Assembly: GCA_965224025.1 (NCBI GenBank)
Contig: OZ245033.1
Span: 1,440,001 to 1,504,000 of the forward strand
DNA length: 64,000 nucleotides
From: Candidatus Multivorans sp.
Lineage (GTDB): Bacteria; Acidobacteriota; Thermoanaerobaculia; Multivoradales; Multivoraceae
Reading direction: 5' to 3'
The position numbers were made by a program, and so were the translations under genes. The notes beneath the pieces were generated by a model. That model worked only from the letters and a program-made list of their open reading frames with translations. It was not told the DNA's origin and did not search any database. Of the stretch, positions 1-64,000 are shown piece after piece (positions within the stretch are counted from its first letter, which is position 1; each line of letters starts with the position of its first letter).

Positions 1-1425
1 GTCGTTGTCATAGTCGAAGAACCAAGTGGCGAAGCTCTCCCGCTCCGGTTCGGTGACGCCCGTCTGGACGGCGGCATCCAGGAAAACGCCGCCGTCGTTC
101 AGGTAGAGCCGGTTGGCGCCGAAGTTGGAGACGTAGAGATCGAGGTCGCCGTCGTTGTCCGCGTCGCCCCAGGCGGCGCCCTTGGCGTAGCGCAGGTTGC
201 TGACCCCCGCCATTGTCGCCACGTCCTCGAACGTGCCGTCGCTGAGGTTGCGGAACAGTTGCGACGGGTACTCGTGGGCCTCACTCGCCTCGTTGCCGAC
301 GTAAAGGTCGAGGTCGCCGTCGTTGTCGTAGTCGCCCCAGGCGGCGGCCTGGGTCGGATAAGCGGGTTCAGCCAGGCCGGCGGCCTCTGTGACGTCGATG
401 AAACGGCCGGCGTCACCATTCAGTTCGTTGCGCAACAGCGAGTTGCGGATGCGGCCCTCCTCCAGCAGCCAGGCGCCGCGTAGCACCATCAGGTCGAGGC
501 TTCCGTCGTCGTTGTAGTCGGCGTGGAGCAGGTTCAGACCGCCAAGCTGACCGCTAAGACCCCAAGCTTCGGCGACGTCCTCGAAGCCGCCTCGACCGTC
601 GCCTCGGAATGCTCTGAGCGGACCGCACGGATCCCACGTTGAGGTGATGAGGTCGAGAGTGCCATCGCTGTCGAAATCGTCGACTATGGCGCCGCCAGCG
701 AGATCGAGAGCGTCAACCCCGAGTTCCGGGCCGAGATTGCGCCAGCGCCCCCCCGGAACCGGGGCGGAGGCGAACACGTCCTCGCCGATCCGGAAGTGGA
801 CGGGCACGCCCTCGGGGAAGTCGCCGGTCAATCGGCGCGCGACGTTGAGTAGCCACCTTGCCCGTTGCCGCCAGGGACCGGTCGGGCGTCCTTCCTGCAG
901 CATTGCCAGGAAGAGGTCGCCTGCTGCGCGAGCATGTTCGGGACGGGCGTGGACTGCGGAGGAGGTGAGCGGGAGGATGCAGCTATCGGCCGAACGCCTG
1001 ACTCGATGGATTTTCCCCTGCTCGGTGGCTCCGTCGTCGGGAGCGGCTCCGGTGTCGAGGTGATGGACGCAGTTCAGATCCTCGGCCCGCTGGAGATGGG
1101 CCAGCGCCTGGTCCCACTCGGCAACAGTCGGCCGGTCGGCGGCAGATGAAGCAGCCAGCGCCGTGGTTGCCGCCGCGAGGTGTTTGATCGCCGCCGCAGT
1201 GTCGCCGAGCCGGAGCAACTCGCTTCCGAGTTGGGCCCTTATCGTGGGGCTTGCCGGGGTCGAGGACAGCTCGGCTCGAAGCTCGTCCGCGAACCTTGTG
1301 CCGAAGTAAGGGTTTGAGCTGTCTTGCAGCCGCTGACAGGATTCTTTGAAGTCTTCGGCGAGCGCGGCGGCGGCAGCGAGAAAAGCTGCGAGCAGGACCA
1401 GACTGGCGAGCCTGCGGGCCGGCAT
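1..1425 (-). CDS. FG-GAP repeat / CRTAC1 (ASPIC-UnbV)-family secreted protein, runs off window start
   Basis: Own translation from ATG 1425: signal peptide MPARRLASLVLLAAFLAAAAALA, repeated DxDxDG motifs (WGDYDNDGDLDLY, WGDADNDGDLDLY, WFFDYDND). TAGTCT lies 6 nt upstream of the ATG. Confidence 0.85.
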   Translation of the reverse strand, partial: MPARRLASLVLLAAFLAAAAALAEDFKESCQRLQDSSNPYFGTRFADELRAELSSTPASPTIRAQLGSELLRLGDTAAAIKHLAAATTALAASSAADRPTVAEWDQALAHLQRAEDLNCVHHLDTGAAPDDGATEQGKIHRVRRSADSCILPLTSSAVHARPEHARAAGDLFLAMLQEGRPTGPWRQRARWLLNVARRLTGDFPEGVPVHFRIGEDVFASAPVPGGRWRNLGPELGVDALDLAGGAIVDDFDSDGTLDLITSTWDPCGPLRAFRGDGRGGFEDVAEAWGLSGQLGGLNLLHADYNDDGSLDLMVLRGAWLLEEGRIRNSLLRNELNGDAGRFIDVTEAAGLAEPAYPTQAAAWGDYDNDGDLDLYVGNEASEAHEYPSQLFRNLSDGTFEDVATMAGVSNLRYAKGAAWGDADNDGDLDLYVSNFGANRLYLNDGGVFLDAAVQTGVTEPERESFATWFFDYDND

Positions 1426-1466
1426 GGACGAAGACTACTACGATCCGGGCGCGCGCCCGTTCGCGG

Positions 1467-3314
1467 CTAATCCGCCGGAGGCTTCGCGGTTTCAGGCTCC
1501 GAGTCGCCGTCGTCGGCAGGGGTCGAGGACGCCGCCTCGCCCGGGTCGCCGACGGTGAGTGCTTCTCCATCCGTCGCCGGTGGCGCGGGCGGAACCGGCG
1601 CGGCGGGGGCCGTGCCGTAGTCGGAAGTGCCGAACCGGGTCATGAAGACCGCGCCGAGGCCGATGGTCCAGGCGACGTAGCAGATCAGGACTCCTGGTAT
1701 GCGGAACATGGCGCGGAAGAACCAGGGCAGACCCAGAAAGCCGAGCAGGTCGGCCACGAGTGCGAGCGCCTGGATCGCGAGGACGCCGAGCGCCAGAGCG
1801 CCGAAGCTGCCGGCCGCTACCCGGCCGGCGCCCTGGAAGCGCCGGCGGCACCAGTCGCCGGCCGCCGCCGCCGATCCCGCGTAGCCGAACACGAAGGCGG
1901 CCGCCAGACCGATGAACGCCGCCGGCCAGACGAGGACGGCGAAGGGAATGCCGATGATCGTCACCGCGAGCAGCAGGCTGACGATGACCAGGACGGGGAT
2001 GAAGAAGACCTCCACGCCCAGGCCGACCGCGAACATGATCCCGAGGTCGGACGCCGCCGCCGACCGCACCCGGCCGACCCCCTTCGGCGCCACCAGGAGG
2101 ACCAGGCCGCTAAGCGCAATCAGCAGAAAAGTGAAGATGATCGACTGGACGAACTCGAAGACCTTGCCCAGTCGGAAGAAGGGGGGCCGGTCGCCGACAC
2201 CTGGAAACCAGTCGCCGTCCCAACCGTCGAACCAGTCGCCGCCGAAGTTCCAGTCGAAGTCATCCCAGGCCACCTCGGATACCTCGCCGAGCACGGACGA
2301 TCCGTCTTCCCGCCGTACCCTGCCGCCGACCGTGACGATGTCGCCAAACACCTCCGCTTCGGGGCCGAGCTCCACGTCGCCGCCGATAGCGACCACTTCG
2401 CCGGTCACGCGGCCATTGATCTTCGCTTCGCCGCCGACCGAAACCGCGTCGCCGCGAACCTGACCGTCGACCTTGACGTCGCCGCCGATCGAGACGATGT
2501 CGTTGACCACTTCGTCCCGGCCGACGCGCACGGTGCTGCCGAAGGCGACCCTGTTGTCGAGGTCGACGACGAGTTCTCCCTCGATCCCGTTCAAGTCGCG
2601 CTCGAGATCCTCCAGCCGCTCGATGGCCCCCTCGATCGCATCCTGGGCCTGTTCGCCAGCTTCCTCGAGTGCTTCGTCAAGGGTCTCTCGCGCTTCCTCC
2701 AGAGCCGCGCTCGCTTCCTCCTGGGCCTCCTGGGCCTCTTGTGCTTCCTGAGGCTGGCCGAACGCCAAGCCGGTGCAGCACAGTCCGCCGACCAGCAACA
2801 GGGCGCCGGCTCGTGCTCCACGGATCCGCCGCCGGCCGCCCGGTCCCGAAGAAAGCCGGTGGAGAAGATAGACCGCGGTCAGGCTGAGCAGCGTCGAGAC
2901 GGCCACCACCGCGGTGACCTGTGGCGTGCGCAGAATCAAGTCGAGAGCCTCTCCGACCTGGACCGCGCCGCTCAGGAACGCGAGGCTCTCGGCGAGGACG
3001 CCGGCGGTCCAGGTCAGGATCCAGACCGCGCTGAAGAGCGCTGCTTCCAGGGCTCTCAGCATGGTCAGCCAGGTGGACGGGACGAGCAGCATCCCGCCTC
3101 CGAGCAGGAGCATCGCCGTTGCCGCCGTTGCGCCGGCTGACACGCGTGCCCACCGGGACATCGGGAACGGCAAGAGCTGCGGAGCTGGCGCCGGCGCTTC
3201 GATCGGCCGCTTCGCGGCCGCCACCTGCCGCATGACGCGACCGACGAACCCGTCCGATGGGGCGGGATCCTCTAGCGATTGGAAGAGAGTCCGGAGGTCG
3301 ATTCGGTTCCGCAT
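1467..3314 (-). CDS. Membrane protein: putative anti-sigma N-terminus fused to a bactofilin-like (polymer-forming cytoskeletal) beta-helix and multi-TM C-terminus
   Basis: 615 aa ORF directly downstream of an ECF sigma. N-terminal PAPSDGFVGRVM plus TM helices, repeats DIVSIGGDVKVDGQVRGDAVSVGGEAKING, hydrophobic C-terminus. Confidence 0.7.
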   Translation of the reverse strand: MRNRIDLRTLFQSLEDPAPSDGFVGRVMRQVAAAKRPIEAPAPAPQLLPFPMSRWARVSAGATAATAMLLLGGGMLLVPSTWLTMLRALEAALFSAVWILTWTAGVLAESLAFLSGAVQVGEALDLILRTPQVTAVVAVSTLLSLTAVYLLHRLSSGPGGRRRIRGARAGALLLVGGLCCTGLAFGQPQEAQEAQEAQEEASAALEEARETLDEALEEAGEQAQDAIEGAIERLEDLERDLNGIEGELVVDLDNRVAFGSTVRVGRDEVVNDIVSIGGDVKVDGQVRGDAVSVGGEAKINGRVTGEVVAIGGDVELGPEAEVFGDIVTVGGRVRREDGSSVLGEVSEVAWDDFDWNFGGDWFDGWDGDWFPGVGDRPPFFRLGKVFEFVQSIIFTFLLIALSGLVLLVAPKGVGRVRSAAASDLGIMFAVGLGVEVFFIPVLVIVSLLLAVTIIGIPFAVLVWPAAFIGLAAAFVFGYAGSAAAAGDWCRRRFQGAGRVAAGSFGALALGVLAIQALALVADLLGFLGLPWFFRAMFRIPGVLICYVAWTIGLGAVFMTRFGTSDYGTAPAAPVPPAPPATDGEALTVGDPGEAASSTPADDGDSEPETAKPPAD

Positions 3315-3384
3315 GTTCAGCCCTCGCGGCGCGTGCGATTGTATGACGGCGGTCTTGTTGCGGCGTTCACCATGCCCTTCGCCC

Positions 3385-3411
3385 TACGATGCGAAGATCG
3401 CTGCGGTTTCA
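3385..3411 (-). promoter_or_regulatory. Candidate ECF (SigW-like) promoter TGAAAC-N17-CGTA
   Basis: The -35 TGAAAC overlaps the sigma gene stop codon. It resembles the B. subtilis SigW consensus TGAAAC-N16-CGTA and points into the anti-sigma gene. Confidence 0.5.
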
Positions 3412-3990
3412 AACCACGCCCTCCGCGCGCAGGCGCTGTTCGATCTCGCGGCGGGCCCGCCGCAGATTCGTCTTCACTGTTCCGAGCGGCATGCCGGTGA
3501 TCTCTGCGATGTCACGGTAGGGCAGCTCCTCCTTGAACCGCAGCAGCACGACCAGGCGGTACTCAGGCCGGAGGGCGGCCACCGTGGCTTCCAGCGCGGC
3601 TGCCAGCTCGTGCCTCTTGACCAGAGTATCGGCGGCCTCGGCCCGCTCATCGGGGGTGCGGTCGAGGATCGAGGACGCGTCGGTGTCGCTGCTCTCGATC
3701 GGCGTCGTGGGCAGCTTCTTTCGCCGCAGATGGTCGATCGCCGCGTTGCTCGCGATCTTGAAGAGCCAGCTCGCGAAGCGCCGCCGCGGGTCGTAGCGGG
3801 CCAGGGCCAGCCAGGCCTTGACGAAGACCTCCTGGGTGACGTCCTCGGCTATGCCGTGGTCCCGGACCATGCGCACGACCAAGCTGAAGACCGGGCGCTG
3901 ATAGCGCTCGACCAGGGTCTGGAAGGCCCGCTCCGACCCTTCGACAGCCGCCGCTATGAGCGCGACTTCATCTTTCTGTCGATGCGTCAA
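3409..3990 (-). CDS. ECF RNA polymerase sigma factor (SigW/RpoE-like)
   Basis: AEDVTQEVFVKAW, FASWLFKIASNAAIDHLRR (region 2); YRDIAEITGMPLGTVKTNLRRAR (region 4). Confidence 0.92.
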   Translation of the reverse strand: MTHRQKDEVALIAAAVEGSERAFQTLVERYQRPVFSLVVRMVRDHGIAEDVTQEVFVKAWLALARYDPRRRFASWLFKIASNAAIDHLRRKKLPTTPIESSDTDASSILDRTPDERAEAADTLVKRHELAAALEATVAALRPEYRLVVLLRFKEELPYRDIAEITGMPLGTVKTNLRRARREIEQRLRAEGVV

Positions 3991-3992
3991 GA

Positions 3993-4128
3993 TGTCATCC
4001 GTGCACTCGAGGACTCGCGCCCGGAGTGGTTCGCGGGTGGCGCCGAGCGCGCCACCCGGGTGTCATCCGTGCGCTCGAGGACTCGCGCCCGGAGTGGTTC
4101 GCGGGTGGCGCCGAGCGCGCCACCCGGG
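3993..4128. repeat. Two tandem copies of a 68-bp double-hairpin element (family A)
   Basis: 3993-4060 and 4061-4128 differ at one base. Homologous to 15379-15446 and 51997-52064. Confidence 0.92.
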
Positions 4129-4170
4129 TTGCAGTGTGGCACGCACGGTAACTGCCCGTATCATTGCCGC

Positions 4171-5199
4171 GTGAAGAGCGGGGAGGATCACACGGGTACC
4201 GGGGACTACGGAGAACTCGCGGCTGCGGTTCGGTCGGTGCGGATTGCAGGCCGGGTGACGCGGCGTCTACAGCAGTCGCTTCAGGGGTCCTTCCTGACCA
4301 AGGAGGACCGTTCGCCGGTGACGGTCGCTGACTACGCGGCGCAGGCTCTGGTCAGCCTCACGCTGCCTCGCGGGGAGGCCATCGTGGGCGAGGAGACCGC
4401 GACCGCTCTGGGAGGCGCCGGGGGGAGAGAAACCCTGGACAAGGTCGTGGCCGCGGTCCGGTCCGAGGTTCCCGATGTCACCGCCCGCGAGGTGCGAGCC
4501 GCGATCGACCGCTGCTCGGATCCCGGCGGTGCGAGCGGGAGGTTCTGGGTCCTCGATCCGATCGACGGCACGAAGGGATTCCTGCGCGGCGACCAGTATG
4601 CGATCGCCCTGGGTCTGATGGACGACGGCGAAGTCGTTGGCGGTGTGCTCGGTTGCCCGAACCTGCCTTCGCCCGCGGGGCGGGGTTGCCTGTTCGTCGC
4701 CGCCCGGGGTCGGGGCGCCTGCGAGCTGCCGTTCAACGAGGACAAGGGAACGCCGCAGCGTATCGGGGTTTCTGCGGTTGCCGCGTCGGGCGACGCCGCC
4801 TTCTGCGAGTCGGCCGAAGCGATGCACTCGGACCGCGATCGGCATGCCCGGATTGCTGTGCGGCTCGGGGTGACGGCCCCTGCCGTGCGCATGGACAGCC
4901 AATGCAAGTATGGGGCGATCGCACGCGGCGATGCCTCGATCTACCTCCGTTTGCCGTCGTCCAGGACCTATCGGGAGAAGATCTGGGACCACGCGGCTGG
5001 CTTCATCGTGGTGTCCGAAGCCGGCGGCGCCGTGACCGACGCCTACGGCCGGAGCCTCGACTTCAGCCTGGGGCGGACCCTGGATGAGAATCGAGGCGTC
5101 GTGGCGACCAACGGCCTCCTTCACGCTGTGGTTCTGGATGCGGCGGCCGCGGTGCTGCCACAGGACCCGGCAGTGTTGTCGCCGAACCCGGAAGGCTGA
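4171..5199 (+). CDS. 3'(2'),5'-bisphosphate nucleotidase, HAL2/CysQ inositol monophosphatase family
   Basis: [50 protein letters not shown] 4171 is preceded by TATCAT. Confidence 0.9.
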
Positions 5200-5215
5200 G
5201 ACGGGATCGTTCTTC

Positions 5216-6331
5216 GTGGCTTCCAACGAGACTCTGCTCGTTACCGGCGGCGCCGGTTTCATCGGCTGCAACTTCACGGCCAGGGCGCTGGCCGACGGTT
5301 CGTGCCGGGACAGCCGCGTCGTCGTGTTCGACAAGCTGACCTATGCCGGCAATCTTCTCAACCTGGAGGCGGTTGCGGCCGATCCGCGCTACCGGTTCGT
5401 GCAGGCTGACATCGCCGACCGCGACGCGGTCCGGCGAGTCTTCGCCGAGTACCGTCCGACGGCGGTCCTCAACTTCGCCGCCGAGAGCCATGTGGACCGC
5501 TCGATCGACAGTCCGGGCGACTTCGTCCGGACCAACATCGGCGGCACGTTCGAACTGCTCGAAGCTGCCCGGGGCGCCCTCAAGGAACGGTCGGAGGGGG
5601 AGAGAGCCGCCTTTCGGTTCATCCATGTCTCGACCGACGAGGTATTCGGCAGCCTCGGTGACGAGGGACGGTTCGACGAACACACACCGTACGACCCGAG
5701 TTCGCCCTACTCGGCGTCGAAGGCAGCCGCGGATCACCTCGTGCGTGCCTACGGCCGCACCTACGGCCTGCCGGCGATCGTGACCAACTGCTCGAACAAC
5801 TACGGTCCGTACCAGTATCCCGAGAAACTGATTCCGGTGATGATCCTGAACGCCGTCTCCGGGCTTCCCCTGCCGGTCTACGGCGAGGGCGCGAACGTCC
5901 GGGACTGGCTTCACGTGGACGATCACTGCGCCGGCTTGCTCACGGTGCTGAGGCGCGGCGAACCGGGCCAGAACTACAACCTGGGCGGCGACGAGGAACG
6001 AACGAACCTCGAAGTCGTGGAGGCGGTCTGTGGTGCGGTCGAGGCGGAGTTCCCGGCCGCGCGGAACGCCGCGCTTGCCGCCAGGGGGATGGGGAGCTAC
6101 CGGCAACTCGTGACCTTCGTTGAAGATCGGCCCGGTCATGACCACCGCTATGCGATCGATCCCGCGAAGGTGCGGCGCGAACTGGGATGGACGCCGCGCC
6201 ACGATTTCGAGAGTGGTCTGCGCGAAACGGTGCGCTGGTACCTTGGTCACCACGAATGGTGCGAGGCGGTCGCCCCTGGCGCTTCCAGGAACCGGAAGGG
6301 CGTAGGGCAGCGCCTGACGGCGGTGACATGA
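5216..6331 (+). CDS. rfbB: dTDP-glucose 4,6-dehydratase
   Basis: [50 protein letters not shown]. Confidence 0.95.
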
Positions 6332-7215
6332 GTCCGCTACGAGGAATCCTGCTGGCGGGCGGCGCCGGTACGCGGCTCCATCCGGTGACCCGCGCGGTCA
6401 GCAAGCAGTTGCTGCCGGTGTACGACCAGCCGATGATCCACTACCCACTGTCCAGCCTGATGGTCGCGGGCGTGCGGGAGATCCTGGTCATCACGACGCC
6501 GCACGACCAGTCCGCGTTTCAGCGCCTGCTGGGTGATGGCAGCGACCTCGGCCTCGAGCTTTCCTATGCCGTGCAGGAGGCGCCGGAGGGCATCGCGCAG
6601 GCGTTCCTGATCGGCGCCGAGCACCTGCGCGGGGCCAGAGCGGCGCTTGCGCTGGGCGACAACATCTTCCACGGCCATGGGTTGGCCCAGGTGCTCCAGC
6701 GGGCTGCGCAGCGGAACATGTCCTCGCCGGGTGCCGTGATCTTCGGCTACCGGGTGCGGGATCCCGAACGGTACGGCGTGGTCGAGTTCGATGACGAGCG
6801 GCGCGTGATCGGGCTGGAGGAGAAGCCGGCGGCGCCGAAGTCGCCCTACGCCGTGCCGGGTCTGTACTTCTACGACGAGCGGGTGATCGAACTGGCGCGG
6901 ATACTCGAGCCGTCGGCGCGCGGCGAGCTGGAGATCACCGATCTGAACCGGCTCTATCTGACCGAGGGCACGCTGCGGGTCGAACTCCTCGGGCGTGGCG
7001 TCGCCTGGCTCGACACGGGCACCCACGAGGCGCTCCTTCAGGCCAGCAACTTCATCCAGGCGATCGAGGAAAGACAGGGGTTGAAGGTCGCCTGCCTGGA
7101 GGAGGTGGCGTACAGCATGGGTTACATCGACGCGGACGAGTTGGGCCGTCTGGCGGAAGTGACGAACGACGCCTACGGCCGCTATCTGAGCCTCGTCCTG
7201 GAGGAGGAACGTTGA
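6328..7215 (+). CDS. rfbA: Glucose-1-phosphate thymidylyltransferase
   Basis: [42 protein letters not shown] overlap with rfbB. Confidence 0.95.
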
Positions 7216-7778
7216 GCGCGCCGCCCAGGGTTCGTCCGACCGGGTTGCCCAATGTGCTGATCGTCGAACCTGCGGTTCACCGGGACGGCCGCGGGTTTTT
7301 TCTGGAGAGCCATAACTCGTCGACGTTCGCTGAGTCCGGCGTTGAAAGGCCGTGGGTTCAGGACAACCACTCGCGATCCGGCCGCACCACCCTGCGCGGG
7401 CTCCATCTTCAACGCCGCCGGCAGCAGACGAAGCTCGTTCGCGTCACCCGGGGCGAGGTCTTCGACGTCGCCGTGGATGTCCGGCGCGGTTCTCCGTCCT
7501 TCCTGGGCTGGACCGGTTGTGTGTTGTCGGAGGACAACTTCCGCCAGCTCTACATTCCGCGCGGTTTCGCTCACGGCTTCTGCGTGATCAGCGAGACCGC
7601 CGACGTGCAGTACAAGTGCGACGACTACTACGACCGGGACGACGAACTCTCGATTGCCTGGGACGATCCCCAGATCGGGATCGACTGGCCGGCTGACGAG
7701 CCGCGGCTTTCGGACCGCGACCGGGCGGCGCCTACCGTAGCGGGTTGTTTTGAGCAGTTGCCGACGTTCTCGTACTGA
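7212..7778 (+). CDS. rfbC: dTDP-4-dehydrorhamnose 3,5-epimerase
   Basis: [37 protein letters not shown]. Confidence 0.95.
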
Positions 7779-7785
7779 GTCGGAT

Positions 7786-9153
7786 GTGTTTCGAGCGGCC
7801 CCCCTGACGGATCGGGACGGTCTGAGGGCCGCCGATCGCGATCAGCTCGAGGCCCATGGCATTGGCGTTGAGGAGGGCCGTCGGCAACTCGCGCTCCTGC
7901 GCGATCCGCCGCCGAAGACGAAGCTCGCGCGCCCGGCCCGGATCGGCGATGGCATCCTGCCTCTGGCTGAAGGCGCCCAGGCCGTCCGCCTGGCCGAAGA
8001 GGGGCGATCCGCCGCGCGGGCAGGCCGCCTGATTCGCTTCGTGCCGGCGTCCGGCGCGGCGTCGCGATTGTTTGCGGAACTTCGAACGGCCGAGGCCGCC
8101 GGCTACCCGGCGAACGATGCGGTCCTGGCCCGATTCGAGAACACCCGGCCCTGTCTTCCCTTCGACTGCGGTCCGACCGAGCTCCTGGACCGATACGGCG
8201 ACGAGCCCAAGGCCATGATCCCCTTTCACAGGTACGCCGATGGAGAGCGGCGGACAGCCCTGGAGGAGCACCTGGTCGAGGCGGCTGCTGTCATGGGCGG
8301 CCGCGGTTCGGCGGCGATCCACTTCTCCGTCGCCGTCCGCCACCGGCCGGCATTCGAGGAGCTGCTCGGTGACCGGCTGCCCGTGCTCGAAGGGCGGCTG
8401 GGATGCCGCTTCGACGTCACGCTCTCCCACCAGTCGCCGGCTACCGACAGCATCGCGGTCGACGCGGATGGAAAGCCGTTCCGGATTGCTGACGACCCGG
8501 TGGCGCCACTCCTGGTGCGGCCGGGCGGCCACGGCGCACTGCTTGGCAATCTCCAGGCGTTGGCCGATCGGGGCTTCGAGCTGATCGGGGTGAAGAACAT
8601 CGACAACGTTCAGCCCGAGAAGGCCCAGGGCGCGTCGGTACTTGCGATGCAGATCCTCGCTGGAATGGCGCGGGAACTAGCGCGGGATTCGGGTCGGCCG
8701 GCCAGGGTGTGCGGAGTCGTTCCAGCCACAGGATCCGCCGGCGGCGGTCCCTTCTGGGTTCACGAAGCCTCGGGTGCCTCGGGAACCTTGGGCGGACCGC
8801 GGCTTCAGATCGTCGAGACCTCCCAGATCGACCTCGAGGACAGGGAACAGACGGCGATTCTCGACCAGTCCACGCACTTCAACCCGGTGTTCCTGGTCTG
8901 CGCGGCGCTGGCCCCCGGCGGTGGGGCGTACCGGCTGGAAGACTACGTCGACCGGGGCGCCAGCTTCATCGTGCGCAGGAGTCATGGCGGCCGGGAACTG
9001 ACCGCACTGGAACGTCCCGGTTTGTGGAACGGATCGATGGCCGGTTGGGAGACGCGGTTCGTGGAGCTCCCGAGCGAGGTCTACACGCCGGTCAAGACCG
9101 TGTGCGATCTCGCCGGTGCGGAACACCAGTGCGGAGGAGGAAACTTCAAATGA
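7786..9153 (+). CDS. DUF4301 family protein (nucleotidyltransferase-like)
   Basis: FVPASGAASRLF, RPGGHGALL, KNIDNV, GGGPFW, THFNPV, LERPGLWNGSMA. Start uncertain. Confidence 0.8.
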   Translation: MFRAAPLTDRDGLRAADRDQLEAHGIGVEEGRRQLALLRDPPPKTKLARPARIGDGILPLAEGAQAVRLAEEGRSAARAGRLIRFVPASGAASRLFAELRTAEAAGYPANDAVLARFENTRPCLPFDCGPTELLDRYGDEPKAMIPFHRYADGERRTALEEHLVEAAAVMGGRGSAAIHFSVAVRHRPAFEELLGDRLPVLEGRLGCRFDVTLSHQSPATDSIAVDADGKPFRIADDPVAPLLVRPGGHGALLGNLQALADRGFELIGVKNIDNVQPEKAQGASVLAMQILAGMARELARDSGRPARVCGVVPATGSAGGGPFWVHEASGASGTLGGPRLQIVETSQIDLEDREQTAILDQSTHFNPVFLVCAALAPGGGAYRLEDYVDRGASFIVRRSHGGRELTALERPGLWNGSMAGWETRFVELPSEVYTPVKTVCDLAGAEHQCGGGNFK

Positions 9154-9911
9154 ACGAGACTGCGAGTCAGGTTGCCCCGCCGGAAGGGGGCGGTCCGGTA
9201 GACGGGAAGCTGGCGAGGGCCTCGAAGTCGCGGTTTGCGGTGCGAGCGGCGGTCCTGGTCCTGCTGGTCGCCGCTCTCGTGCTGTTCGGCCGCCGCGTCG
9301 CCGGCTACCTGCCCGAGTTCACCGCGTGGGTTGACGGACTGGGGTTCTGGGGGCCGGTCGTGTTCGTGGCTGGCTACGCCGTTGCCACCGTTGCCTTCAT
9401 TCCCGGCTCCCTGCTGACCCTGGCCGGCGGCGCGATCTTCGGTCTCTGGAAGGGAACTCTGCTGGTGTTCGTCGGCGCCTCCCTGGGCGCCATCGGCGCG
9501 TTCCTGGTCTCGCGCTACGCCGCCCGCGGCGCGGTCGAGCGGCGCATCGCCGGAAAGCGGCGTTTCGCCGCCATCGACCGCGCAGTCCAGCGCGAAGGGC
9601 TGAAGATCACCTTCCTGTTGCGGCTGACGCCGGTTGTCCCGTTCGCGCTCCTGAACTACGCCCTGGGCCTGACCCGCGTGCGGCTGGTCGACTACGCTCT
9701 CGCGTGCATCGGCATGCTGCCGGCGACGCTGCTCTACGTGTACTACGGCAAGGTGGCTGGCGATCTGGCCCAGCTCGCCGCCGGGGTCGGCCAGGAGCGC
9801 GGCTGGGATGACTATGCAAAGTGGGGCGTCGGCCTGGTGGCGACCATCGGCGCTACGGCGATCATCGTGCGGATCGCGCGGCGAGCGCTCAGGGAGGAGG
9901 TAGGCGAATGA
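9150..9911 (+). CDS. TVP38/TMEM64 (VTT/DedA-superfamily) membrane protein
   Basis: FIPGSLLTLAGGAIFG, LLRLTPVVPFALLNYALGLT, GMLPATLLYVYYG. Confidence 0.88.
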   Translation: MNETASQVAPPEGGGPVDGKLARASKSRFAVRAAVLVLLVAALVLFGRRVAGYLPEFTAWVDGLGFWGPVVFVAGYAVATVAFIPGSLLTLAGGAIFGLWKGTLLVFVGASLGAIGAFLVSRYAARGAVERRIAGKRRFAAIDRAVQREGLKITFLLRLTPVVPFALLNYALGLTRVRLVDYALACIGMLPATLLYVYYGKVAGDLAQLAAGVGQERGWDDYAKWGVGLVATIGATAIIVRIARRALREEVGE

Positions 9912-11434
9912 CGAGACCGGAACTGCTCCAGGAGAGTCACCACGACCGCGAACTCGCGGCGCGGGTGGCCCCCGACGACTGGACGAACCCGGCGCCCGCA
10001 GGTCGGTACCACTTGGTCGTGATCGGGGCCGGCACTGCCGGTCTGGTGACCGCGATCGTGGCCGCGGGCTTCGGTGCCCGGGTAGCCATGATCGAGCGCC
10101 GGCTCATGGGCGGCGACTGCCTGAACTTCGGCTGCGTGCCGTCGAAGGGCGTGATCGCCGCGGCACGGCGGTGGAACGCCGGTTTCGCCGATCCCGAGTT
10201 CGGGGCGCCGGGAACTGGTCGGGACGGCGATTTCGGCGCGGCAATGGAGCGCATGCGCCGGATCCGGGCGGCGATCAGCCAGGACGACGCGGCCGAGCGC
10301 TTTCGCGATGCCGGGGTCGATGTCTATCTGGGCGAGGGCAGATTCCTTTCCGACCGTGCGGTCGAGGTAACCGGCCCCGCGGGTGACCGCGAGCTGCGCT
10401 TTCGGCGCGCCGTCATCGCCGCCGGCGCGCGCCCCCAGGCGCCGCCGATTCCTGGTCTCGACCGCTGCGACTACCTGACCAACGAGACCGTATTCTCGCT
10501 CACCGAGCGGCCCGAGCGGCTGGCGGTCATCGGCGCCGGCCCGATCGGCTGTGAGTTGTCCCAGGCCTTCGCGCGCCTCGGCAGCCGGGTGACGACGTTC
10601 GACATTCTGCCGGGCATTCTCCCGCGAGAGGATCAGGACGCGGCGGTTCTGGTTGAGCAAGCCCTCAGACGGGACGGGGTCGAGTTCGCCCTCGGTGTCC
10701 GGATCGAGGAAGTCGCGCCCCATGACGGGGGCCTCCGCCTGGTCTATGCCGACAGCGACGGCGGCCGCCGTGAGACGAGTTGCGACGAACTCCTCGTTGC
10801 GGTGGGCCGAACGCCGAACATCGAGGGCCTGGGGCTTGAGAAGATCGGCGTCCAGTGCGATGCGATCGGCGTCCAGGTCGACGCGAAGCTGCGCACGACG
10901 AATCCCCGCATCTACGCCGCCGGCGACATCACACCGGCGCCCAAGTTCACCCACCTGGCGGACGCCCATGCCGGTGTCGTGATTCAGAACGCGCTGTTCT
11001 TTCCCAGTGCGCGAGCCGACCGGCTGGTCGTGCCGCGGTGCACGTACACCTCGCCCGAGGTGGCGCACGTCGGCCTCGACCGGAAGGAGGCGGAGCAGCG
11101 CCGCATCGCCGTCGACGTGGTCGACGCAGCCCTGGAGGAGAACCACCGCGCCCTGCTCGACGGCGAGGAGGACGGGTTTCTGCGGGTTCTGCTCCAGCGG
11201 GGCAGCGATCGCGTGCTCGGCGCGACCGTCGTTGCGGCGCATGCCGGCGACTTGATCGCGCCGCTCACGCTGGCCGTGACCCACCGGCTGGGCCTCGCCA
11301 AGTTCGCGGGCACCATCCTGCCGTATCCGACCCAGGCGGAGGTGCTGAAGAAGGCCGCGAACCAGTGGCGCGGGACGAGGCTGAGCCCCACCGTCCAGGG
11401 CCTGTTCGCGCGTTGGTTCCGCTGGACCGGTTGA
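9908..11434 (+). CDS. FAD-dependent pyridine nucleotide-disulfide oxidoreductase (mercuric reductase/LpdA-like)
   Basis: VIGAGTAG, GGDCLNFGCVPSK, GAGPIGCE, C-terminal YPTQAE. No MerA C-terminal Cys-Cys. Confidence 0.88.
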   Translation: MTRPELLQESHHDRELAARVAPDDWTNPAPAGRYHLVVIGAGTAGLVTAIVAAGFGARVAMIERRLMGGDCLNFGCVPSKGVIAAARRWNAGFADPEFGAPGTGRDGDFGAAMERMRRIRAAISQDDAAERFRDAGVDVYLGEGRFLSDRAVEVTGPAGDRELRFRRAVIAAGARPQAPPIPGLDRCDYLTNETVFSLTERPERLAVIGAGPIGCELSQAFARLGSRVTTFDILPGILPREDQDAAVLVEQALRRDGVEFALGVRIEEVAPHDGGLRLVYADSDGGRRETSCDELLVAVGRTPNIEGLGLEKIGVQCDAIGVQVDAKLRTTNPRIYAAGDITPAPKFTHLADAHAGVVIQNALFFPSARADRLVVPRCTYTSPEVAHVGLDRKEAEQRRIAVDVVDAALEENHRALLDGEEDGFLRVLLQRGSDRVLGATVVAAHAGDLIAPLTLAVTHRLGLAKFAGTILPYPTQAEVLKKAANQWRGTRLSPTVQGLFARWFRWTG

Positions 11435-11446
11435 CGCGTTCCGGCG

Positions 11447-12736
11447 CTACAAGTGACGCCGGCGTGGCCTGCGCCGCCGCCTTCGTCTTCGCTTCGTGCG
11501 TCGCTTCGCGGCGTCGGTTGAACTTCGGGGCGGCGCCGACTCGGCGGCCGGTCGCCAGCGTTCGAGCGCCTCGCCACCGCTGCCGGTGGCCGCCGAGAGC
11601 AGGGCGAAGAGTTCCAGCGCGGGCCCGAAGGCCTCCCGGCGAACCAGGTTGTGGATCGTCTTCGCGCCGCGGCTCGGCTCGCACAGCCGTTGAAACGTCT
11701 CGAGCGCCTCTCTCATTCTGTGGCGGCGTGCGGCGGAGAGGGCGAAGCGGGTGCTGAAATCGGCCACGACATCGTCCACGAGTCGTTGCAGGCGCCGGCG
11801 CTGGACTCCTGCGCCGCCAGCCTCCAGGCGCTCCCGGCCGACCACGATCCGCGGCAGGAGCAGGGTCGACAGCAGCACCGCAAGCGGCACTTCCGGCCCG
11901 GTGTCGACGCGTTCGTCAAGTCGCCCGGCGAGTTGGGAGAAGCCGCCCGTCTCGGTCCCTGCCCCTCGCACTTCGTCCACCTCGGGCAGCACGACCGGAA
12001 GTAGCCCCGATCGTCCCATCCAGTCGAAGGTCGCGGCGCTCCGGCCGCTCGACAGGAGCTGGATCAGCTCCTCGATCAGGCGGTGCGGCGAGGCCTTGGC
12101 GATCTCCCGGCGGTGCTCGAAGGCGCAGGCAAGGGTCTCGTCCTCGATTTCGAAGTCCAGGCGCGCGGCGAATTCACAGGCCCGCAGCATGCGCACCGGA
12201 TCCTCGCGGTAGCGCAAGTTGGGATCGCCGATCACGCGGATGCAACCGCGGTCGAGATCCTCAAGGCCTCCCACATAGTCGACGACGGCGCGGTCGGAGG
12301 CTCGATAGAGCAGGGCATTGACGGTGAAGTCGCGGCGGAAGGCGTCCTGCCTGGGGGTGCCGTAGGTGTTGTCGCTGGTTACCAGGAGTTCGCCTGGCGA
12401 ACGACGTTGATGGTCGGGATCCGGCGCGCCGCGGAACGTGGATACTTCGACCACCTCGTCGCCGAACCAAACGTGAGCGAGGCGAAAGCGCCGGCCGATG
12501 ATCCGGGAGTTCCGGAACAGCCGCCGCACGTCCTCTGGGCGCGCGTCGGTCACGACGTCGTAGTCCTTCGGTGCGCGTTGTAGCATCAGATCGCGCACGC
12601 TGCCGCCGACCAGACCGGCGTTCCGACCGGCCTGACTCAGCCTCCGCAGCACCCTTTGTGCGCCGGTCGAGATCTGCCGCCACGAGATCGGATGCTTGGA
12701 GCGCTGCAGTACCGTGGCCGGGGCCGGCGCTTCCAT
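11447..12736 (-). CDS. pcnB: Poly(A) polymerase I / polynucleotide adenylyltransferase
   Basis: VGGSVRD, KDYDVVT, PAP signature IIGRRFRLAHV, RRDFTVNAL, EDPVRMLRA, Arg-rich tail. Confidence 0.9.
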   Translation of the reverse strand: MEAPAPATVLQRSKHPISWRQISTGAQRVLRRLSQAGRNAGLVGGSVRDLMLQRAPKDYDVVTDARPEDVRRLFRNSRIIGRRFRLAHVWFGDEVVEVSTFRGAPDPDHQRRSPGELLVTSDNTYGTPRQDAFRRDFTVNALLYRASDRAVVDYVGGLEDLDRGCIRVIGDPNLRYREDPVRMLRACEFAARLDFEIEDETLACAFEHRREIAKASPHRLIEELIQLLSSGRSAATFDWMGRSGLLPVVLPEVDEVRGAGTETGGFSQLAGRLDERVDTGPEVPLAVLLSTLLLPRIVVGRERLEAGGAGVQRRRLQRLVDDVVADFSTRFALSAARRHRMREALETFQRLCEPSRGAKTIHNLVRREAFGPALELFALLSAATGSGGEALERWRPAAESAPPRSSTDAAKRRTKRRRRRRRRPRRRHL

Positions 12737-12873
12737 CAGGTCAGGGTATCAACGGACGCCGGCCCCCAGATCTGAGGGTGGCTCGCAACGTAATGTGGGT
12801 GCAACATGGACGAAGTGTGGGAAGTGGAGTAGAGCAGACTGGTTCCTGCGTTGCCCGTCCGAGGTTTCGTCGA

Positions 12874-13595
12874 ATGCCGGCAGGCGCAGTCCGAATCCGA
12901 GTCGTCCCGGTTGCTGTGGCCGCGTTCCTGGGCGTGGGGCTCCAACTCTTGCTCGCCGCGTCCGCCTCGGCCGACGACTTGTTCCGGCCTGTCGCACCGC
13001 CCGTTGGGCGGACGGCCGCCGCGGCTTCGGTAGCGGCTGCCGTCGAGCGCCAGGGCGCGACGCTTCGCCACCGGCACGCTCGGGTTGATCTGGGCCTACT
13101 CAGCGAGGCGCGCGCGAGTGCCGCACTTGGTGGGACCGCTTCGGGGTTGATCGACCTCAACCTGTTCGACGATGCCACCTGCCAGGTCACGGGTCTCAGA
13201 ACCGCGCCGACTTCGTCGGAATACTCCCTGTCCGGGCAGCTCGACGGCGTGCCCCTCGGCGCGGCGCCCCTGGTGGTCAACGGGGACGTCATCGTCGGCT
13301 CGGTGAGGGCCTCCGGGGTGACCCACACGATCCGTTCGATCGCCGGCGGCGACCTTGAGATTCGGCAAACCGACGAACGGACCTTGCCTGAATGCGCCGG
13401 CGCGCGGACGGCGCCAGGCGAGGCGGACTCGCCAGGGACCGACGTGGCGGTGAAGGGGAGGTGAAGGGGAGGCGCGGGGTGACGATCTCGCGCGACGAAC
13501 TGACAGTCGACGAGGGCCGCCGCATCCGTGTCCGTCTCCGCCTCCACGAACACGGTCTTCGGGAGGCTCCAGTCTCCGGTCGTGAAAGTCAACGC
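12874..13595 (+). pseudogene. Decayed large secreted protein (peptidase pro-domain-like N-terminus plus Calx-beta/cadherin-like scraps)
   Basis: Signal peptide ending ASASA|DDLF. An 11-bp tandem duplication at 13449-13470 creates a stop. It is followed by GVTISRDELTVDEG, then an inverted piece LTFTTGDWSLPKTVFVEAETDTD on the minus strand. Confidence 0.6.
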
Positions 13596-13596
13596 C

Positions 13597-13705
13597 CGCC
13601 GCCAAGCGCCTCGCAGGCTCGGCCCCTGGCCCCAGCCCCCACCTCCCCAGCACTCCGCGCCTTCAGCCCCGCACTTCGTGCGGCGCCTACGGCGCGGACT
13701 GCTAG
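13597..13705 (+). repeat. ~105-bp structured element, family B copy 1
   Basis: Core TGGCCCCAGCCCCCACCTC shared with 39665-39769 and 43433-43538. Stem AGCACTCCGCGCC/GGCGCGGACTGCT. Confidence 0.85.
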
Positions 13706-13716
13706 GCTGCGCCGCC

Positions 13717-14838
13717 GTGGGCGCCTTGGACGGACTTCGGGTTCTCGATCTATCGCGGCTTGCGCCCGGGCCGTACTGCTCGATGCTGCTCGCCGACATG
13801 GGCGCGGACGTGCTGCGGGTCGACAACGCGGTGGGCGGACCGGTCCGATCCGGCGACATGCTGTCGCGGAACAAGCGCAGCATCGCGCTCAACCTGAAAA
13901 CGGCGGGCGGCGAGCGCATCCTCCACGAACTGGCCGCGGAGGCGGATGTCTTCCTGGAGGGTAACCGGCCGGGTGTTTGCGCCCGGCTGGGCTGCGACTA
14001 TGCGAGTCTCTCGGCGATCAATCCCGGTCTCGTCTACTGCTCGCTCACCGGCTATGGCCAGACCGGGCCGATGGCGCAGGCCGCCGGGCACGACGTGAAC
14101 TACATCGCGCTCGCCGGCGTTCTGTCGCAGATCGGCAACGGCCAGGACCCGCCCCTGCCGCCCCTCAATCTGGTCGCCGACTTTGGCGGCGGCGGCCTGA
14201 TGGCGGCCTTCGGCATCCTCTGCGCCCTGTTCGAGCGGGAACGGTCCGGCCGCGGCCAGTACATCGACGCCGCAATGATCGACGGAGCGGCCTCCCTGAT
14301 GGCCGTGCACTTCGCCCAGAAGGGCGCCCGCTCGACGCCCGGCGTCGGACTGCTCGGGGGCGGGGCCGCCTTCTACCGCTGCTACGAGTGCGAGTGCGGC
14401 GGCTACGTGTCGGTCGGCGCGATCGAACCGCAGTTCTTCGCGGCGCTGTGCGAGGGAACGGGCGTCGATGTCGCGGATGAGCAGATGGACACCGACTGCT
14501 GGCCGGCACACATCGATGCGTTCCAGCGGGCCTTCCTGACCCGGACCCGCGACGAGTGGGCCGAGGTGTTCAGCGAGCTCGACGCCTGTGTGTCGCCGGT
14601 GCTCGACCTCGACGAGGCGCCACGCCATGAGCACAACATGCAGCGGGGGACCTTCCCGATCGGCCCGGACGGAGAGATTCACATTGCACCCGCGCCGCGG
14701 CTGGAGCGGACGCCCGGCGACCTCCGCCGGCGCGAACCGCGCATGGGAGAACACACCGTAGATGTCCTCCAGGGTCTCGGCTACAGCGCCGGGGACATCG
14801 ACGGACTCGAACAGAACGGAGCGATCCTGAGAGCATGA
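13717..14838 (+). CDS. CaiB/BaiF family III CoA-transferase (alpha-methylacyl-CoA racemase-like)
   Basis: LDGLRVLDLSRLAPGP, RNKRSIALNLK, AGHDVNYIAL, NLVADFGGGG. Confidence 0.92.
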   Translation: MGALDGLRVLDLSRLAPGPYCSMLLADMGADVLRVDNAVGGPVRSGDMLSRNKRSIALNLKTAGGERILHELAAEADVFLEGNRPGVCARLGCDYASLSAINPGLVYCSLTGYGQTGPMAQAAGHDVNYIALAGVLSQIGNGQDPPLPPLNLVADFGGGGLMAAFGILCALFERERSGRGQYIDAAMIDGAASLMAVHFAQKGARSTPGVGLLGGGAAFYRCYECECGGYVSVGAIEPQFFAALCEGTGVDVADEQMDTDCWPAHIDAFQRAFLTRTRDEWAEVFSELDACVSPVLDLDEAPRHEHNMQRGTFPIGPDGEIHIAPAPRLERTPGDLRRREPRMGEHTVDVLQGLGYSAGDIDGLEQNGAILRA

Positions 14839-15356
14839 ACGACGCAAGCACGAACGATGGTCCGCCTAGAGCCGGCGCGGGCAGAGTCTTCGAGGACTTC
14901 GAAGTCGGCCAGATCTTCCGTCACGCCCTGGGGCGGACGGTTACCGAGGGCGACAACGTCTGGTTGACGATGATCACCCTGAACCCGAACCCGATCCACT
15001 TTGACCGCGAGTACGCCGGTCAGACGGAGTGGGGACGGCCCCTGGTCAACTCCTGCTTCACACTGTCCCTGGTCACCGCGCTGACCGTCGCCGACTTGTC
15101 CCAGAACGCGGTGAACCTGGGGTGGGACAGGGTCCGTCTGCCGCGCCCGGTGTTCGAAGGCGACACGCTGTACGCCCAGAGCGAGGTGCTCTCCGTTCGC
15201 GGGTCGAAGTCGCGCCCGCACCAGGGCATCGTGGCCTTCCGCACGGTCGGCTACAACCAGGACGGCCGGGCCGTCATCACCTTCGACCGGACGATCCTGG
15301 TCTACCGCCGCGGCCATGTGCCGGCGAAGCCGGTCCGTCCCGAGCTGCGCGCCTAG
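14835..15356 (+). CDS. MaoC-family (hotdog) dehydratase
   Basis: GRVFEDFEVG, GRTVTEGDN, NPNPIHFD, NLGWDRVRLPRPVFEGDTL. Confidence 0.9.
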   Translation: MNDASTNDGPPRAGAGRVFEDFEVGQIFRHALGRTVTEGDNVWLTMITLNPNPIHFDREYAGQTEWGRPLVNSCFTLSLVTALTVADLSQNAVNLGWDRVRLPRPVFEGDTLYAQSEVLSVRGSKSRPHQGIVAFRTVGYNQDGRAVITFDRTILVYRRGHVPAKPVRPELRA

Positions 15357-15512
15357 CGCGGAAGAACGATCTGACCTGGGAACCCGTGTGGCGCGACCCG
15401 CGCCACACGCGAACCACTCCGTGCGCCCGTCATCGGGCGCACGGATGGCACGCGGGCATCCTGCCCGCATCCGGCGCGAAGCGCCGGCCTCCGGTCGTTC
15501 TGCCGCGCCTAG
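15353..15512. repeat. Nested palindromic cassette between convergent genes: outer inverted repeat > family C element > family A unit (15379-15446)
   Basis: CTAGCGCGGAAGAACGATC (15353-15371) pairs imperfectly with GGTCGTTCTGCCGCGCCTAG (15493-15512). Inner parts match 22769-22813 and the 68-bp unit. Confidence 0.85.
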
Positions 15513-15513
15513 C

Positions 15514-16779
15514 CTAGCGGTCGCCGAGCGCCTGGTAGTCGCGGACGGTGGCCCCGGTATAAACCTGCCGCGGCCGGTTGATCCGGTTGTCCGGATCGCC
15601 GCGCATCTCCTTCCAGTGCGCCAGCCAGCCCGGCAACCGGCCCAGGGCGAACATGACGGTGAACATGTCCGTCGGCAGGCCCATCGCCCGGTAGATGATG
15701 CCGCTGTAGAAGTCGACGTTCGGGTAGAGCTTCCTCTCGACGAAGTACTCGTCCTGGAGCGCGACCTCTTCCAGGTTCCTGGCCAGCTCCAGCAGCGGGT
15801 CGTCGACGCCGAGCTGCTCCAGGACCTCGTCCGCGGCCCCCTTCAGGATGCTGGCGCGCGGGTCGAAGTTCTTGTAGACGCGGTGGCCGAAGCCCATCAG
15901 CCGGAACTCGTCGTTTCGGTCCTTGGCCCGGTCGACGAACCGGCCGTAGTCGTCGCCGCTGTCGCGGATCGCCTTCAGCATCTCGATCACCTGTTGGTTG
16001 GCGCCGCCGTGGAGCGGTCCCGACAGGGCGTCGATGCCGGCGGAGATGGCGGCGAACAGGCTGGCGCCGGAGCTGCCGACCATACGGACCGTCGACGTCG
16101 AGCAGTTCTGCTCATGGTCGGCGTGCAGAATGAGCAGCATGTTCAGCGCTCGAGACAAGACATCCGGCGGCTCGTAGGACTCGCAGGGCACCGAGAACAT
16201 CATGTTCAGGAAATTCTCCGCGTAGCCCAGGTCGTTCTGCGGGTACACGAACGGCTGGCCGATCGACTTCTTGTAGGAGAAGGCGGTGATCGTCGGCAGC
16301 TTCGCGATCAGGCGGACGACGTGCAGGTCGACGTCTTCGTCCTCCGAGTAGAAGGTCGCGAGCGACGAGATCATCGAGGACAGGATCGCCATCGGGTGAG
16401 CCGTCGGCGGGTAAGCCTCGAAGAACTTCTTCATGTCCTCGTGGATCAGCGTGTGCCGTCGCAGCTTCGAGCGGAAGTCGTCCAGTTCCTGCTCTGTCGG
16501 CAATTCGCCGTAGATCAGCAGGTAGCAGACCTCGACGAAGGACGCGCGCTCTGCGAGCTGCTCGATCGGGTAGCCGCGGTAGCGGAGGATTCCCCGCTCG
16601 CCGTCGATGAACGTGATCGCGCTACGGCACGATCCGGTGTTGCCGTAGCCGGGATCCAGGGTGATCGCACCGGTCTGGCTCCGGAGCGCCTGGCTGTGGA
16701 TTGCCAGTTCGCCCTCGGAGCCGAGGATAACGGGGAATTCGTACTCCTGATCGTCCAGATTCAGCTTGGCTACACCCAT
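15514..16779 (-). CDS. gltA: Citrate synthase
   Basis: DPGYGNTGSC, LILHADHEQNCSTS, GPLHGGANQ, LMGFGHRVYKNFDPRA, YPNVDFYSG. Confidence 0.96.
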   Translation of the reverse strand: MGVAKLNLDDQEYEFPVILGSEGELAIHSQALRSQTGAITLDPGYGNTGSCRSAITFIDGERGILRYRGYPIEQLAERASFVEVCYLLIYGELPTEQELDDFRSKLRRHTLIHEDMKKFFEAYPPTAHPMAILSSMISSLATFYSEDEDVDLHVVRLIAKLPTITAFSYKKSIGQPFVYPQNDLGYAENFLNMMFSVPCESYEPPDVLSRALNMLLILHADHEQNCSTSTVRMVGSSGASLFAAISAGIDALSGPLHGGANQQVIEMLKAIRDSGDDYGRFVDRAKDRNDEFRLMGFGHRVYKNFDPRASILKGAADEVLEQLGVDDPLLELARNLEEVALQDEYFVERKLYPNVDFYSGIIYRAMGLPTDMFTVMFALGRLPGWLAHWKEMRGDPDNRINRPRQVYTGATVRDYQALGDR

Positions 16780-16808
16780 ATCTGCTGTCCCACTTCGTGT
16801 TTTTCCCG

Positions 16809-16860
16809 GTAGCGGCCCGTTCCGGTTCAGAGTAGTAGCGGCCCGTTCCGGTTCAGAGTA
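16809..16860. repeat. Perfect 26-bp tandem duplication upstream of gltA
   Basis: GTAGCGGCCCGTTCCGGTTCAGAGTA x2. Confidence 0.95.
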
Positions 16861-16934
16861 TTCGGCTCGGTTGGCGTATTCGGCGCGGAGTGTAGCAGCC
16901 CTGCAAGCGGCAATGGGAGATTGCCTGGTCCGAT

Positions 16935-17619
16935 TCAGACGCCCCGTGTGTCGGCGCCCCACAGCGTCTTGTGAAGTTGCATGGAGACCCGTGCCGCCAG
17001 CCGATCTTCGAGTACCCAGGAGGCGAGTTCGGCAGGTTCGAGAGCGTCCCACACCGGCGACAGGTGGACGGTGCAACGGCGGTCGATCCGGTGTTTGCGG
17101 ATCGCTTCACGCGCCCACTCGTAGTCGCCACGGTCGGCGAGGACGAGCTTCACTTCGTCCGTCGAACGCAGCTCGTCGATGTTCGGCCAGTGGTTGTTCG
17201 AGGCTTCGCCGCTGGCGGGGCATTTCAGGTCGACGATCCGCCTTACCCGCGAATCCACTCCCGAGATGTCCAGCCCGCCGCCGGTCTCGAGCAGGACCAC
17301 AAGTCCCCGGTCGCAGAGCCCGCTCATCAGAGGATGAACGCCCGGTTGGAGCAGGGGTTCGCCGCCGGTGACTTCCGCCAGAGGGCAGCCGAACGCCAGC
17401 ACTTCGGTGATGACGTCCTCGACGCGCATCCACGTGCCTTCGTGGAAGCTGTACTCCGTGTCGCACCAACTGCATCGCATCTGGCAGCCGGTCAGGCGCA
17501 CGAGGACGCAGGGGCGGCCCGCGAAGGTCGATTCGCCCTGAATCGAGTAGAAGATCTCGTTGACCTTGAGCCGCTCCCTCTCGGGCAGCGCGGCGATCGG
17601 GTCGACCTGGTGGAGTCGA

Positions 17620-17636
<17 letters not shown>
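16935..17636 (-). CDS. queE: 7-carboxy-7-deazaguanine synthase (radical SAM)
   Basis: EIFYSIQGE, RLTGCQMRCSWCDT, VTGGEPL, QLHK. TTG start overlapping the acnA end is inferred. Confidence 0.88.
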
Positions 17637-20355
<2,719 letters not shown>

Positions 20356-20497
20356 GTCCCTGTTTCCGTGTCTCCGGCTGTAGGCGCCGGGGAGTTTTCG
20401 AGTGCGCTTGAGACTACCCAAAGCGACGCCGGCGCCGGCGCCTGCCGTCTCGCGCGGGGTCCGCCCCAGGCCCCGTGCCGGCGTGTAGAGTCGCGCC

Positions 20498-21088
20498 ATG
20501 CCCGGGCTGGATGACCTCGAGACGCCGAGTCTGCTGATCGCCATGCCCCAGGTCCTCGATCCGTTCTTCTCTCGGGCCGTCGTGCTGCTGGCGGCGCACG
20601 AGGAGGGCGGCGAGGGAGGAAGTCTCGGCTTCGTCGTCAATCGTCCGAGCCAACTCAAGGTCGACGAGGTGTTGCGGGAGCTCGATATCGAGTGGCTGGG
20701 CGGCTCGGAAGCGCCGGCCTTCGTCGGTGGTCCGGTGCAGCCGGAAGTGGGTACTGTGCTCTTGTCCCTCGACGGCTTGACCGGGCTAGATGCGGACGGG
20801 ATCACACAAATCGCGCCGGGCGTGGGCGCGACGCAGAACATCCTGGCGCTGCGGACACTGGCTCGCCGCGCCCCGGATCACATGCGGCTCCTGCTCGGTC
20901 ACGCCGGTTGGGCGCCGGGCCAGTTGATGCAGGAACTCACTCGCAGCGACTGGTTGACGGCGCCAGTGGAGGAGTCGATCGTGTTCTCGCCCGATCCGGT
21001 TGACGCCTGGTCCTCCGCACTCGCCTCCCTGGGGATCGATCCCGGGGCGCTGCCGAGCTGGACCTCGGGCGACGGCGCCTCGAACTAG
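20498..21088 (+). CDS. YqgE/AlgH (DUF179) family protein
   Basis: LLIAMPQVLDPFFSRAVV, GFVVNRP, GGPVQ, GHAGWAPGQL. Confidence 0.9.
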   Translation: MPGLDDLETPSLLIAMPQVLDPFFSRAVVLLAAHEEGGEGGSLGFVVNRPSQLKVDEVLRELDIEWLGGSEAPAFVGGPVQPEVGTVLLSLDGLTGLDADGITQIAPGVGATQNILALRTLARRAPDHMRLLLGHAGWAPGQLMQELTRSDWLTAPVEESIVFSPDPVDAWSSALASLGIDPGALPSWTSGDGASN

Positions 21089-21145
21089 CGGCCCGGGTCC
21101 GTTGGTCGCCGCCCGGCCACCAGCTAACCAAGGCTGGTCGGGCAG

Positions 21146-21388
21146 TTAGGCGTCATCCTCGAAGTAGCGGGCGACCGCGCCTCGCCCCGCCAGTTCGTTC
21201 GCGGCATAGCGAGTCGCGGTCGCGGCGTCGGTCCATCTTCCGGCCTGCACGAGCTCGGCGGTGGAGGCGCCGGCGGCGACCAGGGACTGAGCGCTGTCGA
21301 CGCGCAGAGAGTGCCCGCTCACGCGGCCGGTGGCGCCGGCGGCTCTGGCCCGCCGCTGGATGATCGATCGCACGGCGGACCCACTCAA
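21146..21388 (-). pseudogene. C-terminal fragment of a tyrosine recombinase
   Basis: SGHSLR (H-x-x-R), AGRW and RY catalytic boxes. Only ~80 aa, with no N-terminal part. Confidence 0.75.
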
Positions 21389-21523
21389 GGGGGCATCGCC
21401 TCCGACCCCGCTTCGGAGGTGAGTCCTCGAAGGCCGGGCAGAGGACTGGAGGGCGAACGTCTGGCGGTTACCTCGGCACCGACTCCGGACATGTGGTTGT
21501 CGGTTTCGACTTGCGTACGTGAG

Positions 21524-22039
21524 CTAGCGACCGGTGGAGCCGAAGCCGCCGTCGTTGCGCTGCCCGGCGGCGGGACCTGCACCGAGCGTGTCGTCGTCGC
21601 GGAACGCGGTCTCAGGCACGGCGGCGACCACCATCTGGGCCAACCGTTCGCCGCGCTCGATCACGATCGGGCGCTTGCCCAGATTGATGAGCAGCAGCTT
21701 GACTTCGCCCCGGTAGTCGCTGTCGATCGTGCCGGGAGCGTTGAGCACGGTCAGGCCCCGCCGGTAGGCGAGTCCGCTGCGTGGCCGGACCTGGGCCTCG
21801 TAGCCCTGCGGCAGGCCGAGGATGAGGCCGGTTGGAATCAGGGCGCGGGCACCGGGTTCGATCCGGACCGACGCGCCTGTGGCGGCGCGCAGGTCGTACC
21901 CGGCGCTGCCGGCCGAGGCGCGCTCGGGCAGGCCGGCGGAGTGCGGTAGCCGGCGGATGCCGATGGTGACGGGTGGTTCTGGTTGGCGTTCTTGAGTCGC
22001 CCGGCCGGCTGTTTCCGGCGCCGCGGGTCGCCCGCTCAA
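21524..22039 (-). CDS. dut: dUTP pyrophosphatase
   Basis: [41 protein letters not shown] start overlaps the upstream TGA. Confidence 0.93.
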
Positions 22040-22860
22040 CCGTTGCGTCTCCGGTCGCGTTCTCCCGGCGCGGACCCGTCCTGGACCTTGCCGTCCTCGA
22101 GTACGCCGGGCGGGAAGGGCTTGCCGATCCACTCGCTGGTCAGCCGCGGCGGCGGGCGCCCGTCGGTGACGTTGCCGGGCCTGAGCTGGATCAGTTCGCC
22201 GGTGAAGTGCCAGTTCTCGTAGTCTTCCTGGCCGTTCCAGACGCGCATCGAGGGGCCGGGCGTGGCGCTGTAGACGCCCAGAATCGGTCCGGCTGTCGGT
22301 CCTTCGCCCTCCTCTTCGTTCGGAGGCGGTACGGCGGTCAGTGCGCCTCCGGCGGCGCCGCCGGCCGCACCGGTATTGGTCGCTCCAGCCCTCCCGGTTC
22401 GGCGGTTTCTCTGCTGGCCGGCGTTGTTTGGAGCTCCCTGCATCAGCAGACCCCAGCGGCCCTCCTCGTCCATCGGGTTGGGCCACAACTGCCGGATGAC
22501 CCGCGGTTCGACCTCGATGAGTTCCTCGAGCGCCGTCGGCAGGCGCCCGTGTCGGACCCGGAACAGGCGGATCGCCTCGGCGTACTGGAGCCCACGGAAG
22601 ATCAGCTCCGCTTCCTTCTGCCTCTTCGCCCAACTGCTCCAGTACGGCAGCGCCGCCGCCACGGCGACGTTCATCACCGTGATCAGGACGGCGAGCACAA
22701 CGAGGTTGTAGCCGGCCTCGGAGGATCGGTCCGCGGGGCCAGGAGCTTGGGCCGCAGAGCACCCCGCCCCTGGGAACGCGGGCGTCTCGCCCGCATCCGG
22801 CCTCAAGCGCCGGTCTGTAGACGAGTGTTGGAGACGGGACACCAGGTCACCAGTCGGCAT
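22036..22860 (-). CDS. Minor pseudopilin-like protein (type II secretion/T4P), with a long leader containing a repeat element
   Basis: Cleavage-like G|YNLVVLAV without Glu5, TM helix, [24 protein letters not shown]. Confidence 0.78.
22769..22813 (+). repeat. REP-like element family C inside the pseudopilin leader
   Basis: CCTGGGAACGCGGGCGTCTCGCCCGCATCCGGCCTCAAGCGCCGG aligns with the copy at ~15375-15487 once the 68-bp insert is removed. Confidence 0.8.
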
Positions 22861-23281
22861 AGGCCCCGCCCTCCAGCGCGTTCTCCTCCGAACCGGAGTG
22901 GACGTCCTCGATGCCGGGATCGCCGAAGGGTGAGAGGTCGGTCTCAGCCCAGGGGTCCTCGTCGGAGAGGGCGGGGAACTCGGCGAAGACTTCCACCCAG
23001 GTGTCGTTGCTGCGGGTGATCGGGTCCAGCGGGATCGCGCGCAGATACTCCTCTTCGACGAGGGCCTGGAGGCTCGATGGGTAGTGCCCCCTGTCCGCGT
23101 AGTGCTGATCGATGGCGTCGCGCATGACCCGGAGGTTCTGCTTCAGCGTCGCCTCCTGCGCCCGTCTCGGCGCGTTCTTCAGCAGGGGCACCGCGACGGC
23201 GGCAAGGATGCCGATGATCGCCATGACGATGATCAGCTCCAGCAGGGACATGCCGCGCTGGCCCATGATTCTTCGGTTCAT
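22847..23281 (-). CDS. GspG-like pseudopilin
   Basis: G|MSLLELIIVMAIIGILAAVAVP, LRAIPLDPIT. Confidence 0.88.
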   Translation of the reverse strand: MNRRIMGQRGMSLLELIIVMAIIGILAAVAVPLLKNAPRRAQEATLKQNLRVMRDAIDQHYADRGHYPSSLQALVEEEYLRAIPLDPITRSNDTWVEVFAEFPALSDEDPWAETDLSPFGDPGIEDVHSGSEENALEGGAYADW

Positions 23282-23282
23282 G

Positions 23283-23762
23283 TCACCACTCCTGGTACGG
23301 AACGCGGTTCAGACCGACGCCCTCGGAGAGGGAGTAGACGTCGTATAGGTTCTCTCTGCCCCAGTTCGTTTCGTCCGGGTCGTCCTGGTAGCTTCGCAGC
23401 CCCCACTCCGCCTCGCCGGTCATCGGGTCGACCGGAATACGGCGCAGGAAGCGGATCTCTCCGTCGGCCTGGCCGATCAACTGGATCGGCTCGATCAGAA
23501 CCTCGAGTTCACTCGGATAGCCGTCGGTTCCGATCTCGATCGGAATCAGGCCGACATCGCTGTAGCGCTTGTGTTCGTCGATGGCGTTGCGCAGCGTGCG
23601 CAGGTGCGACCGGAGTTCGGCCTCCTTGATCCGTTTGTTCGTGTACGTGGCGGTGGGCAGGGCGACGGCCGCCAGTGTCAGCATCACGGCGCACACCGTG
23701 ATCAGTTCCACGAGGGTGTACCCGGCTCGGCGCCGCACGCCGCCTGGGGTCGTCAGGTTCAA
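23283..23762 (-). CDS. GspG-like pseudopilin
   Basis: G|YTLVELITVCAV, FLRRIPVDPMTG, YDVYSLS. Confidence 0.88.
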   Translation of the reverse strand: MNLTTPGGVRRRAGYTLVELITVCAVMLTLAAVALPTATYTNKRIKEAELRSHLRTLRNAIDEHKRYSDVGLIPIEIGTDGYPSELEVLIEPIQLIGQADGEIRFLRRIPVDPMTGEAEWGLRSYQDDPDETNWGRENLYDVYSLSEGVGLNRVPYQEW

Positions 23763-26158
23763 GCGACCGTCTCCCGTCCGGGTCGGTCCGGCGGCTCGAC
23801 GTCGCGGATCTCGATCTCCAGCGGACGCACGGTCGGCGCCGGCAGCGCTTCGAGGTCGGGACCCCTTGGCTTGGCCTGCTCGACAGCGATCGTTGCCCTG
23901 CCGGGACCTACCGCCCGCACCTCGAGAGCCAGCACGTGGCCTCGTCCGGCCACTCCCGCCCGATCGCCCAGCCGGCTGAGGCCGACGATCACCGTGCCCG
24001 GTGTCGAGTTGTCGGTCATCAGGGAGATCTCGCTCTGGTCGCCCAGGAAGGACTCGGCCCTGACCGCGGTCACCTCGATCCGCTCCGGGTCGTACCGGAG
24101 CTGCAGCGGCAGGTGGGAGAGCGGAGCGCGGGCCCTGATGTCCAGGCGCGCTTCGAAGCTGTCGCCGACCGTCGCGCGCAGCGCCTGGGGTGCGAAGGAT
24201 AGCTCGATCTCGGGGTCGGTCCGCGCCGGCGACGGCTGGAAGAGGGCTGGAACGATCGCGGGCGGTCTTTCAAGCAGACCGGCGTTCTGGAGCGGGCTGC
24301 CCGGCGGCGGGACGAGTTCGACGCCCAGAGGGGGTTGGTCGTCTCCTTCCTCGCCTGTGTCGCCTTCGGGCGCCGCGTCGCGCAGCCCCGGCGGCAGCCG
24401 CTCCTCCAATTGCTGCCGCGTCTCGTCGCTCTCATCCGGCGGCTCGTCGAACGGACCGTCGATCCCGGAGTCGATCCGCGGACTCGAGCCGCGGAAAACG
24501 ACGTTCTGCTCCGTGCCGACCCAGATCGGCGCCAGGTCCTGTTCGGTGATGTCCGCCCGACGGATGATGTGCGGCGTCAGAGTCAGCACGATGTCGGTGC
24601 GCCTGTTGTCGCTCCCCTTCTTGGAGAACAGGCGGCCCAGCACCGGGATCTCCGACAGTCCGGGGATCCCGTTCTGGGTGTTCGACTCGTTGGTGCGGAT
24701 CAGCCCCGCGAGGAAGTTGGTCTCGCCGTCGCGCAGCCGGATGCTGGTCTGGATGTTGCGGCTTCCGATGATCGGCTGGTCGCCGATCTGGCCGCTCAGG
24801 TCGCTGACCTCGATCTCCAGGTCCAGGGAGACCTCCTCGTTGTGGTGGACGCGGGGTGTGATGTCCACCTGGATGCCCACGTTCTGGTACTGGTAGGACG
24901 TGATGGGCACCACGTTGCTGCCCGCGGTGTTCGCGGTATTGAAGCTGGTCACCGGGATCGGCACCCGGTCGCCGATCGAGAAGGAACTCTCTTCTCCTTC
25001 CGTGATGCGCACCTGCGGCTTGGCCAGCGTCTGCGCGTCGGTCGATCTCTTCACGAAGTCGAACAGGAAACCGGGCACGCTGAGCACCCAGTTGTTCTGA
25101 TTCAGCGATTCGACGTCCGACATTCTGAGCGGCACATCCTCGCCGCCGATGTCGAGGCTGATGCCGAGGGTGGTCGCGTCCAGCGAAAGGCCCAGATTCT
25201 GGAGTTTCGTGGTGTTGATCTCCAGCAGCTCGACGTCGATGACGACTTCGGCCTTCGCCTTGTCGCTCTGCTCGATGATCCGTTCCGCGACCTTGACCTT
25301 CTCGACGCTGTCGAGCATGACGATCGCGTTCAGCCGTTCGTTCGCGGCGATGAACCGGGTCGCAAGCAGGCTGCGCAGAATGGTCATCACGTCCTTCACG
25401 TCCGAGTTCGAGAGGAAGAAGGTCTGAATGATCCGGTCCTCGTACGCTTGGCGATTCGCGGGCGTGTTCTGCAGGATCATGATCGTCTGTTCGTCGAGCA
25501 CCTTGTAGAAGTGCCCCAGGCTCTGCATCAGAATCTCGAGGCCCTCGAGCGCGGTCACCTCCCGCAGCTCGATGGGGCTGGCGAGCGGTGCGTCCCGCAG
25601 GCGGGGATCGAACACGACGTTGAACCCGAAGGCCTGCCCGATCGCGCGGTAGATCTCCATGAAGGTCGCGTTGGGGAAATCGAAGGTGATCGGTTCGTCG
25701 GAACGCGGACTCAGGACCGGCGGCATCGGCTCGGCGCCGCGGGTCTCCTCCTTGAGCTGGGAGATGGTCTTCGACCCGCGACCGCTGCTCTCGATCCGGG
25801 TCCGGATCTTCTCCAGTTCGGTGAGGGCGTACTGGTTCGTCGGGTCGAGCTGCACGGCGCGCTGCATCTCGAGCAGCGCGTCCCGGTCGCGGCCGGCCTC
25901 CTGCAGCTTCCGCCCCTGCTCGAAGTGGGCATGGGCGGCCTGGGTCTTGGCGCGCAGCAGACCGGCCCGGTAGCGGAGGTCCGAGGGATCGGCCGTGACC
26001 AGTTCCATGTAGCGGAGGACGGCGGCGTCCCAGTCGCCCGCGACTTCCGCGTGTTGCGCTTCGCGGAAGCTCCGGTAGCCGCTACAGGAGGCGAAGACCA
26101 CCAGAAGCAGGAGAGCCAGCGCCAGAGTGCGCGGCCGCTGTTCGTTTCGTTCGTCCAT
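23759..26158 (-). CDS. gspD: Secretin (GspD/PilQ family) lipoprotein with N-terminal TPR and C-terminal cohesin-like domain
   Basis: Lipobox FASC, TPR-like helices, IGDRVPI, VGIQVDITPRVH, GIPGLSEIPVLGRLF, LTLTPHIIR. C-terminal LQLRYDP..GTVIVGLSR. Confidence 0.88.
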   Translation of the reverse strand: MDERNEQRPRTLALALLLLVVFASCSGYRSFREAQHAEVAGDWDAAVLRYMELVTADPSDLRYRAGLLRAKTQAAHAHFEQGRKLQEAGRDRDALLEMQRAVQLDPTNQYALTELEKIRTRIESSGRGSKTISQLKEETRGAEPMPPVLSPRSDEPITFDFPNATFMEIYRAIGQAFGFNVVFDPRLRDAPLASPIELREVTALEGLEILMQSLGHFYKVLDEQTIMILQNTPANRQAYEDRIIQTFFLSNSDVKDVMTILRSLLATRFIAANERLNAIVMLDSVEKVKVAERIIEQSDKAKAEVVIDVELLEINTTKLQNLGLSLDATTLGISLDIGGEDVPLRMSDVESLNQNNWVLSVPGFLFDFVKRSTDAQTLAKPQVRITEGEESSFSIGDRVPIPVTSFNTANTAGSNVVPITSYQYQNVGIQVDITPRVHHNEEVSLDLEIEVSDLSGQIGDQPIIGSRNIQTSIRLRDGETNFLAGLIRTNESNTQNGIPGLSEIPVLGRLFSKKGSDNRRTDIVLTLTPHIIRRADITEQDLAPIWVGTEQNVVFRGSSPRIDSGIDGPFDEPPDESDETRQQLEERLPPGLRDAAPEGDTGEEGDDQPPLGVELVPPPGSPLQNAGLLERPPAIVPALFQPSPARTDPEIELSFAPQALRATVGDSFEARLDIRARAPLSHLPLQLRYDPERIEVTAVRAESFLGDQSEISLMTDNSTPGTVIVGLSRLGDRAGVAGRGHVLALEVRAVGPGRATIAVEQAKPRGPDLEALPAPTVRPLEIEIRDVEPPDRPGRETVA

Positions 26159-26172
26159 GTACTTGAAGTCCT

Positions 26173-26763
26173 CTAGCTGCCGTTCGGTCGACCGCCGATG
26201 GCCAGTCGCACCGCCGGTTCGTCGGGGAAGCCCACGAACACCAGGTCGACCGACTCGTAGCCGATCCGCCGTACTTCGAACTGCTCCTTGACCAGGTCGC
26301 CCTCGAGCGCGTTGTAGATCTCCGTCCCGTCCGAGAACACGGCGACCGGATCGGCGTCCCGTCCCAGGGTGCCGAGATAGACGATGTCGACCGCGGGAGG
26401 CCGCGGGCCGATCGGCTTCGGCGCCGGGGGCTTCGGTCTGTTCGGGACGACGGGCTGAACGGGTTGCGGCTCGGGCGCCGGAATCGTCGTTTCGGGAGTC
26501 GCCCGCTCGGGCGCCGGCCGGCTTCCGAACGACCAGGGGTCGCGTGTCTGCGTGCCCTCCGGCGGCGGCTGGTCCAGTGTGTGCGCGGCCAACTCCGCGA
26601 CCTCGATCGTCGCCGAGCGCAAGTCGGCGGAGGTGGTGCGGGTGAAGCCGGGGCCACCGCCGAACGAGGGGAGATAGCGCCAGCCGGCGATCACTGCGAC
26701 AACCGCGAGCAGGCCCAGCAGCAGGGGCCGCGGCCGGTTCGATCCGGCTTCAGCGGCGCTCAT
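26173..26763 (-). CDS. Bitopic Pro-rich assembly protein (PilP/GspC-like position)
   Basis: TM helix, RDPWSFG, YLGTLG..VAVF..EGDLV..FEVRRIG; operon position. Confidence 0.65.
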   Translation of the reverse strand: MSAAEAGSNRPRPLLLGLLAVVAVIAGWRYLPSFGGGPGFTRTTSADLRSATIEVAELAAHTLDQPPPEGTQTRDPWSFGSRPAPERATPETTIPAPEPQPVQPVVPNRPKPPAPKPIGPRPPAVDIVYLGTLGRDADPVAVFSDGTEIYNALEGDLVKEQFEVRRIGYESVDLVFVGFPDEPAVRLAIGGRPNGS

Positions 26764-27341
26764 GCTCCCGCCTCCCGACTTGTCGCCCTGGACTCGCCGT
26801 CGGAGAACAGGGTCGACAGACGCAGGTCGATGCGCAGGTTCGGAGTCGCTTCGCTCAGGCTGATCGATTCGAGGGCGACGAACGTGTCCGTCAGCTCGAG
26901 TTGGTCGATCAGCCGCCGCAACTGGGTGTAGTTCCCTTCGACCGTGAACACGAGCGACTTCTCGACCAGCCCGTACTGCTCCAACTGCTCCTCGGGATAC
27001 GAGATCGAGCCCGGGTGGAGAAGCCCGGAGCGGTCGGCGAGATCCTTGACCTCCCGGATGAGGTTGGTCAGCCGTTCCCGCTCGGTGGCGAACCCCTCGC
27101 GGTAGAGGCTCGCCACGCGGCTGCGCGTCGCCTCGACCGTCGCCACCTGGCCTTCGCGGCGGGCCACCTCCTGGGTTGTGCGGGTGCGCAGGTTGCCCAC
27201 TTCGGCGATCTCCTCTTCCAGCGCCTGGAAGCGGCCCGCGTAGACGCCGCGGTACGTCGACAGCAGGCCCGCGTTGATCACGCACAGGCCCACGCCGATC
27301 CAGAACCAGATGCGCAGGCGCCATACCCGGCGGCGGCTCAC
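26760..27341 (-). CDS. PilO/GspM-like protein
   Basis: TM helix, coiled coil, VEGNYTQLRRLIDQLE. Confidence 0.75.
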   Translation of the reverse strand: MSRRRVWRLRIWFWIGVGLCVINAGLLSTYRGVYAGRFQALEEEIAEVGNLRTRTTQEVARREGQVATVEATRSRVASLYREGFATERERLTNLIREVKDLADRSGLLHPGSISYPEEQLEQYGLVEKSLVFTVEGNYTQLRRLIDQLELTDTFVALESISLSEATPNLRIDLRLSTLFSDGESRATSREAGA

Positions 27342-28012
27342 GGCTGACCCTCCATCGGCGCTGCCTCCTCTCCGATGGCTGCGGTGTCCGCGGCGGCTTC
27401 GGGCTCGCCTGCGGCGCTCTCCGGCGTGTAGGCGACGGCGATCGTGAAGTCCAGCGGGCCGGAGTCCTGCTGGCTTTCGTGCCGCAGCTTCGGGCCGTGG
27501 AACGAGGGGTGTTCGAACAGGGAGTCGATCAGCTCGAGCAGGCCATCTCCGTCCTGGGCTTCGCCGCTGATGTCGAGCATGACGCGCGCGGCAACGTCCG
27601 TGCCCGGCTCGGGCTGGCGTCTGCGGCGCCGCTCGCTCGGCTGGGGCGCCAGGCTGCGCAGCCGCGTGCTCCATGGCAGCACCTGTTCGATGTCGGTGAA
27701 CAGCCGGCCCCAAGGGAAGCGCCGATCCGCGATGCGCTCGTTCAGGAACGCGACCTCGCGGTTCTGGGACTGCACATCGAGGCGCGCGAGGTCCGAAGCC
27801 AACCGGTCCAGTTCGGCGCCGTCGGCGGCGAGTTGCCGGCGCAGCTCGGCGAGCTCGGTGCGAGCGTCGGCGGAGCCGGTGAGATAGCCCCAGTACAGCA
27901 CCGCGTTGAGTGCCAGGAGGGCCATCCCGAGCGCCCACAAGAGCGCGGTCAAGCGCCGCCAGGGACGGCGGTTGACGAACGGGCGGGCGGCCAGGTTGAA
28001 CGCGTTCTTCAT
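27338..28012 (-). CDS. PilN-like protein
   Basis: FNLAARPF, TM helix, coiled coil, PWGRLFTDIEQVLP, ISGEA. Confidence 0.8.
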   Translation of the reverse strand: MKNAFNLAARPFVNRRPWRRLTALLWALGMALLALNAVLYWGYLTGSADARTELAELRRQLAADGAELDRLASDLARLDVQSQNREVAFLNERIADRRFPWGRLFTDIEQVLPWSTRLRSLAPQPSERRRRRQPEPGTDVAARVMLDISGEAQDGDGLLELIDSLFEHPSFHGPKLRHESQQDSGPLDFTIAVAYTPESAAGEPEAAADTAAIGEEAAPMEGQP

Positions 28013-28984
28013 GTCCTCACCGTCAGCGACGCGCCGAGCATCGGCAGCGCCTGCTGCACGCCGATGTCCTGGGTCGCAGGTCCGGCGCCGAGGGTCCCGT
28101 TGCCGTCGAGAATCCGGGCAGGCAGCTCCAAACCCTCTTCGAGCCGGTCGCGCCAAACGCCCCGAACCTCTTCGGCGGCCAGCATCAGGGCGTACCTGGG
28201 CAGGGTCCGCCCGTCGCCGAACAGCTCGCGTTCCTCGATGAAGCTCCTGGTCAGCCGCAGGTCGCGTACTGCCAGGTCGGAGGCGACGGAAGACGCCAGT
28301 CCCGGGTCGATGCTCTTGTATCGGAAGAGAGTTGGACCCTCGTCTGCGTGGGCGAGCAGGGAGTAGCCGTCGCGATGGGCGACGAGGAGCAGGAAGGGGC
28401 CCGAGTCGCCATGAAGCCGAGCGATGCTGTCAGCAGCGCTCAGGCTCTCGTTCGTCACCGCGCCGATGTGGATGCCGGCGCCCCTGAACGAGTCTTCGAT
28501 CTGGGCCAGGACGTGTTCGACGCCGAAGCCGATCAGGAAGCGGGTCGCGCCCTTGCCGGCGGCGCCGGCCTGCCTGCCGCGCACGCGGAGTTCCTCGACC
28601 CGGAAAGGTACCTGCTTTCGGAGCTTGAAGCGCAGGGTCTCCTGCAGCAGGTGCGGCTTCCCCGGAACCTCTTCGAGTTCGGCGAAGGTCAGCCGGAGCC
28701 AGCGGTCGGGGAGGACCAGGGCGGCGCGGGCGACCGGCTCTCCAATGGCGGTATCGGCGGCCTGCTGAAGCTCGGCGACCACTTCGTGGAACTGGGCGGG
28801 CGCCCGTAGCGGTCCGCCCAGCGCGCCGTCCTGGAAGGTGTCGGCCGGCAGCTCCCGTCGTCGAACGGCCTGCAGCTCCGGGACCGATCCGTCCTGGCGC
28901 AGGAAGTGCGCCAGGACGAGTTCGCGCTCGTCGAGCAGGAACACCGACGCCGGTCCCCGAGGGTCGTCGAGGCCGACCAGGCGT

Positions 28985-30669
<1,685 letters not shown>

Positions 30670-30670
<1 letters not shown>

Positions 30671-31911
30671 CAGCCCTGCACCTGTCCGAGCACGCTGAAC
30701 AGCGGCAGATACATGGAAAGGACGAGCAGCGCGATGGTGAAGCCCATGACCACCAGCATCACCGGCTCGATCAGGGAGAGCAGCCGCTCGGTGCGGGTCT
30801 CGATGTCCTCGTCGAGAAAGTCGGAGACGCTGTTCACCATTTCGTCCAGCGCCCCGGTCGCCTCGCCGACCTTGACCATGTCGATGGCGAGATCGGTGAA
30901 CACTTCCGACTCCTCGAGCGCGGTATGGAAGGCCGCACCCTCTTTGATCCGCGGCCCGAGCGTCACTGCACGTCGGTGGAGAAACCTGTTCGTGACCGCG
31001 GAAGCCGAGGTGTCGAGCGCCGAGGCCAGCGGCAGGCCGCCGTGCAGCAAGGTGGCCAGGGAGCGGCAGAACTCGGACAGCGCGAAGCGGTGGAGGATCG
31101 GTCCAATGATCGGCAGCCGCAGCTTCAGGCGGTCGACCATGGCGCCGAGACGACCGCTGCGTCCCACCCTCCAGGCGGCCCAGCCGCCTGCGGCCGCCGC
31201 GGCAAGGAAGACCAGCGTGGTCGGGTTGCGCAGCAGTTGGGACAGGCTCAGCAACGTCTGCGTGATCCAGGGCAGGTCGAGGTCGAGGGCCTGGTAGAAC
31301 TCCTCGAAGCGCGGCATGACGAAGAACATCATCACCGTCACGATGCCGGCCGACAGGCAGACCAGCAACGCCGGGTAGAAGAGCGCGCTGACCACGCGCT
31401 TGCGGGAACCGGTGACCAGCTTGAGCTGCCGGACGTAGCGGCGGATCACCCGCTCCAGCCCGCCGCTCTGCTCGCCGGCCTTGAGCATCGACGCGTAGAT
31501 CGGCGGGAAGGCCTTGCCAGCGGCGGCGAACGCCTCGGAGAGTTCCTCGCCGCTCTCGACCCGGTCCTTGATCTCGCCCAGCGCTTCCTTGAACGCGGCG
31601 TTGCGCTGCCGTTCGTGCATCAGCTCCAGGCACTGGAGCAGGGGCAGTCCGGCGCCGAGCAGGCCGGCCAACTGTTGATTGAAGACCAGAAAGTCCGGGC
31701 CGGGGATCGTCTTGCGTGAGCTGCCCGGTCGGGTCGTCGAGGCCGGTCCCAGCAGCGATCCCAGCGTGTGCTGCAGGCCGCGGCGCCGGATCTCGAAGAC
31801 GTGGAGTCCGCGGCGCTCGATCTCGCGCCGCGCGCTGCGGAGATCCGCCGCTTCGTGAGTCTGCTCGAGGATGCGACCGTCGGCAGTGCCCAGCCGGCAG
31901 ACGAACTGCAT
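30670..31911 (-). CDS. gspF: GspF/PilC inner-membrane platform protein
   Basis: FNQQLAGLLGAGLPL, AGEQSGGL, ALFYP, VGEATGALDEM, IEPVML, MYLPLF. Confidence 0.92.
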
Positions 31912-31924
31912 GATCAGAGCGGCC

Positions 31925-32644
31925 CTACTCGCCGGCGCCCAGGCTGTCTTCCTGGGATGGCCGGACGGTTACAGCGACCACGAGGCCGCTGGAGCTGGAG
32001 CCCCGGTACGGCAGCGCCAGCACCAGGGGCTTGCCGACCCAGACGTTCAGATGGCCGCTGAAGACGCCCTCGTCCAGAGCGTCGCCGCGGCTCCGCTCGA
32101 TCTCGACGCCGTACAGCTTCAGCCGGCGGTCGAGCAGCACGGTGCCGACCCGGAAGCCGAGCCGGAACTCGGCGCCGATCTCGAAGCGGACGTCCTCACC
32201 CTCCATGGCCTCGAAGCGGCCCTGGCCGAGCAGCCGGTAGCTCGTGAAAGCCAGCCAGTTGGCCAACTCGTCTGTGAGTTGCGCGGGCAGTTCGGATCGC
32301 GGGTCGCCGCGGCCTCGGCGCGACGCTTCGAGAATGAAGATCTCGAACTCGATCTGACGGCGGGGGTGGTCGAAGTCGCGCAGCAGAGCCAGCAGGTGTT
32401 CGAGGACGCTGCTCGCGTCCCTCAGCACGAGGGTGTTCGTCGCACGTTGCAGTTCGATCGTGCCGTGAGGCGACATCTCGCTCTGCATCCACTCCAGGGC
32501 GTCGTCGGCGCGCTGATGCTGGAGCGTGAACGCATGGCGGATCTGCGTCTCGGCCTCCTGTTGCGCGGCGACGGAGACCGGGAGCAGCATCAGGGCGGCC
32601 ACGGCCCAGGCGATTCGGGCGCCCGCGGAAGACGCCGCCGTCAT
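31925..32644 (-). CDS. Exported protein with a stand-alone secretin-N (NolW-like) domain
   Basis: Signal peptide ending VAA|QQ; TNTLVLRD..LLRDFDHPRRQIEFEIFILE; no secretin barrel. Confidence 0.6.
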   Translation of the reverse strand: MTAASSAGARIAWAVAALMLLPVSVAAQQEAETQIRHAFTLQHQRADDALEWMQSEMSPHGTIELQRATNTLVLRDASSVLEHLLALLRDFDHPRRQIEFEIFILEASRRGRGDPRSELPAQLTDELANWLAFTSYRLLGQGRFEAMEGEDVRFEIGAEFRLGFRVGTVLLDRRLKLYGVEIERSRGDALDEGVFSGHLNVWVGKPLVLALPYRGSSSSGLVVAVTVRPSQEDSLGAGE

Positions 32645-33195
32645 GGCGCGATCTCCGTGACCACGAGGACCACATCGAGGTTGGAGGCGAGGCCGTCGCC
32701 GGGGAGTTGGAACACACGCATCGGCTCGTCGCCGAGCGGCTCCACGAGCGGGGCCATGGCGATATGGGCCGGGAGACTCAGTTCGGACCCCAGGACATCG
32801 CCGGCCGGCGGCGCGGTCTCCGGCCATAGCAGGAGACTCAGGCCGAGCGCCGCGGCCGCGGCGCCCGCGGCCAGCACCGACGCGAGGGGCATCCGGCGGC
32901 GGGCGGTACGCGCCGCGTTGAGCCGCCTTTCCGTGGCGCGTCCGTCGAGTTCGAGCCGGACCCGCTTGCGGAGTTCGTCGACATCGTGGGCCATGTCGGT
33001 CCGGTCACGAGCGCCGTTGAAGTCGCCGCTGAAGATGAGCAGCGGATCGACCTGGAGCGAGACTACGCGGCAGTTCCCGCAATCCTCCCGGTGGCGGAGG
33101 GCGTCTTCCCAGGCGCGGTCCACGCCCGCGGCGCTCCGTTCGGCGTGCTCGCGCTCGCGTACGAGCGCGGCCCAATCCGGGCAGGCGGTGGTCAT
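32641..33195 (-). CDS. Zinc-binding (ZAS) anti-sigma factor
   Basis: HREDCGNC (HxxxCxxC), one TM helix, ATGA-coupled to the ECF sigma. Confidence 0.75.
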   Translation of the reverse strand: MTTACPDWAALVREREHAERSAAGVDRAWEDALRHREDCGNCRVVSLQVDPLLIFSGDFNGARDRTDMAHDVDELRKRVRLELDGRATERRLNAARTARRRMPLASVLAAGAAAAALGLSLLLWPETAPPAGDVLGSELSLPAHIAMAPLVEPLGDEPMRVFQLPGDGLASNLDVVLVVTEIAP

Positions 33196-33902
33196 GAGCG
33201 TTCCTCGATCCCGGCGTGCTGGACCCGGGCGTGTTGGGCGTATTCGGGGTACCGCTTGAGCAGTTCCTTGCGGAGTTGCCGGCGGCTGTTGAACAGATGG
33301 TTGCGGACGGTAGAGGGGCGGATGCCGAGGATGCGAGCGATCTCCTTGCCCTTCAGCCCCTCCATCTCGCGTAGAACGAAGACCGCGCGCTGCTTGTCGC
33401 TCAGCGTCGACGCCAACTCCAGGAACACGGACTTGATCTCTCGTTCGGACAGCTTCTCGAGCTGGCGGGCGAAGGCTTCGCCGCTCTGGTGCTCGTGCTG
33501 CAACTGGAAACCCTGCAGCGAGCGGATGCGGGACGAGCGGGAGCGCAGGTGGTCGATCGCGAGGTTGGAGACGATGCGGTAGATCCAGGTGTTCGGGCTG
33601 TAGCGTTGGTCGAAGCGTCGGCGTGAGTCCCAGATCCGCAGGAAGGCGATCTGCACGATGTCGCGCGCGTCCTCCCGGTCGCCCACCATGCTGGTCGCCA
33701 GGTGCAGCAACTGGGCGCCCTTGCGCCGCATCAACTCGTCGAGCGCGAGTTCGTCGTCACTGCGCATGCCCTCCAGCAGTTCGACATCGGACGCCTCGGA
33801 CCACGCCACCTTGCGCTGACGGCGCGAGTAGGCGATCGTCAGACCGCTCCGTGGAGGATCTTCGCGTGGCGGTTCCATGCGGATAGCTTGCGCGGATCTC
33901 AT
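33192..33902 (-). CDS. ECF RNA polymerase sigma factor
   Basis: DARDIVQIAFLRIW, TWIYRIVSNLAIDHLR, EIARILGIRPSTVRNHL. Start is 33902 or 33878. Confidence 0.9.
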   Translation of the reverse strand: MRSAQAIRMEPPREDPPRSGLTIAYSRRQRKVAWSEASDVELLEGMRSDDELALDELMRRKGAQLLHLATSMVGDREDARDIVQIAFLRIWDSRRRFDQRYSPNTWIYRIVSNLAIDHLRSRSSRIRSLQGFQLQHEHQSGEAFARQLEKLSEREIKSVFLELASTLSDKQRAVFVLREMEGLKGKEIARILGIRPSTVRNHLFNSRRQLRKELLKRYPEYAQHARVQHAGIEERS

Positions 33903-34007
33903 GCCTCGCTGTTGATACGGAGGCCCGGGGCAAAGCGTCCAAAGACCGCGCTCGGAGGAACCTGGAACGCTCTCCGCCCGACCGCGACGACGACTGGAGG
34001 CAGCGGA

Positions 34008-34015
34008 ATTATACT
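34008..34015. promoter_or_regulatory. Overlapping divergent -10 boxes (TATAAT on minus, TATACT on plus)
   Basis: ATTATACT is an AT-rich patch in the GC-rich gap between the divergent sigma and waaA genes. Confidence 0.5.
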
Positions 34016-34070
34016 CCCGGACCGGTGCGGTCCCGATCAGACGCCTCGTCTCCGACCGCTCTTCCAAGGC

Positions 34071-35351
34071 ATGTGGTTCCTCTACCAGCTCGCGATGGCG
34101 GCAGGGCTGGGCGTGGCGGCGCCGGTGCTGCTGGCCCGGCGAGGCCCTCACTATCTGGAGACCCTGCCGGCCCGGCTTGGCCGGCTGCCGGAGGCCCGAG
34201 GGGTGCGGCCGCTGTGGCTCCACGCCGCTTCCGTCGGCGAGACCGCGGTCGCGGCGACCCTGGCCCCGGCCCTGCCTGCTGACCTCGATCTGCTGGTCAC
34301 GACCGTGACGCCCACAGGTCAGGCAGCAGCGAAGAAACTGTTCATGCCGCTGGCCACGGGCGGCCGCAGTGTCGTCGTCACCTACCTGCCGTTCGACCTG
34401 GGTCCGCTGGTGTCCCGGTTCCTGGACCGGTACTCACCGCGGGCCCTGGTGCTGCTGGAGAGCGAACTCTGGCCGCTCGTGCTGCGGAGTTGCGGCCGGC
34501 GCGGGATCCCGGTGGCGGTACTCAACGCCCGCGTCAGCGACCGCAGCTTCGTCCGCATGATGCGCGGCGGGCGTCTCTGCCGGCGGACGCTGCTGGATCC
34601 GGTCAGCCGCTTCGGCGCCCGGAGTTCTCAGGACGAGGATCGGCTGCGGCGCCTGGGCGCTTCGGGGCAGGCGGTATCGCTGACCGGCAACCTGAAGTTC
34701 GACGCTCCCGAGCCGGCCCCGGTCGCCGGCCTGGAGCAGACCCTGCGCCGGCTCGCCGCCGGCCGGCCGATCCTGGTCGCCGGCTCGACCATGGCCGGGG
34801 AGGAAGGAATCGTCCTGGATGCCTTCGAGCGGCTCGGGCGCGAGGCGGTGCTGGTTCTGGCGCCCCGCCATCCCGAGCGTTTCGACGAAGTCTGGCGCGA
34901 GGTCGAGCAGCGATCCCTGCCGGCGCTGCGCCGGAGCAGGATGCAGTCGGCAGGAATGGGTGAGCCGCCGGCCGCGCCGGTTCGAGTCGTGCTGCTCGAC
35001 TCTCTGGGAGAACTCGCCTCCATCTATCGGCTGGCGTCCGCGGCCTTCATCGGCGGCTCGCTGGTGCCGACCGGCGGACACAACCCGATCGAGGCCGCGC
35101 GCTTCGGCGTGCCGGTGATCGTCGGCCCATCGATGGAGAACTTCCGGCGCATGGCCGGCGACTTCGAGGCCGCGGGCGCCCTGGCCGTGGTTCGGAACGG
35201 CGAAGCCCTCGCGTCGGCCTGGCGCCGCCTGCTGGACCGGCCGGGCGAGGCGGCGGAGCAGGGCCGGCGGGGGCTTGAGATCGTCGACCGGAACCGCGGC
35301 GCGGTCGAACGGTCGGTCGAACTGCTCGGCGGGCTGGTGGACCTGGGATGA
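34071..35351 (+). CDS. waaA: 3-deoxy-D-manno-octulosonic acid (Kdo) transferase
   Basis: WLHAASVGE, YLPFD, ESELWP, GNLKFD, AGST, APRHPERF, GGHNPIE. Confidence 0.95.
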   Translation: MWFLYQLAMAAGLGVAAPVLLARRGPHYLETLPARLGRLPEARGVRPLWLHAASVGETAVAATLAPALPADLDLLVTTVTPTGQAAAKKLFMPLATGGRSVVVTYLPFDLGPLVSRFLDRYSPRALVLLESELWPLVLRSCGRRGIPVAVLNARVSDRSFVRMMRGGRLCRRTLLDPVSRFGARSSQDEDRLRRLGASGQAVSLTGNLKFDAPEPAPVAGLEQTLRRLAAGRPILVAGSTMAGEEGIVLDAFERLGREAVLVLAPRHPERFDEVWREVEQRSLPALRRSRMQSAGMGEPPAAPVRVVLLDSLGELASIYRLASAAFIGGSLVPTGGHNPIEAARFGVPVIVGPSMENFRRMAGDFEAAGALAVVRNGEALASAWRRLLDRPGEAAEQGRRGLEIVDRNRGAVERSVELLGGLVDLG

Positions 35352-36351
35352 AGGTGGTCCGCGGTCCCTGGCAGCGCTTCTACGGCTGGGCGCACGGCCG
35401 GCGCCGGCGCTACCGGGCGGCGCGCGCGGAAAGCCTGGGTCGGCCCACGGTGAGCGTCGGCAACCTGCACTGGGGCGGCAGCGGCAAGACTCCGACGGTG
35501 GTCGCCGCCGCGCGGAGTCTGAACGACGCGGGCCCCTCCGGCCCCGATCTTCGCGTGGCCGTGCTTTCGCGCGGTTACCGCCGGCGGGGCAGCGCGCCGC
35601 TCGTCGTCAGTCTTGGCGAAGGCCCCCTGGTCACCGTCGAGAAGGCGGGCGACGAGCCGCTGATGATCGCCGAGCAGGCGCCGGGCGTAGCCGTCGTCGT
35701 CGGCGCCGACCGCCGGCAGCCGCCGCTCTGGCGCTCAGCCGCGATCCGGCCATCGATGTCTTCGTCCTCGACGACGGCTTCTCCCATGTCCGGGTGCGCC
35801 GCGATGTCGAGATCCTGACCTTCCCGGCTTCAGACCCGTTCGCTGGGGGTCTGCTCCTGCCGGGTGGCCGTCTGCGTGAACCGCTGGACTCCGTACGTCT
35901 CGCCGATGCCGCCGTGCTCACCGATCTCTCCTCCGGTTCCGCGCCGCCGAACGACTTCGAGCCGACCCTGCGCCGGCACGACTTCAAGGGCCCGGTGTTC
36001 ACTTCGACGCTCCGGGCCGAAGTCGTAGGCGGTCGGCTACCCAGCCGCCCCCTGCTGGTCACCGGCGTCGCCCGCCCGGAGCGCGTCGCCCGCACCGCGG
36101 CCGCCGCGGGCCTCGAACACGTGGACCACCTTCGCTTCCCCGACCACCACGCTTACCCTCCGCGGTCGATCCGAGCGATCGAAGCCGCCTGCGCCCGCCA
36201 CAGGTGCGACGGTGTTGTCACGACCTCCAAGGACGCGGTCAAGTTGAGTGGCCGGTTGCCCGAAGGCGCCGCGCCGGTGGTGGAACTCAAGGTAGAAGCG
36301 TTACTTGACCAGGAGTTCTTGCCTTGGCTGGTGAATCGCCTAAAGGGCTGA
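35348..36351 (+). CDS. lpxK: Tetraacyldisaccharide 4'-kinase, frameshifted near 35715
   Basis: SVGNLHWGGSGKTP, SRGY, GDEP in one frame; LDDGFSH, LPGGRLRE, FPDHH, TTSKDAVKL in another. Confidence 0.9.
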
Positions 36352-36436
36352 GCCCCGGGCGGGGCGAACAGTCGTCATACGATGTCGGTAACGGCTGCTT
36401 GAGGTGCGAGCAGCCTCGGGATCGGAGATCATCGCG

Positions 36437-36724
36437 ATGGGTGCCCAACTGAACTTGCGGATTGACGCCGAGCTCATGAGGAATCTCCAAGTCGAGGCAA
36501 AGCGTCTGCATCGGTCCGCCTCTCATCTTGCCGGCGAGGCCATCGAGGTCATGCTGCGCAACTGCGCCGAGAAGCGCGCGGCCATGCGAGCGGCGCTCGA
36601 GGAAGCTGAAGCGGGAGAGTTCGTGTCCGAGAAGGCGATGAAGGACTGGGTGTCGTCTTGGGGAACCGATGCGGAGGACCCGCCTCCTGAGCCCGATGTG
36701 TTTCGCGGCTCGCGTGATCGGTGA
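36437..36724 (+). CDS. CopG/RHH antitoxin
   Basis: Short protein with N-terminal LNLRID..RSASHL, EADAG-like EEAEAGEFVS and W..SWG; GTGA-coupled to the toxin. Confidence 0.8.
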   Translation: MGAQLNLRIDAELMRNLQVEAKRLHRSASHLAGEAIEVMLRNCAEKRAAMRAALEEAEAGEFVSEKAMKDWVSSWGTDAEDPPPEPDVFRGSRDR

Positions 36725-37029
36725 GACTTGTCTTCCTGCCGTTGACCCGCGCCGACTTGGCGTGGATGCGGAACTACTACGCCCGGATCTTTCCCGACGG
36801 CGCGAGGCAGGCGACAGACAGGTACTTTGGAGCATGTGAGGCGCTCCGCGGCCGTCCGCACGTAGGGCGCCCTGTCGAACGTATGCCGGGGGTACGGGAA
36901 CTCCTGGTTTCACGTACGCCGTTCTCGTTCCTCTATCGCGTCGTGGATGATCGAATCGAAGTGCTGCGCGTCTGGGACCAGCGCGGCGACCGTGCGAAAC
37001 TCCGTTCGACGGAACCTCCCGGGAGGTAG
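36721..37029 (+). CDS. RelE/ParE-family toxin
   Basis: MRLVFLP..RADL, PHVGRP, RELLVSRTPFSFLYRV..IEVLRVWD. Confidence 0.88.
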   Translation: MRLVFLPLTRADLAWMRNYYARIFPDGARQATDRYFGACEALRGRPHVGRPVERMPGVRELLVSRTPFSFLYRVVDDRIEVLRVWDQRGDRAKLRSTEPPGR

Positions 37030-37045
37030 GCTGGGCCGCGATCCG

Positions 37046-37993
37046 ATGCACACCGATCCGGACGCGGCCGTTCGAGCCGCCGCTTTCGCCGAGCTTGAAC
37101 GCCTGGTCTTGACGCATGGCCCCAGGTTGCCCTGGAGGTTGATCGACAGCGGTTTCCTGTTCGGTGGTGAGAAGGTCCATTTTGCCGGCCGTGCTGTCGG
37201 CATCTTCAAGCCGAGACGGATGAGTGCAGCGCTCAGTATCAGGACGGTGGCGCCCAGGGCCGGCCGAAGGACCTGGTACCGCGATCAGGCCGGCCAACCG
37301 GACTACCAGACTGGACTGCTTGCATACGACCTCGCCCGTGGCGGAAGGCGGGACTACACGAATCAGGCACTTGACGAGGCCCGACGGCGACACGCGCCGT
37401 TGGTCTATCTCGTCGGCGTTGGGGATGCCATCTACGAACCGATCTGGCTGGTTTGGGTGGAGGAACTTGACTACTCCGCCGGTCGTGTTCTGCTGGCTGC
37501 CGCTGACTTTCTCGAACCGACGATGAGTTCGATTGAGGCGGCGCAGGCAGGAAGCCAGGCTTCCGCCAACGAGCTTCGGGAGCGGTCCTACTCGCTCGTC
37601 GTGTCGAAGCGTAGGAATCACCAAGCTTGGTTCAGTAGTCGTACCAAGTCGGCGTACGGCCATCGTTGCGCGTTCAGCGGCCTTCCGTTGCCACGACTAT
37701 TGGTAGGCGCCCACATTCTCCCGGACGCTGAGGGTGGACCGGCGGCGGTAACCAACGGCATCTGCATGTCGACTCTCCACCACACTGCGTTCGATACGAA
37801 CCTGATCGGAGTCGACACGAGTTGTCGCGTTCACGTTGCGAGATCGGTCAGGGATGGGCGAGACGGTCCGTTGCTCAAGAGTTTGAAGGGGCTCGACGGC
37901 GCGCCGCTGCGTTTACCTGATCGAGCACAAGACCATCCCGATCGAGACTTCCTCGATTGGCGTTTCCAGCGCTTTCTCGAAGCCGCGGATTGA
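37046..37993 (+). CDS. HNH endonuclease (putative restriction nuclease)
   Basis: AYGHRCAFSG, GAHILP, VTNGICMSTLHHTAFD, P..DFLDWR. Confidence 0.85.
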   Translation: MHTDPDAAVRAAAFAELERLVLTHGPRLPWRLIDSGFLFGGEKVHFAGRAVGIFKPRRMSAALSIRTVAPRAGRRTWYRDQAGQPDYQTGLLAYDLARGGRRDYTNQALDEARRRHAPLVYLVGVGDAIYEPIWLVWVEELDYSAGRVLLAAADFLEPTMSSIEAAQAGSQASANELRERSYSLVVSKRRNHQAWFSSRTKSAYGHRCAFSGLPLPRLLVGAHILPDAEGGPAAVTNGICMSTLHHTAFDTNLIGVDTSCRVHVARSVRDGRDGPLLKSLKGLDGAPLRLPDRAQDHPDRDFLDWRFQRFLEAAD

Positions 37994-38183
37994 TCGGCGC
38001 CGATGAACGCACCACGGCTCTAGATTCCTTGAACGGGCGTCACCTTTGCAGTTGAGGCAAGTTTCAGCCAGAGCCATGCATCGATACGTCGCCTGCAGGG
38101 GACAGCGGATGCCGCAAGGACATGCTCGTCGGTCTGAGGCGAAGCCTCGCTAGACGGGTTCAGCGGAGTTACACAGCCCAGCA

Positions 38184-39593
38184 TCAAGCAAACGACCGGC
38201 CCCCGATCACGGCCCAGATGATCCACAGGATCGCGATCGGGCAGACGAACCGGAGCAGCACACCGCGCCAGATCGGGTACCACCGGCTGACCTCGCCGTG
38301 GCCCCGGGCGAGTTCCTCGCGCGACTCGCGGCTGCTCAGGAACCAGCCGATGAAGAGCGCCATCATCAGGCCGCCCAGTGGCAGGATCCAGTTCGACACG
38401 GTGTAGTCCATCGTGCCGAAGAAGCCCTCCGTGCGTTCGCCGAACGGGGCGAAGGAGGAGAGGGCGCCGCTGGCGCCGAGCGAGAGGGCGGAGGGGATGC
38501 CGAAGGCGAAGATGGCGCCGCCGGTGACGAGGCAGGCCTTGCGGCGGCTGAAACCGCGACGGTCGATCAGGTAGGAGGCGACCGTCTCGAGCAGGGAGAT
38601 GGTCGAGGTCAGGGCGGCAAAGGCGACGAGCAGGTAGAACATCGGCGCCAGGACCACGCCCAGGGGCATCTCGTAGAACATGCGCGGCAGGGTGGTGAAC
38701 AGGATAGTGGCGCTCTTGCCGAAGGTGGTCGCCCGCTCGGCTGCGCCGACGCTGAAGATGATCGAAAACATGACGATGCACGCCATGATCGCGATCAGGG
38801 TGTCGAGCAGGCTGATCGCGGCGGCGCTCTTGGGGATCGACTGCTTCGATGTCATGTAGGAGCCGTAGGTGAGCATCGCGCCCATGCCGACCGAGAGGGT
38901 GAAGAACGCGTGCCCCACCGCTTCGAGCAGCCCGTCGGCGGTGATCGGGCCGACGTGGAAGAGGAAGCTGATCGCCTCGCCGAAGCCGGGGCTCCAGAAC
39001 GAGTTGGCGACCAGCAGGATCAGGATGGCGCCGAGCACCGGCATCAGGAGCTTGGTGACGCGCTCGATGCCCTCGCGAACGCCCAGGGTCACGACGCCGA
39101 CGGTGACCGCCATGAACAGGGCGTGGAAGCCGATCTGGAGCGGCCCGTTGGCCAGGAAGCCGCCGAAAGCCTCTCCCAGCGCCTGCCCCTCCATGTCGAA
39201 GCCGCGAACCGACCAGCTCAGGCACTGGCCGAAGTAGTAGACGGTCCAGCCGGCGATCAGGGCGTAGTAGGAGAGCAGGATGAAGCTGCCGGTGACGCCG
39301 AGGGCCCCGACCGCGCCCCAGGCTCGGCCGCCCAACGTGTTCTTCGCGGCCTTGATGAAGGCGCCGACCGGACTCTGACGCGTACGGCGGCCAATCACGA
39401 GCTCGGCCATCATGATCGGCAGGCCGATCAGGGCGATCGCGACCAGGTAGACGAGGACGAAGGAACCGCCGCCGTTCTCGTAGGTGATGTACGGGAACTT
39501 CCAGATGTTGCCGAGCCCGATCGCGGAGCCGACGGCGGCGAAGATGAAACCGAGTTGACCGAACCTGCCGCGTCCGCTGGAGCCGTTTGCCAC
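38184..39593 (-). CDS. Sodium-dependent transporter, NSS/SNF family
   Basis: GSAIGLGNIWKFPY, NGGGSF, GIERVTK, AFFTLSVGMG, AALTSTISLLE. GGGGAGGG RBS before GTG 39593. Confidence 0.93.
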   Translation of the reverse strand: MANGSSGRGRFGQLGFIFAAVGSAIGLGNIWKFPYITYENGGGSFVLVYLVAIALIGLPIMMAELVIGRRTRQSPVGAFIKAAKNTLGGRAWGAVGALGVTGSFILLSYYALIAGWTVYYFGQCLSWSVRGFDMEGQALGEAFGGFLANGPLQIGFHALFMAVTVGVVTLGVREGIERVTKLLMPVLGAILILLVANSFWSPGFGEAISFLFHVGPITADGLLEAVGHAFFTLSVGMGAMLTYGSYMTSKQSIPKSAAAISLLDTLIAIMACIVMFSIIFSVGAAERATTFGKSATILFTTLPRMFYEMPLGVVLAPMFYLLVAFAALTSTISLLETVASYLIDRRGFSRRKACLVTGGAIFAFGIPSALSLGASGALSSFAPFGERTEGFFGTMDYTVSNWILPLGGLMMALFIGWFLSSRESREELARGHGEVSRWYPIWRGVLLRFVCPIAILWIIWAVIGGRSFA

Positions 39594-39664
39594 GCTAGTC
39601 CCCTCCCCTTCGCGCTGTCGCCTGGTGGCGGCGGTCACCATGAGCGCTCCGCCTGCCGCCGAGG

Positions 39665-39769
39665 CTATGAGCCTGCGCCGAAGAACGTAGCGGAGCGAGG
39701 GCTGAGGCGCAAGCTCATAGGGAGGTGGGGGCTGGGGCCAAACACGGAGCTGCGACGGGTTTGGCGGCG
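39665..39769 (-). repeat. Family B structured element copy 2
   Basis: On the minus strand: GCCAAAC/GTTTGGC stem, core GGCCCCAGCCCCCACCTC, stem CTATGAGCTTGCGCC/GGCGCAGGCTCATAG. Confidence 0.9.
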
Positions 39770-39786
39770 GCGTAGCGGAGTCGGCG

Positions 39787-42700
39787 CTACGGCCGGGCCG
39801 AAACGGCAAGACCGGAAGCCGTCGCCCCTCGGAAGGGTGACTCCGGCCCCACGACCCGCGTCAGCCACTGCTCGCGGTAGGCGTCGATTTCGGACGTCCG
39901 GGGATAGCTCTCGCCGGGCGCGAATGGGTAGCCGGACATCGCCTGGAAGGGCAGGGGCAGGTTGCTGTCCGCCTTCCAGGTGTTGCGGTCGGCGTCCTTG
40001 TCCCAGCCGAAGCTCTCAAGGAAGACTGTGCGGGTGTAGCCGGGCTTCGGCGGCTCGAGGCCGCGGGCATCGAAGAGCAGCCGGATTTCGTCGCCCGGAC
40101 CGATCACGACCAGCCGGTCGTCGACGGCGGTCAGGAGTTCGCTTACGTCGCCGAAGCGCGTGTACCGGCCGGGGAAGGGCAGCCACGGGGACTCGGTGCT
40201 CGTGCGCTGGTAGTCGAACAGGTGCGGACCGTTGGGGGCGGGCCTGGTCAGCGTCGAGAACCCGCGGTAGGCCAGATCCGCCGTGGCCGCGTCGAGGCGG
40301 GCCTGTACGACGACGACGGAACCGTTGACCCCGCCGATGTCCGCGCTCCAGGCGACCCGGTCCCAGTGCAGCCAGCGGGTGGTGACGATCCGCAGCCTGG
40401 TGGCGCCCGCGGGCAGCGGCGGCGTGTCCACCACCATCGTCTTCGTCTTGCCGGGAGGGAAGCCCATCGGGTCGAGCAGCGTCCGCCAGCCCTTCGCGGT
40501 TTCGACCTCGAGCCGGGTAATGACCATCTGCAGATCGCCGTACTCCACCGCCTGGGCGATCGCGAGATTCAGGCTGGCGTCGGCGGGAAACACCCAGCCG
40601 TCCAGCCACAGCCGGATGGGCCTCCCTGGTGCTTCACCCAGGTCGAAGGTGAAGGCCCAGGGCTCGGCGGCGTGGCCCTGGTAGCGCGAGCGTTCGTAGC
40701 CGTCCGCGTAGACGTCGTCCCGGGCGCGGACCCGCTCGGTCACGTCGCGGCCGCGGCCGTCCGATGCGTGGACGATCGGACGGATTCCGGTGCTGGCCAC
40801 CACTTCGTCGGGCGGCCGGCCGATGTGCCCCCGGCCGGGCACGATCCTGAGGTTGCTGGCGACCGCCACGTCGTCGCGGTGATCGACCACCCAGAGGCGC
40901 GCGCGGTCGATGTAGGCGGCTTCCCACAGTTCCTCCGTGATCCGCAGGTCGTAGAAGCCGTCGCGTGGGGCGGCGCCGTCGACCCGGACCAGTTCGTCGG
41001 GGTCGTAGCCGTTCCAGACGCGGTCCGCGAGCGGCATACCCAGCGGTGCGCCCCACAGCAGGTCGGTGACGAAGGTGATCTTCTCGCCGTCCCAGGTGTA
41101 GAGGAAGGGGCAACTGCCCTTGAGCACCTGTTCCTCGACGATGGTCATGTTCTGGCTCGGGTCCAAACGGTTCTGCGGTACGCCGTTGGCCCACACGACA
41201 CGGATCAGATCGGCCTGCCGGCGGTTGCCGAGGCCGATGTGGGTGATTGGGCGCTCGACTTCAAAGTACTGGTACGCCCGGCCGGACTTGACCTCGATCG
41301 TCGTGCCGCGGCCGAAGACGTTGTTCTTCTGGTTGGCCACGTCGAGGCCGACCAGGCGAACGCGCAGCCAATTGTTCTCGGAGCCGTCCAGGTTCTCGAT
41401 CCGGTAGAGGCCGGTGGCGCCGGCCGCGACCAGGTCCTGGTCGCCGTCGTCGTCCAGGTCCTCGGCGCGGATAGCCGTGAACTGAGGGTTGCGTGGCAAA
41501 CCCATGACCCGGGCGAGGCGGAAGTCGAGCGCCTCCGGGCCGGAGTCCGAGGTCTGGGTGAGCACCCGCAGTTCGCCCCCCGCGACCAGGGCAAGATCGA
41601 GCCGCCCATCGTTGTCGGCGTCGAGTAGGGCGAGGTCAGTGGCGCCCTCCGGCAGTGCGACCGAACCGGGGGCCAGGGGGAAGGGAGCGACCGCCCCGTC
41701 TTCGTCGCGCTTCAGGATGAGCGTCGAATCGCCGGCGAGCAGGAACTCGGGACCCCCGTCGTGGTCGAGGTCGGCGGTTCGTACGACGCGCACGGGCGCT
41801 TCCGTGGTCAGGGCGCTCGCTGCCGGCTCGTCGGCGCCGACCAGGCTGATCAGCCTCCCGAGCAGACCGCGGCTGGGAGCGGGCGGGGTTCTCTCCGCGA
41901 ACTGGCCCTGGCGGAGATTGGCCAACCACAGGACACCTTCGTCGTGGGCGAGCAGCAGGTCGGTGTCGCCGTCGCGGTCGGCGTCGGTGGCCTGGAGGTG
42001 GTGGTAGGAGCGCGCCTCGACTTCGGGCAGCGCCTGCCGTCCCAGGGCCTCGAGCGGCCCTTCGAAGACCTCTTCGCCCGACACGTTCCGCAGCAGATCG
42101 GGCACGCCGTCGGCCTTGGCCACGGCGAGATCGAGGTCGCCGTCGCTGTCGAAATCGATCAGGTCGGCCGCGGTCACTGCCAGCGAACTCGCCAGGAACC
42201 GGTCGCTTGCGTCCCCGAACTGCGGCGTGTCGTCGACCTGCCAGACGGCCAGGTGATCGCCGATCGAGATCAGGTCGAGTTGCCGGTCGTTGTCGGCGTC
42301 GCCGACCAGGAGGATCTGGGCGTCGGTTTCGGGGGCGGCGCCCGGTGTGGCGTATCCGGTTGCCGCTTGCCGCAGAACCAGCCGGTTGGCTGAACTGTCC
42401 GCGCCGCCGCTTGACGCTGCGCGCGCGATGTCGGGCCGGTCGTCGCCGTCGAAGTCGGCGACTTCGAGTGCTCGGCCCGATGTCGGCGCGTTGTCGATCC
42501 GAGTAGCCCGGAAGCGGGCGGGATTCGCGGGGCCGAAGTCCTCGTTCGGTTCCTCGTCTTCGAAGTGTTCGACGGGAATACCTGGGATGTTCGTGTGGAT
42601 CTCGGCGAGGCTGCTGCGCCAGCCTGGAGTGTCGACCAGCACGTTCTTGACTCGTGGAGCGAGCCGTTGGGCAAGGTCGAGGTCGTTCGCCTCCAGCGCG

Positions 42701-43374
42701 TCGAGGACATCCCCGAGCACCCGTTCGGCGATTGGCCTGGCCTGCCAGATCAGTTCCCGCACACGCAGGTAGTCGTCGCTCGCTCGGCCGCGGTCGGTAT
42801 CCGCGAGCGCCTCCGCGGCGCTCAGGAGCAGGACGACCAGGTTGTCTGGCCGCAGGCGCCTCAACCGGTCCATCGCGTTCCGCCGGTCGGCTTCGGCTCC
42901 GCTCGTGATTTCTGCTTGGCGGAAGAGCGCGTACTGCGCCTCCGGGTCGTCGGGCGCGAGCCGCGCGGCGCGGCGGTAATCCGCGAGGGCATCCTCGTTG
43001 CTCCCAGCGGTCCACCACTGCAGGATGTCGGCGCGAATCAGCAGCAGATCAGTCCGGTTGCCGCCCAGGTCGAGGGCGTGATTGATCGCGGCCAGCGCCT
43101 CCTCGTGCTGGTCCTGCCGGAGCAAGGCTACGCTCAGGTTGGCGTGGCCGAGCGGTTCGTCGGGCGCTAGCTCGGTCAGTTCCAGGAAGGTGGCTTCGGC
43201 AGCGGTCGGCCGCTCGTTTTCGAGTTGGGCATAGCCGAGGTTTCGCAGGCGCACCATCTCCTCGGACGGTTGGGGCTCCTCGGACGGTTGGGGCTCCTCG
43301 GACGGTTGGGGGCACGCGGCGCCTGTGGAGGCTAGTGCGGCGAGGACGAGAGGGGCTGGAAGTTTGCGGAGCAT
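39787..43374 (-). CDS. TPR + FG-GAP repeat + ASPIC/UnbV lipoprotein
   Basis: Lipobox GAAC, TPRs, many DxDxDG repeats, NNWLRVRLVG, HIGLG, KGSCPFLYTWDG. Start is 43374 or 43389. Confidence 0.88.
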   Translation of the reverse strand: MLRKLPAPLVLAALASTGAACPQPSEEPQPSEEPQPSEEMVRLRNLGYAQLENERPTAAEATFLELTELAPDEPLGHANLSVALLRQDQHEEALAAINHALDLGGNRTDLLLIRADILQWWTAGSNEDALADYRRAARLAPDDPEAQYALFRQAEITSGAEADRRNAMDRLRRLRPDNLVVLLLSAAEALADTDRGRASDDYLRVRELIWQARPIAERVLGDVLDALEANDLDLAQRLAPRVKNVLVDTPGWRSSLAEIHTNIPGIPVEHFEDEEPNEDFGPANPARFRATRIDNAPTSGRALEVADFDGDDRPDIARAASSGGADSSANRLVLRQAATGYATPGAAPETDAQILLVGDADNDRQLDLISIGDHLAVWQVDDTPQFGDASDRFLASSLAVTAADLIDFDSDGDLDLAVAKADGVPDLLRNVSGEEVFEGPLEALGRQALPEVEARSYHHLQATDADRDGDTDLLLAHDEGVLWLANLRQGQFAERTPPAPSRGLLGRLISLVGADEPAASALTTEAPVRVVRTADLDHDGGPEFLLAGDSTLILKRDEDGAVAPFPLAPGSVALPEGATDLALLDADNDGRLDLALVAGGELRVLTQTSDSGPEALDFRLARVMGLPRNPQFTAIRAEDLDDDGDQDLVAAGATGLYRIENLDGSENNWLRVRLVGLDVANQKNNVFGRGTTIEVKSGRAYQYFEVERPITHIGLGNRRQADLIRVVWANGVPQNRLDPSQNMTIVEEQVLKGSCPFLYTWDGEKITFVTDLLWGAPLGMPLADRVWNGYDPDELVRVDGAAPRDGFYDLRITEELWEAAYIDRARLWVVDHRDDVAVASNLRIVPGRGHIGRPPDEVVASTGIRPIVHASDGRGRDVTERVRARDDVYADGYERSRYQGHAAEPWAFTFDLGEAPGRPIRLWLDGWVFPADASLNLAIAQAVEYGDLQMVITRLEVETAKGWRTLLDPMGFPPGKTKTMVVDTPPLPAGATRLRIVTTRWLHWDRVAWSADIGGVNGSVVVVQARLDAATADLAYRGFSTLTRPAPNGPHLFDYQRTSTESPWLPFPGRYTRFGDVSELLTAVDDRLVVIGPGDEIRLLFDARGLEPPKPGYTRTVFLESFGWDKDADRNTWKADSNLPLPFQAMSGYPFAPGESYPRTSEIDAYREQWLTRVVGPESPFRGATASGLAVSARP
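43258..43311. repeat. 18-bp coding tandem repeat x3 (PQPSEE)
   Basis: CTCCTCGGACGGTTGGGG repeated just after the lipobox. Confidence 0.9.
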
Positions 43375-43432
43375 GGCTCGTAGTGACATGTGCGGCGGGC
43401 GGCGGCCCAATCCTATGTCTCGACAGGACTAG

Positions 43433-43538
43433 CGCCGCCAAACCTGTCGCAGGCTCCATGTTTGGCCCCAGCCCCCACCTCACCAGAAGCTCGCGCCGCG
43501 AGCCTCGCTTTGCTGCGTTCCGCGGCGCGAGCTTCTAG
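43433..43538 (+). repeat. Family B structured element copy 3
   Basis: GCCAAAC/GTTTGGC stem, core motif, perfect 16-bp stem AGAAGCTCGCGCCGCG/CGCGGCGCGAGCTTCT. Confidence 0.9.
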
Positions 43539-43551
43539 AGTAGTCGCCACC

Positions 43552-46233
43552 GTGACCGCCAAGCGTCTCTTCCTGATCGACGGGTACTCCACGATCTTCC
43601 GCGCCTTCTACGCGATCCGGGGATTGTCGACGTCGTCCGGCGAGCCGACCAACGCGATCTACGGCTTCATCAACATGCTGCGCAAGCTGCTGCGGGAGGA
43701 AGAACCGCCGCTCCTCGGCATTGCGCTGGACGTGGGGCGCGCCACGGTGCGCACGGAGGCCTACGCCGAGTACAAGGCGAACCGGGCGCCGATGCCGGAG
43801 GACCTGAAGGCGCAGATGCCGGCGATCCGCCGGGCGATCGAGGCCTTCCGCATCCCGATCCTCGAACTCGAGCGCTACGAGGCGGACGACGTCCTCGGCA
43901 CTCTGGGCAACAGGGCGGAGGAAGCTGGCTACGACGTCACCATCGTCAGCGCCGACAAGGACCTGTTCCAACTCGTCAGCGACAGGGTGTCGCTGTTTCA
44001 CACGGGACGCGAGAAGACCTACGACCCCGCCCTGGTGGAGCAGGACTTCGGGGTGCCGCCCGGGCAGGTGGTCGAGGTCCTGGCGCTGGTCGGCGACAAG
44101 GTGGACAACGTGCCCGGCGTGCCGGGGATCGGCGCCAAGGGCGCGCAGACCCTGGTCAAGGAGTACGGGACGGTCGAGGCCCTGCTCGAAGCCGCGCCCG
44201 AACTCAAGCGCAAGGCGTACCGCGAAGGCTTGGCACGGCACGCGGACAAGGCCCTGTTGTCGAAGGAGCTGGTGACGATCCACACGGATCTCGATGTCCC
44301 CTTCGATCCCGAGGCACTCAAGATGGAGACCCCGGACTACGAGGCGCTGGCGGAACTGTGCCGCGAGTTCGAGTTCTGGAGCCTGCTCAAGGAGCTTGAG
44401 GGCGAGAGCGGCGGACCGGAGATCGAGCCGGCCGTCATCCTGGAGACCGTCGAGGCGTTCGGGGAGGCGGTACAGGGCCTGGGATCGCGGATCGCGGCCG
44501 GCGTCGTCTTCCGGCGCGGCGGCGAACCGGTCGGGTTGTCGTTTGCTCCGGTCGGGGACACGGCTGACGGGGACGGTGAGGGGACCGCGGGGATCGGCAG
44601 GGCCCACTATGCGGACTTCGGGCTCGCGGGGATGCGGGAGGCCGTGGCGGCCAGGCTGCGGGAATGGCTCGCCGACCCGGGCCTCGAGTTGATCGGGCAT
44701 GATCTGAAGGAGGTCGTCCGCCTCTGTCCACATGGGGACGGCCGGCCGGCGGTTGGCGCGCGCCTGGTCGACACGATGCTGATGGCCTACCTGGTCCACT
44801 CCGCCGTGCGCAGCTTCGGACTGGCGACCGTTGCCCTCGACCGCCTGTTCTACAAGGCGACGACGCCGGCGGACGCAGGTTTGGGTGAGGAGACGGCGGC
44901 CCTGGGCGAGGACACCGGGCTCGGTGTCTACGCGGCGGAGCAGGCGGTGCTTCCCGCCCTGATCCTCGAGGCGCTCGCCCCGCAGTGGCAGGAAACGCCG
45001 GGCGCGCGCGACGTCTACGACTCCATCGAGGCGCCCCTGATGCCGGTGCTGGCGGCGATGGAGGAGGAGGGCATCGAACTCGACTCCGGTGTGCTGTCCG
45101 AGATGTCGCGGCGCCTCGAACTGGACGCCGGCGACCTGGCGGAGGAGATCTTCGACATCGCCGGCGAACGGTTCAACATCCAGTCGCCGCCGCAGCTCGG
45201 CGTCGTCCTGTTCGAGAAGCTGGGCTATCCGGTGCTCGGCCGCACGCGCAAGACGAAGAAGTACTCGACCGGCGCCGAGGTCCTGGAGCAGCTCGCGCAG
45301 CGCGGCTTCGACCTGCCGGCCAGGGTGCTGCACTACCGGGAGCTGACCAAGCTCAAATCGACCTACGTCGACGCGCTGCCGCATCTGGTCGCGGCGGACG
45401 GCCGCCTGCACACCCGCTACCACCAGGCGGTGGCGGCGACCGGCCGGCTGTCCTCGCACGACCCGAACCTGCAGAACATCCCGATCCGTACCGAGATCGG
45501 GCGGAAGGTTCGCCGCGCCTTTCGCGCCCGGGACGGCTACCTGCTCCTGGTCGCCGACTACAGCCAGATCGAGCTGCGCGTGCTCGCGCATATCTCGGGC
45601 GACGAGACGCTGGTGGACATCTTCCAGCACGGCGGCGACATTCACCGCTCGACCGCTGCCACGGTGTTCGGCGTGGCGCCGGAACTGGTCACCGACGAGC
45701 AGCGGCGGGCCTCGAAGACGATCAACTTCGGGATCATCTACGGCATGAGCGCCTTCGGACTCGCGCGCGCCCTCGGCATCGCGCGCGGCGAGGCCCAGAA
45801 CTTCATCAACGCCTACTTCGAGCGGTTTCCCGGGGTTCGCACCTACACCGAGGAGACGTTGGCGAAGGCGGAGGAAGAGATGCGCGTCGAGACCCTCTAC
45901 GGCCGCGTGCGCTACCTGCCGGACATCAAGAGCCGCAACCGCGCGGTGCGCGAGAACACCCGCCGGATGGCCGTCAACGCTCGCATCCAGGGCACCGCCG
46001 CGGATCTCCTGAAGCTGGCCATGATCGCCGTCGATCGCCGGCTGCGGGCGGAACTCGAAGCCTCGCGGCTGCTCCTGACCGTCCACGACGAACTCGTGCT
46101 CGAAGCGCCCGCCGGCGCGATCTCCGAACTCACGGCTCTCGTCAGGGAAGGGATGGAAGGCGTCGCCGACCTGGCTGTGCCCCTGGTCGTCGATGTCGGC
46201 ACGGGTCCGGATTGGTACGAAGCGAAGGCCTGA
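43552..46233 (+). CDS. polA: DNA polymerase I
   Basis: LIDG..FRAFYA, YKANR, EADD, GRLSSHDPNLQNIP, DYSQIELR, NFGIIYG, TVHDEL. Confidence 0.97.
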   Translation: MTAKRLFLIDGYSTIFRAFYAIRGLSTSSGEPTNAIYGFINMLRKLLREEEPPLLGIALDVGRATVRTEAYAEYKANRAPMPEDLKAQMPAIRRAIEAFRIPILELERYEADDVLGTLGNRAEEAGYDVTIVSADKDLFQLVSDRVSLFHTGREKTYDPALVEQDFGVPPGQVVEVLALVGDKVDNVPGVPGIGAKGAQTLVKEYGTVEALLEAAPELKRKAYREGLARHADKALLSKELVTIHTDLDVPFDPEALKMETPDYEALAELCREFEFWSLLKELEGESGGPEIEPAVILETVEAFGEAVQGLGSRIAAGVVFRRGGEPVGLSFAPVGDTADGDGEGTAGIGRAHYADFGLAGMREAVAARLREWLADPGLELIGHDLKEVVRLCPHGDGRPAVGARLVDTMLMAYLVHSAVRSFGLATVALDRLFYKATTPADAGLGEETAALGEDTGLGVYAAEQAVLPALILEALAPQWQETPGARDVYDSIEAPLMPVLAAMEEEGIELDSGVLSEMSRRLELDAGDLAEEIFDIAGERFNIQSPPQLGVVLFEKLGYPVLGRTRKTKKYSTGAEVLEQLAQRGFDLPARVLHYRELTKLKSTYVDALPHLVAADGRLHTRYHQAVAATGRLSSHDPNLQNIPIRTEIGRKVRRAFRARDGYLLLVADYSQIELRVLAHISGDETLVDIFQHGGDIHRSTAATVFGVAPELVTDEQRRASKTINFGIIYGMSAFGLARALGIARGEAQNFINAYFERFPGVRTYTEETLAKAEEEMRVETLYGRVRYLPDIKSRNRAVRENTRRMAVNARIQGTAADLLKLAMIAVDRRLRAELEASRLLLTVHDELVLEAPAGAISELTALVREGMEGVADLAVPLVVDVGTGPDWYEAKA

Positions 46234-46258
46234 CCCACTGGGTGCGCCGCGCGGGTCC

Positions 46259-46670
46259 TCATTGCGCACAGAGGTCGGGTTGGCGCAGGAGCCACCGCCG
46301 GCACCTGGCGCCCTGGTTCTCCGGGTAGACCTTGCCCCTCGGCGCCCTCAGGAGCCGGGTGTCCTTGAAGTCCTCGCGCAGGTCGTGGTCGCGCGAGTAC
46401 AGCAGTCTTGCTCCGCTGAGCCGCGCCAAGGCCACAACGTGCTCGTCGTTCGAACTGCACGATCCATGGGCCTTCAGCGTCGCCGCCTCCCGATCCACCT
46501 CGTCGTCCGCAACGTTCCGGGCGCGGCCCCGCAACAGGGCTTGCCGCAGCCAGGACTTGAACAGGTCGTTGCTCGACAGTTCCCTGCGCAGCAGGCCGCC
46601 GACAGCCAGGCGACCCCTGCCGGAATCGATCCAGCGCCGGAACTCCCGCGCTCCGGGCGGAGCATCGCCC
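46259..46670 (-). pseudogene. PIN-like domain protein lacking its 5' end
   Basis: SNDEHVVALARLSGARLLYSRDHDL PIN-type motifs. The first acidic strand is missing, and the sequence is fused to an ATPase remnant. Confidence 0.6.
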
Positions 46671-47684
46671 GTAGCCGACATCGGTCAGATTCCGCCACGG
46701 TCCCTTGAGACGAGAACTGCCGGACTTGCGGACCTGGAGCTGGAACGGCTCGCTGCTGGTTCTGCCGAGGCGCCGAACCCGCATCTCGTCGAAGAGGCCC
46801 GAGGCCCGACCGAAGTTCTCAAGCGCTCTGTGCAGTGCGGTTCACGTTCGCTGGCTCCGATACGAGGCGTCCGCCAGGTACATGGGAACGGCTTCGCCTT
46901 CGGGGTCGTGCGTCAACCGTGACGGATCGTAGGTGCGCCGCGGCTTGGAGCGGACGGGTGCGCTTGCGTATGGCCGATCGTGGACGCGGGAAGCAGAATC
47001 CGCTCCAGCGAGGACTCGCAGAACCTCGCGGTCTTCGGCGGACGGAGCATCCGGTCCGCGCAGACTGGTCCAGAGAGGGCTGGGCGCGCTGCCGCCGTCT
47101 CGCATCTCGGCGAATGGATTTTCGGAGAAGTGAATGAGTTGAAAGAGGCCCCAGGGAAATAGGGTGTGCGTCTCATCGAAGGGACGGCCGAGGAGCGAGC
47201 TCGGCAGGCCGCAGCGCCAGGTTCCGTTCGGCGTGCCGACGGTGCCCTCGGCGCCTCCGAGGTCGACTTCGATGGACGCGTCTCCGTGGCGGACGCGTTT
47301 CCTCGTGAGAGTGGGTTGGTTGCGGTCCCGAGAGAACGTGAAGTCGAAGGAACGGTCGGCCCGCGCGTCGGAAGGCCGTTCTCGTGTCGCTGGTGGCGTG
47401 CCCGTGAAGCCGGCCTCGAACATCGTCGCCCGGCCGCCCCTGGCGCCCCGGTGATGCGCGATCTCGTCGAAGCTGCCGAGGTCGTACGGATCTTCCTTGA
47501 AGTCGGGCAGTTCGTGCCGGTAGCCGAGGTCCCAGAGCGCCCGGATCAGTGCCAGGAAGGACGTCTTGCCCGTGCTGTTCTCGCCGACGAGCAGAGTCAG
47601 CGGGCCGAGCCGAGCCTTCTGCTCGTCCCGGAAGCAGCGGAAGTTCCGGAGTCTGATCTCGTTCATCGAGGCTCGCACGATCAC
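46668..47684 (-). pseudogene. AAA_15/AAA_21 (AbiEii/OLD-like) ABC ATPase with internal stop and 3' truncation
   Basis: IRLRNFRCF, LVGENSTGKTS. TGA at 46842-46844 is followed in frame by FGRASGLFDE..RNLTDVGYG, after which the sequence ends before Walker B. Confidence 0.8.
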
Positions 47685-47700
47685 AGGGCCGTCGCGGCCG

Positions 47701-48762
47701 CTAGACCGCGCTCGTAACCGCCGGAATCACCTGCTCGCCGTAGGCCGCGAGCGTGCCCTCCTTGTCGTCGTGCATCAGGTAGACGGCGAAGTGGTCGACG
47801 CCCAGAGACTTGAGCTCCCGCAGCTTCTCGATGTGGGCCTCCGCGGGGCCGAGGACGCACAGCCGGTCGACGATGCCGTCGGGCACGAACTCGGTGTCGG
47901 GGTTGCCGCTGCGGCCGTGGTGGGAGTAGTCGTACCCTTGCCGCTGGCGGATGTACTCGGCGAGCACCCGCGGCACCCTAGAGTCGTCTTCGCCGTAGCG
48001 CATCACCAAGTCGTGGATGTGGTTGCCGACCATGCCGCCGAACCAACGCAACTGGTCGCGCTGGTGCGCCAGATCCTCGCCCACGTAGGCCGGAGCGACC
48101 ACGCACACCGTGATCGCGTCCGGGTCGCGGCCCTCGTCCTCGGCCGCGTCCCGAACGGCCTGCAGCGTCCACTCCAGGATCTTCGGGTCGGCGAGTTGCA
48201 GCACGAAGCCGTCGGCGTGACGCCCGACTACATCGAGCGCCTTCGGACCGTAGGCCGCGACCCAGATCGGCAGTTCCGAGCCGGCGTCGCTCCGCCACGG
48301 GATGCTGACCGACGTGCCATTGCATTCCGCCTCCCGGCCCGCGAACAGCGCCCGCATCACGTCCATCGCGTCGACCATCGCGGACAGGGGCGCCGGCTTG
48401 CGGCCGATGTAGCGCAGCGCCGAATCGCCCCGGCCCATGGCGCAGGTCGTGCGCCCGGGGTACATCGAGTCGAGCGTGGCGAACAGCGATGCCAGCACCG
48501 TGGGATCGCGGGTGCCGGGGTTCGTCACCATCGGCCCGGCGGTCATGCGCTCGGTGCTCGCCAGGATCTGCGAGAAGATGACGAACGGCTCCGGCCACAG
48601 CACATGGGAGTCGAAGAGCCAGCAGTGGTCGAACCCGCGCGCCTCCGCGACGGTCGCGAGCTCGACGACGCGCGAGATCGGCGGGTCGGGCTGGAGGACC
48701 ACGCCGAAGGACATTCGATTCGCGTCCGCTGCAGCCCCCTTGGCCTCGTTCGACTCGTTCAT
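47701..48762 (-). CDS. LLM-class (probably F420-dependent) oxidoreductase, TIGR03842-like
   Basis: FGVVLQPDPP, WLFDSHVLW, VTNPGTRD, GRGDSA, AAYGPKAL, WFGGMVGNH. Confidence 0.85.
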   Translation of the reverse strand: MNESNEAKGAAADANRMSFGVVLQPDPPISRVVELATVAEARGFDHCWLFDSHVLWPEPFVIFSQILASTERMTAGPMVTNPGTRDPTVLASLFATLDSMYPGRTTCAMGRGDSALRYIGRKPAPLSAMVDAMDVMRALFAGREAECNGTSVSIPWRSDAGSELPIWVAAYGPKALDVVGRHADGFVLQLADPKILEWTLQAVRDAAEDEGRDPDAITVCVVAPAYVGEDLAHQRDQLRWFGGMVGNHIHDLVMRYGEDDSRVPRVLAEYIRQRQGYDYSHHGRSGNPDTEFVPDGIVDRLCVLGPAEAHIEKLRELKSLGVDHFAVYLMHDDKEGTLAAYGEQVIPAVTSAV

Positions 48763-48850
48763 CGTCCAAGGCTAGCAGCGACTGCCCAGCGACCGCGGAC
48801 CGCAAGGACGGCCGGGCGGGAGATCCTGGTGTGGGTCGGTTGCCGCGAAC

Positions 48851-48888
48851 GAGACATCGTTGACATCAACTGGCGCGCTCCGTACGGT
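48851..48888 (+). promoter_or_regulatory. Sigma-70-type promoter TTGACA-N17-TACGGT upstream of ald, sharing 18/19 nt with the vapBC promoter
   Basis: GAGACATCGTTGACATCAA vs GAGACATCATTGACATCAA at 50195-50213. Confidence 0.65.
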
Positions 48889-48962
48889 TCGCCTGCTTCG
48901 ATGGCCTGCGGTGGAGGAACCCGCTCGCCTCCGAAGGCCGGACGATTGACCGGGCGAAGTGA
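48888..48962 (+). pseudogene. Remnant of a vapC 3' end
   Basis: Translates FACFDGLRWRNPLASEG..RAK*, matching the VapC C-terminus FARFDGLRLRNPLAADG..RA* at 50901-50972. Confidence 0.8.
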
Positions 48963-48969
48963 GGACGCG

Positions 48970-50085
48970 ATGAGAATCGGCATTCCGACGGAGATCAAGC
49001 TGGACGAGCACCGGGTGGCGATCACGCCGTCCGGCGTGGCGGCGCTCACGGCGCGGGGCCACGAGGTGGCGATTCAGGCGGGCGCCGGCGTCGGCAGCGC
49101 GATCCCGGACCGCGCCTTCGAGGCCGCCGGCGCTCTGGTAGTCGAGAGCGCGGACGCTGTATGGGAGCGCTCCGAGATGATCCTGAAGGTCAAGGAGCCG
49201 CTCGAACCGGAGTTCGAGCGCATGCGGCGGGGGCAGATCCTCTTCACCTATCTGCACCTGGCGGCGTCGAAGGAGTTAACCGCGCAGTTGCTCGAACGGC
49301 GGGTGGTGGGCATCGGCTACGAGACGGTACAGCTCGCCGACGGCGCGCTGCCGCTCCTGGCGCCGATGTCGGAGGTCGCCGGCCGCCTCTCGATTCAGGC
49401 CGGCGCCGCGTCGCTCGAGCGGCTGGCGGGCGGCAAAGGCCTCCTGCTGCCCGGCGTCTCCGGCGTGCGCCGCGGACGGGTCACGATCATCGGCGCGGGT
49501 GTCGTGGGGCTGAATGCCTGTGTGGTCGGCGTCGGCTTCGGCGCCGACGTCACGATCCTCGACATCGATCCCCGGCGGCTGAGCTATGTGCGCGACGTGG
49601 TCCAGGGCCACGTGACGACGCTGATGTCGAACGACGCGAACATCGAGGGCGCGGTGGCTTCGGCCGATCTCGTAGTGTGCTCCGTGCTGATCCCCGGTGC
49701 CCGCACGCCGCGTCTGGTCACCCGCGCCCACCTCGCGCGGATGGAGCGGGGGTCGGCGTTGGTGGACGTGGCGGTCGACCAGGGCGGTTGCGCCGAGACA
49801 AGCCGGCCGACCACCCACCGCGATCCGCGCTACGTTGAAGAAGGGGTGATCCACTACTGCGTCTCGAACATGCCCGGCGCCGTCCCCCACACCTCGACCT
49901 ACGCGCTGACCAACGCGACGATGACCTACGCCCTGGAGATCGCCGACCGCGGCTGGCGAGGGGCGGCGAAACGCGACCCGGCCCTCGCCGGCGGCGTCAA
50001 CGTCGTCGACGGGCAGGTGACGCACCAGGCGGTTGCCGCCGCCCACGGCCTCGACTGGATGCAACTCGCGGACGTGAGCGGCTGA
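48970..50085 (+). CDS. ald: Alanine dehydrogenase
   Basis: [54 protein letters not shown]. Confidence 0.96.
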
Positions 50086-50097
50086 CAAGGGGCCGGC

Positions 50098-50115
50098 AGC
50101 GACCGGCCGGTCGCT
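50098..50115. repeat. Perfect 18-bp palindrome downstream of ald (REP-like or terminator-like hairpin)
   Basis: AGCGACCGGCCGGTCGCT. Confidence 0.6.
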
Positions 50116-50194
50116 CTCGGTGTCAAGCGCACTGGCAGCCCGTGGTGGAAGTCCGTGTAGCACCAAGGATGTTCGGCGGCAATCAGGGCGCGCA

Positions 50195-50241
50195 GAGACA
50201 TCATTGACATCAAACGAGACGGTCTCTATGATGCTGTGATG
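50195..50241 (+). promoter_or_regulatory. vapBC promoter TTGACA-N17-TATGAT with flanking CATCA/TGATG operator repeats; leaderless
   Basis: TTGACA 50204-50209, TATGAT 50227-50232, ATG 6 nt later. Two CATCA on the left are mirrored by two TGATG on the right. Confidence 0.8.
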
Positions 50242-50520
50242 CGGACGACGCTGACGATCGACGAAGACATCGCGGCCCGGATCGAAGAACGCCGCCGGCG
50301 GGATGGGCGGTCGCTCAAACAGATCGTCAACACGCTATTGCGCGAGGGGCTTCGCGGTGAGGGACGGCCACGGTCGAAGCCGTACCGCACGAGGCCGCAC
50401 GAACTCTGCCTCCGCCCCGGTTTCGACGGCGCGCGGCTCAACCAGCTCGTCGACGAGTTGGAGACCGATGAGCGTTTGGCGAGCGAGGCCCGGCTACGTT
50501 CGCGCCGTCCGCGTCGATGA
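50239..50520 (+). CDS. vapB: VapB-type RHH antitoxin
   Basis: MRTTLTIDED..SLKQIVNTLLREGL; ATGA-coupled to the PIN toxin. Confidence 0.88.
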   Translation: MRTTLTIDEDIAARIEERRRRDGRSLKQIVNTLLREGLRGEGRPRSKPYRTRPHELCLRPGFDGARLNQLVDELETDERLASEARLRSRRPRR

Positions 50521-50972
50521 TCGTGCCGGACGTCAACCTGCTGGTGTACTCCGTGGATGCGGCGAGTCCGTTCCACGTAGGGGCGCGTCGTTGGTGGGAT
50601 GGAGTGCTCTCCTCCGATTCGGAGGTCGGGCTGTGCTATCCGAGCATTCTCGGGTTCCTGCGAATGACGACGAATCGGCGCGTGTTCGAGTCGCCCCTGG
50701 CCATCGTGGATGGGCTGAACCGGGTTCAGACTTGGCTGGATCAGCCGAACACGGTGTTGCTGGCGCCGACGGACCGTCACTGGCCGGTCCTCTTCGGGCT
50801 CCTGGAGGCGGCGAATGTCGGCGCGAACCTGACGACCGACGCTCATATCGCCGCGTACGCGATCGAACATGCCGGCACTGTCTACTCGAACGACGGCGAC
50901 TTCGCCCGTTTCGACGGCCTGCGATTGAGGAACCCGTTGGCCGCCGACGGCTCGGCTGCCGGGCGGGCGTAG
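50517..50972 (+). CDS. vapC: VapC PIN-domain ribonuclease toxin
   Basis: MIVPDVNLLVY, NLTTDAHIAAYAIEH, SNDGDFARF. Confidence 0.92.
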   Translation: MIVPDVNLLVYSVDAASPFHVGARRWWDGVLSSDSEVGLCYPSILGFLRMTTNRRVFESPLAIVDGLNRVQTWLDQPNTVLLAPTDRHWPVLFGLLEAANVGANLTTDAHIAAYAIEHAGTVYSNDGDFARFDGLRLRNPLAADGSAAGRA

Positions 50973-50976
50973 CGAA

Positions 50977-51010
50977 GGGCGAAGTGCGGGCCGGCATTCC
51001 GACTGAGATC
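50977..51010 (+). pseudogene. Remnant of the ald 5' end
   Basis: GGGCGAAGTG matches 48952-48961. CGGCATTCCGACTGAGATC matches 48978-48996 at 18/19 (GIPTEI). Confidence 0.75.
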
Positions 51011-51021
51011 CCAACTTCGCG

Positions 51022-52997
51022 CTACCGCCGCGGCCGCAGCACCATTCGCCGGTCACCCTCGCGCCGCGTCAGCCGCTGGCGGTCCAGGTGCTCCAGCAAC
51101 GGGATCGCCCATTTCCGGGTGAGGCCGAAGCGGTCCTTGAACTCGGTGACCGTGAACGTGTCCCAGCCGGTGGCGAGCAGGTCGCCCTGGAACTGCTCCA
51201 GGGCGCTGGCGGCCAGGATCAGGCCGTTCGGCAGCCGGGTCAGCCTGCCGCGCTCGACGAGGTAGCGGAGCACGCCGTCGAAGACCTGGGGTTTGGCGCC
51301 GATGCTGCGGCAGAGCTCCTCGGGGGACCCCGGGGTGAGTCCCTGCTTCTCGAATCCCTCGACGATGCTTTGCGCGAGCTTCGACTCGACGTCGGTCAGT
51401 TCGGCGGCGCGGCCGGGCAGGGTGACGAGTTCGCCTTCGACGGCTACCGCCTTGTCCGAACCGCCCTGACCGGCCCAGTTGAGGTAGGCGGGGGCGAGGT
51501 CGGCGGCATGCGTGCCGAGCAGCCGCCGCACCAGTTCGGCCTTGGGCATGCCGCGGGACAGGCGGTCGGCGGCGAAGTGCGCCTCGACCAGTCGGCGGGC
51601 GCTGCGGGAGACGTTGCGGACGGTGGCCGCGGAGACGAACCGTTCGGGTCCCGCCTCAAGCAGCAGGCCGTCCTGGGCGGCGCCGGTCAGCACGCTCGCG
51701 GCGTCGCCGCGGACGACCCCCAGGCGCACGCGAGTTCGGTGGCTGCAAGGCCCGCCTCCCGGCCGTCCGCCGCCCACTGCACGGCGGCCTCGCTGGCGCC
51801 CGCGGTCAGGGCGTCGATCGTCGTTCCGAGAGCCTTGCCGCGGCGGTGGCGCCAGGCCGGGTCCAGCACCTCGCCGCCGCCGAGTGTGGTTTGGGGCGAC
51901 GGCCGCCGGATCACGAAGCGGTCGCCGCGAACTGCCACCAGCGGTTCCTCCAGGCGGATCTCCGCCACCGCCTCCCCGCCCGGTTCCAGGCGTTCCACCC
52001 GTGCGCCCGATGACGGGCGCACGGACTGGTTCACGGGTGACGCGGATCGCGCCACCCGGGTTCCGGGCGCCAGCGGCCGGAGCTTGCCGACCCGCTGCGC
52101 GGCCATGACGTGCAGGCGGACGGAGCAGCTCCCCTCGATCGCCTCGGGCGCCGACGCCAGGAGGCGGCAGCGTACGAGCAGCGAAGTCGAGGCGCGGTAG
52201 ACGCCGGGTGTTGTCAGCTCGTGGCCTCGGGCGACGTCTTCCAGGCCGACGCCGACCAGTTGCAACGAGGTGCGTTCGCCGGCCTCCGCCCGTTCGCGGC
52301 CCTCGCCATGGACTTCGATGCCGCGCACCCGGGCGCGGCCGCCGCCGGGCAGGATGTCCAACTCGTCGCCGGTCGTGACGGTTCCCCTGGCCAGCGTGCC
52401 GGTGACCAGTACGCCGAGCCCCTTCAGGTGGAAGGCGCGGTCGATCGGCAGGCGGGCGGGTAGCCCGCTGTGGCGGTCGATCGGCGCCGCCTCGCCGGCG
52501 AGCCGGACCAGGGTCTCGCGAAGCTGGTCCAGCCCGGCGCCGGTCTCGGACGAGACGGGCAGGATGGGCGCTTCGGCGAACGGAGTGTCGGCGAGCGTTT
52601 CCTCGAGTTCCAACTGCGCCAGCTCCAGCAGATCGGGAGGCACCAGGTCCGTCTTCGAGAGCACCGCGACACCGGCCGGAATCCGGAGCAGCGAGCAGAT
52701 CGCGAGGTGTTCCAGGGTCTGGGGCATGACGCCTTCGTCGGCCGCCACGACCAGGACCATCATCTGGATTCCACCCAGTCCCGCGAGTGCGTTACGCACG
52801 AACCGTTCGTGTCCGGGCACGTCGACGAAGCCGATCTGCCAGCCGTTCTCGATCATCGACGCGAAGCCGAGATCGATGGTGATGCCGCGCCGTTTCTCTT
52901 CCTCCCAACGGTCGCAGTCGACCCCGGTCAGGGCCTGGACGAGGCGGGTCTTGCCGTGGTCGACGTGGCCGGCGGTGCCGACGACGAACCGCTTCAC
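51022..52997 (-). CDS. selB: Selenocysteine-specific elongation factor, with a frameshift near 51730 and an in-frame 23-aa repeat insertion
   Basis: GTAGHVDHGKT, EEKRRGITIDLGF, DVPGHERF, GVMPQTLEH. Winged-helix FKDRFGLTRKWAIPLLEHLD lies in the second frame. Confidence 0.93.
51996..52064. repeat. Family A element inserted in-frame in selB
   Basis: Aligns end to end with 15379-15446. Encodes GTRVARSASPVNQSVRPSSGARV and is flanked by GGAAC on both sides on the coding strand. Confidence 0.9.
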
Positions 52998-53007
52998 GGC
53001 GTCGGCT

Positions 53008-54375
<1,368 letters not shown>

Positions 54376-54385
54376 GGTGCGTTGT

Positions 54386-56635
54386 TCAGGCTGGAGTCGT
54401 ACGGCTGTGCTGCGGCAGCTCAATCGCGAAGGTCGTGCCGCGTGGTTGGTTGTCTTCGACCCGAATCGAGCCGTTGTGATCGCTGACGATGCGCTGGACG
54501 ATAGCGAGCCCGAGCCCCGAGCCGCGTCCCTTGGTCGAGAAGTAGGGCAGGAACAGCTTCTCGCGCGCCGCCTTCGGAACGCCGCTGCCGGTGTCGCTGA
54601 CGGAGAGGTCGAAGACACCGTTGCTGCGGCCGGCGCGGACCGTGACCTGTCCGGGCGGGGTGGTGGCGGCGATGGCGTTGTCGAGCAGGTTGACGAGGGC
54701 GGAGCGCATCTGGTCGGCGTCCACTTTGGCGTGCAGGCCGTCAGCCCCGGCCTCGATGTGGGCCTCGACTTCGACGCCCGGTTTCAGTTCGCGGTAGAGA
54801 TCGACCGTCTCGCCGATCAGGCGTTCGACATCGACGTCGCGGGGCTGGGGCCGGCGCATGCGGGCGTAGCGCGCGAACTCGTCGACCAGGTTCAGCATGT
54901 TGCCGACCTCGCGCACGATGATGGAAGATCCTTCCTCGATCGCGGCCTCCAGGCTCTTGTCGTTCTTCTTCGCCTTGCGCAGCATGCGTTCCGCGGCGAG
55001 CCTGATCGGCGTCAACGGGTTCTTGATTTCGTGGGCGATGCGCCGCGCCGCCTCGGTCCAGGTGGCGGCCTTCTGGGCGTCGAGCAGGGCGGTCAGATCC
55101 TCGATGACGATGACGTGGCCGAGCAGCTCGAAGCCGCCTCTGCCGCTCGGAGCGCGCAGCGGACTGGTCTTCACTTCCAGCGTCTTCCAGTCGTCCTTGC
55201 CGCCCAGGCTGACCTCCCGACGTGCCGGCGCTCGGGGGCGGCGCGGACTGGCGGCGTCCGGCAGGTCGGCGAAGACGGCTTGGATTCCGCGGTCGGGTAG
55301 CAGCTCGCCCAGCGCTTCCGGGGGCGCGCCGGCGAGTGCGATGTCCGCTGGCAGACCCAACATATCGAGAGCGGCGCGGTTGCAGGTCAGGATCCTCCCG
55401 TCGCGGTCGAGCGACAAGACGCCGGCGGGACCGCTCTCGAGCACCGCCTCGATCCGCGCGCGCTCAGCGTCCAGACGTCGATTCGTGGCGATCAGATCGC
55501 GGTTCGAGTCCTGGAGCGCGTCCGTCATCCGGTTGAACGAGTCGACGAGCACCTGGACCTCATCGTCGGCGGCCGCCTCGACCCGGTGTGCCAGGTCGCC
55601 GCCGGCGATGCGGCGGGTACCGTCCGCCAGCGCCTCGATCGGTCCGGTCACCCGGCCGGCGAGATAGAGGCCGACCCAGCAGGAAACGAGCAGGATGCAC
55701 AGGGTGACGGTCAGGAACAGCAGCCAGTACGCGGCTCGTATCTCGTCGCGCTGGGCGTGCAGTTGCCGGCGCGACTGGTAGGCGCCGATCAGGGTCTCCG
55801 TGTTGCCGGCGAGTTCGGCGTCGAGCAGGCGGCCGGCGACCGCCACGATAGCTTCTGCGCCGCCGCCCGTTGCCGCCGCCGCCGCGAGGATCAAGCGCTC
55901 TTCCTTGCCGGAAACCTCGCCTATGGCGCGCGCGGCGCCGGTGCGAATCGCTTCCAGCAGCATGCCGCGCGTCGGTTCGGGCACTTCGGACAGAGTCTGG
56001 GAGTTGACCCTCGCGTAGAGGAAGGTCGTGTCCCGGTACACGGCCAGGTAGTCCAGGTCGGCCGCAGGCAGCATCTCCCCCAGGGCCCGCAGGAGGCTGC
56101 CCCGTCCGCGGGGGTCGTCGAGGTCGAGATCGGCCGTGTCGCGGAGAAAGCGCTCGGCGTCGCGCAGCAACTGGTCCTGGTGGGTGGAGGTGAGGGCCTG
56201 GGAGACCTGGTTCGCCGGTTCCAGCAGGTCGTCGATATCGGTGCGGAACATGCGGTCGATCGAGCCCTGCAGGAGTTCGGTCGCGTAGGCGAACAGGACC
56301 AGTCCCGGAATCAGCGACAGGCCGATGTAGGTCAGGATCAGCTTGGTGCGGAACTTGGCGCCCAGACGCTGCCGCCGCCGCTCGATCCACAGCTTGGTCA
56401 GGTTGCGGACGAGAACGAACGCGACGATCAGGATCAGCACCACGTTCAGGTTGCGCAGCGCGAACAGGAGGATGCTGTTGTTGAGCACCGTGGGATCGAT
56501 CTCGCGGCCGCGCTGGAGCGCGTAGTAGCCGGCAGTCGGCACCGCGAGGGCCAGCACCAGCAGCCAGACCAGGAAGCGGTTGCTCTTGATCAGTTCGCGC
56601 AGCGAGCGCGGCGGGGTGGTTTGCGTCGCGGTCAC
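54386..56635 (-). CDS. ntrY: NtrY-like HAMP/PAS sensor histidine kinase
   Basis: Multiple TM helices, HAMP, ARRIAHEIKNPLTPI, NLLDNA, GSGLGL. Confidence 0.88.
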   Translation of the reverse strand: MTATQTTPPRSLRELIKSNRFLVWLLVLALAVPTAGYYALQRGREIDPTVLNNSILLFALRNLNVVLILIVAFVLVRNLTKLWIERRRQRLGAKFRTKLILTYIGLSLIPGLVLFAYATELLQGSIDRMFRTDIDDLLEPANQVSQALTSTHQDQLLRDAERFLRDTADLDLDDPRGRGSLLRALGEMLPAADLDYLAVYRDTTFLYARVNSQTLSEVPEPTRGMLLEAIRTGAARAIGEVSGKEERLILAAAAATGGGAEAIVAVAGRLLDAELAGNTETLIGAYQSRRQLHAQRDEIRAAYWLLFLTVTLCILLVSCWVGLYLAGRVTGPIEALADGTRRIAGGDLAHRVEAAADDEVQVLVDSFNRMTDALQDSNRDLIATNRRLDAERARIEAVLESGPAGVLSLDRDGRILTCNRAALDMLGLPADIALAGAPPEALGELLPDRGIQAVFADLPDAASPRRPRAPARREVSLGGKDDWKTLEVKTSPLRAPSGRGGFELLGHVIVIEDLTALLDAQKAATWTEAARRIAHEIKNPLTPIRLAAERMLRKAKKNDKSLEAAIEEGSSIIVREVGNMLNLVDEFARYARMRRPQPRDVDVERLIGETVDLYRELKPGVEVEAHIEAGADGLHAKVDADQMRSALVNLLDNAIAATTPPGQVTVRAGRSNGVFDLSVSDTGSGVPKAAREKLFLPYFSTKGRGSGLGLAIVQRIVSDHNGSIRVEDNQPRGTTFAIELPQHSRTTPA

Positions 56636-56636
56636 G

Positions 56637-57251
56637 TCACTCGGCGCGCGGGCCCCGGACCTCTCGCCGGAACGGAGGGAAGGGCCTGGTCTGAGCCCAG
56701 GCGGTATGGACCCGGTCCGGTATCAAGCCGAGACGGGTTCGCGACCGCAGTTCCGCGCGGACTCTGAGGACGAACCGTCCCGATTCATCGCCCTCGATCT
56801 CGATCGATGGCAGCTTCTCGAAGACCGTCATTGCCCGCTCCAGGTCGGCGGCCGAGGTCACGACACGGCTCGCGTAGAGCTCGCCGTCGCGCTTGAAGTT
56901 GACCAGGTACTCCCGCGTGAGCGCGTTGTACATCGCCACCACCTGCAGCCGGGTCGCGCCGACCCGCTTGTCGAACCAGCGGCGGCGCAGTCTCTGGACC
57001 TCGATGTCGTACGTGAAGCCGGTTGGCAAACCGCTCTCGATCTTCTCCCAGGTTCGTTCGTCCAGGGCGCGGTCGAGGCGGAAGCTGACCAGCAACGCGG
57101 CGCCTTCGCGAACGACGGACAGAGCGGCGATGCCGGCTTTGCGGGTTCGGGCGGAACCCTCTCGTGGGGGCTGGGCCGCGAGTACGTCGGCGCCCAGGAC
57201 GCTCGACAGGCTGAGCGCGCAGATCAGCCGCCCCGCCCACGGGACTCTCAT
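56637..57251 (-). CDS. DUF4390 family exported protein
   Basis: Signal peptide, IESGLP..FTY, YNALTREY; typical position upstream of ntrY. Confidence 0.75.
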   Translation of the reverse strand: MRVPWAGRLICALSLSSVLGADVLAAQPPREGSARTRKAGIAALSVVREGAALLVSFRLDRALDERTWEKIESGLPTGFTYDIEVQRLRRRWFDKRVGATRLQVVAMYNALTREYLVNFKRDGELYASRVVTSAADLERAMTVFEKLPSIEIEGDESGRFVLRVRAELRSRTRLGLIPDRVHTAWAQTRPFPPFRREVRGPRAE

Positions 57252-57297
57252 GCGGGCGACACTACCAGCCCGCCGGTCCGGGCGGTGGACTGCGGCG

Positions 57298-58302
57298 CTA
57301 CTGCGGTGGACCGGCCAGGAGCGGCGCCCAGGCCGAAGGCTGCTTCGGATCGAGGGGGAGGTCCACTTGCGGCGGAAGTTCTTCGCCGACCATCCAGGTC
57401 CAGCACTGCGGACTCCTGACCAGCTCCTTGAGCAGATCGTAGTGGAGTTGGTGGCCGCCGCGCAGGATCTCGAAGTGACCCCAGATCGGCGCGCCGAGCA
57501 GAGTGAAGTCGCCGACCGCGTCGAGCGCCTTGTGACGGACCGGTTCGTCGGCGAAGCGGAGGTCGGTGTTCACCGCCCCTTTCTCGTCGAACACGATGCA
57601 GTTGTCGACCGATCCGCCGAGACCCAATCCGGCACGCTGCATCTGCTCGACATCCATCTGGCGGCAGAACGTTCGCGCCGGCGCCAGGTCGCGCTCGAAG
57701 CTGCGTTGGTCGACTTCCAGTTGCAGCCGCTGCCGCCCCACGGCACAGCCCGGGAAATCGATCGTGTAGTCGAGGCGCAGACCCGGATAGGGGGAAGCGC
57801 GCAGCCACTTGTCGCCGCGCTTGAACTCGAGCACCGAGGTCATTGCCACGATCCGCCGGTCGGCGTTCTGCCGGCGGATCCCGGCCGCCTGCAGCAGCAG
57901 CACGTAGGGCATCGCCGAACCGTCCAGAATAGGCACTTCGGGGCCGTCCAGTTCCACGACCAGATTGTCGATGCCGAGGGCGTAGACGGCGGCGAGCAGA
58001 TGCTCCACCGTCGAGACGGTGATGTCGTCGCGGCCGAGCGTCGTGGCCAGCTCGAGGGAACTGACGCCCTTGATGTCGGCACGGACCTCGACGTTGCCGG
58101 CATCGGTGCGGCGGAACCGGATGCCGCTGCCCGCCGGCGCCTGTAGGATCCGCAGATTCGTTTCCTTGCCGGTGTGGATGCCCACGCCCGAGATGGCGGT
58201 GGACCGGCGGATCGTCTGCTGCCGGAAGAGACGGTCGCGGGCGCTGTCGGATCGGGAGGGATGGCTTCGGTCCCGGTTCGCTCCATTGACGCGTCTGCCC
58301 AT
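57298..58302 (-). CDS. lpxC: UDP-3-O-acyl-N-acetylglucosamine deacetylase
   Basis: QQTI..GVGIHTG, TVEHLLAA, EVPILDGSA, APARTF, EPVRHKALDAVGD, GGH. Start uncertain. Confidence 0.95.
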   Translation of the reverse strand: MGRRVNGANRDRSHPSRSDSARDRLFRQQTIRRSTAISGVGIHTGKETNLRILQAPAGSGIRFRRTDAGNVEVRADIKGVSSLELATTLGRDDITVSTVEHLLAAVYALGIDNLVVELDGPEVPILDGSAMPYVLLLQAAGIRRQNADRRIVAMTSVLEFKRGDKWLRASPYPGLRLDYTIDFPGCAVGRQRLQLEVDQRSFERDLAPARTFCRQMDVEQMQRAGLGLGGSVDNCIVFDEKGAVNTDLRFADEPVRHKALDAVGDFTLLGAPIWGHFEILRGGHQLHYDLLKELVRSPQCWTWMVGEELPPQVDLPLDPKQPSAWAPLLAGPPQ

Positions 58303-58316
58303 CGACGGGTTGACCG

Positions 58317-58332
58317 AGCACGGATCGTGCCA
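58317..58332 (-). promoter_or_regulatory. Sigma-54 (-24/-12) promoter upstream of lpxC
   Basis: TGGCACGATCCGTGCT: GG-N10-GC with an exact TGGCACG. Confidence 0.7.
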
Positions 58333-58442
58333 GCCGCTGCCGCGCCGGGGCCGTCCTTTCGAGTTGCCTGTCTCCTCAAGGAGTTCCTTGGCCTTTCTAC
58401 ATGGACCTGTTCCCCTTCCGGTTGAGTCCTTGCGATTCGACC

Positions 58443-58482
58443 TGTGGCTTATTGGCCACACATCTGTGGCGCCTCGACCGCA
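58443..58482. promoter_or_regulatory. Tandem dyad sites, candidate enhancer (UAS)
   Basis: TGTGGC-N6-GCCACA (58443-58460) and TGTGGC-N6-ACCGCA (58465-58482), 22 bp apart. Confidence 0.6.
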
Positions 58483-58608
58483 CGGGGCGCCGCCCGCCGC
58501 AGGGGTAGACTCCGGCAAGCCTTGAGCGGCACGACACTTTGATCCTGAAGGGTCCCTGAAGAAGTTGCGGGCGCCTGCGCGGCTCAGGATGCCGGGGGAC
58601 GGACACCT

Positions 58609-59129
58609 ATGGCCAAGCGCACCAACCGACAGTCCCCGGCCGGCGGTCTGCCCCTGGCGGTGAATCGAAAGGCGAGGCGGCAGTACCGGGTGCTGGAGCG
58701 CTTCGAGGCGGGTATCGAACTTCTGGGCACTGAGGTCAAGTCGATTCGCGGCGGCAAGATCCAGTTGCGGGAGAGCTACGTCGCCTTCCGTGACCACGAG
58801 GCCTGGCTGCTGGACGCCCACATATCGGCCTACAGCCACGGCAACCGGGAGAACCACGAACTGGAGCGGCCGCGCCGGTTGCTTCTGAACCGGCGCGAGA
58901 TCGACCGTCTGTTCGGGCGCACCCGCGACCGGGGCTTGACGGTCGTGCCGCTCTCCGTTTATCTGAAGGGGAACCGGATCAAGGTCGAACTGGGCCTGGC
59001 CGAGGGCAGGAAGTTGTACGACAAACGCCAGCAGGAGCGCGAGAGGACCCTCGATCGGGAGGCCGGCGAGGTGTTCCGGGGCCGCCGGCGGATGCACACG
59101 GGCCCTTCGGAGCACGGGGAGCCCGGCCC

Positions 59130-59133
<4 letters not shown>
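58609..59133 (+). CDS. smpB: SsrA-binding protein
   Basis: [38 protein letters not shown]. Confidence 0.96.
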
Positions 59134-61976
<2,843 letters not shown>

Positions 61977-62007
61977 AGAGAGTCGGGAAGAGGGCCGGAG
62001 GGGAAGC

Positions 62008-63501
62008 GTGGTGACGTCGAGCCCATCGTCGGACCTGGCCGGTCGCCGGCAGCGCCTGCAGCTCGAGACGCTGTACGACCTGGTGGTGGCGCTCTACTCG
62101 CACGAGTCCGAGCAGGGTCTGCTCGACGATCTCCTGCAGAGAGTGTGCACGGTGGTCGATCCGGCGGCCGCCGCGGCGGTCACCCGAGACCGCTTCGGCG
62201 TCGCCCGTGCCGCCGCGACGGTCGGTTTCGGCAGCCGTCCGCCGTCCGCCGAGACGCTTCTTGCAGGCCCCCTGTGGCACGACCTGCTGGCCCAGGATGA
62301 GACCGTGGCGCGAACCGGCGGCAAGCTGGCGGACCGCGAGTTCCGTTCCCTCGTGGCGGCGCCGCTCAAGTCGCGCGACTCCCTGCTCGGCTTTGTGGCG
62401 GTGCTCGACAAGGAGGCGCGCGGCGCCAGCGAACCAGGGTTCAGCGACGGAGACCGGCGCTTCCTCAGGTCCGTCGCCGCGTTGGCCGGTGTCGCCGTGG
62501 ATGGTCTGCGCCAGGTGGAGCGTCTGGTCGTTTCGCGTGAGCGTTTGGCGGAAGAGAACAAGCTGCTGAAGGAACGCCTGGACGACCTCGCGGAGGTCGG
62601 GGGCCAGCGGATCGTGGCCTACGCGCCGGCCATGCGGCGCATCCTGGAGGTCATCGACCGGGTTGCGCCGCGCAGCGTCAGCGTCCTGCTGCATGGCGAG
62701 AGCGGCACCGGCAAGGAACTCATGGCGGCGCTCCTGCACCGGCGGTCGGAACGCCCGGGACCGCTGGTGGCGGTCAACTGCGCCGCCCTCCCTGAGAGCC
62801 TGCTGGAGAGCGAGCTGTTCGGCATCGAGGGCGGCGTGGCGACCGGCGTGCGAGCTCGCCTGGGCCGCTTCGAACTGGCAGACGGAGGCACCCTCTTTCT
62901 CGACGAAGTGGCCGATCTCGATGTCGCTTCGCAGGTCAAGCTGCTGCGTGCGCTCCAGGAGCGTGAAATCGTCCGTGTCGGCGGTCACCAGGCGATCCCG
63001 GTCGACACGCGTGTGGTTGCCGCGACCCACCAACCGCTCGAGCAGCTCGTGGCCGAGGGTCGCTTCCGGGAGGATCTGTACTACCGCCTGAAGGGGATCA
63101 GCGTCGAGTTGCCGCCGCTGCGGGAGCGACGTCGGGACATCCCGCATCTGGTGCGGTACTTCGCCGAGCGGTTCTGCGACCGGGAGGCGGTTGAGCTGCC
63201 CCAGTTCGACCGCGGGGCCCTGAACCTGCTCCTGGCGCATGACTATCCGGGCAATGTCCGGGAGCTTCGGAACATCGTCGAGGGCGCCGCTTCCCTGGCC
63301 GACGGCACGGTCGACACGTCGCTGATTCAGTCGCTGATCGGAGGCACTGCCGCGGGCCAGCCGGGCCCGGAGCCGCTCGATCTGGAGACCGTCAAGCGCC
63401 GCCATGTGCGGAGGGTGATCACCTTGACCGGAGGCAACAAGAGCGCCGCGGCGAAACTGCTGGGCGTGCACCGCCGCACTCTGTCCCGCGGTCGCTACTG
63501 A
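62008..63501 (+). CDS. GAF-domain sigma-54 enhancer-binding protein (Fis HTH)
   Basis: GESGTGKE, ESELFG, GVATGV in place of GAFTGA, FLDEV, YPGNVREL, GNKSAAAKLLG. Confidence 0.9.
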   Translation: MVTSSPSSDLAGRRQRLQLETLYDLVVALYSHESEQGLLDDLLQRVCTVVDPAAAAAVTRDRFGVARAAATVGFGSRPPSAETLLAGPLWHDLLAQDETVARTGGKLADREFRSLVAAPLKSRDSLLGFVAVLDKEARGASEPGFSDGDRRFLRSVAALAGVAVDGLRQVERLVVSRERLAEENKLLKERLDDLAEVGGQRIVAYAPAMRRILEVIDRVAPRSVSVLLHGESGTGKELMAALLHRRSERPGPLVAVNCAALPESLLESELFGIEGGVATGVRARLGRFELADGGTLFLDEVADLDVASQVKLLRALQEREIVRVGGHQAIPVDTRVVAATHQPLEQLVAEGRFREDLYYRLKGISVELPPLRERRRDIPHLVRYFAERFCDREAVELPQFDRGALNLLLAHDYPGNVRELRNIVEGAASLADGTVDTSLIQSLIGGTAAGQPGPEPLDLETVKRRHVRRVITLTGGNKSAAAKLLGVHRRTLSRGRY

Positions 63502-63528
63502 TCCGTTGGCCTCTGGTTGAGCCCCGAA

Positions 63529-63645
63529 GGGTCATTATGTCCCTCTATGGGGCATAATGACCCGCACATGCTCCTGGTGTGCATTCGTGGCCGGTCCCGG
63601 CTGACTTCAACGTCGATCGATTATCCCGTCGGGACAAAATGCCGC
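63529..63645. promoter_or_regulatory. Three 15-bp dyads GGGNCA-N3-TGNCCC, candidate enhancer
   Basis: GGGTCATTATGTCCC 63529, GGGGCATAATGACCC 63549, GGGACAAAATGCCGC 63631. Confidence 0.6.
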
Positions 63646-63735
63646 GCTTCCCGATTCGCGATCGGCTTGACCCGATCTTCCGCAAAGGCTTGTCAGGCCT
63701 GGAATCCCGGCCCTCTGCCAGACGTCGGCCTCCGT

Positions 63736-63751
63736 TGGCAGCGGACTTGCT
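63736..63751 (+). promoter_or_regulatory. Sigma-54 (-24/-12) promoter
   Basis: TGGCAGCGGACTTGCT: GG-N10-GC with TTGCT. Confidence 0.72.
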
Positions 63752-63781
63752 CTTAGGGAAGGGCACCGAAGGGAGGTCGGC

Positions 63782-64000
63782 ATGATGGTAGGGTCGCAGT
63801 TCAGTTTTTTGGACCGTGAGGGCGCTGCCGCGCCGGCGTCGGGGTCGAGGGTTCTGTCAAGTTTCTTGTACTGGGCCTTCAGTTCGATTCCGGCCGGTGT
63901 GTTCTGGTCTTCTGCGGTCGTGGCGAGTTTCGTATGGTTCCTGTTGAACGATCAATTCCATCCCGCGGTGATCTACTGTCTGAAGCTGTTTCTGACCGCC
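63782..64000 (+). CDS. Hypothetical membrane protein, truncated by window end
   Basis: GGGAGG RBS. Open frame MMVGSQFSFLD..VFWSSAVVASFVWFLLNDQFHPAVIYCLKLFLTA. Confidence 0.65.
   Translation, partial: MMVGSQFSFLDREGAAAPASGSRVLSSFLYWAFSSIPAGVFWSSAVVASFVWFLLNDQFHPAVIYCLKLFLTA

What the first reader, a model, noticed from the sequence alone, without database searches (positions are those of the whole stretch)
15353..15512. Three-layer nested repeat reveals a target site (GGAAC|GC) for family A
Seen: deleting the 68-bp unit leaves CCTGGG(A/C)ACGCGGGCATCCTGCCCGCATCCGGCGCGAAGCGCCGG, which aligns with the uninterrupted family C copy at 22769-22813. The unit is bounded by GGAAC..GGCAC here and GGAAC..GGAAC in selB, and both are followed by GC. 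The whole cassette sits in the loop of an outer inverted repeat with CTAG at both ends, between convergent maoC and gltA. Inference: family A inserts site-specifically into family C, and selB was hit because it contains a mimic of that site. The tandem copies at 3993-4128 have more diverged boundaries (GCAAC/GACAC/GACAT).
Basis: partly seen in the sequence, partly recalled or inferred. Interest (0 to 1): 0.78.

Follow-up and report, generated by a model that had tools for sequence, protein, structure and literature searches.

The report
Hairpin mini-element nested inside REP repeats
A 68-base mobile DNA element made of two hairpins sits inside a palindromic repeat between two genes, and related genomes show that it lands just after the short word GAAC, sometimes in frame inside protein-coding genes.

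Summary
Window 15353-15512 is an outer inverted repeat that encloses a family C unit, and C is split by a 68-nt family A unit.

A is a real repeat family: 168 copies in this genome, 149 of them full length. It is a mobile insertion. Eight unique-locus copies, selB among them, are missing from orthologous sites in same-genus relatives. Each empty site carries one GAAC exactly at the junction. There is no target duplication: the left and right 4-mers match in only 22 of 149 copies.

It is (G)AAC, and the following GC is not needed. A also sits in the AGAA loop of a second hairpin family (D) and at the GAAC of a third (E).

C and D are REP sequences. In relatives their arrays flank RAYT (tyrosine transposase) genes in inverted orientation. 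This genome has no RAYT.

The nesting did not arise at this locus. Three relatives and metagenome contigs lack the whole 157-nt cassette, and near-identical cassettes lie elsewhere.

A RAYT-like single-strand mechanism is inferred, not shown. I rate this a new variant of a known kind (REP/BIME, RPE-like).

The parts
14835..15356 (+). MaoC-like dehydratase ORF. Its TAG stop lies inside the left CTAG.
   Evidence: ORF list. Pfam MaoC_dehydratas E 7.6e-19.
15353..15356 (.). Left CTAG, which bounds the cassette.
   Evidence: Sequence. In relatives that lack the cassette the two stop codons overlap or nearly abut here.
15357..15371 (.). Left arm of the outer inverted repeat (family O, consensus GCGCGGCAGAAC...).
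   Evidence: Pairs with 15493-15507 in the DNA fold. The O arms wrap C-type or D-type REPs at many loci.
15375..15383 (+). Head of REP family C (CCTGGGAAC). A is inserted right after its GAAC.
   Evidence: 85 of 165 exact C hairpins are preceded by exactly this 9-mer.
15384..15451 (+). Family A unit, 68 nt. Hairpin 1 arms are 15385-15395 and 15399-15409. Hairpin 2 arms are 15418-15429 and 15434-15445. The unit ends in GGCAC.
   Evidence: 73 of 73 bases are identical to two other genomic copies.
15452..15487 (+). Remainder of the REP C unit: hairpin GCGGGC-ATCCT-GCCCGC, then ATCCGG, then the second hairpin CCGGCGC-GAA-GCGCCGG.
15493..15507 (.). Right arm of the outer inverted repeat (family O).
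15509..15512 (.). Right CTAG. A second CTAG at 15514-15517 holds the citrate synthase stop codon.
15514..17076 (-). Citrate synthase ORF, convergent with the MaoC-like ORF.
   Evidence: Pfam Citrate_synt E 5.8e-142.
22769..22813 (+). Uninterrupted REP C unit, the empty form of the site.
3991..4131 (-). Two A units head to tail. The second begins at the 3' end motif of the first.
   Evidence: A 68-nt 'goes back' joint is also seen in one metagenome contig.
51991..52063 (-). A unit inside selB. It is a 69-nt in-frame insertion (23 aa) in the SelB beta-barrel domain.
   Evidence: It is absent from the 11 selB orthologues aligned. The ORF reads through it. The Pfam Beta-barrel_SelB match is stretched over residues 337-441.

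Best explanation
Family A is a 68-nt non-autonomous mobile element made of two GC-rich hairpins. Each hairpin is preceded by GAA(C), and the element ends in GG(C/A)AC. It integrates without target duplication right after a GAA(C) word.

That word is the conserved head of the lineage's REP family C (GGGAAC + hairpin). It also occurs in the AGAA loop of REP family D. REPs are therefore its commonest landing sites, but any GAAC can be hit, including in coding DNA. In coding DNA, versions whose insert length is a multiple of three (69 nt) survive as 23-aa inserts.

Inferred mechanism: cleavage and joining of single-stranded DNA by a RAYT/IS200-IS605-type tyrosine (HUH) transposase. The likeliest enzyme is the C-type RAYT, which relatives still carry and this genome has lost.

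At 15353-15512 the three layers (outer inverted repeat, REP C, A) arrived together as one pre-assembled composite between the two stop codons. The A-into-C event happened earlier, somewhere else.

Shown: A is an insertion, the GAAC target, the lack of duplication, the REP/RAYT identity of C and D, and the unit behaviour of the cassette. Inferred: the enzyme and the single-strand chemistry.
For: 1. Empty sites. Eight G000 copies at unique loci are missing from orthologous sites in relatives: selB, a UvrD-family helicase gene, and C1:551958, 3931970, 3934009, 3371019, 1119485 and 462907. In 8 of 8 at least one relative's empty site has a single GAAC at the junction.

2. Reverse direction. Three unique loci are filled in relatives and empty in G000. 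Their empty sites read CAAC (filled in at least 8 genomes), AAAC, and no AAC.

3. No duplication. The left 4-mer is GAAC in 115 of 149 copies, while the right end is GGCAC in 62 and GGAAC in 28. Left and right 4-mers match in only 22 of 149.

4. Family E. A occupies only the GAAC variant: 7 of 13 GAAC-type units against 0 of 22 units with TCAC, GAGC or AAGC (Fisher p 2.6e-4).

5. C and D are REPs.
   - In relative G016 a 226-aa RAYT ORF has 7 C units upstream and 8 downstream, in inverted orientation. It scores E 2e-22 (79.7 bits, cut-off 80) on NCBIfam NF047646 and E 5.9e-8 on Pfam Y1_Tnp.
   - A second RAYT is flanked by D units.

6. Link to the RAYT. An A copy lies next to the C arrays at 3 of 3 C-type RAYT loci, against 1 of 14 D-type loci.

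7. The hairpins are kept through compensatory changes. Pair 8-28 has 26 double changes among 146 distinct copies, and pair 43-62 has 35.

8. A-only polymorphism inside an orthologous C is seen at L209 and L039.

9. The cassette behaves as a unit.
   - It is absent in G016, G012 and G019.
   - It is absent in contigs of a roughly 94%-identical strain in 4 runs from 3 studies. The joint runs from 15357 to 15514 with 7 other letters between.
   - Copies 93-99% identical lie at other loci in G016.
   - Two of those copies are absent from the orthologous G000 sites.
Against: - G000 has no Y1 transposase, yet three A copies are 73 of 73 identical. Either the RAYT was lost very recently or something else moves the composites.
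- There is no clear replication-strand bias: 93 against 74. IS200/IS605 elements usually show one. However, the origin and terminus inferred from GC skew were very asymmetric, so this test is weak.
- In the D loop the base after GAA is G, not C, so a strict GAAC rule fails there.
- At 4 of 7 resolved A-in-C loci, A and C are present or absent together: L037 and L044 and L208 and L210. Many A-in-C copies may therefore come from spread of a composite rather than from separate hits.
- No cleavage or transposition assay exists. Guide-to-cleavage-site pairing of the IS608 kind could not be read from the sequence.
Confidence: 0.6

Rival explanations
1. A is an ordinary cut-and-paste MITE moved by a DDE transposase, and GAAC is a 4-bp target-site duplication.
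For: Several solo copies are flanked by GAAC on both sides, for example in selB, the UvrD-family gene, C1:3931970 and C1:3934009.
Against: - Left and right 4-mers match in only 22 of 149 copies.
- The youngest copies, those in C, have GAAC on the left and GCAC on the right.
- At C1:551958 and C1:3371019 the empty site has GAAC, but the right end of the filled site is GCAC.
- There are no terminal inverted repeats. The only inverted repeats found are the two internal hairpins.
Confidence: 0.06
2. A is moved by a rolling-circle (IS91-type, Y2 HUH) transposase. By my recollection, not from any call, that family inserts next to GAAC or CAAG without duplication.
For: The target words seen here are GAAC, with one CAAC. 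There is no duplication and the insertion is oriented.
Against: No Y2_Tnp or IS91 transposase was found in G000. Both searches rang in none of the control genomes, so they do not show absence. The element lies 3' of GAAC on its own top strand, and I could not check this polarity against IS91.
Confidence: 0.08
3. A is mobilised in trans by one of the resident IS110-family (DEDD) recombinases, which here target REPs.
For: G000 has 32 DEDD_Tnp_IS110 matches. One IS type sits in the 3' flank of REP D, and the other sits in the arm of the outer inverted repeat. REP-directed recombination is therefore active in this genome.
Against: Neither IS type has ends that resemble the ends of A. Their insertion points (GCACC^CAGT and CTAGGAG^ACTGCGC) are not GAAC.
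Confidence: 0.06
4. There is no insertion of A into C. The A-plus-C blocks are mosaics, like BIMEs, built and spread by recombination among modules that all start with GAAC. The apparent target is only a shared module boundary.
For: - Each hairpin of A, and the hairpin of C, is preceded by GAA(C).
- A and C are often gained or lost together.
- The cassette spreads as a unit.
Against: - Solo A units lie in unique coding DNA with clean empty sites in relatives.
- Orthologous C units exist with and without A.
- Filled and empty forms differ by exactly the 68-nt unit.
Confidence: 0.12

Closest known systems
REP / BIME sequences and their RAYT (TnpA-REP) transposases ('REPtrons')
   Same: - Short GC-rich hairpins in hundreds of copies, mostly after genes.
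- Arrays in inverted orientation flank a Y1 transposase gene in relatives.
- A conserved word lies directly 5' of the stem.
- In vitro, RAYTs cleave beside REPs, and the 5' tetranucleotide helps to pick the cut site (PMC8266576, passages read).
   Different: - The head is GAAC (C, A) or GTGC (D), not GTAG or CGTC.
- A is a direct doublet of two different hairpins.
- A has a readable integration signature.
- The window's genome has the REPs but no RAYT.
IS200/IS605 family (IS608 model) and its miniature derivatives
   Same: A inserts 3' of a fixed tetranucleotide without duplication. It has sub-terminal hairpins on one strand, and its right end carries a related tetranucleotide. The description of the model comes from PMC8266576 (passages read).
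   Different: A is only 68 nt and has no gene. No lagging-strand bias was detected. The enzyme would be a RAYT acting in trans.
Rickettsia palindromic elements (RPE) and intragenic REPs
   Same: In-frame palindromic inserts of 20-30 aa sit in functional genes, repair helicases among them. PMC3733652 reports REPs inside uvr and rec genes (passages read). Here there are 23-aa inserts in SelB and in a UvrD-family helicase.
   Different: A is a different sequence family in a different phylum (Acidobacteriota, class Thermoanaerobaculia). Here the target word can be read directly from the empty sites.
REPs nested in other palindromes (PMC3733652)
   Same: That paper notes REPs of Thermomicrobium roseum inserted within small palindromes of consensus CCGSSCC(n3,4)GGSSCGG. 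This resembles A in the loop of D, GCCGGCC-AGAA-GGCCGGC.
   Different: Here the host palindrome is itself a RAYT-associated REP, and the junction can be placed to within 1-2 nt.
IS elements that target REPs (IS1397, IS621, ISPpu9/10)
   Same: REPs act as landing sites. Two IS110-family types do the same in this genome. ISPpu9 in REPs: abstract of PMC8450116, seen in the listing. The other names are recalled.
   Different: A is not an IS and does not share their ends.

Membership tests
REP with RAYT (REPtron) | High-copy short GC-rich hairpin repeat, mainly extragenic | tested here: met
   C has 212 hits, 145 of them uninterrupted. D has 103 uninterrupted hairpins. A has 168 copies.
REP with RAYT (REPtron) | Repeat arrays flank a RAYT gene in inverted orientation | tested here: met
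   Met for C (L019, L204, L205) and for D (14 loci) in relatives. Not met in G000, which has no Y1_Tnp. A itself is only adjacent to the C arrays, at 3 of 3 C-type loci.
REP with RAYT (REPtron) | GTAG (or CGTC) tag at one end of the palindrome | tested here: not met
   The heads are GAAC (C, A) and GTGC (D).
IS200/IS605-type single-strand transposition | Insertion 3' of a fixed tetranucleotide, with no target duplication | tested here: met
   8 of 8 empty sites have GAAC. Left and right 4-mers are equal in 22 of 149 copies.
IS200/IS605-type single-strand transposition | Sub-terminal hairpins at both ends on the same strand, kept by selection | tested here: met
   Fold and inverted repeats. Compensatory changes.
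IS200/IS605-type single-strand transposition | Orientation bias with respect to replication | tested here: inconclusive
   93 against 74 copies. The origin and terminus taken from GC skew are doubtful.
IS200/IS605-type single-strand transposition | A Y1 HUH transposase that acts on the ends | not testable with these tools
   The gene is present in 25 of 42 genomes of the genus and absent from G000. Its activity on A has not been tested.
DDE-type MITE | Terminal inverted repeats and a target-site duplication | tested here: not met
IS91-type rolling-circle element | Y2 transposase in the genome or its relatives | tested here: inconclusive
   No hit in G000, but the control genomes were silent.
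IS110-derived miniature element | Ends match a resident IS110-family element | tested here: not met
RPE-like intragenic palindromic element | In-frame insertion in ORFs that stay open | tested here: met
   - 12 of 149 copies are read through by a coding-like frame.
- Of the eight inserts measured, six are 69 nt, one is 68 nt and one is 70 nt.
- 73-nt cores are enriched among read-through copies: 7 of 12 against 27 of 137, p 0.006.

The most novel reading that the evidence does not exclude
A and its dozens of filled/empty site pairs would be a natural record of how RAYT-driven REP-type elements integrate in vivo. They would integrate as single-stranded units joined right after the REP head word (GAA^C). 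The head of a REP would then be both the enzyme's recognition or cleavage motif and the preferred target. This would explain nesting, tandem arrays and in-frame coding inserts with one rule. It would also define a GAAC-tagged REP class in Acidobacteriota.
Probability: 0.3. Interest if true: 0.75.

Novelty: new variant of a known kind. Interest (0 to 1): 0.6.

Why it matters
How REP-type repeats spread is still argued mostly from in-vitro cleavage and from copy-number patterns. Here a REP-like doublet leaves exact junctions: a 68-nt unit, no duplication, 3' of GAAC. These junctions can be compared between filled and empty orthologous sites across more than 40 related genomes. That gives a concrete prediction for where the associated tyrosine transposase should cut.

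The finding also shows small hairpin elements adding 23 residues in frame to SelB and to a UvrD-family helicase in an uncultured acidobacterial lineage. The same repeats serve as landing pads for two IS110-family elements.

For annotation, it explains long hairpin cassettes placed exactly between the stop codons of convergent genes.

Tried and rejected
- Rfam at gathering thresholds over the whole window gave no match.
- I looked for a full-length element with A-like ends. The 19 partial A hits in G000 are decayed or truncated copies, not IS termini.
- Two direct A copies 1.7 kb apart (C1:3369312 and 3371019), with the interval missing in G019, looked like a composite transposon. The interval holds a C39-peptidase-like ORF, and the two flanks are a duplicated gene segment. 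I dropped the idea.
- Replication-strand bias gave 93:74, which is not informative.
- The Y2_Tnp and IS91 profile searches found nothing, but the controls were silent, so they carry no weight.
- The orthologous site of the G016 REPtron in G000 holds an unrelated gene. tblastn with that RAYT finds nothing better than E 0.18.
- Metagenome contigs laid on 14700-16200 showed only the whole-cassette skip and one 68-nt 'goes back' joint. No contig lacked A alone at this locus. These are contigs, so rare variants would not be seen.
- My first flank classifier put 93 copies under 'other'. The refined one gives C 48, D 17, E 8 and solo 76. A stricter hairpin check shows that 12 of the 48 'C' rows lack a recognisable C hairpin and that a few are D, E or tandem contexts. 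I therefore give 36-48.
- Ungapped identities for the cassette arms are unreliable because of indels. I used the BLAST figures instead.
- Literature searches found no description of this family or of REP/RAYT systems in Thermoanaerobaculia. The library does not hold subscription journals.

Full report
**Observation**

- CTAG lies at 15353-15356.
- An outer arm spans 15357-15371, and its partner spans 15493-15507.
- The head CCTGGGAAC lies at 15375-15383.
- A 68-nt unit spans 15384-15451. It ends in GGCAC and is followed by GC.
- The rest of a family C unit runs to 15487.
- A second CTAG lies at 15509-15512.

Without the 68-nt unit the sequence matches the uninterrupted C at 22769-22813. The flanking ORFs are a MaoC-like dehydratase and a citrate synthase, and they converge. 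As single-stranded DNA the cassette folds into an outer stem that encloses four hairpins (-68 kcal/mol, z -10.4). The boundaries of the selB copy and of the tandem pair at 3991-4131 are also as described.

**Families and numbers**

The window lies in a 5.14-Mb genome of three contigs with 67.6% G+C. Records of relatives are titled 'Candidatus Multivorans sp.' or Thermoanaerobaculia.

nhmmer finds 168 A copies, 149 of them full length. Sorted by their flanks, the 149 fall into four groups:
- 48 inside C. A stricter hairpin test gives 36, and some of the 48 are mis-sorted.
- 17 in the loop of a second hairpin family, D.
- 8 inside a longer repeat, E.
- 76 at solo sites with unrelated flanks.

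C has 212 hits, 145 of them uninterrupted. D has 103 uninterrupted hairpins under strict criteria; their loops are AGAA in 62 and GGAA in 9.

**What C and D are**

G000 has no Y1 transposase, but 25 of 42 genomes of the genus do.

In the closest relative, G016, a 226-aa ORF scores as a REP-associated tyrosine transposase (NF047646, E 2e-22, 79.7 bits against a cut-off of 80). It has 7 C units upstream and 8 downstream, in inverted orientation. That is the arrangement of a REPtron. A second RAYT type is flanked in the same way by D units, TCTGGGTGC-GCGGGCC-TTCT-GGCCCGC-ATCCGG.

C and D are therefore REP families, but with the heads GAAC and GTGC rather than GTAG.

An A copy lies beside the C arrays at all three C-type RAYT loci examined, against 1 of 14 D-type loci. 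These loci may be orthologous, so they are not independent.

In G000 the site that corresponds to the G016 REPtron holds another gene.

**A is an insertion, and its target is GAAC**

For eight G000 copies at unique loci I recovered the orthologous sites from relatives.

| Locus in G000 | Empty site in a relative |
|---|---|
| selB | CC-GGAAC-GCC |
| UvrD-family helicase gene | GC-GAAC-GT |
| C1:551958 | TCC-GGAAC-TT |
| C1:3931970 | ATC-GGAAC-TT |
| C1:3934009 | GAG-GGAAC-GG |
| C1:3371019 | GT-GAAC-CA |
| C1:1119485 | GAC-GAAC-CT |
| C1:462907 | CAC-GAAC-TG |

In every case the filled site is GAAC, then 68-70 nt that end in GG(A/C)AC.

In the reverse direction, 47 of 101 A loci from relatives could be placed in G000. 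Three of them lie at unique loci that are empty in G000. One reads CAAC and is filled in at least eight genomes, one reads AAAC, and one has no AAC.

The bases after GAAC are not conserved. Among solo copies the next base is G in 24, C in 21, T in 18 and A in 13.

**No duplication, and where the junction lies**

The left 4-mer is GAAC in 115 of 149 copies. The right end is GGCAC in 62 and GGAAC in 28. The two 4-mers are equal in only 22 of 149.

At C1:551958 and C1:3371019 the empty site has GAAC, yet the right end of the filled site is GCAC. The 3' word therefore belongs to the element and is not a copied target.

In D, the empty loop ...CC-AGAA-GG... becomes ...CCAGAA[CCCGGG...GGATGGCA]GG.... 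One definition fits all contexts: a 68-nt element CCCGGG...GG(C/A)A joined after GAA. The junction is ambiguous by 1-2 nt wherever the next base is C.

In E, the uninterrupted units carry TCAC (10), GAGC (8), GAAC (6) or AAGC (4) at that spot. A is found only in the GAAC type: 7 of 13 against 0 of 22, p 2.6e-4.

The tandem pair at 3991-4131, and a 68-nt 'goes back' joint in one metagenome contig, fit insertion into the 3' word of a copy already in place.

**Does A enter C, or do composites spread?**

Both happen.

Evidence that A enters a C that is already there:
- At L209 the orthologous C is uninterrupted in G016 and G019 and carries A in G000.
- At L039 the C next to the conserved flank carries A in G016 and not in G000.
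- At L207, G016 has a C-like remnant without A.

Evidence that composites spread or are lost as units:
- At L037, L044, L208 and L210, A and C are present or absent together.
- Some loci share the filled state (L038, L042). Others carry different REPs altogether (L040, L048, L055).

The 36-48 A-in-C copies are therefore not that many independent hits.

**This locus**

G016, G012 and G019 lack the whole 157-nt cassette. In G012 the two stop codons overlap in GGCTAGCGG. G024 and G003 carry unrelated inserts at the same junction.

Contigs of a roughly 94%-identical strain in four runs from three studies skip 15357 to 15514 with 7 other letters between them. In one run, contigs identical to the window cover the right edge of the cassette.

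G016 has cassettes 93-99% identical to this one at other loci. Two of those are absent from the orthologous G000 sites. G000 itself has about 10 filled and at least 6 empty cassettes of the same build.

Within G000, A is more uniform than the arms around it. For example, the copy at C1:2045017 has 73 of 73 identical bases in A, yet the 151-nt cassette alignment is 94.0% identical. All 9 differences therefore lie outside A.

The simplest reading is that a pre-assembled composite landed between the stop codons.

**Structure and coding copies**

Both hairpins of A are kept through compensatory changes across copies. Pair 8-28 has 26 double changes and pair 43-62 has 35, among 146 distinct rows. 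This points to selection on the fold in the source elements.

Twelve of 149 copies are read through by a frame with coding-like GC3 on both sides. Of the eight inserts measured, six are 69 nt, one is 68 nt and one is 70 nt. Cores of 73 nt, which give a 69-nt insert, are enriched among read-through copies: 7 of 12 against 27 of 137, p 0.006.

The selB insert lies in the SelB beta-barrel domain, and another insert lies in the N-terminal domain of a UvrD-family helicase.

**Mechanism**

The signature has five parts:
- oriented insertion right after a fixed tetranucleotide;
- no duplication;
- a related word at the 3' end of the element;
- sub-terminal hairpins on one strand;
- targets that would be unpaired in a folded REP (the 5' flank of the C stem and the loop of D).

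This is the signature of HUH tyrosine transposases of the IS200/IS605 and RAYT kind. In those enzymes the tetranucleotide 5' of the hairpin takes part in choosing the cut site (PMC8266576, passages read).

I infer that a RAYT acts in trans, most likely the C-type one. Against this stand the absence of any RAYT in G000, the lack of a strand bias and the lack of any assay.

The rivals are weaker:
- A DDE MITE with a duplicated target is contradicted.
- IS110-family mobilisation is unlikely, because the ends and targets of the two resident IS types differ from those of A.
- IS91-type rolling-circle transposition cannot be excluded, because the searches for its transposase had silent controls.
- Pure mosaic assembly does not explain the solo coding inserts.

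**Comparison with what is known**

Each ingredient has a precedent. PMC3733652 (passages read) reports REPs nested in small palindromes, REPs that supply TAG stops, and in-frame REPs in repair genes. RPEs of Rickettsia are cited there. REPs as targets of IS elements are also known.

What differs here:
- the GAAC and GTGC heads in place of GTAG or CGTC;
- a direct two-hairpin doublet with a readable target word and junction;
- the phylum;
- a genome that keeps hundreds of REPs after losing its RAYTs.

Four literature searches found no description of this family. Subscription journals are not covered.

**Limits**

- Orthology was judged from flanking BLAST matches.
- Only six relatives were used for most sites.
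- The relatives are kin, so the counts are not independent.
- The metagenome data are contigs.
- The IS91 target words and the names IS1397 and IS621 are recalled, not taken from any call.

Noticed in passing
G000 C1, e.g. 288500-291500, and 13-15 further copies (outside the window): An IS110-family element (DEDD transposase) is inserted again and again in the 3' flank of REP family D, at GCGCACC^CAGT. One copy (C1:2679924-2681656) sits in a D unit that already carries an A in its loop.
   Followed up: partly
G000 C1, e.g. 111000-114000, and about 14 further copies (outside the window): A second IS110-family element is always inserted in the left arm of the outer inverted repeat, between CTAGGAG and ACTGCGC-GGCAGAA. 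The outer arms are therefore a specific IS target.
   Followed up: partly
window 15353-15512 and about 40 loci genome-wide: The outer inverted repeat GCGCGGCAGAAC...GTTCTGCCGCGC wraps either a C-type REP (85-nt form) or a D-type REP (78-nt form). It often extends to CTAGGAGCTT...AAGCTCCTAG, so CTAG is the tip of the palindrome. What moves this outer layer is unknown.
   Followed up: partly
G000 C1:551958-552031 compared with G016 (L078): At this in-gene site G016 lacks A but carries GGATGGCGCT where G003 has GTCCGGAACT. This looks like a 69-nt in-frame deletion that left the 3' end of A behind. G024 has a decayed A at the same site.
   Followed up: no
G000 C1:632019-633340 compared with G016 (L019): The locus that holds the C-type REPtron in G016 holds an unrelated minus-strand ORF in G000. 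Only a short CCCTGGGAACGCGGGTGGCGCG remnant is left at the edge.
   Followed up: partly
G000 C1:3368600-3371800 (L063): Two direct A copies lie in duplicated gene fragments that bracket 1.7 kb with a C39-peptidase-like ORF. G019 lacks the whole interval.
   Followed up: partly
Family E, e.g. G000 C1:487218 and 2529382 (outside the window): A longer repeat of more than 100 nt (...AGTGAGCGC...CTCCTCTCAAGCGC-NNNN-G-CACCTGGG...GGGCGGGTG) occurs in at least 28 uninterrupted copies with a variable 4-mer. It was not characterised further.
   Followed up: no
window 14700-16200 in public runs: Word depth over the A and C part is 100 to 400 times that of the flanks in all four runs. These repeat families are therefore very abundant in the communities that hold this organism.
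   Followed up: no

What the first reader, a model, noticed from the sequence alone, without database searches (positions are those of the whole stretch)
43433..43551. ~105-bp covarying structured element that always ends on a -10 box upstream of a gene
Seen: three copies (13597-13705 +, 39665-39769 -, 43433-43538 +) share CGCCGCCAA, an invariant TGGCCCCAGCCCCCACCTC core and a long 3' stem. The stem sequence differs but pairing is kept (ATG/CAT vs AGA/TCT, T-A vs C-G; copy 1 AGCACTCCGCGCC/GGCGCGGACTGCT). All three point toward a downstream gene (CoA-transferase, NSS transporter, polA). The terminal TAG begins a TAnnnT hexamer (TAGGCT, TAGCCT, TAGAGT), 8 and 10 nt before the GTG in two cases. 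Inference: either a non-autonomous element that targets or builds promoters, or an undescribed structured RNA motif.
Basis: partly seen in the sequence, partly recalled or inferred. Interest (0 to 1): 0.8.

Follow-up and report, generated by a model that had tools for sequence, protein, structure and literature searches.

The report
Mobile hairpin repeat that targets CTAG
The three look-alike 110-base stretches are copies of a small non-coding mobile repeat that inserts at the rare word CTAG, which is why they end on promoter-like TAG hexamers and stop codons that were there before them.

Summary
The three copies are real, and so are the shared core and the compensatory stem changes. They belong to a dispersed family of about 68 copies in this 5.1-Mb, 68% G+C genome. 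Each unit has a 5' hairpin, a C-rich unpaired core and a long 3' palindrome.

At three loci, congeneric genomes show empty sites with a single CTAG where the window's genome has CTAG-element-CTAG. The polA hexamer TAGAGT and the TAGACT at a second locus are present in the empty sites. The element therefore did not build them. It landed in them, and the target duplication restored them.

Orientation relative to genes is not fixed: between co-directional genes, 27 copies are sense and 19 antisense. Copies are rare between convergent genes (3 of 68). No Rfam family matches, the element has no terminal inverted repeats, and no cognate transposase was found.

Within its class the family is confined to one genus: 16 of 16 congeners have it, 0 of 104 other genomes. 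It is nevertheless abundant in three gammaproteobacterial genomes and one distant acidobacterial genome, which points to horizontal spread.

Verdict: a new MITE/REP-like repeat family. A promoter-building role or a function as an RNA is not shown.

The parts
43429..43538 (+). Copy 3, the finding. Left CTAG at 43429-43432, element body at 43433-43534, right CTAG at 43535-43538.
   Evidence: R1 model E = 4.8e-26. The orthologous empty sites in G016, G010 and G017 have one CTAG.
43437..43466 (+). 5' hairpin of copy 3. GCCAAAC pairs with GTTTGGC and is extended by TG/CA. The loop is about 10 nt.
   Evidence: Fold. Helix 1 is 95% paired, and 7 of its 9 pairs carry a change on both sides.
43463..43481 (+). 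C-rich core TGGCCCCAGCCCCCACCTC. It is mostly unpaired; its first four bases close the 5' hairpin.
   Evidence: for the exact match. One search shows it unpaired in the fold. One search shows it conserved in the 103 loci that were selected by this same 19-mer, so that conservation follows from the selection. Subfamilies B and C in the same genome have a different core (CCCATCCCGTCCTC-like).
43485..43536 (+). 3' palindrome (module 2) of copy 3, with a 16-bp stem.
   Evidence: Fold. In helix 2, 21 of 22 pairs carry a change on both sides.
43536..43541 (+). TAGAGT hexamer, half target duplication and half flank, 10 nt before GTG 43552 of polA. It pre-exists the insertion.
   Evidence: CTAGAGTAGTCGCC is present in the empty sites of G016, G010 and G017 and in G003.
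13597..13705 (+). Copy 1, a divergent copy without a 5' TAG. Core at 13627-13645, right CTAG at 13702-13705, TAGGCT at 13703-13708, GTG at 13717.
   Evidence: 42 bits. TAGGCT is present in G031, G008, G002, G012 and G010. In the first four the upstream sequence does not align to the whole element, though G031 and G008 keep 7-9 nt like its last nine bases. G010 carries a canonical 3' arm at the same CTAG.
39665..39769 (-). Copy 2. Core at 39722-39740. The 3' end is ATAG at 39668-39665, with TAGCCT at 39667-39662. The 5' junction lacks TAG.
   Evidence: The site is filled in G004 and G014 and empty in G016, G012, G008 and G002.

Best explanation
The stretch is one copy of a short, non-coding, non-autonomous mobile DNA repeat (MITE/REP-like), built of modules.

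- Module 1 is a 9-bp hairpin followed by a C-rich single-stranded core.
- Module 2 is a palindrome of about 55 nt.

The unit integrates at the tetranucleotide CTAG and leaves CTAG on both sides. This could be a 2-bp TA, 3-bp TAG or 4-bp CTAG duplication; the data do not separate these.

In a 68% G+C genome, CTAG sits largely in C-TAG stop codons and in TAGnnT hexamers close to start codons. The duplication restores the TAG on each side, so such insertions leave the stop codon or hexamer intact and survive. That is why copies 'end on a -10 box' or begin on a stop codon.

Shown:
- insertion polymorphism between congeners;
- the CTAG flanks;
- pre-existence of the hexamers in empty sites;
- conservation of the hairpins through compensatory change;
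- the patchy taxonomic spread.

Inferred:
- the hairpins are kept because the mobilising machinery, or DNA/RNA stability, needs the structure;
- mobilisation is in trans by a CTAG/TA-targeting transposase of the IS630 type. About 0.3 to 0.4 for this last step, because no matching ends were found.
For: Family size.
- Iterated nhmmer gave 71 hits, 68 after removing 3 re-hits of palindrome arms; 35 lie on + and 33 on -.

Empty versus filled sites.
- polA locus: G016, G010 and G017 read ...GGA-CTAG-AGTAGT. G000 and G002 read CTAG-element-CTAG. G012 holds module 1 only, between two CTAGs.
- Locus 3723160: G017, G002, G007 and G009 have a single CTAG whose TAG is the stop codon of the upstream gene. 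G000 has CTAG-element-CTAG.
- Locus 346539: G016 is empty and reads CTC-CTAG-ACTATG.

Mobility.
- Copy number ranges from 2 (G010) to at least 31 in 16 of 16 congeners.
- Tandem arrays share one CTAG (L095; own 1332998-1333314).
- Other elements are nested at the internal CTAG or in the 3' loop.
- Contigs of one metagenome sample diverge upstream at 43428-43429, which is the CTAG boundary. This is possibly the source sample, so it is not independent.

Terminal TAGs and stop codons, using my own crude gene calls.
- The 5' TAG is the stop codon of the upstream same-strand gene in 11 of 30 cases. The 3' CTA is the stop of a converging gene in 5 of 22.

Candidate mobilisers.
- The genome carries CTAG-flanked IS copies. 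Two types are IS630-family (DDE_3) and one is a DDE_Tnp_1 type.
- IS630 is tabulated with a 2-bp duplication in CTAG (PMC2577343, Table 1, passage seen).
Against: - There are no terminal inverted repeats. The outermost 12 nt match in 2.3 of 12 positions on average, and the local score is 5.6 against 4.8 for shuffles.
- No end of 11 resident IS types resembles the element ends; none reached z > 3.
- The two candidate transposases tested were not found in G140 and G142, which hold 39 and 40 copies.
- The copy-2 locus has no TAG at its 5' junction. Only 55 of 136 copies have xTAG at the 5' end, so either the ends decay or the 5' boundary is not fixed.
- Strong compensatory change together with a core conserved across phyla is more than a classical MITE needs.
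- Copies are depleted between convergent genes: 3 of 68 against 11-14 expected.
- In this genome TAGnnT is enriched at the 3' end: 11 of 19 against 23% of 2014 background CTAG flanks, binomial p = 0.0012. This leaves room for selection on gene-proximal function.
Confidence: 0.8

Rival explanations
1. A structured RNA motif, cis-regulatory or a small RNA. The two hairpins would present the C-rich, anti-Shine-Dalgarno-like core (CACCUC) to pair with G-rich ribosome-binding sites. Mobility would be secondary.
For: - 28 of 31 pairs carry compensatory change.
- The core stays unpaired in the folds.
- Copies from hosts whose PolA is 42-47% identical are about as alike as copies within one lineage: median 67-76% between lineages against 73% within.
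- 65 of 68 copies lie in intergenic regions that contain a gene start.
- Between co-directional genes, 27 copies are sense and 19 antisense.
Against: - The orientation bias is not significant (p = 0.30).
- On the element strand, G-U cells (84) are fewer than A-C cells (160), so wobble pairs do not mark that strand as the RNA.
- Both strands fold equally well.
- No Rfam match was found at the gathering threshold or at E up to 1.
- No terminator-like site was found.
- Insertion polymorphism, tandem arrays and collapsed palindromes are DNA-level behaviour.
Confidence: 0.15
2. A promoter-building mobile element. The 3' arm would carry an outward -35-like TTGCGT 17 bp before the terminal TAG, which together with two flank bases and a T makes a -10. 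This would drive nearly leaderless downstream genes.
For: - In the consensus, TTGCGT lies 17 nt before the terminal TAG (my reading).
- In this genome 11 of 19 TAG-ended copies give TAGnnT and 6 of 19 give TAGAnT. The background is 23% and 5.8%.
- 13 of 33 same-strand downstream genes start within 30 nt of the element's end, by my crude start calls.
- Of the 7 solo module-2 hits that end on TAG, 4 are followed by TAGACT or TAGAAT.
- Correia elements are reported to carry promoters (PMC10969869, passages seen).
Against: - The hexamers pre-exist in empty sites. At the CoA-transferase locus the hexamer also stands in congeners that lack a whole element.
- In other genomes only 11 of 61 TAG-ended copies give TAGnnT.
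- The promoter scan gives 0 sites at all three copies.
- Copy 3 itself has CTGCGT, not TTGCGT.
- By my count from the listing, 5' ends abut divergent gene starts within 30 nt about as often as 3' ends do (9 against 13).
- Three of the 11 positive copies are the discovery copies. Without them the count is 8 of 16.
Confidence: 0.15
3. A REP/REPIN-type or IS200/IS605-type element, moved as single-stranded DNA by an HUH tyrosine transposase (RAYT or TnpA) that recognises the hairpins and a CTAG cleavage word.
For: - The element has hairpins rather than inverted ends, with a conserved tetranucleotide next to the 5' hairpin.
- Compensatory stem changes are present.
- An IS110-family IS sits in the 3' arm of three copies. 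From recall, IS110 members are known to target REPs.
Against: - No Y1_Tnp match was found in G000 (100% complete) or in G143, which holds at least 143 copies.
- The Y1-like genes found in G016, G140, G141 and G142 have no element copy within 1.5 kb.
- No TnpB was found.
- CTAG stands on both sides of the insert, which looks like a duplication.
- Copies avoid convergent gene ends, where REPs usually sit (REP placement from recall).
Confidence: 0.05

Closest known systems
Correia elements (CREE/NEMIS) of Neisseria
   Same: - Size is about 100-200 bp, non-coding, with many copies.
- They often lie just upstream of genes.
- They form hairpins in transcripts.
- Promoter activity is discussed (PMC10969869, passages seen).
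- From recall: TA target duplication, and the mobilising enzyme is unknown.
   Different: Correia elements have long terminal inverted repeats that pair end to end. This element has none and instead has two separate internal hairpins and a conserved C-rich core. No sequence comparison with Correia elements was run.
IS630-family MITEs, for example RUP of pneumococcus (RUP from recall)
   Same: - Insertion at CTAG/TA with CTAG on both sides. IS630 is listed with a 2-bp duplication in CTAG (PMC2577343 Table 1).
- IS630-family IS copies with CTAG-flanked ends are resident in the genome.
   Different: The ends do not resemble the resident IS630-type inverted repeats. The one IS630-type transposase tested (the 1.15-kb IS; the second resident type was not searched) was not found in two genomes that are rich in copies.
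REP/BIME and REPIN-RAYT systems; RIME mosaic elements of rhizobia (recall)
   Same: - Mosaic, modular, hairpin-forming intergenic repeats.
- Stems are kept by compensatory change.
- Used as landing sites by an IS110-family IS.
   Different: - No RAYT in G000 or G143.
- A target duplication is present.
- Copies lie mostly in regions with gene starts, not between convergent genes.
- The unit is about three times longer than a REP.
ERIC/IRU elements of enterobacteria
   Same: An imperfect palindromic intergenic repeat of about 127 bp. Copy number varies widely between related hosts, and no mobilising enzyme is known (PMC10969869 passages; the rest from recall).
   Different: The sequence and host range are unrelated. 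ERIC is a single long palindrome, whereas this element has two hairpins plus a core. The cross-phylum spread was shown here.

Membership tests
MITE (classical, derived from a DDE-transposase IS) | Short, non-coding, many dispersed copies | tested here: met
   68 copies of about 110 nt on both strands.
MITE (classical, derived from a DDE-transposase IS) | Target-site duplication and insertion polymorphism | tested here: met
   One CTAG in empty sites against CTAG-element-CTAG at three loci. The copy-2 locus is atypical at its 5' side.
MITE (classical, derived from a DDE-transposase IS) | Terminal inverted repeats like those of a parent IS | tested here: not met
   The outermost 12 nt match in 2.3 of 12 positions. 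None of 11 resident IS types has ends scoring z > 3.
IS630-family-derived MITE | TA duplication inside CTAG | tested here: inconclusive
   The CTAG target is shown. 5' xTAG with x not C occurs in 21 of 55 copies, which argues for a TA or TAG duplication rather than CTAG. The exact length is not resolved.
IS630-family-derived MITE | A cognate IS630-type transposase co-occurs with the copies | tested here: not met
   Present in G000, G141 and G143. Not found with the one IS630-type query used (the 1.15-kb IS; the second type was not searched) in G140 and G142.
REP/REPIN with RAYT | A Y1 (RAYT) gene in the genome, flanked by the repeats | tested here: not met
   No PF01797 match in G000 or G143. 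The Y1 loci of G016 and G140-G142 have no copy within 1.5 kb.
IS200/IS605-derived PATE | TnpA (Y1) and/or TnpB present; no duplication | tested here: not met
   Searches found none. CTAG stands on both sides of the insert.
IS91/ISCR rolling-circle derivatives | A Y2 transposase in the genome | tested here: inconclusive
   No PF04986 match, but the control genomes were silent too.
Any Rfam RNA family | Covariance-model match | tested here: not met
   0 matches at the gathering score over the window. At E up to 1 on 9 loci holding copies, nothing fell on the element.
Sigma-70 promoter or intrinsic terminator | Consensus -35/-10 pair, or a G+C-rich stem followed by a T run | tested here: not met
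   0 promoter-like and 0 terminator-like sites at all three copies. The scan uses the E. coli consensus.

The most novel reading that the evidence does not exclude
The element may be a structure-defined mobile unit without inverted ends. Its two covarying hairpins and conserved C-rich core would be the substrate of a mobilisation route not yet identified, shared horizontally between Acidobacteriota and Gammaproteobacteria. Once inserted next to a start codon, the core might also act on expression, either as an anti-Shine-Dalgarno-like core or through an outward -35.
Probability: 0.15. Interest if true: 0.7.

Novelty: new variant of a known kind. Interest (0 to 1): 0.4.

Why it matters
It explains a striking pattern, a structured element that 'always' abuts a -10 box, by target choice plus target duplication. 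This is a useful caution for scans that read position as function.

It also defines an undescribed repeat family in uncultured Acidobacteriota with four unusual traits:
- no inverted ends;
- strong compensatory change in the stems;
- a core conserved across phyla;
- genus-restricted yet cross-phylum occurrence.

These traits make it a marker of horizontal exchange and a test case for how end-less small repeats move. For annotation, the copies should be masked as repeats, and gene starts next to them should be checked.

Tried and rejected
- **RNA evidence.** No RNA holder was listed for window 38500-46500. Laying the two DNA contig runs, which are one sample, showed no contig that skips an element.
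- **Carriers.** The 19-mer has 0 matches in viral contigs. The element has no match in plasmids.
- **Papers.** No paper was found with 'Candidatus Multivorans' plus sponge. None was found with the core written out. The MITE + CTAG + bacteria search listed nothing relevant. The sponge symbiont / REP / Acidobacteria search listed nothing relevant.
- **Chance matches.** Five of the 108 loci carrying the 19-mer are chance matches without the element: L004, L013, L047, L052 and L077, titled Cyanobium, Cyanobacteriota, Anaerolineae, Alphaproteobacteria and Methanocrinis. My first impression of 'many phyla' was therefore cut to two phyla.
- **Record titles.** Titles such as 'Vicinamibacteraceae' do not mark separate lineages. 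G144 has a PolA 89% identical to the window's.
- **HUH routes.** The Y1, TnpB and Y2 routes are covered.
- **IS ends.** The ends of the IS630-like and DDE_Tnp_1 IS copies of G143 and G141 were inspected and are unlike the element.
- **Habitat.** Several MAG isolate labels recall marine-sponge microbiome studies. This comes from recall only and was not tested.

Full report
**1. Observation**

The three stretches are as described. The 19-mer core occurs exactly three times in the window, where 0.05 matches are expected. Each copy folds into a 5' hairpin, an unpaired C-rich core and a long 3' hairpin. Fold energies are 3.5 to 5 standard deviations below shuffles on both strands. The hexamers TAGAGT, TAGGCT and TAGCCT start on the terminal TAG. 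The first two lie 10 and 8 nt before a GTG. Rfam has no match in the window. It also has no match at E up to 1 on nine loci that hold copies.

**2. A dispersed family**

The window is C1:1440001-1504000 of a 5.14-Mb genome with 3 contigs and 67.6% G+C. Three rounds of nhmmer gave 71 hits. Removing 3 re-hits of palindrome arms leaves 68, with 35 on + and 33 on -. 53 span the model almost end to end.

At least three subfamilies differ by paired changes in the 5' stem:
- CCAAAC/GTTTGG
- CGAAAC/GTTTCG
- CAGAAT/ATTCTG

Other features of the family:
- Five copies carry an extra insert in the 3' loop and span 166-181 nt in all (an insert of roughly 55-70 nt).
- One site holds three tandem units.
- Partial copies are either module 1 (hairpin plus core) or module 2 (palindrome). 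Separate module profiles added 2 and 10 further loci.
- Some palindromes are collapsed.

**3. Structure**

I aligned 102 distinct copies: 3 from the window, 79 from other genomes and 20 from this genome chosen to include subfamilies B and C (A2). RNAalifold found 16 pairs, 15 with compensatory change.

For the full two-helix structure:
- 85.8% of cells pair, against 75.0% when shuffled.
- 28 of 31 pairs carry a change on both sides.
- This involves 337 cells, against 115 +/- 7 shuffled; 0 of 500 shuffles reached the observed value.
- Slid controls gave 53-73 cells.

The copies are related and 79 of them were picked by the exact core, so these numbers overstate independence. The sign of the result is still clear.

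On the element strand there are 84 G-U cells and 160 A-C cells. Wobble pairs therefore do not mark that strand as an RNA.

**4. It is an insertion**

At the polA locus:
- G016, G010 and G017 read ...CTAG-AGTAGTCGCC... with a single CTAG.
- G000 and G002 have CTAG-element-CTAG.
- G012 has module 1 alone between two CTAGs.

At locus 3723160:
- Four congeners have one CTAG, whose TAG ends the upstream gene.
- G000 has the element between two CTAGs.
- G010 and G005 have a different insert of about 100 nt there.

At locus 346539, G016 is empty and already reads CTAGACT.

At the copy-2 locus, four congeners are empty. The filled alleles lack a 5' TAG, so that junction is atypical.

At the copy-1 locus, TAGGCT stands in five congeners whose upstream sequence does not align to the whole element, although G031 and G008 keep 7-9 nt like its last nine bases, so these are not clean empty sites. 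G010 carries a canonical 3' arm at the same CTAG, a second hit on one site.

Across 136 copies, the 5' junction is xTAG in 55 (CTAG 34, GTAG 14). The 3' end is CTAG in 53 and CTGG in 23. The ends decay toward G+C. The first base is not duplicated, which favours a TA or TAG duplication.

**5. Why copies abut genes**

Gene calls are from my own codon-usage ORF finder (4019 genes, 86.5% coding) and starts are approximate. The 68 copies divide as follows.

| Intergenic context | Copies | Note |
|---|---|---|
| Co-directional genes, sense | 27 | sense against antisense, p = 0.30 |
| Co-directional genes, antisense | 19 | |
| Divergent genes | 19 | |
| Convergent genes | 3 | 11-14 expected by number of regions, length or CTAG count |

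Further points:
- The 5' TAG is the stop codon of the upstream gene in 11 of 30 cases. The 3' CTA is the stop of a converging gene in 5 of 22.
- Of the 63 copies that keep the 3' part, 19 end on xTAG. Of those, 11 give TAGnnT, against 23% of 2014 background flanks of intergenic CTAGs. The binomial p is 0.0012.
- Three of those 11 are the discovery copies.
- In other genomes the figure is 11 of 61. A stricter pattern gave 5 of 38.

The simplest reading is this. CTAG is rare here (2311 in the genome). It lies largely in stop codons and TAGnnT hexamers, and the duplication keeps both intact.

**6. Who moves it**

The genome is rich in IS copies:
- IS110 (1.76 kb, about 16 copies) and ISL3;
- two IS630-family types and one DDE_Tnp_1 type, all with CTAG-flanked ends;
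- rve types;
- IS1595 elements with a DNA methylase passenger.

The search for a mobiliser gave these results:
- None of 11 IS ends resembles the element ends, and the element has no inverted ends.
- No Y1 or TnpB gene is present. The Y2 search was uninformative.
- Y1-like genes in G016 and G140-G142 are not flanked by copies.
- The DDE_Tnp_1 and one IS630-type transposase are absent from G140 and G142 with these queries.

The mobiliser is therefore unknown. An IS630-type enzyme is the best guess, from the target alone (PMC2577343 Table 1, passage seen).

**7. Distribution**

A scan of one genome per species for the 19-mer stopped at 108 loci.
- 103 hold the element, and 81 of them hold it at full length.
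- The 5 others are chance matches.

With the covariance model R1, the element is in 16 of 16 congeners. It is in 0 of 104 genomes from 59 other genera of the same class.

| Genome | Reached through record titled | Copies | PolA identity to the window's |
|---|---|---|---|
| G140 | Pseudomonadales | 39 | 43% |
| G141 | Pseudomonadales | 69 | 43% |
| G142 | Gammaproteobacteria | 40 | 42% |
| G143 | Vicinamibacterales | at least 143 | 47% |
| G144 | Vicinamibacteraceae | 57 | 89% |

G144 is thus a congener despite its title. Named near relatives are titled Candidatus Multivorans or Thermoanaerobaculia, in Acidobacteriota.

Copies from different lineages are about as alike as copies within the window's lineage. 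Between lineages the median is 67-76% and the maximum 82-88%. Within the lineage the median is 73%. This patchiness fits horizontal spread. No viral or plasmid carrier was found.

**8. Verdict**

This is a new family of small mobile repeats. It is MITE-like in behaviour and REP-like in anatomy. The promoter link is mostly target choice. An added role at RNA or promoter level is open but unsupported.

Noticed in passing
G000 C1, e.g. 111494-113271, 2108618-2110394, 1178621-1180349 (outside the window): A 1.76-kb IS110-family IS (DEDD_Tnp_IS110 plus Transposase_20; 16 intervals of 1.68-1.79 kb in the self-comparison, two longer intervals may hold more) sits at junctions of the form ...GCGCAnnCTTG|CATGGAACAAAC. 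About 10 of the 14 junctions listed have that GCGCA-type flank. Three lie in the 3' arm of this element, so the palindrome is a landing site for the IS.
   Followed up: partly
G000 C1, e.g. 690785, 1070841, 1611406, 4541742, 4862592: A further repeat of about 60 nt, CATGGAACAA(A/G)CCCTGTTTCC...GACTCGACTCCTAG, also ends on CTAG. It is sometimes joined to the 3' end of the element as a third module of the mosaic.
   Followed up: no
G000 C1 265600-268458 and 909273-911986 (4 copies each by self-comparison): IS1595-family elements that carry an N6/N4 DNA methyltransferase gene (PF01555) as a passenger next to the transposase.
   Followed up: no
window 43255-43312: An 18-nt unit (CTCCTCGGACGGTTGGGG) stands three times in tandem at the 5' end of the 1207-codon ORF on the minus strand. 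The congeners aligned have it once.
   Followed up: no
G000 C1 4776486-4776666, 747923-748097, 4541690-4541856, 3989659-3989839, 2767504-2767669; L100: Five copies carry an extra insert in the 3' loop and span 166-181 nt in all (an insert of roughly 55-70 nt). In 4776486, 747923 and L100, whose sequence was printed, it is a G+C-rich palindromic insert (CCGGGTGGCGCG...CGCGCCACCCG...), apparently yet another small nested repeat. The inserts of the other three were not read.
   Followed up: no
G000 contigs C2 (76.7 kb) and C3 (18.2 kb): Most of C2 and C3 matches stretches of C1 around 2.33-2.41 Mb at 85% identity or more. They may be strain variants or a duplicated island. The genome's contamination figure is 5.66%.
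   Followed up: no
orthologues of G000 C1 3723160 in G010 and G005 (L203, L204): At the same stop-codon CTAG where G000 holds the element, G010 and G005 hold an unrelated insert of about 100 nt. The site is hit repeatedly by different repeats.
   Followed up: no
L010, L028, L035, L046, L060, L070, L071 (records titled Gammaproteobacteria or Pseudomonadales): One gammaproteobacterial subfamily is bracketed by an extra 8-bp inverted pair, GGAGGGCG...CGCCCTCC, instead of CTAG. This would close the two hairpins into a three-way junction.
   Followed up: no
G000 C1 2805533-2805639, 3735351-3735462, 4386312-4386371: Some copies overlap ORFs that my crude gene finder calls coding. Whether these are intragenic insertions or false ORF calls was not checked.
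   Followed up: no

Follow-up and report, generated by a model that had tools for sequence, protein, structure and literature searches.

Introduction

Di Nocera et al. (2013; PMC3733652) described stem-loop repeats tagged with GTAG or CGTC that are mostly intergenic, a minority lying wholly inside ORFs. In their account the intragenic REP dimers encode 20–30 amino acids and many of the hosts are replication or repair genes, including UvrD/REP helicase; the CGTC repeats, among which RPE-4 and RPE-6 are placed, are presented without association to transposase genes. The Rickettsia palindromic elements (RPEs; Ogata et al. 2000, 2002, as reviewed in PMC10969869) are about 150 bp long and comprise ten families within Rickettsia. 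A REPIN is defined as one REP present twice, the copies facing in opposite directions (PMC3337134), and in IS200/IS605 elements a Y1/HUH enzyme recognises subterminal hairpins (PMC6006769).

Here we analysed a 64,000-nt stretch of a Candidatus Multivorans genome (GCA_965224025.1, contig OZ245033.1, positions 1,440,001–1,504,000; hereafter the window). A first-pass annotation had reported a palindromic 68-bp unit inserted in frame within selB and had proposed an RPE-like family that adds loops to proteins. No description of the unit family was found in the literature on Thermoanaerobaculia repetitive elements or Multivorans. The feature at 51992–52064 very probably belongs to a REP-type family of mobile repeats that is lineage-specific and non-autonomous. 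The unit is 68–69 nt long and made of two different stem-loops, each with a GTTC(C)-like tag; it would be moved, or have been moved, by a Y1/HUH enzyme, and selB would carry it as a tolerated passenger.

Distribution and structure of the repeat family

All four copies listed in the first-pass annotation were recovered by a repeat scan of the window: a direct family at 3993–4060, 4061–4128 and 51993–52060 (99% and 79% to the reference), and a copy at 15379–15453 that forms inverted pairs with 51990–52064 (75 nt, 89% complementary) and with the two tandem copies (83–84% complementary). The suggested genome search, with an nhmmer profile built from these four copies and iterated twice, gave 170 matches at E < 0.01 in the 5.14-Mb genome, including 143 near-full-length copies; 163 copies remained at E ≤ 1e-5, and 147 passed the stricter threshold of E < 1e-10. 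According to our own crude gene caller, whose calls span ~85% of the genome, the 163 copies were divided into 111 intergenic, 22 overlapping gene ends and 30 within genes, and despite that coverage just 14 of the 163 lay deep inside a gene. Among the 110 spacers holding units, 32 were convergent and 25 divergent, versus ~15% each among all spacers.

The two head-to-tail copies (3993–4130, plus strand), detected by both the repeat scan and the profile search, have a 68-nt period and a common junction pentamer. They are intergenic, as annotated, and occupy a divergent spacer between an ECF sigma factor gene (3409–3990, minus strand) and an inositol-monophosphatase-family gene (~4222–5199, plus strand; Pfam match from ~4222). 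The intergenic copy at 15379–15450 (minus strand) shares 75 identical nt with each of two other genomic copies, and its 5′ end is abutted by a REP-type hairpin (15447–15490, minus strand) composed of GCGGGC-loop-GCCCGC with a GT(G/T)CC tag and accompanied by a second small hairpin. A related REP stands alone at 22773–22816, with its GTTCC end on the minus strand. Single REP hairpins tagged with GTTCC or GTGCC numbered ~130–160 genome-wide in a regular-expression search for which the reversed-genome control was uninformative (276 against 508). A REP hairpin precedes 25 units in this genome, and it is the same REP as in the arrays of the congener G016.

The unit consists of two unlike stem-loops in direct order, ~70 nt in all with a fixed 68–69-nt period, whose stems fold separately. 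Across copies, 93–95% of stem cells were paired, and double compensatory changes occurred in 54 and 37 cells, against shuffle means of 8.9 and 5.6, values that none of 500 shuffles reached; the stems have been maintained through compensatory changes. As single-stranded DNA, the selB copy formed two hairpins with a folding energy of −31.1 kcal/mol (z = −5.4), which 0/200 shuffles equalled. The family end is TGCCATCC, carrying a GTkCC/GTTCC tag. Among 109 copies, the 3′ pentamer was GTTCC in 54 and GTTCN in 98, and the 5′ pentamer was GT(G/T)CC in 74. The earlier suggestion of a resemblance to CGTC/TGTC-type REPs was not supported: neither GTAG nor CGTC was present at the ends, which read GT(G/T)CC (5′) and GTTC(C) (3′), and the TGTC spelling was confined to the two tandem copies. 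The junctions carry a 5-nt direct repeat that fits either a duplication or a tag.

A gathering-threshold Rfam scan of the window returned 0 matches. The unit was present in 16 of 18 congeners, but 12 genomes representing other families of the order all lacked it. Every named match was a Thermoanaerobaculia/Ca. Multivorans-type MAG or a MAG labelled as belonging elsewhere in the Acidobacteriota. Among the genomes searched, the unit is restricted to the genus. The genome under study has the most copies.

Insertion in selB

The gene for the selenocysteine-specific elongation factor, selB, spans 51022–52997 on the minus strand, with the GTPase and domains II–III in the ORF at 51687–52997 and the winged-helix domains in the ORF at 51022–51777. 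Its product matched the Pfam domains GTP_EFTU, GTP_EFTU_D2, Beta-barrel_SelB, SelB-wing_2 and SelB-wing_3, and the closest solved structures were 4zu9 and 5lzb (E ~1e-59); the insert region itself was unaligned in the solved-structure sequence search. The double-hairpin unit occupies 51992–52064 in plus orientation, antisense to selB, with hairpin 1 at ~51999–52024 and hairpin 2 at ~52033–52058. It is bracketed by GTTCC pentamers at 51992–51996 and 52060–52064, which lie 68 nt apart. Read on the selB strand, it supplies 23 codons in the context ...LAPG-TRVARSASPVNQSVRPSSGARVE-RLEPGG, in agreement with the in-frame peptide annotated previously.

The net size relative to empty selB alleles was 69 nt (23 aa) in DNA alignments. 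The annotated discrepancy between the 68-bp period and the 69-bp coding insert is real, and it would be explained if 68 nt come from the unit and the frame is restored by a single additional base in the flank (CCC versus CC before GGAAC). As had been expected of SelB homologues, a clean gap was found, of 23 residues: the segment was missing in 59/59, including 9/9 close ones, and the selB flanks were contiguous in 5/5 congeners. Contigs from runs X3 and X4, which belong to other studies, skipped 74 nt with five letters between, giving a net loss of 69. The empty site of G016 has the exact pentamer at the insertion point. Sequence comparison indicates that the unit entered selB after the split from the closest congeners.

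An AlphaFold model of SelB built with 60 sequences (pLDDT 85.4, pTM 0.85) placed the insert in domain III, the location proposed by the first-pass annotation. Residues 313–320 and 324–332 were modelled as coil with pLDDT below 50, between strands 300–308 and 342–354, and the 23 extra residues are predicted to form a disordered turn between these two beta-strands.

Transposase association and proposed mechanism

In G016, a 214-aa ORF matched NCBIfam REP_Tyr_transpos (79.7 bits, E = 2e-22); the RAYT-like proteins scored 79.5 and 79.7, slightly below the cut-off of 80. Upstream of the G016 gene are one unit and six REPs, and downstream are eight inverted REPs ending in GTTCC. One unit also lies upstream of the Y1 locus of the congener G012. 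Y1 matches were obtained in 14 of 20 congeners, and a unit was near the Y1 locus in only 2 of the 7 loci examined. No Y1 transposase was detected in the genome under study, where PF01797 gave 0 matches and tblastn with the congeners' proteins gave a best E of 0.14. The RAYT link anticipated earlier is therefore seen in the congeners and not here, and any mobilisation here was past, in trans from something unassembled, or by another enzyme. The other anticipated partner, a GIY-YIG gene flanked by the unit, was not found: the single match in the genome is a 603-aa ORF with no flanking units seen. An autonomous parent was sought between copies less than 5 kb apart, and none of the 11 ORFs tested was a transposase; they were ordinary genes (acyl-CoA dehydrogenase, ferritin, MFS, luciferase-like, sulfatase, aminotransferase, ECF sigma and others).

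We propose that a REP-associated tyrosine (Y1/HUH) transposase moves, or once moved, the unit in single-stranded form; the enzyme would recognise the hairpin plus the tag and insert the unit beside a GTTCC-like target. Such insertion would account for the 68-nt head-to-tail arrays and for the pentamer at both junctions. IS608 inserts next to a short specific target without duplicating it and is excised seamlessly, and transposition of the IS200/IS605 type would be consistent with the junction tags, with the head-to-tail arrays and with a presence that is patchy across species. An exact GTTCC target was found in only two of five interpretable empty sites (selB and hydantoinase); the uvrD site reads GTTGG, and those in ychF and the S9 peptidase gene show no match. 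Lagging-strand targeting predicts a replichore strand bias, and none was seen (60:47 and 29:26), although the skew curve is lopsided and the test accordingly weak.

The junctions could also be those of a classical MITE moved by a DDE transposase, the GTTCC ends being a 5-bp target-site duplication. We consider this unlikely. The pentamer does occur once in the empty selB and hydantoinase sites and twice in the filled ones, and the lack of a Y1 transposase in this genome is in its favour. However, on inspection of the consensus the ends of the unit are not inverted copies of each other, and no terminal inverted repeats were seen. One pentamer recurs at the ends of most copies, whereas duplicated random targets would vary, and the same tag is found in the REP arrays around the RAYT-like gene. 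The failure to find a transposase among the 11 ORFs between paired copies likewise argues against a MITE.

Other genes carrying the unit

By our gene calls, 14 genes carry a deep in-frame copy, selB and 13 others, among them gyrA, uvrD, ychF and the genes for an S9 peptidase, an amidase, a hydantoinase and a PD-(D/E)XK nuclease; three hosts (hisD, acyl-CoA dehydrogenase and a Rieske protein) are ambiguous. Pfam domains span or flank the genic inserts. Orthologues from congeners were compared for seven hosts. At each site the insert was missing in most or all congeners, and the size difference was always a multiple of 3. The uvrD insert was missing in 19/20 (net 69), that of ychF in 20/20 (net 69), that of gyrA in 4/5 (net 90), that of the S9 peptidase in 3/3 with a match (net 69), that of the hydantoinase in 5/5 (net 69, 63, 75 and 69, with G001 lacking the element by alignment), and that of the amidase in the 2/2 informative ones (net 57 and 72). 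Copies of 71 nt, corresponding to the 69-nt period, were commoner among full-length genic copies (7 of 11) than among intergenic ones (19 of 75; Fisher one-sided p = 0.016). Genes are therefore enriched in the 3n length variant, a test that the first-pass annotation had suggested, and with 13 further in-frame genes and empty alleles in congeners and other studies its proposal of an RPE-like family adding loops is supported. Most genic insertions would have been lost, the survivors being those that are net 3n, free of stops and situated in surface turns or linkers.

The inserted peptide or mRNA hairpin might instead have been recruited for a function in SelB, GyrA, UvrD and others, an explanation we regard as very unlikely. 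The gyrA and uvrD inserts are kept in frame in species with 85–87% DNA identity, the stems are still paired within genes, and one orientation prevails among genic copies (12 to 2; p = 0.04 relative to the 3:2 ratio that open frames would give), all of which would suit adaptation. Yet each insert is dispensed with by most congeners, the SelB segment is predicted to be disordered, at least three different reading frames are used for the peptides, and the hosts are functionally unrelated. The selB insert would be a tolerated passenger rather than an adaptation.

The gyrA insert is common to the distant congener G001 and the uvrD insert to G018, and the closest congener, G016, has neither, a pattern that a single simple insertion history does not explain. 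It would be explained if the units were reversible protein indels, excised seamlessly and reinserted in congeners that keep the RAYT-like enzyme, so that loops of GyrA, UvrD, SelB and further proteins come and go from species to species. We hold this idea to be doubtful. If it were true, loss of the enzyme would have frozen an unusually large load of copies here, the genic ones included, and the selB of L002, whose left flank resembles the filled site with one base missing after GGAAC, would be an excision footprint.

State of the selB gene

In the window, a base is missing near 51727/51728 and selB falls into two ORFs, a split that the first-pass annotation had overlooked. An extra base at 51727–51729 was present in every contig compared, in 4/4 runs, and the contigs carrying it in X1 and X2, the runs holding the window's strain, include some that are otherwise identical to the window. 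The frameshift in the window is an assembly error.

It is highly improbable that selB is dead in this organism, in which case the kept frame would be a one-in-three accident, uninformative on tolerance. In the window the gene has a 1-nt deletion relative to L001 and L002, and no selenoprotein gene was found, a search for selenoprotein formate dehydrogenase (TIGR01553) giving 0 matches over the cut-off and none with an internal stop. Against this, the deletion is absent from the contigs, tRNA-Sec, selA (452 aa, open) and selD are all present and intact, the coding signal continues on both sides of the insert, and the same in-frame pattern recurs in 13 other genes, gyrA, uvrD and ychF among them. 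Nor, almost certainly, is the insertion an artefact of a repeat misplaced by the assembler: the same assembly does contain at least one consensus error 270 nt away, but X1 and X2 contigs lead out of the repeat and 48 nt into selB without a mismatch (right junction), the left junction is crossed by a contig of a second strain, and a random misjoin would rarely give an open frame.

Discussion

In-frame selfish DNA in essential genes, known from Rickettsia and from a few Proteobacteria and Verrucomicrobia, is with this family also seen in uncultured Acidobacteriota. Sister species offer both filled and empty versions of the same sites; these are natural paired variants of SelB, GyrA, UvrD and YchF, with and without a 23-residue loop, that could be used in studies of insertion tolerance and of REP-type movement. 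In practice, the unit inflates or splits gene calls, and selB contains at least one consensus indel in this assembly. MAGs of this lineage need careful annotation.

Compared with IS200/IS605, the unit shows no lagging-strand bias and has its exact target in only two of five empty sites. It resembles the REPIN–RAYT systems (Bertels and Rainey 2011, PMC3116915) in having, in G016, a single-copy Y1 gene amid inverted REP arrays and hundreds of dispersed hairpins. Unlike a REPIN, it consists of two different hairpins in direct orientation and forms no single long hairpin, and, in contrast to the REPIN–RAYT systems described, the transposase gene is missing, through loss or original absence, from the genome richest in copies. 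Like REPs in general, it is a short imperfect palindrome of high copy number and mostly extragenic.

With the intragenic REPs of Di Nocera et al., the unit shares short stem-loops, a conserved end tag, a mostly intergenic location and the proximity of some copies to RAYT genes; its 23-aa inserts likewise include those in uvrD, gyrA and a PD-(D/E)XK nuclease gene. It differs in its tag (GTTCC/GTkCC instead of GTAG or CGTC), in its combination of two dissimilar hairpins that follow each other in direct order at a fixed 68–69-nt period, and in its host phylum, Acidobacteriota (class Thermoanaerobaculia). The genes selB, ychF and gyrA are not named as REP hosts in the main-text section on intragenic REPs (PMC3733652). 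Unlike the CGTC repeats, including RPE-4 and RPE-6, the unit has a RAYT-like partner in congeners.

From RPEs, which are described as about 100–150 bp long and belonging to Rickettsia, the unit is set apart by its 70-nt length and unrelated lineage, and its genic share is ~9% (14/163) versus nearly half for some RPE families. In common with RPEs, it is inserted in frame into conserved ORFs, is missing from the orthologues, and represents palindromic selfish DNA in unrelated housekeeping genes that encodes a peptide compatible with the fold. Intragenic REPs and RPEs have already been described, and the unit adds one more family to this known kind.

Insertion of the unit in selB

The selB gene of the window lies on the minus strand as two ORFs, one encoding the N-terminal part (51687–52997; GTP_EFTU, EF-Tu domain 2 and SelB beta-barrel) and one the C-terminal part (51022–51777; SelB winged helices 2 and 3). 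The top solved-structure relatives of the product were the SelB structures 4zu9 and 5lzb. The split, unnoticed in the first-pass annotation, results from one missing base: the window reads CTCGCG-TGCGCC, one base short of CTCGCGTTGCGCC in the selB sequences of two relatives (L001 and L002). In 4/4 sequencing runs, all contigs over 51727–51729 carried one base more than the window, and the 292-nt contigs of runs X1 and X2 with this extra base had no other difference from it. The genome (G000) also encodes selenocysteine machinery, comprising tRNA-Sec, an open 452-aa selA and selD. Our reading is that selB is intact and that the frameshift reflects a consensus error in the assembly, which may contain further gene-breaking consensus indels. 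A search for selenoprotein genes in G000 found none, so the argument for a need for SelB comes from the machinery alone.

The in-frame palindromic insertion reported in selB was confirmed. Exactly 23 residues, TRVARSASPVNQSVRPSSGARVE, are missing from 9/9 close SelB homologues and from 59/59 homologues in a 60-sequence alignment across phyla, matching the clean gap of about 23 aa that had been expected, and the insertion site is a short turn within the motif L-D-R-x-E-L-x-P-G-E. In the DNA alignment, the window has 69 extra bases, and the flanks are contiguous in 5/5 same-genus genomes, the closest of which (G016) is 92% identical. Contigs of runs X3 and X4, from other studies, skip 51996 to 52071 with five letters between (net loss 69). 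X1 and X2 contigs cross from the repeat interior into selB (52016–52112) with no mismatch, these two runs being one sample, perhaps the source sample, and not independent of the assembly data. In selB, the unit has the common 70-nt length and a 68-nt period, and the net length is 69 because one additional C precedes the first GGAAC of the filled site in comparison with G016 (CACC-GGAAC-GCCTGG).

An AlphaFold model of SelB built with a deeper alignment (pLDDT 85.4, pTM 0.85) predicted residues 313–320 and 324–332 as coil with pLDDT <50, between domain III strands 300–308 and 342–354, and the domain III blocks proper scored approximately 95. Support for the proposed placement in a domain III surface loop thus comes from a predicted structure rather than a solved one. 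Tolerance of the insert as a segment of 3n length within a disordered turn is well supported.

In the selB of a close relative (L002:3900–3975), the sequence of the empty allele is CCCGGAACCCTTGAA. On the left, its flank matches that of the filled G000 allele and it has one base fewer after GGAAC, so that three codons differ between L002 and G016; this allele may be the trace of an insertion that was later lost. Just downstream of selB, two small overlapping plus-strand ORFs of 94 aa and 151 aa (50236–50972) look, from their translations, like an antitoxin–PIN toxin pair, and a 75-nt stretch (50901–50975) resembles 48888–48962 (73%, D13).

Copies, distribution and structure of the repeat family

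The four copies reported in the window were all recovered by a repeat search, as direct repeat family D4 (3993–4060, 4061–4128 and 51993–52060) and as inverted pairs I2–I4 linking 15379–15453 to each D4 member (up to 75 nt, 89% complementarity). An Rfam scan of the window gave no matches. The search also returned a second, unrelated repeat family of ~75–97 nt (D11, I1, I16; 13597–13672, 39654–39750 and 43433–43549), copies of which adjoin the large genes 39787–43257 and 43552–46233. Periodic repeats of ~150–170 nt (D1, D6) at 122–520 and 41417–42301 lie within two large minus-strand genes and, judging by their translation, may code for calcium-binding or FG-GAP-like protein repeats.

The G000 genome comprises 5.14 Mb in three contigs with 67.6% G + C content. 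The cumulative GC skew of its contig C1 has a minimum at 4.99 Mb and a maximum at 3.47 Mb, giving very unequal replichores that could reflect rearrangement, misassembly or weak skew. An nhmmer profile seeded with the four window copies and iterated twice on this genome yielded 170 matches at E<0.01, of which 163 had E≤1e-5 and 147 had E<1e-10, so the genome-wide copies anticipated earlier do exist; 143 were near full length. Match lengths were 70 nt (n=67), 71 nt (n=36), 69 nt (n=22) and 68 nt (n=11). The unit was present in 16/18 same-genus genomes searched and in 0/12 genomes searched from other families of the order. When the species collection was scanned for an exact pattern, the matches listed all belonged to MAGs carrying the label Ca. 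Multivorans, Thermoanaerobaculia or other Acidobacteriota. Among the genomes searched, the family is restricted to this genus.

As single-stranded DNA, the selB copy folds into two hairpins (−31.1 kcal/mol, z = −5.4). The consensus order is TGCCATCC, hairpin 1 (11 bp, 4-nt loop), ACTGGTTCG, hairpin 2 (11 bp, 3-nt loop) and GGTT(CC). Across 104 distinct full-length copies, 93% of hairpin 1 cells and 95% of hairpin 2 cells were paired, compared with ~30–54% in a slid-partner control, and double compensatory changes occurred in 11/14 and 6/11 pairs, respectively. Double-compensatory cells numbered 54 in hairpin 1 (8.9±2.7 shuffled) and 37 in hairpin 2 (5.6±2.2 shuffled), values reached in 0/500 column shuffles, with subfamily relatedness inflating such counts. 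The ends are in direct, not inverted, orientation: among 109 copies, the commonest 5' pentamers were GTGCC (50), GTTCC (24) and CTGCC (16), and the 3' pentamers GTTCC (54), GTTCG (21) and GTTCT (18). The flanks are mosaic contexts, one group having a REP hairpin (ccggatGCGGGCaggatGCCCGCg) before the unit and a second placing the unit inside a GCCGGCC/GGCCGGC stem. In the copy at G000:C1:2820988–2821057, within the N-terminal extension of the acyl-CoA dehydrogenase, the hairpin 1 loop is TCAT instead of ATGA with the stem unchanged, as would follow from inversion of the hairpin.

Copies within genes and their empty sites

Genes were called with our own crude codon-usage caller (3,924 calls, ~85% of the genome), by which 111 of the 163 copies were intergenic, 22 lay over a gene end and 30 within a call. 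Seventeen were separated from either end of the gene by 150 nt or more. The tandem pair at window 3993–4130 was removed from these as intergenic by Pfam, as was a Rieske-protein copy whose upstream flank had no coding signal, leaving 14 deep genic copies. Their hosts, by Pfam, are SelB, prolyl oligopeptidase (insert residues 387–410, inside the propeller match 82–503), Amidase_3 (445–468, inside 306–566), UvrD/PcrA (91–114, inside 18–307), GyrA (730–753, C-terminal domain), PQQ dehydrogenase-cytochrome c (618–640, linker), an FG-GAP/ASPIC protein, an alpha/beta hydrolase (192–214, inside 51–350), a PD-(D/E)XK nuclease, hydantoinase (108–131, splitting Hydant_A_N), a Reg_prop protein and YchF (225–248, between the G domain and the C-terminal domain), with HisD and acyl-CoA dehydrogenase (N-terminal extension) as ambiguous hosts. 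The insert peptides are read in at least three frames, the selB frame giving EPGxRxxAPPANQSERPSSGARME and another NPGGALxRHPRTSPxARHRAxGWN.

Deep genic copies are few (14/163) for a genome that is mostly coding, and the predicted enrichment of 3n lengths in genes was borne out, the 71-nt form (69-nt period) accounting for 7/11 genic and 19/75 intergenic full-length copies (Fisher one-sided p = 0.016). Both are signs of a selection filter. Of the deep genic copies, 12/14 are antisense with respect to the unit in the orientation used here. This bias has p = 0.04 relative to the 3:2 ratio that open frames predict, since one sense frame has TGA, and p = 0.009 against pentamer usage.

Orthologues were compared for seven hosts out of 15 candidates, a set comprising the excluded Rieske protein and the hosts of the 14 deep genic copies, and all net length differences were multiples of three. 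The insert was absent from 5/5 congeners in selB (net 69 nt), 20/20 in ychF (69 nt), 19/20 in uvrD (69 nt against G016), 4/5 in gyrA (90 nt against G016) and 3/3 with a match in the S9 peptidase (69 nt each; no match in two of five genomes). It was also absent from the amidase of G016 and G008 (57 and 72 nt; partial matches only in the other three) and from the hydantoinase of G016, G012, G008 and G002 (69, 63, 75 and 69 nt; no element in the G001 alignment). These results support the view that an RPE-like family adds protein loops in this lineage. The gyrA insert is common to G000 and G001 (85% nucleotide identity; L105), with an identical site and, in G001, 3 nt fewer but the frame kept; the uvrD insert is common to G000 and G018 (87%; L131), with the same site and hairpin variant; L105 and L131 were compared with L084 and L083, and the closest congener, G016, has neither insert. 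This patchiness suggests excision, repeated insertion or an exchange of alleles, and the occurrence of both inserts in distant and not in near congeners is the most interesting loose end.

Transposase link and possible movement

Y1 transposases were matched in 14/20 congeners. In G016, a 214-aa ORF with an HVHVL motif (L122:2320–2964) scored 79.7 bits against the NCBIfam REP-associated tyrosine transposase (RAYT) model (cut-off 80, E 2e-22). Upstream of it are one 70-nt unit and six REPs (L122:2060–2290), and downstream eight oppositely oriented REPs, all with GTTCC-CAGG at the end (L122:2968–3190). These arrays contain long repetitive ORFs in several frames that an annotator could take for proteins. 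In G012, a unit lies ~300 nt upstream of the Y1 gene, and the other five Y1 loci examined had no unit within the stretch fetched. The suggestion of a RAYT flanked by the unit is borne out by the RAYT-like gene of G016 and in part by G012, with one unit upstream in each, and fails for G000, which has no Y1 match.

The REP of these G016 arrays, tagged GTTCC or GTGCC, occurs >130 times in G000, in 25 cases immediately before a unit. In G016, the empty selB and hydantoinase sites have the pentamer precisely where the unit would insert. The site in uvrD has GTTGG instead, and neither the S9 peptidase nor the ychF site matches the pentamer. The unit could be mobilised as a single strand by a Y1-type enzyme beside a GTTCC-like target, which would also yield the 68-nt head-to-tail pair at 3993–4130. 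Against such movement, the units show no replichore bias and the enzyme is absent from G000, where Pfam Y1_Tnp had no match and tblastn of the congeners' Y1 proteins found none (best E 0.14). Movement by a RAYT-like enzyme with a GTTCC tag is plausible, with about an even chance of being correct.

Comparison with known systems

The literature searched held no report of such units in this phylum or in selB, gyrA or ychF. The unit fails the GTAG/CGTC tag test of REPs, so the suggested resemblance to CGTC/TGTC-type REPs is unsupported; it also fails the inverted-doublet test of REPINs and differs from RPEs by size and lineage. The G016 RAYT-like gene between inverted REP arrays has the arrangement published in PMC3733652. 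That paper also describes REPs wholly within ORFs in several species, intragenic REP dimers encoding 20–30 residues, and many host genes with roles in replication and repair, such as UvrD/REP helicase; in the review PMC10969869, RPEs mark the extreme among MITE-like insertions that keep the reading frame. The present unit works like these intragenic REPs and RPEs.
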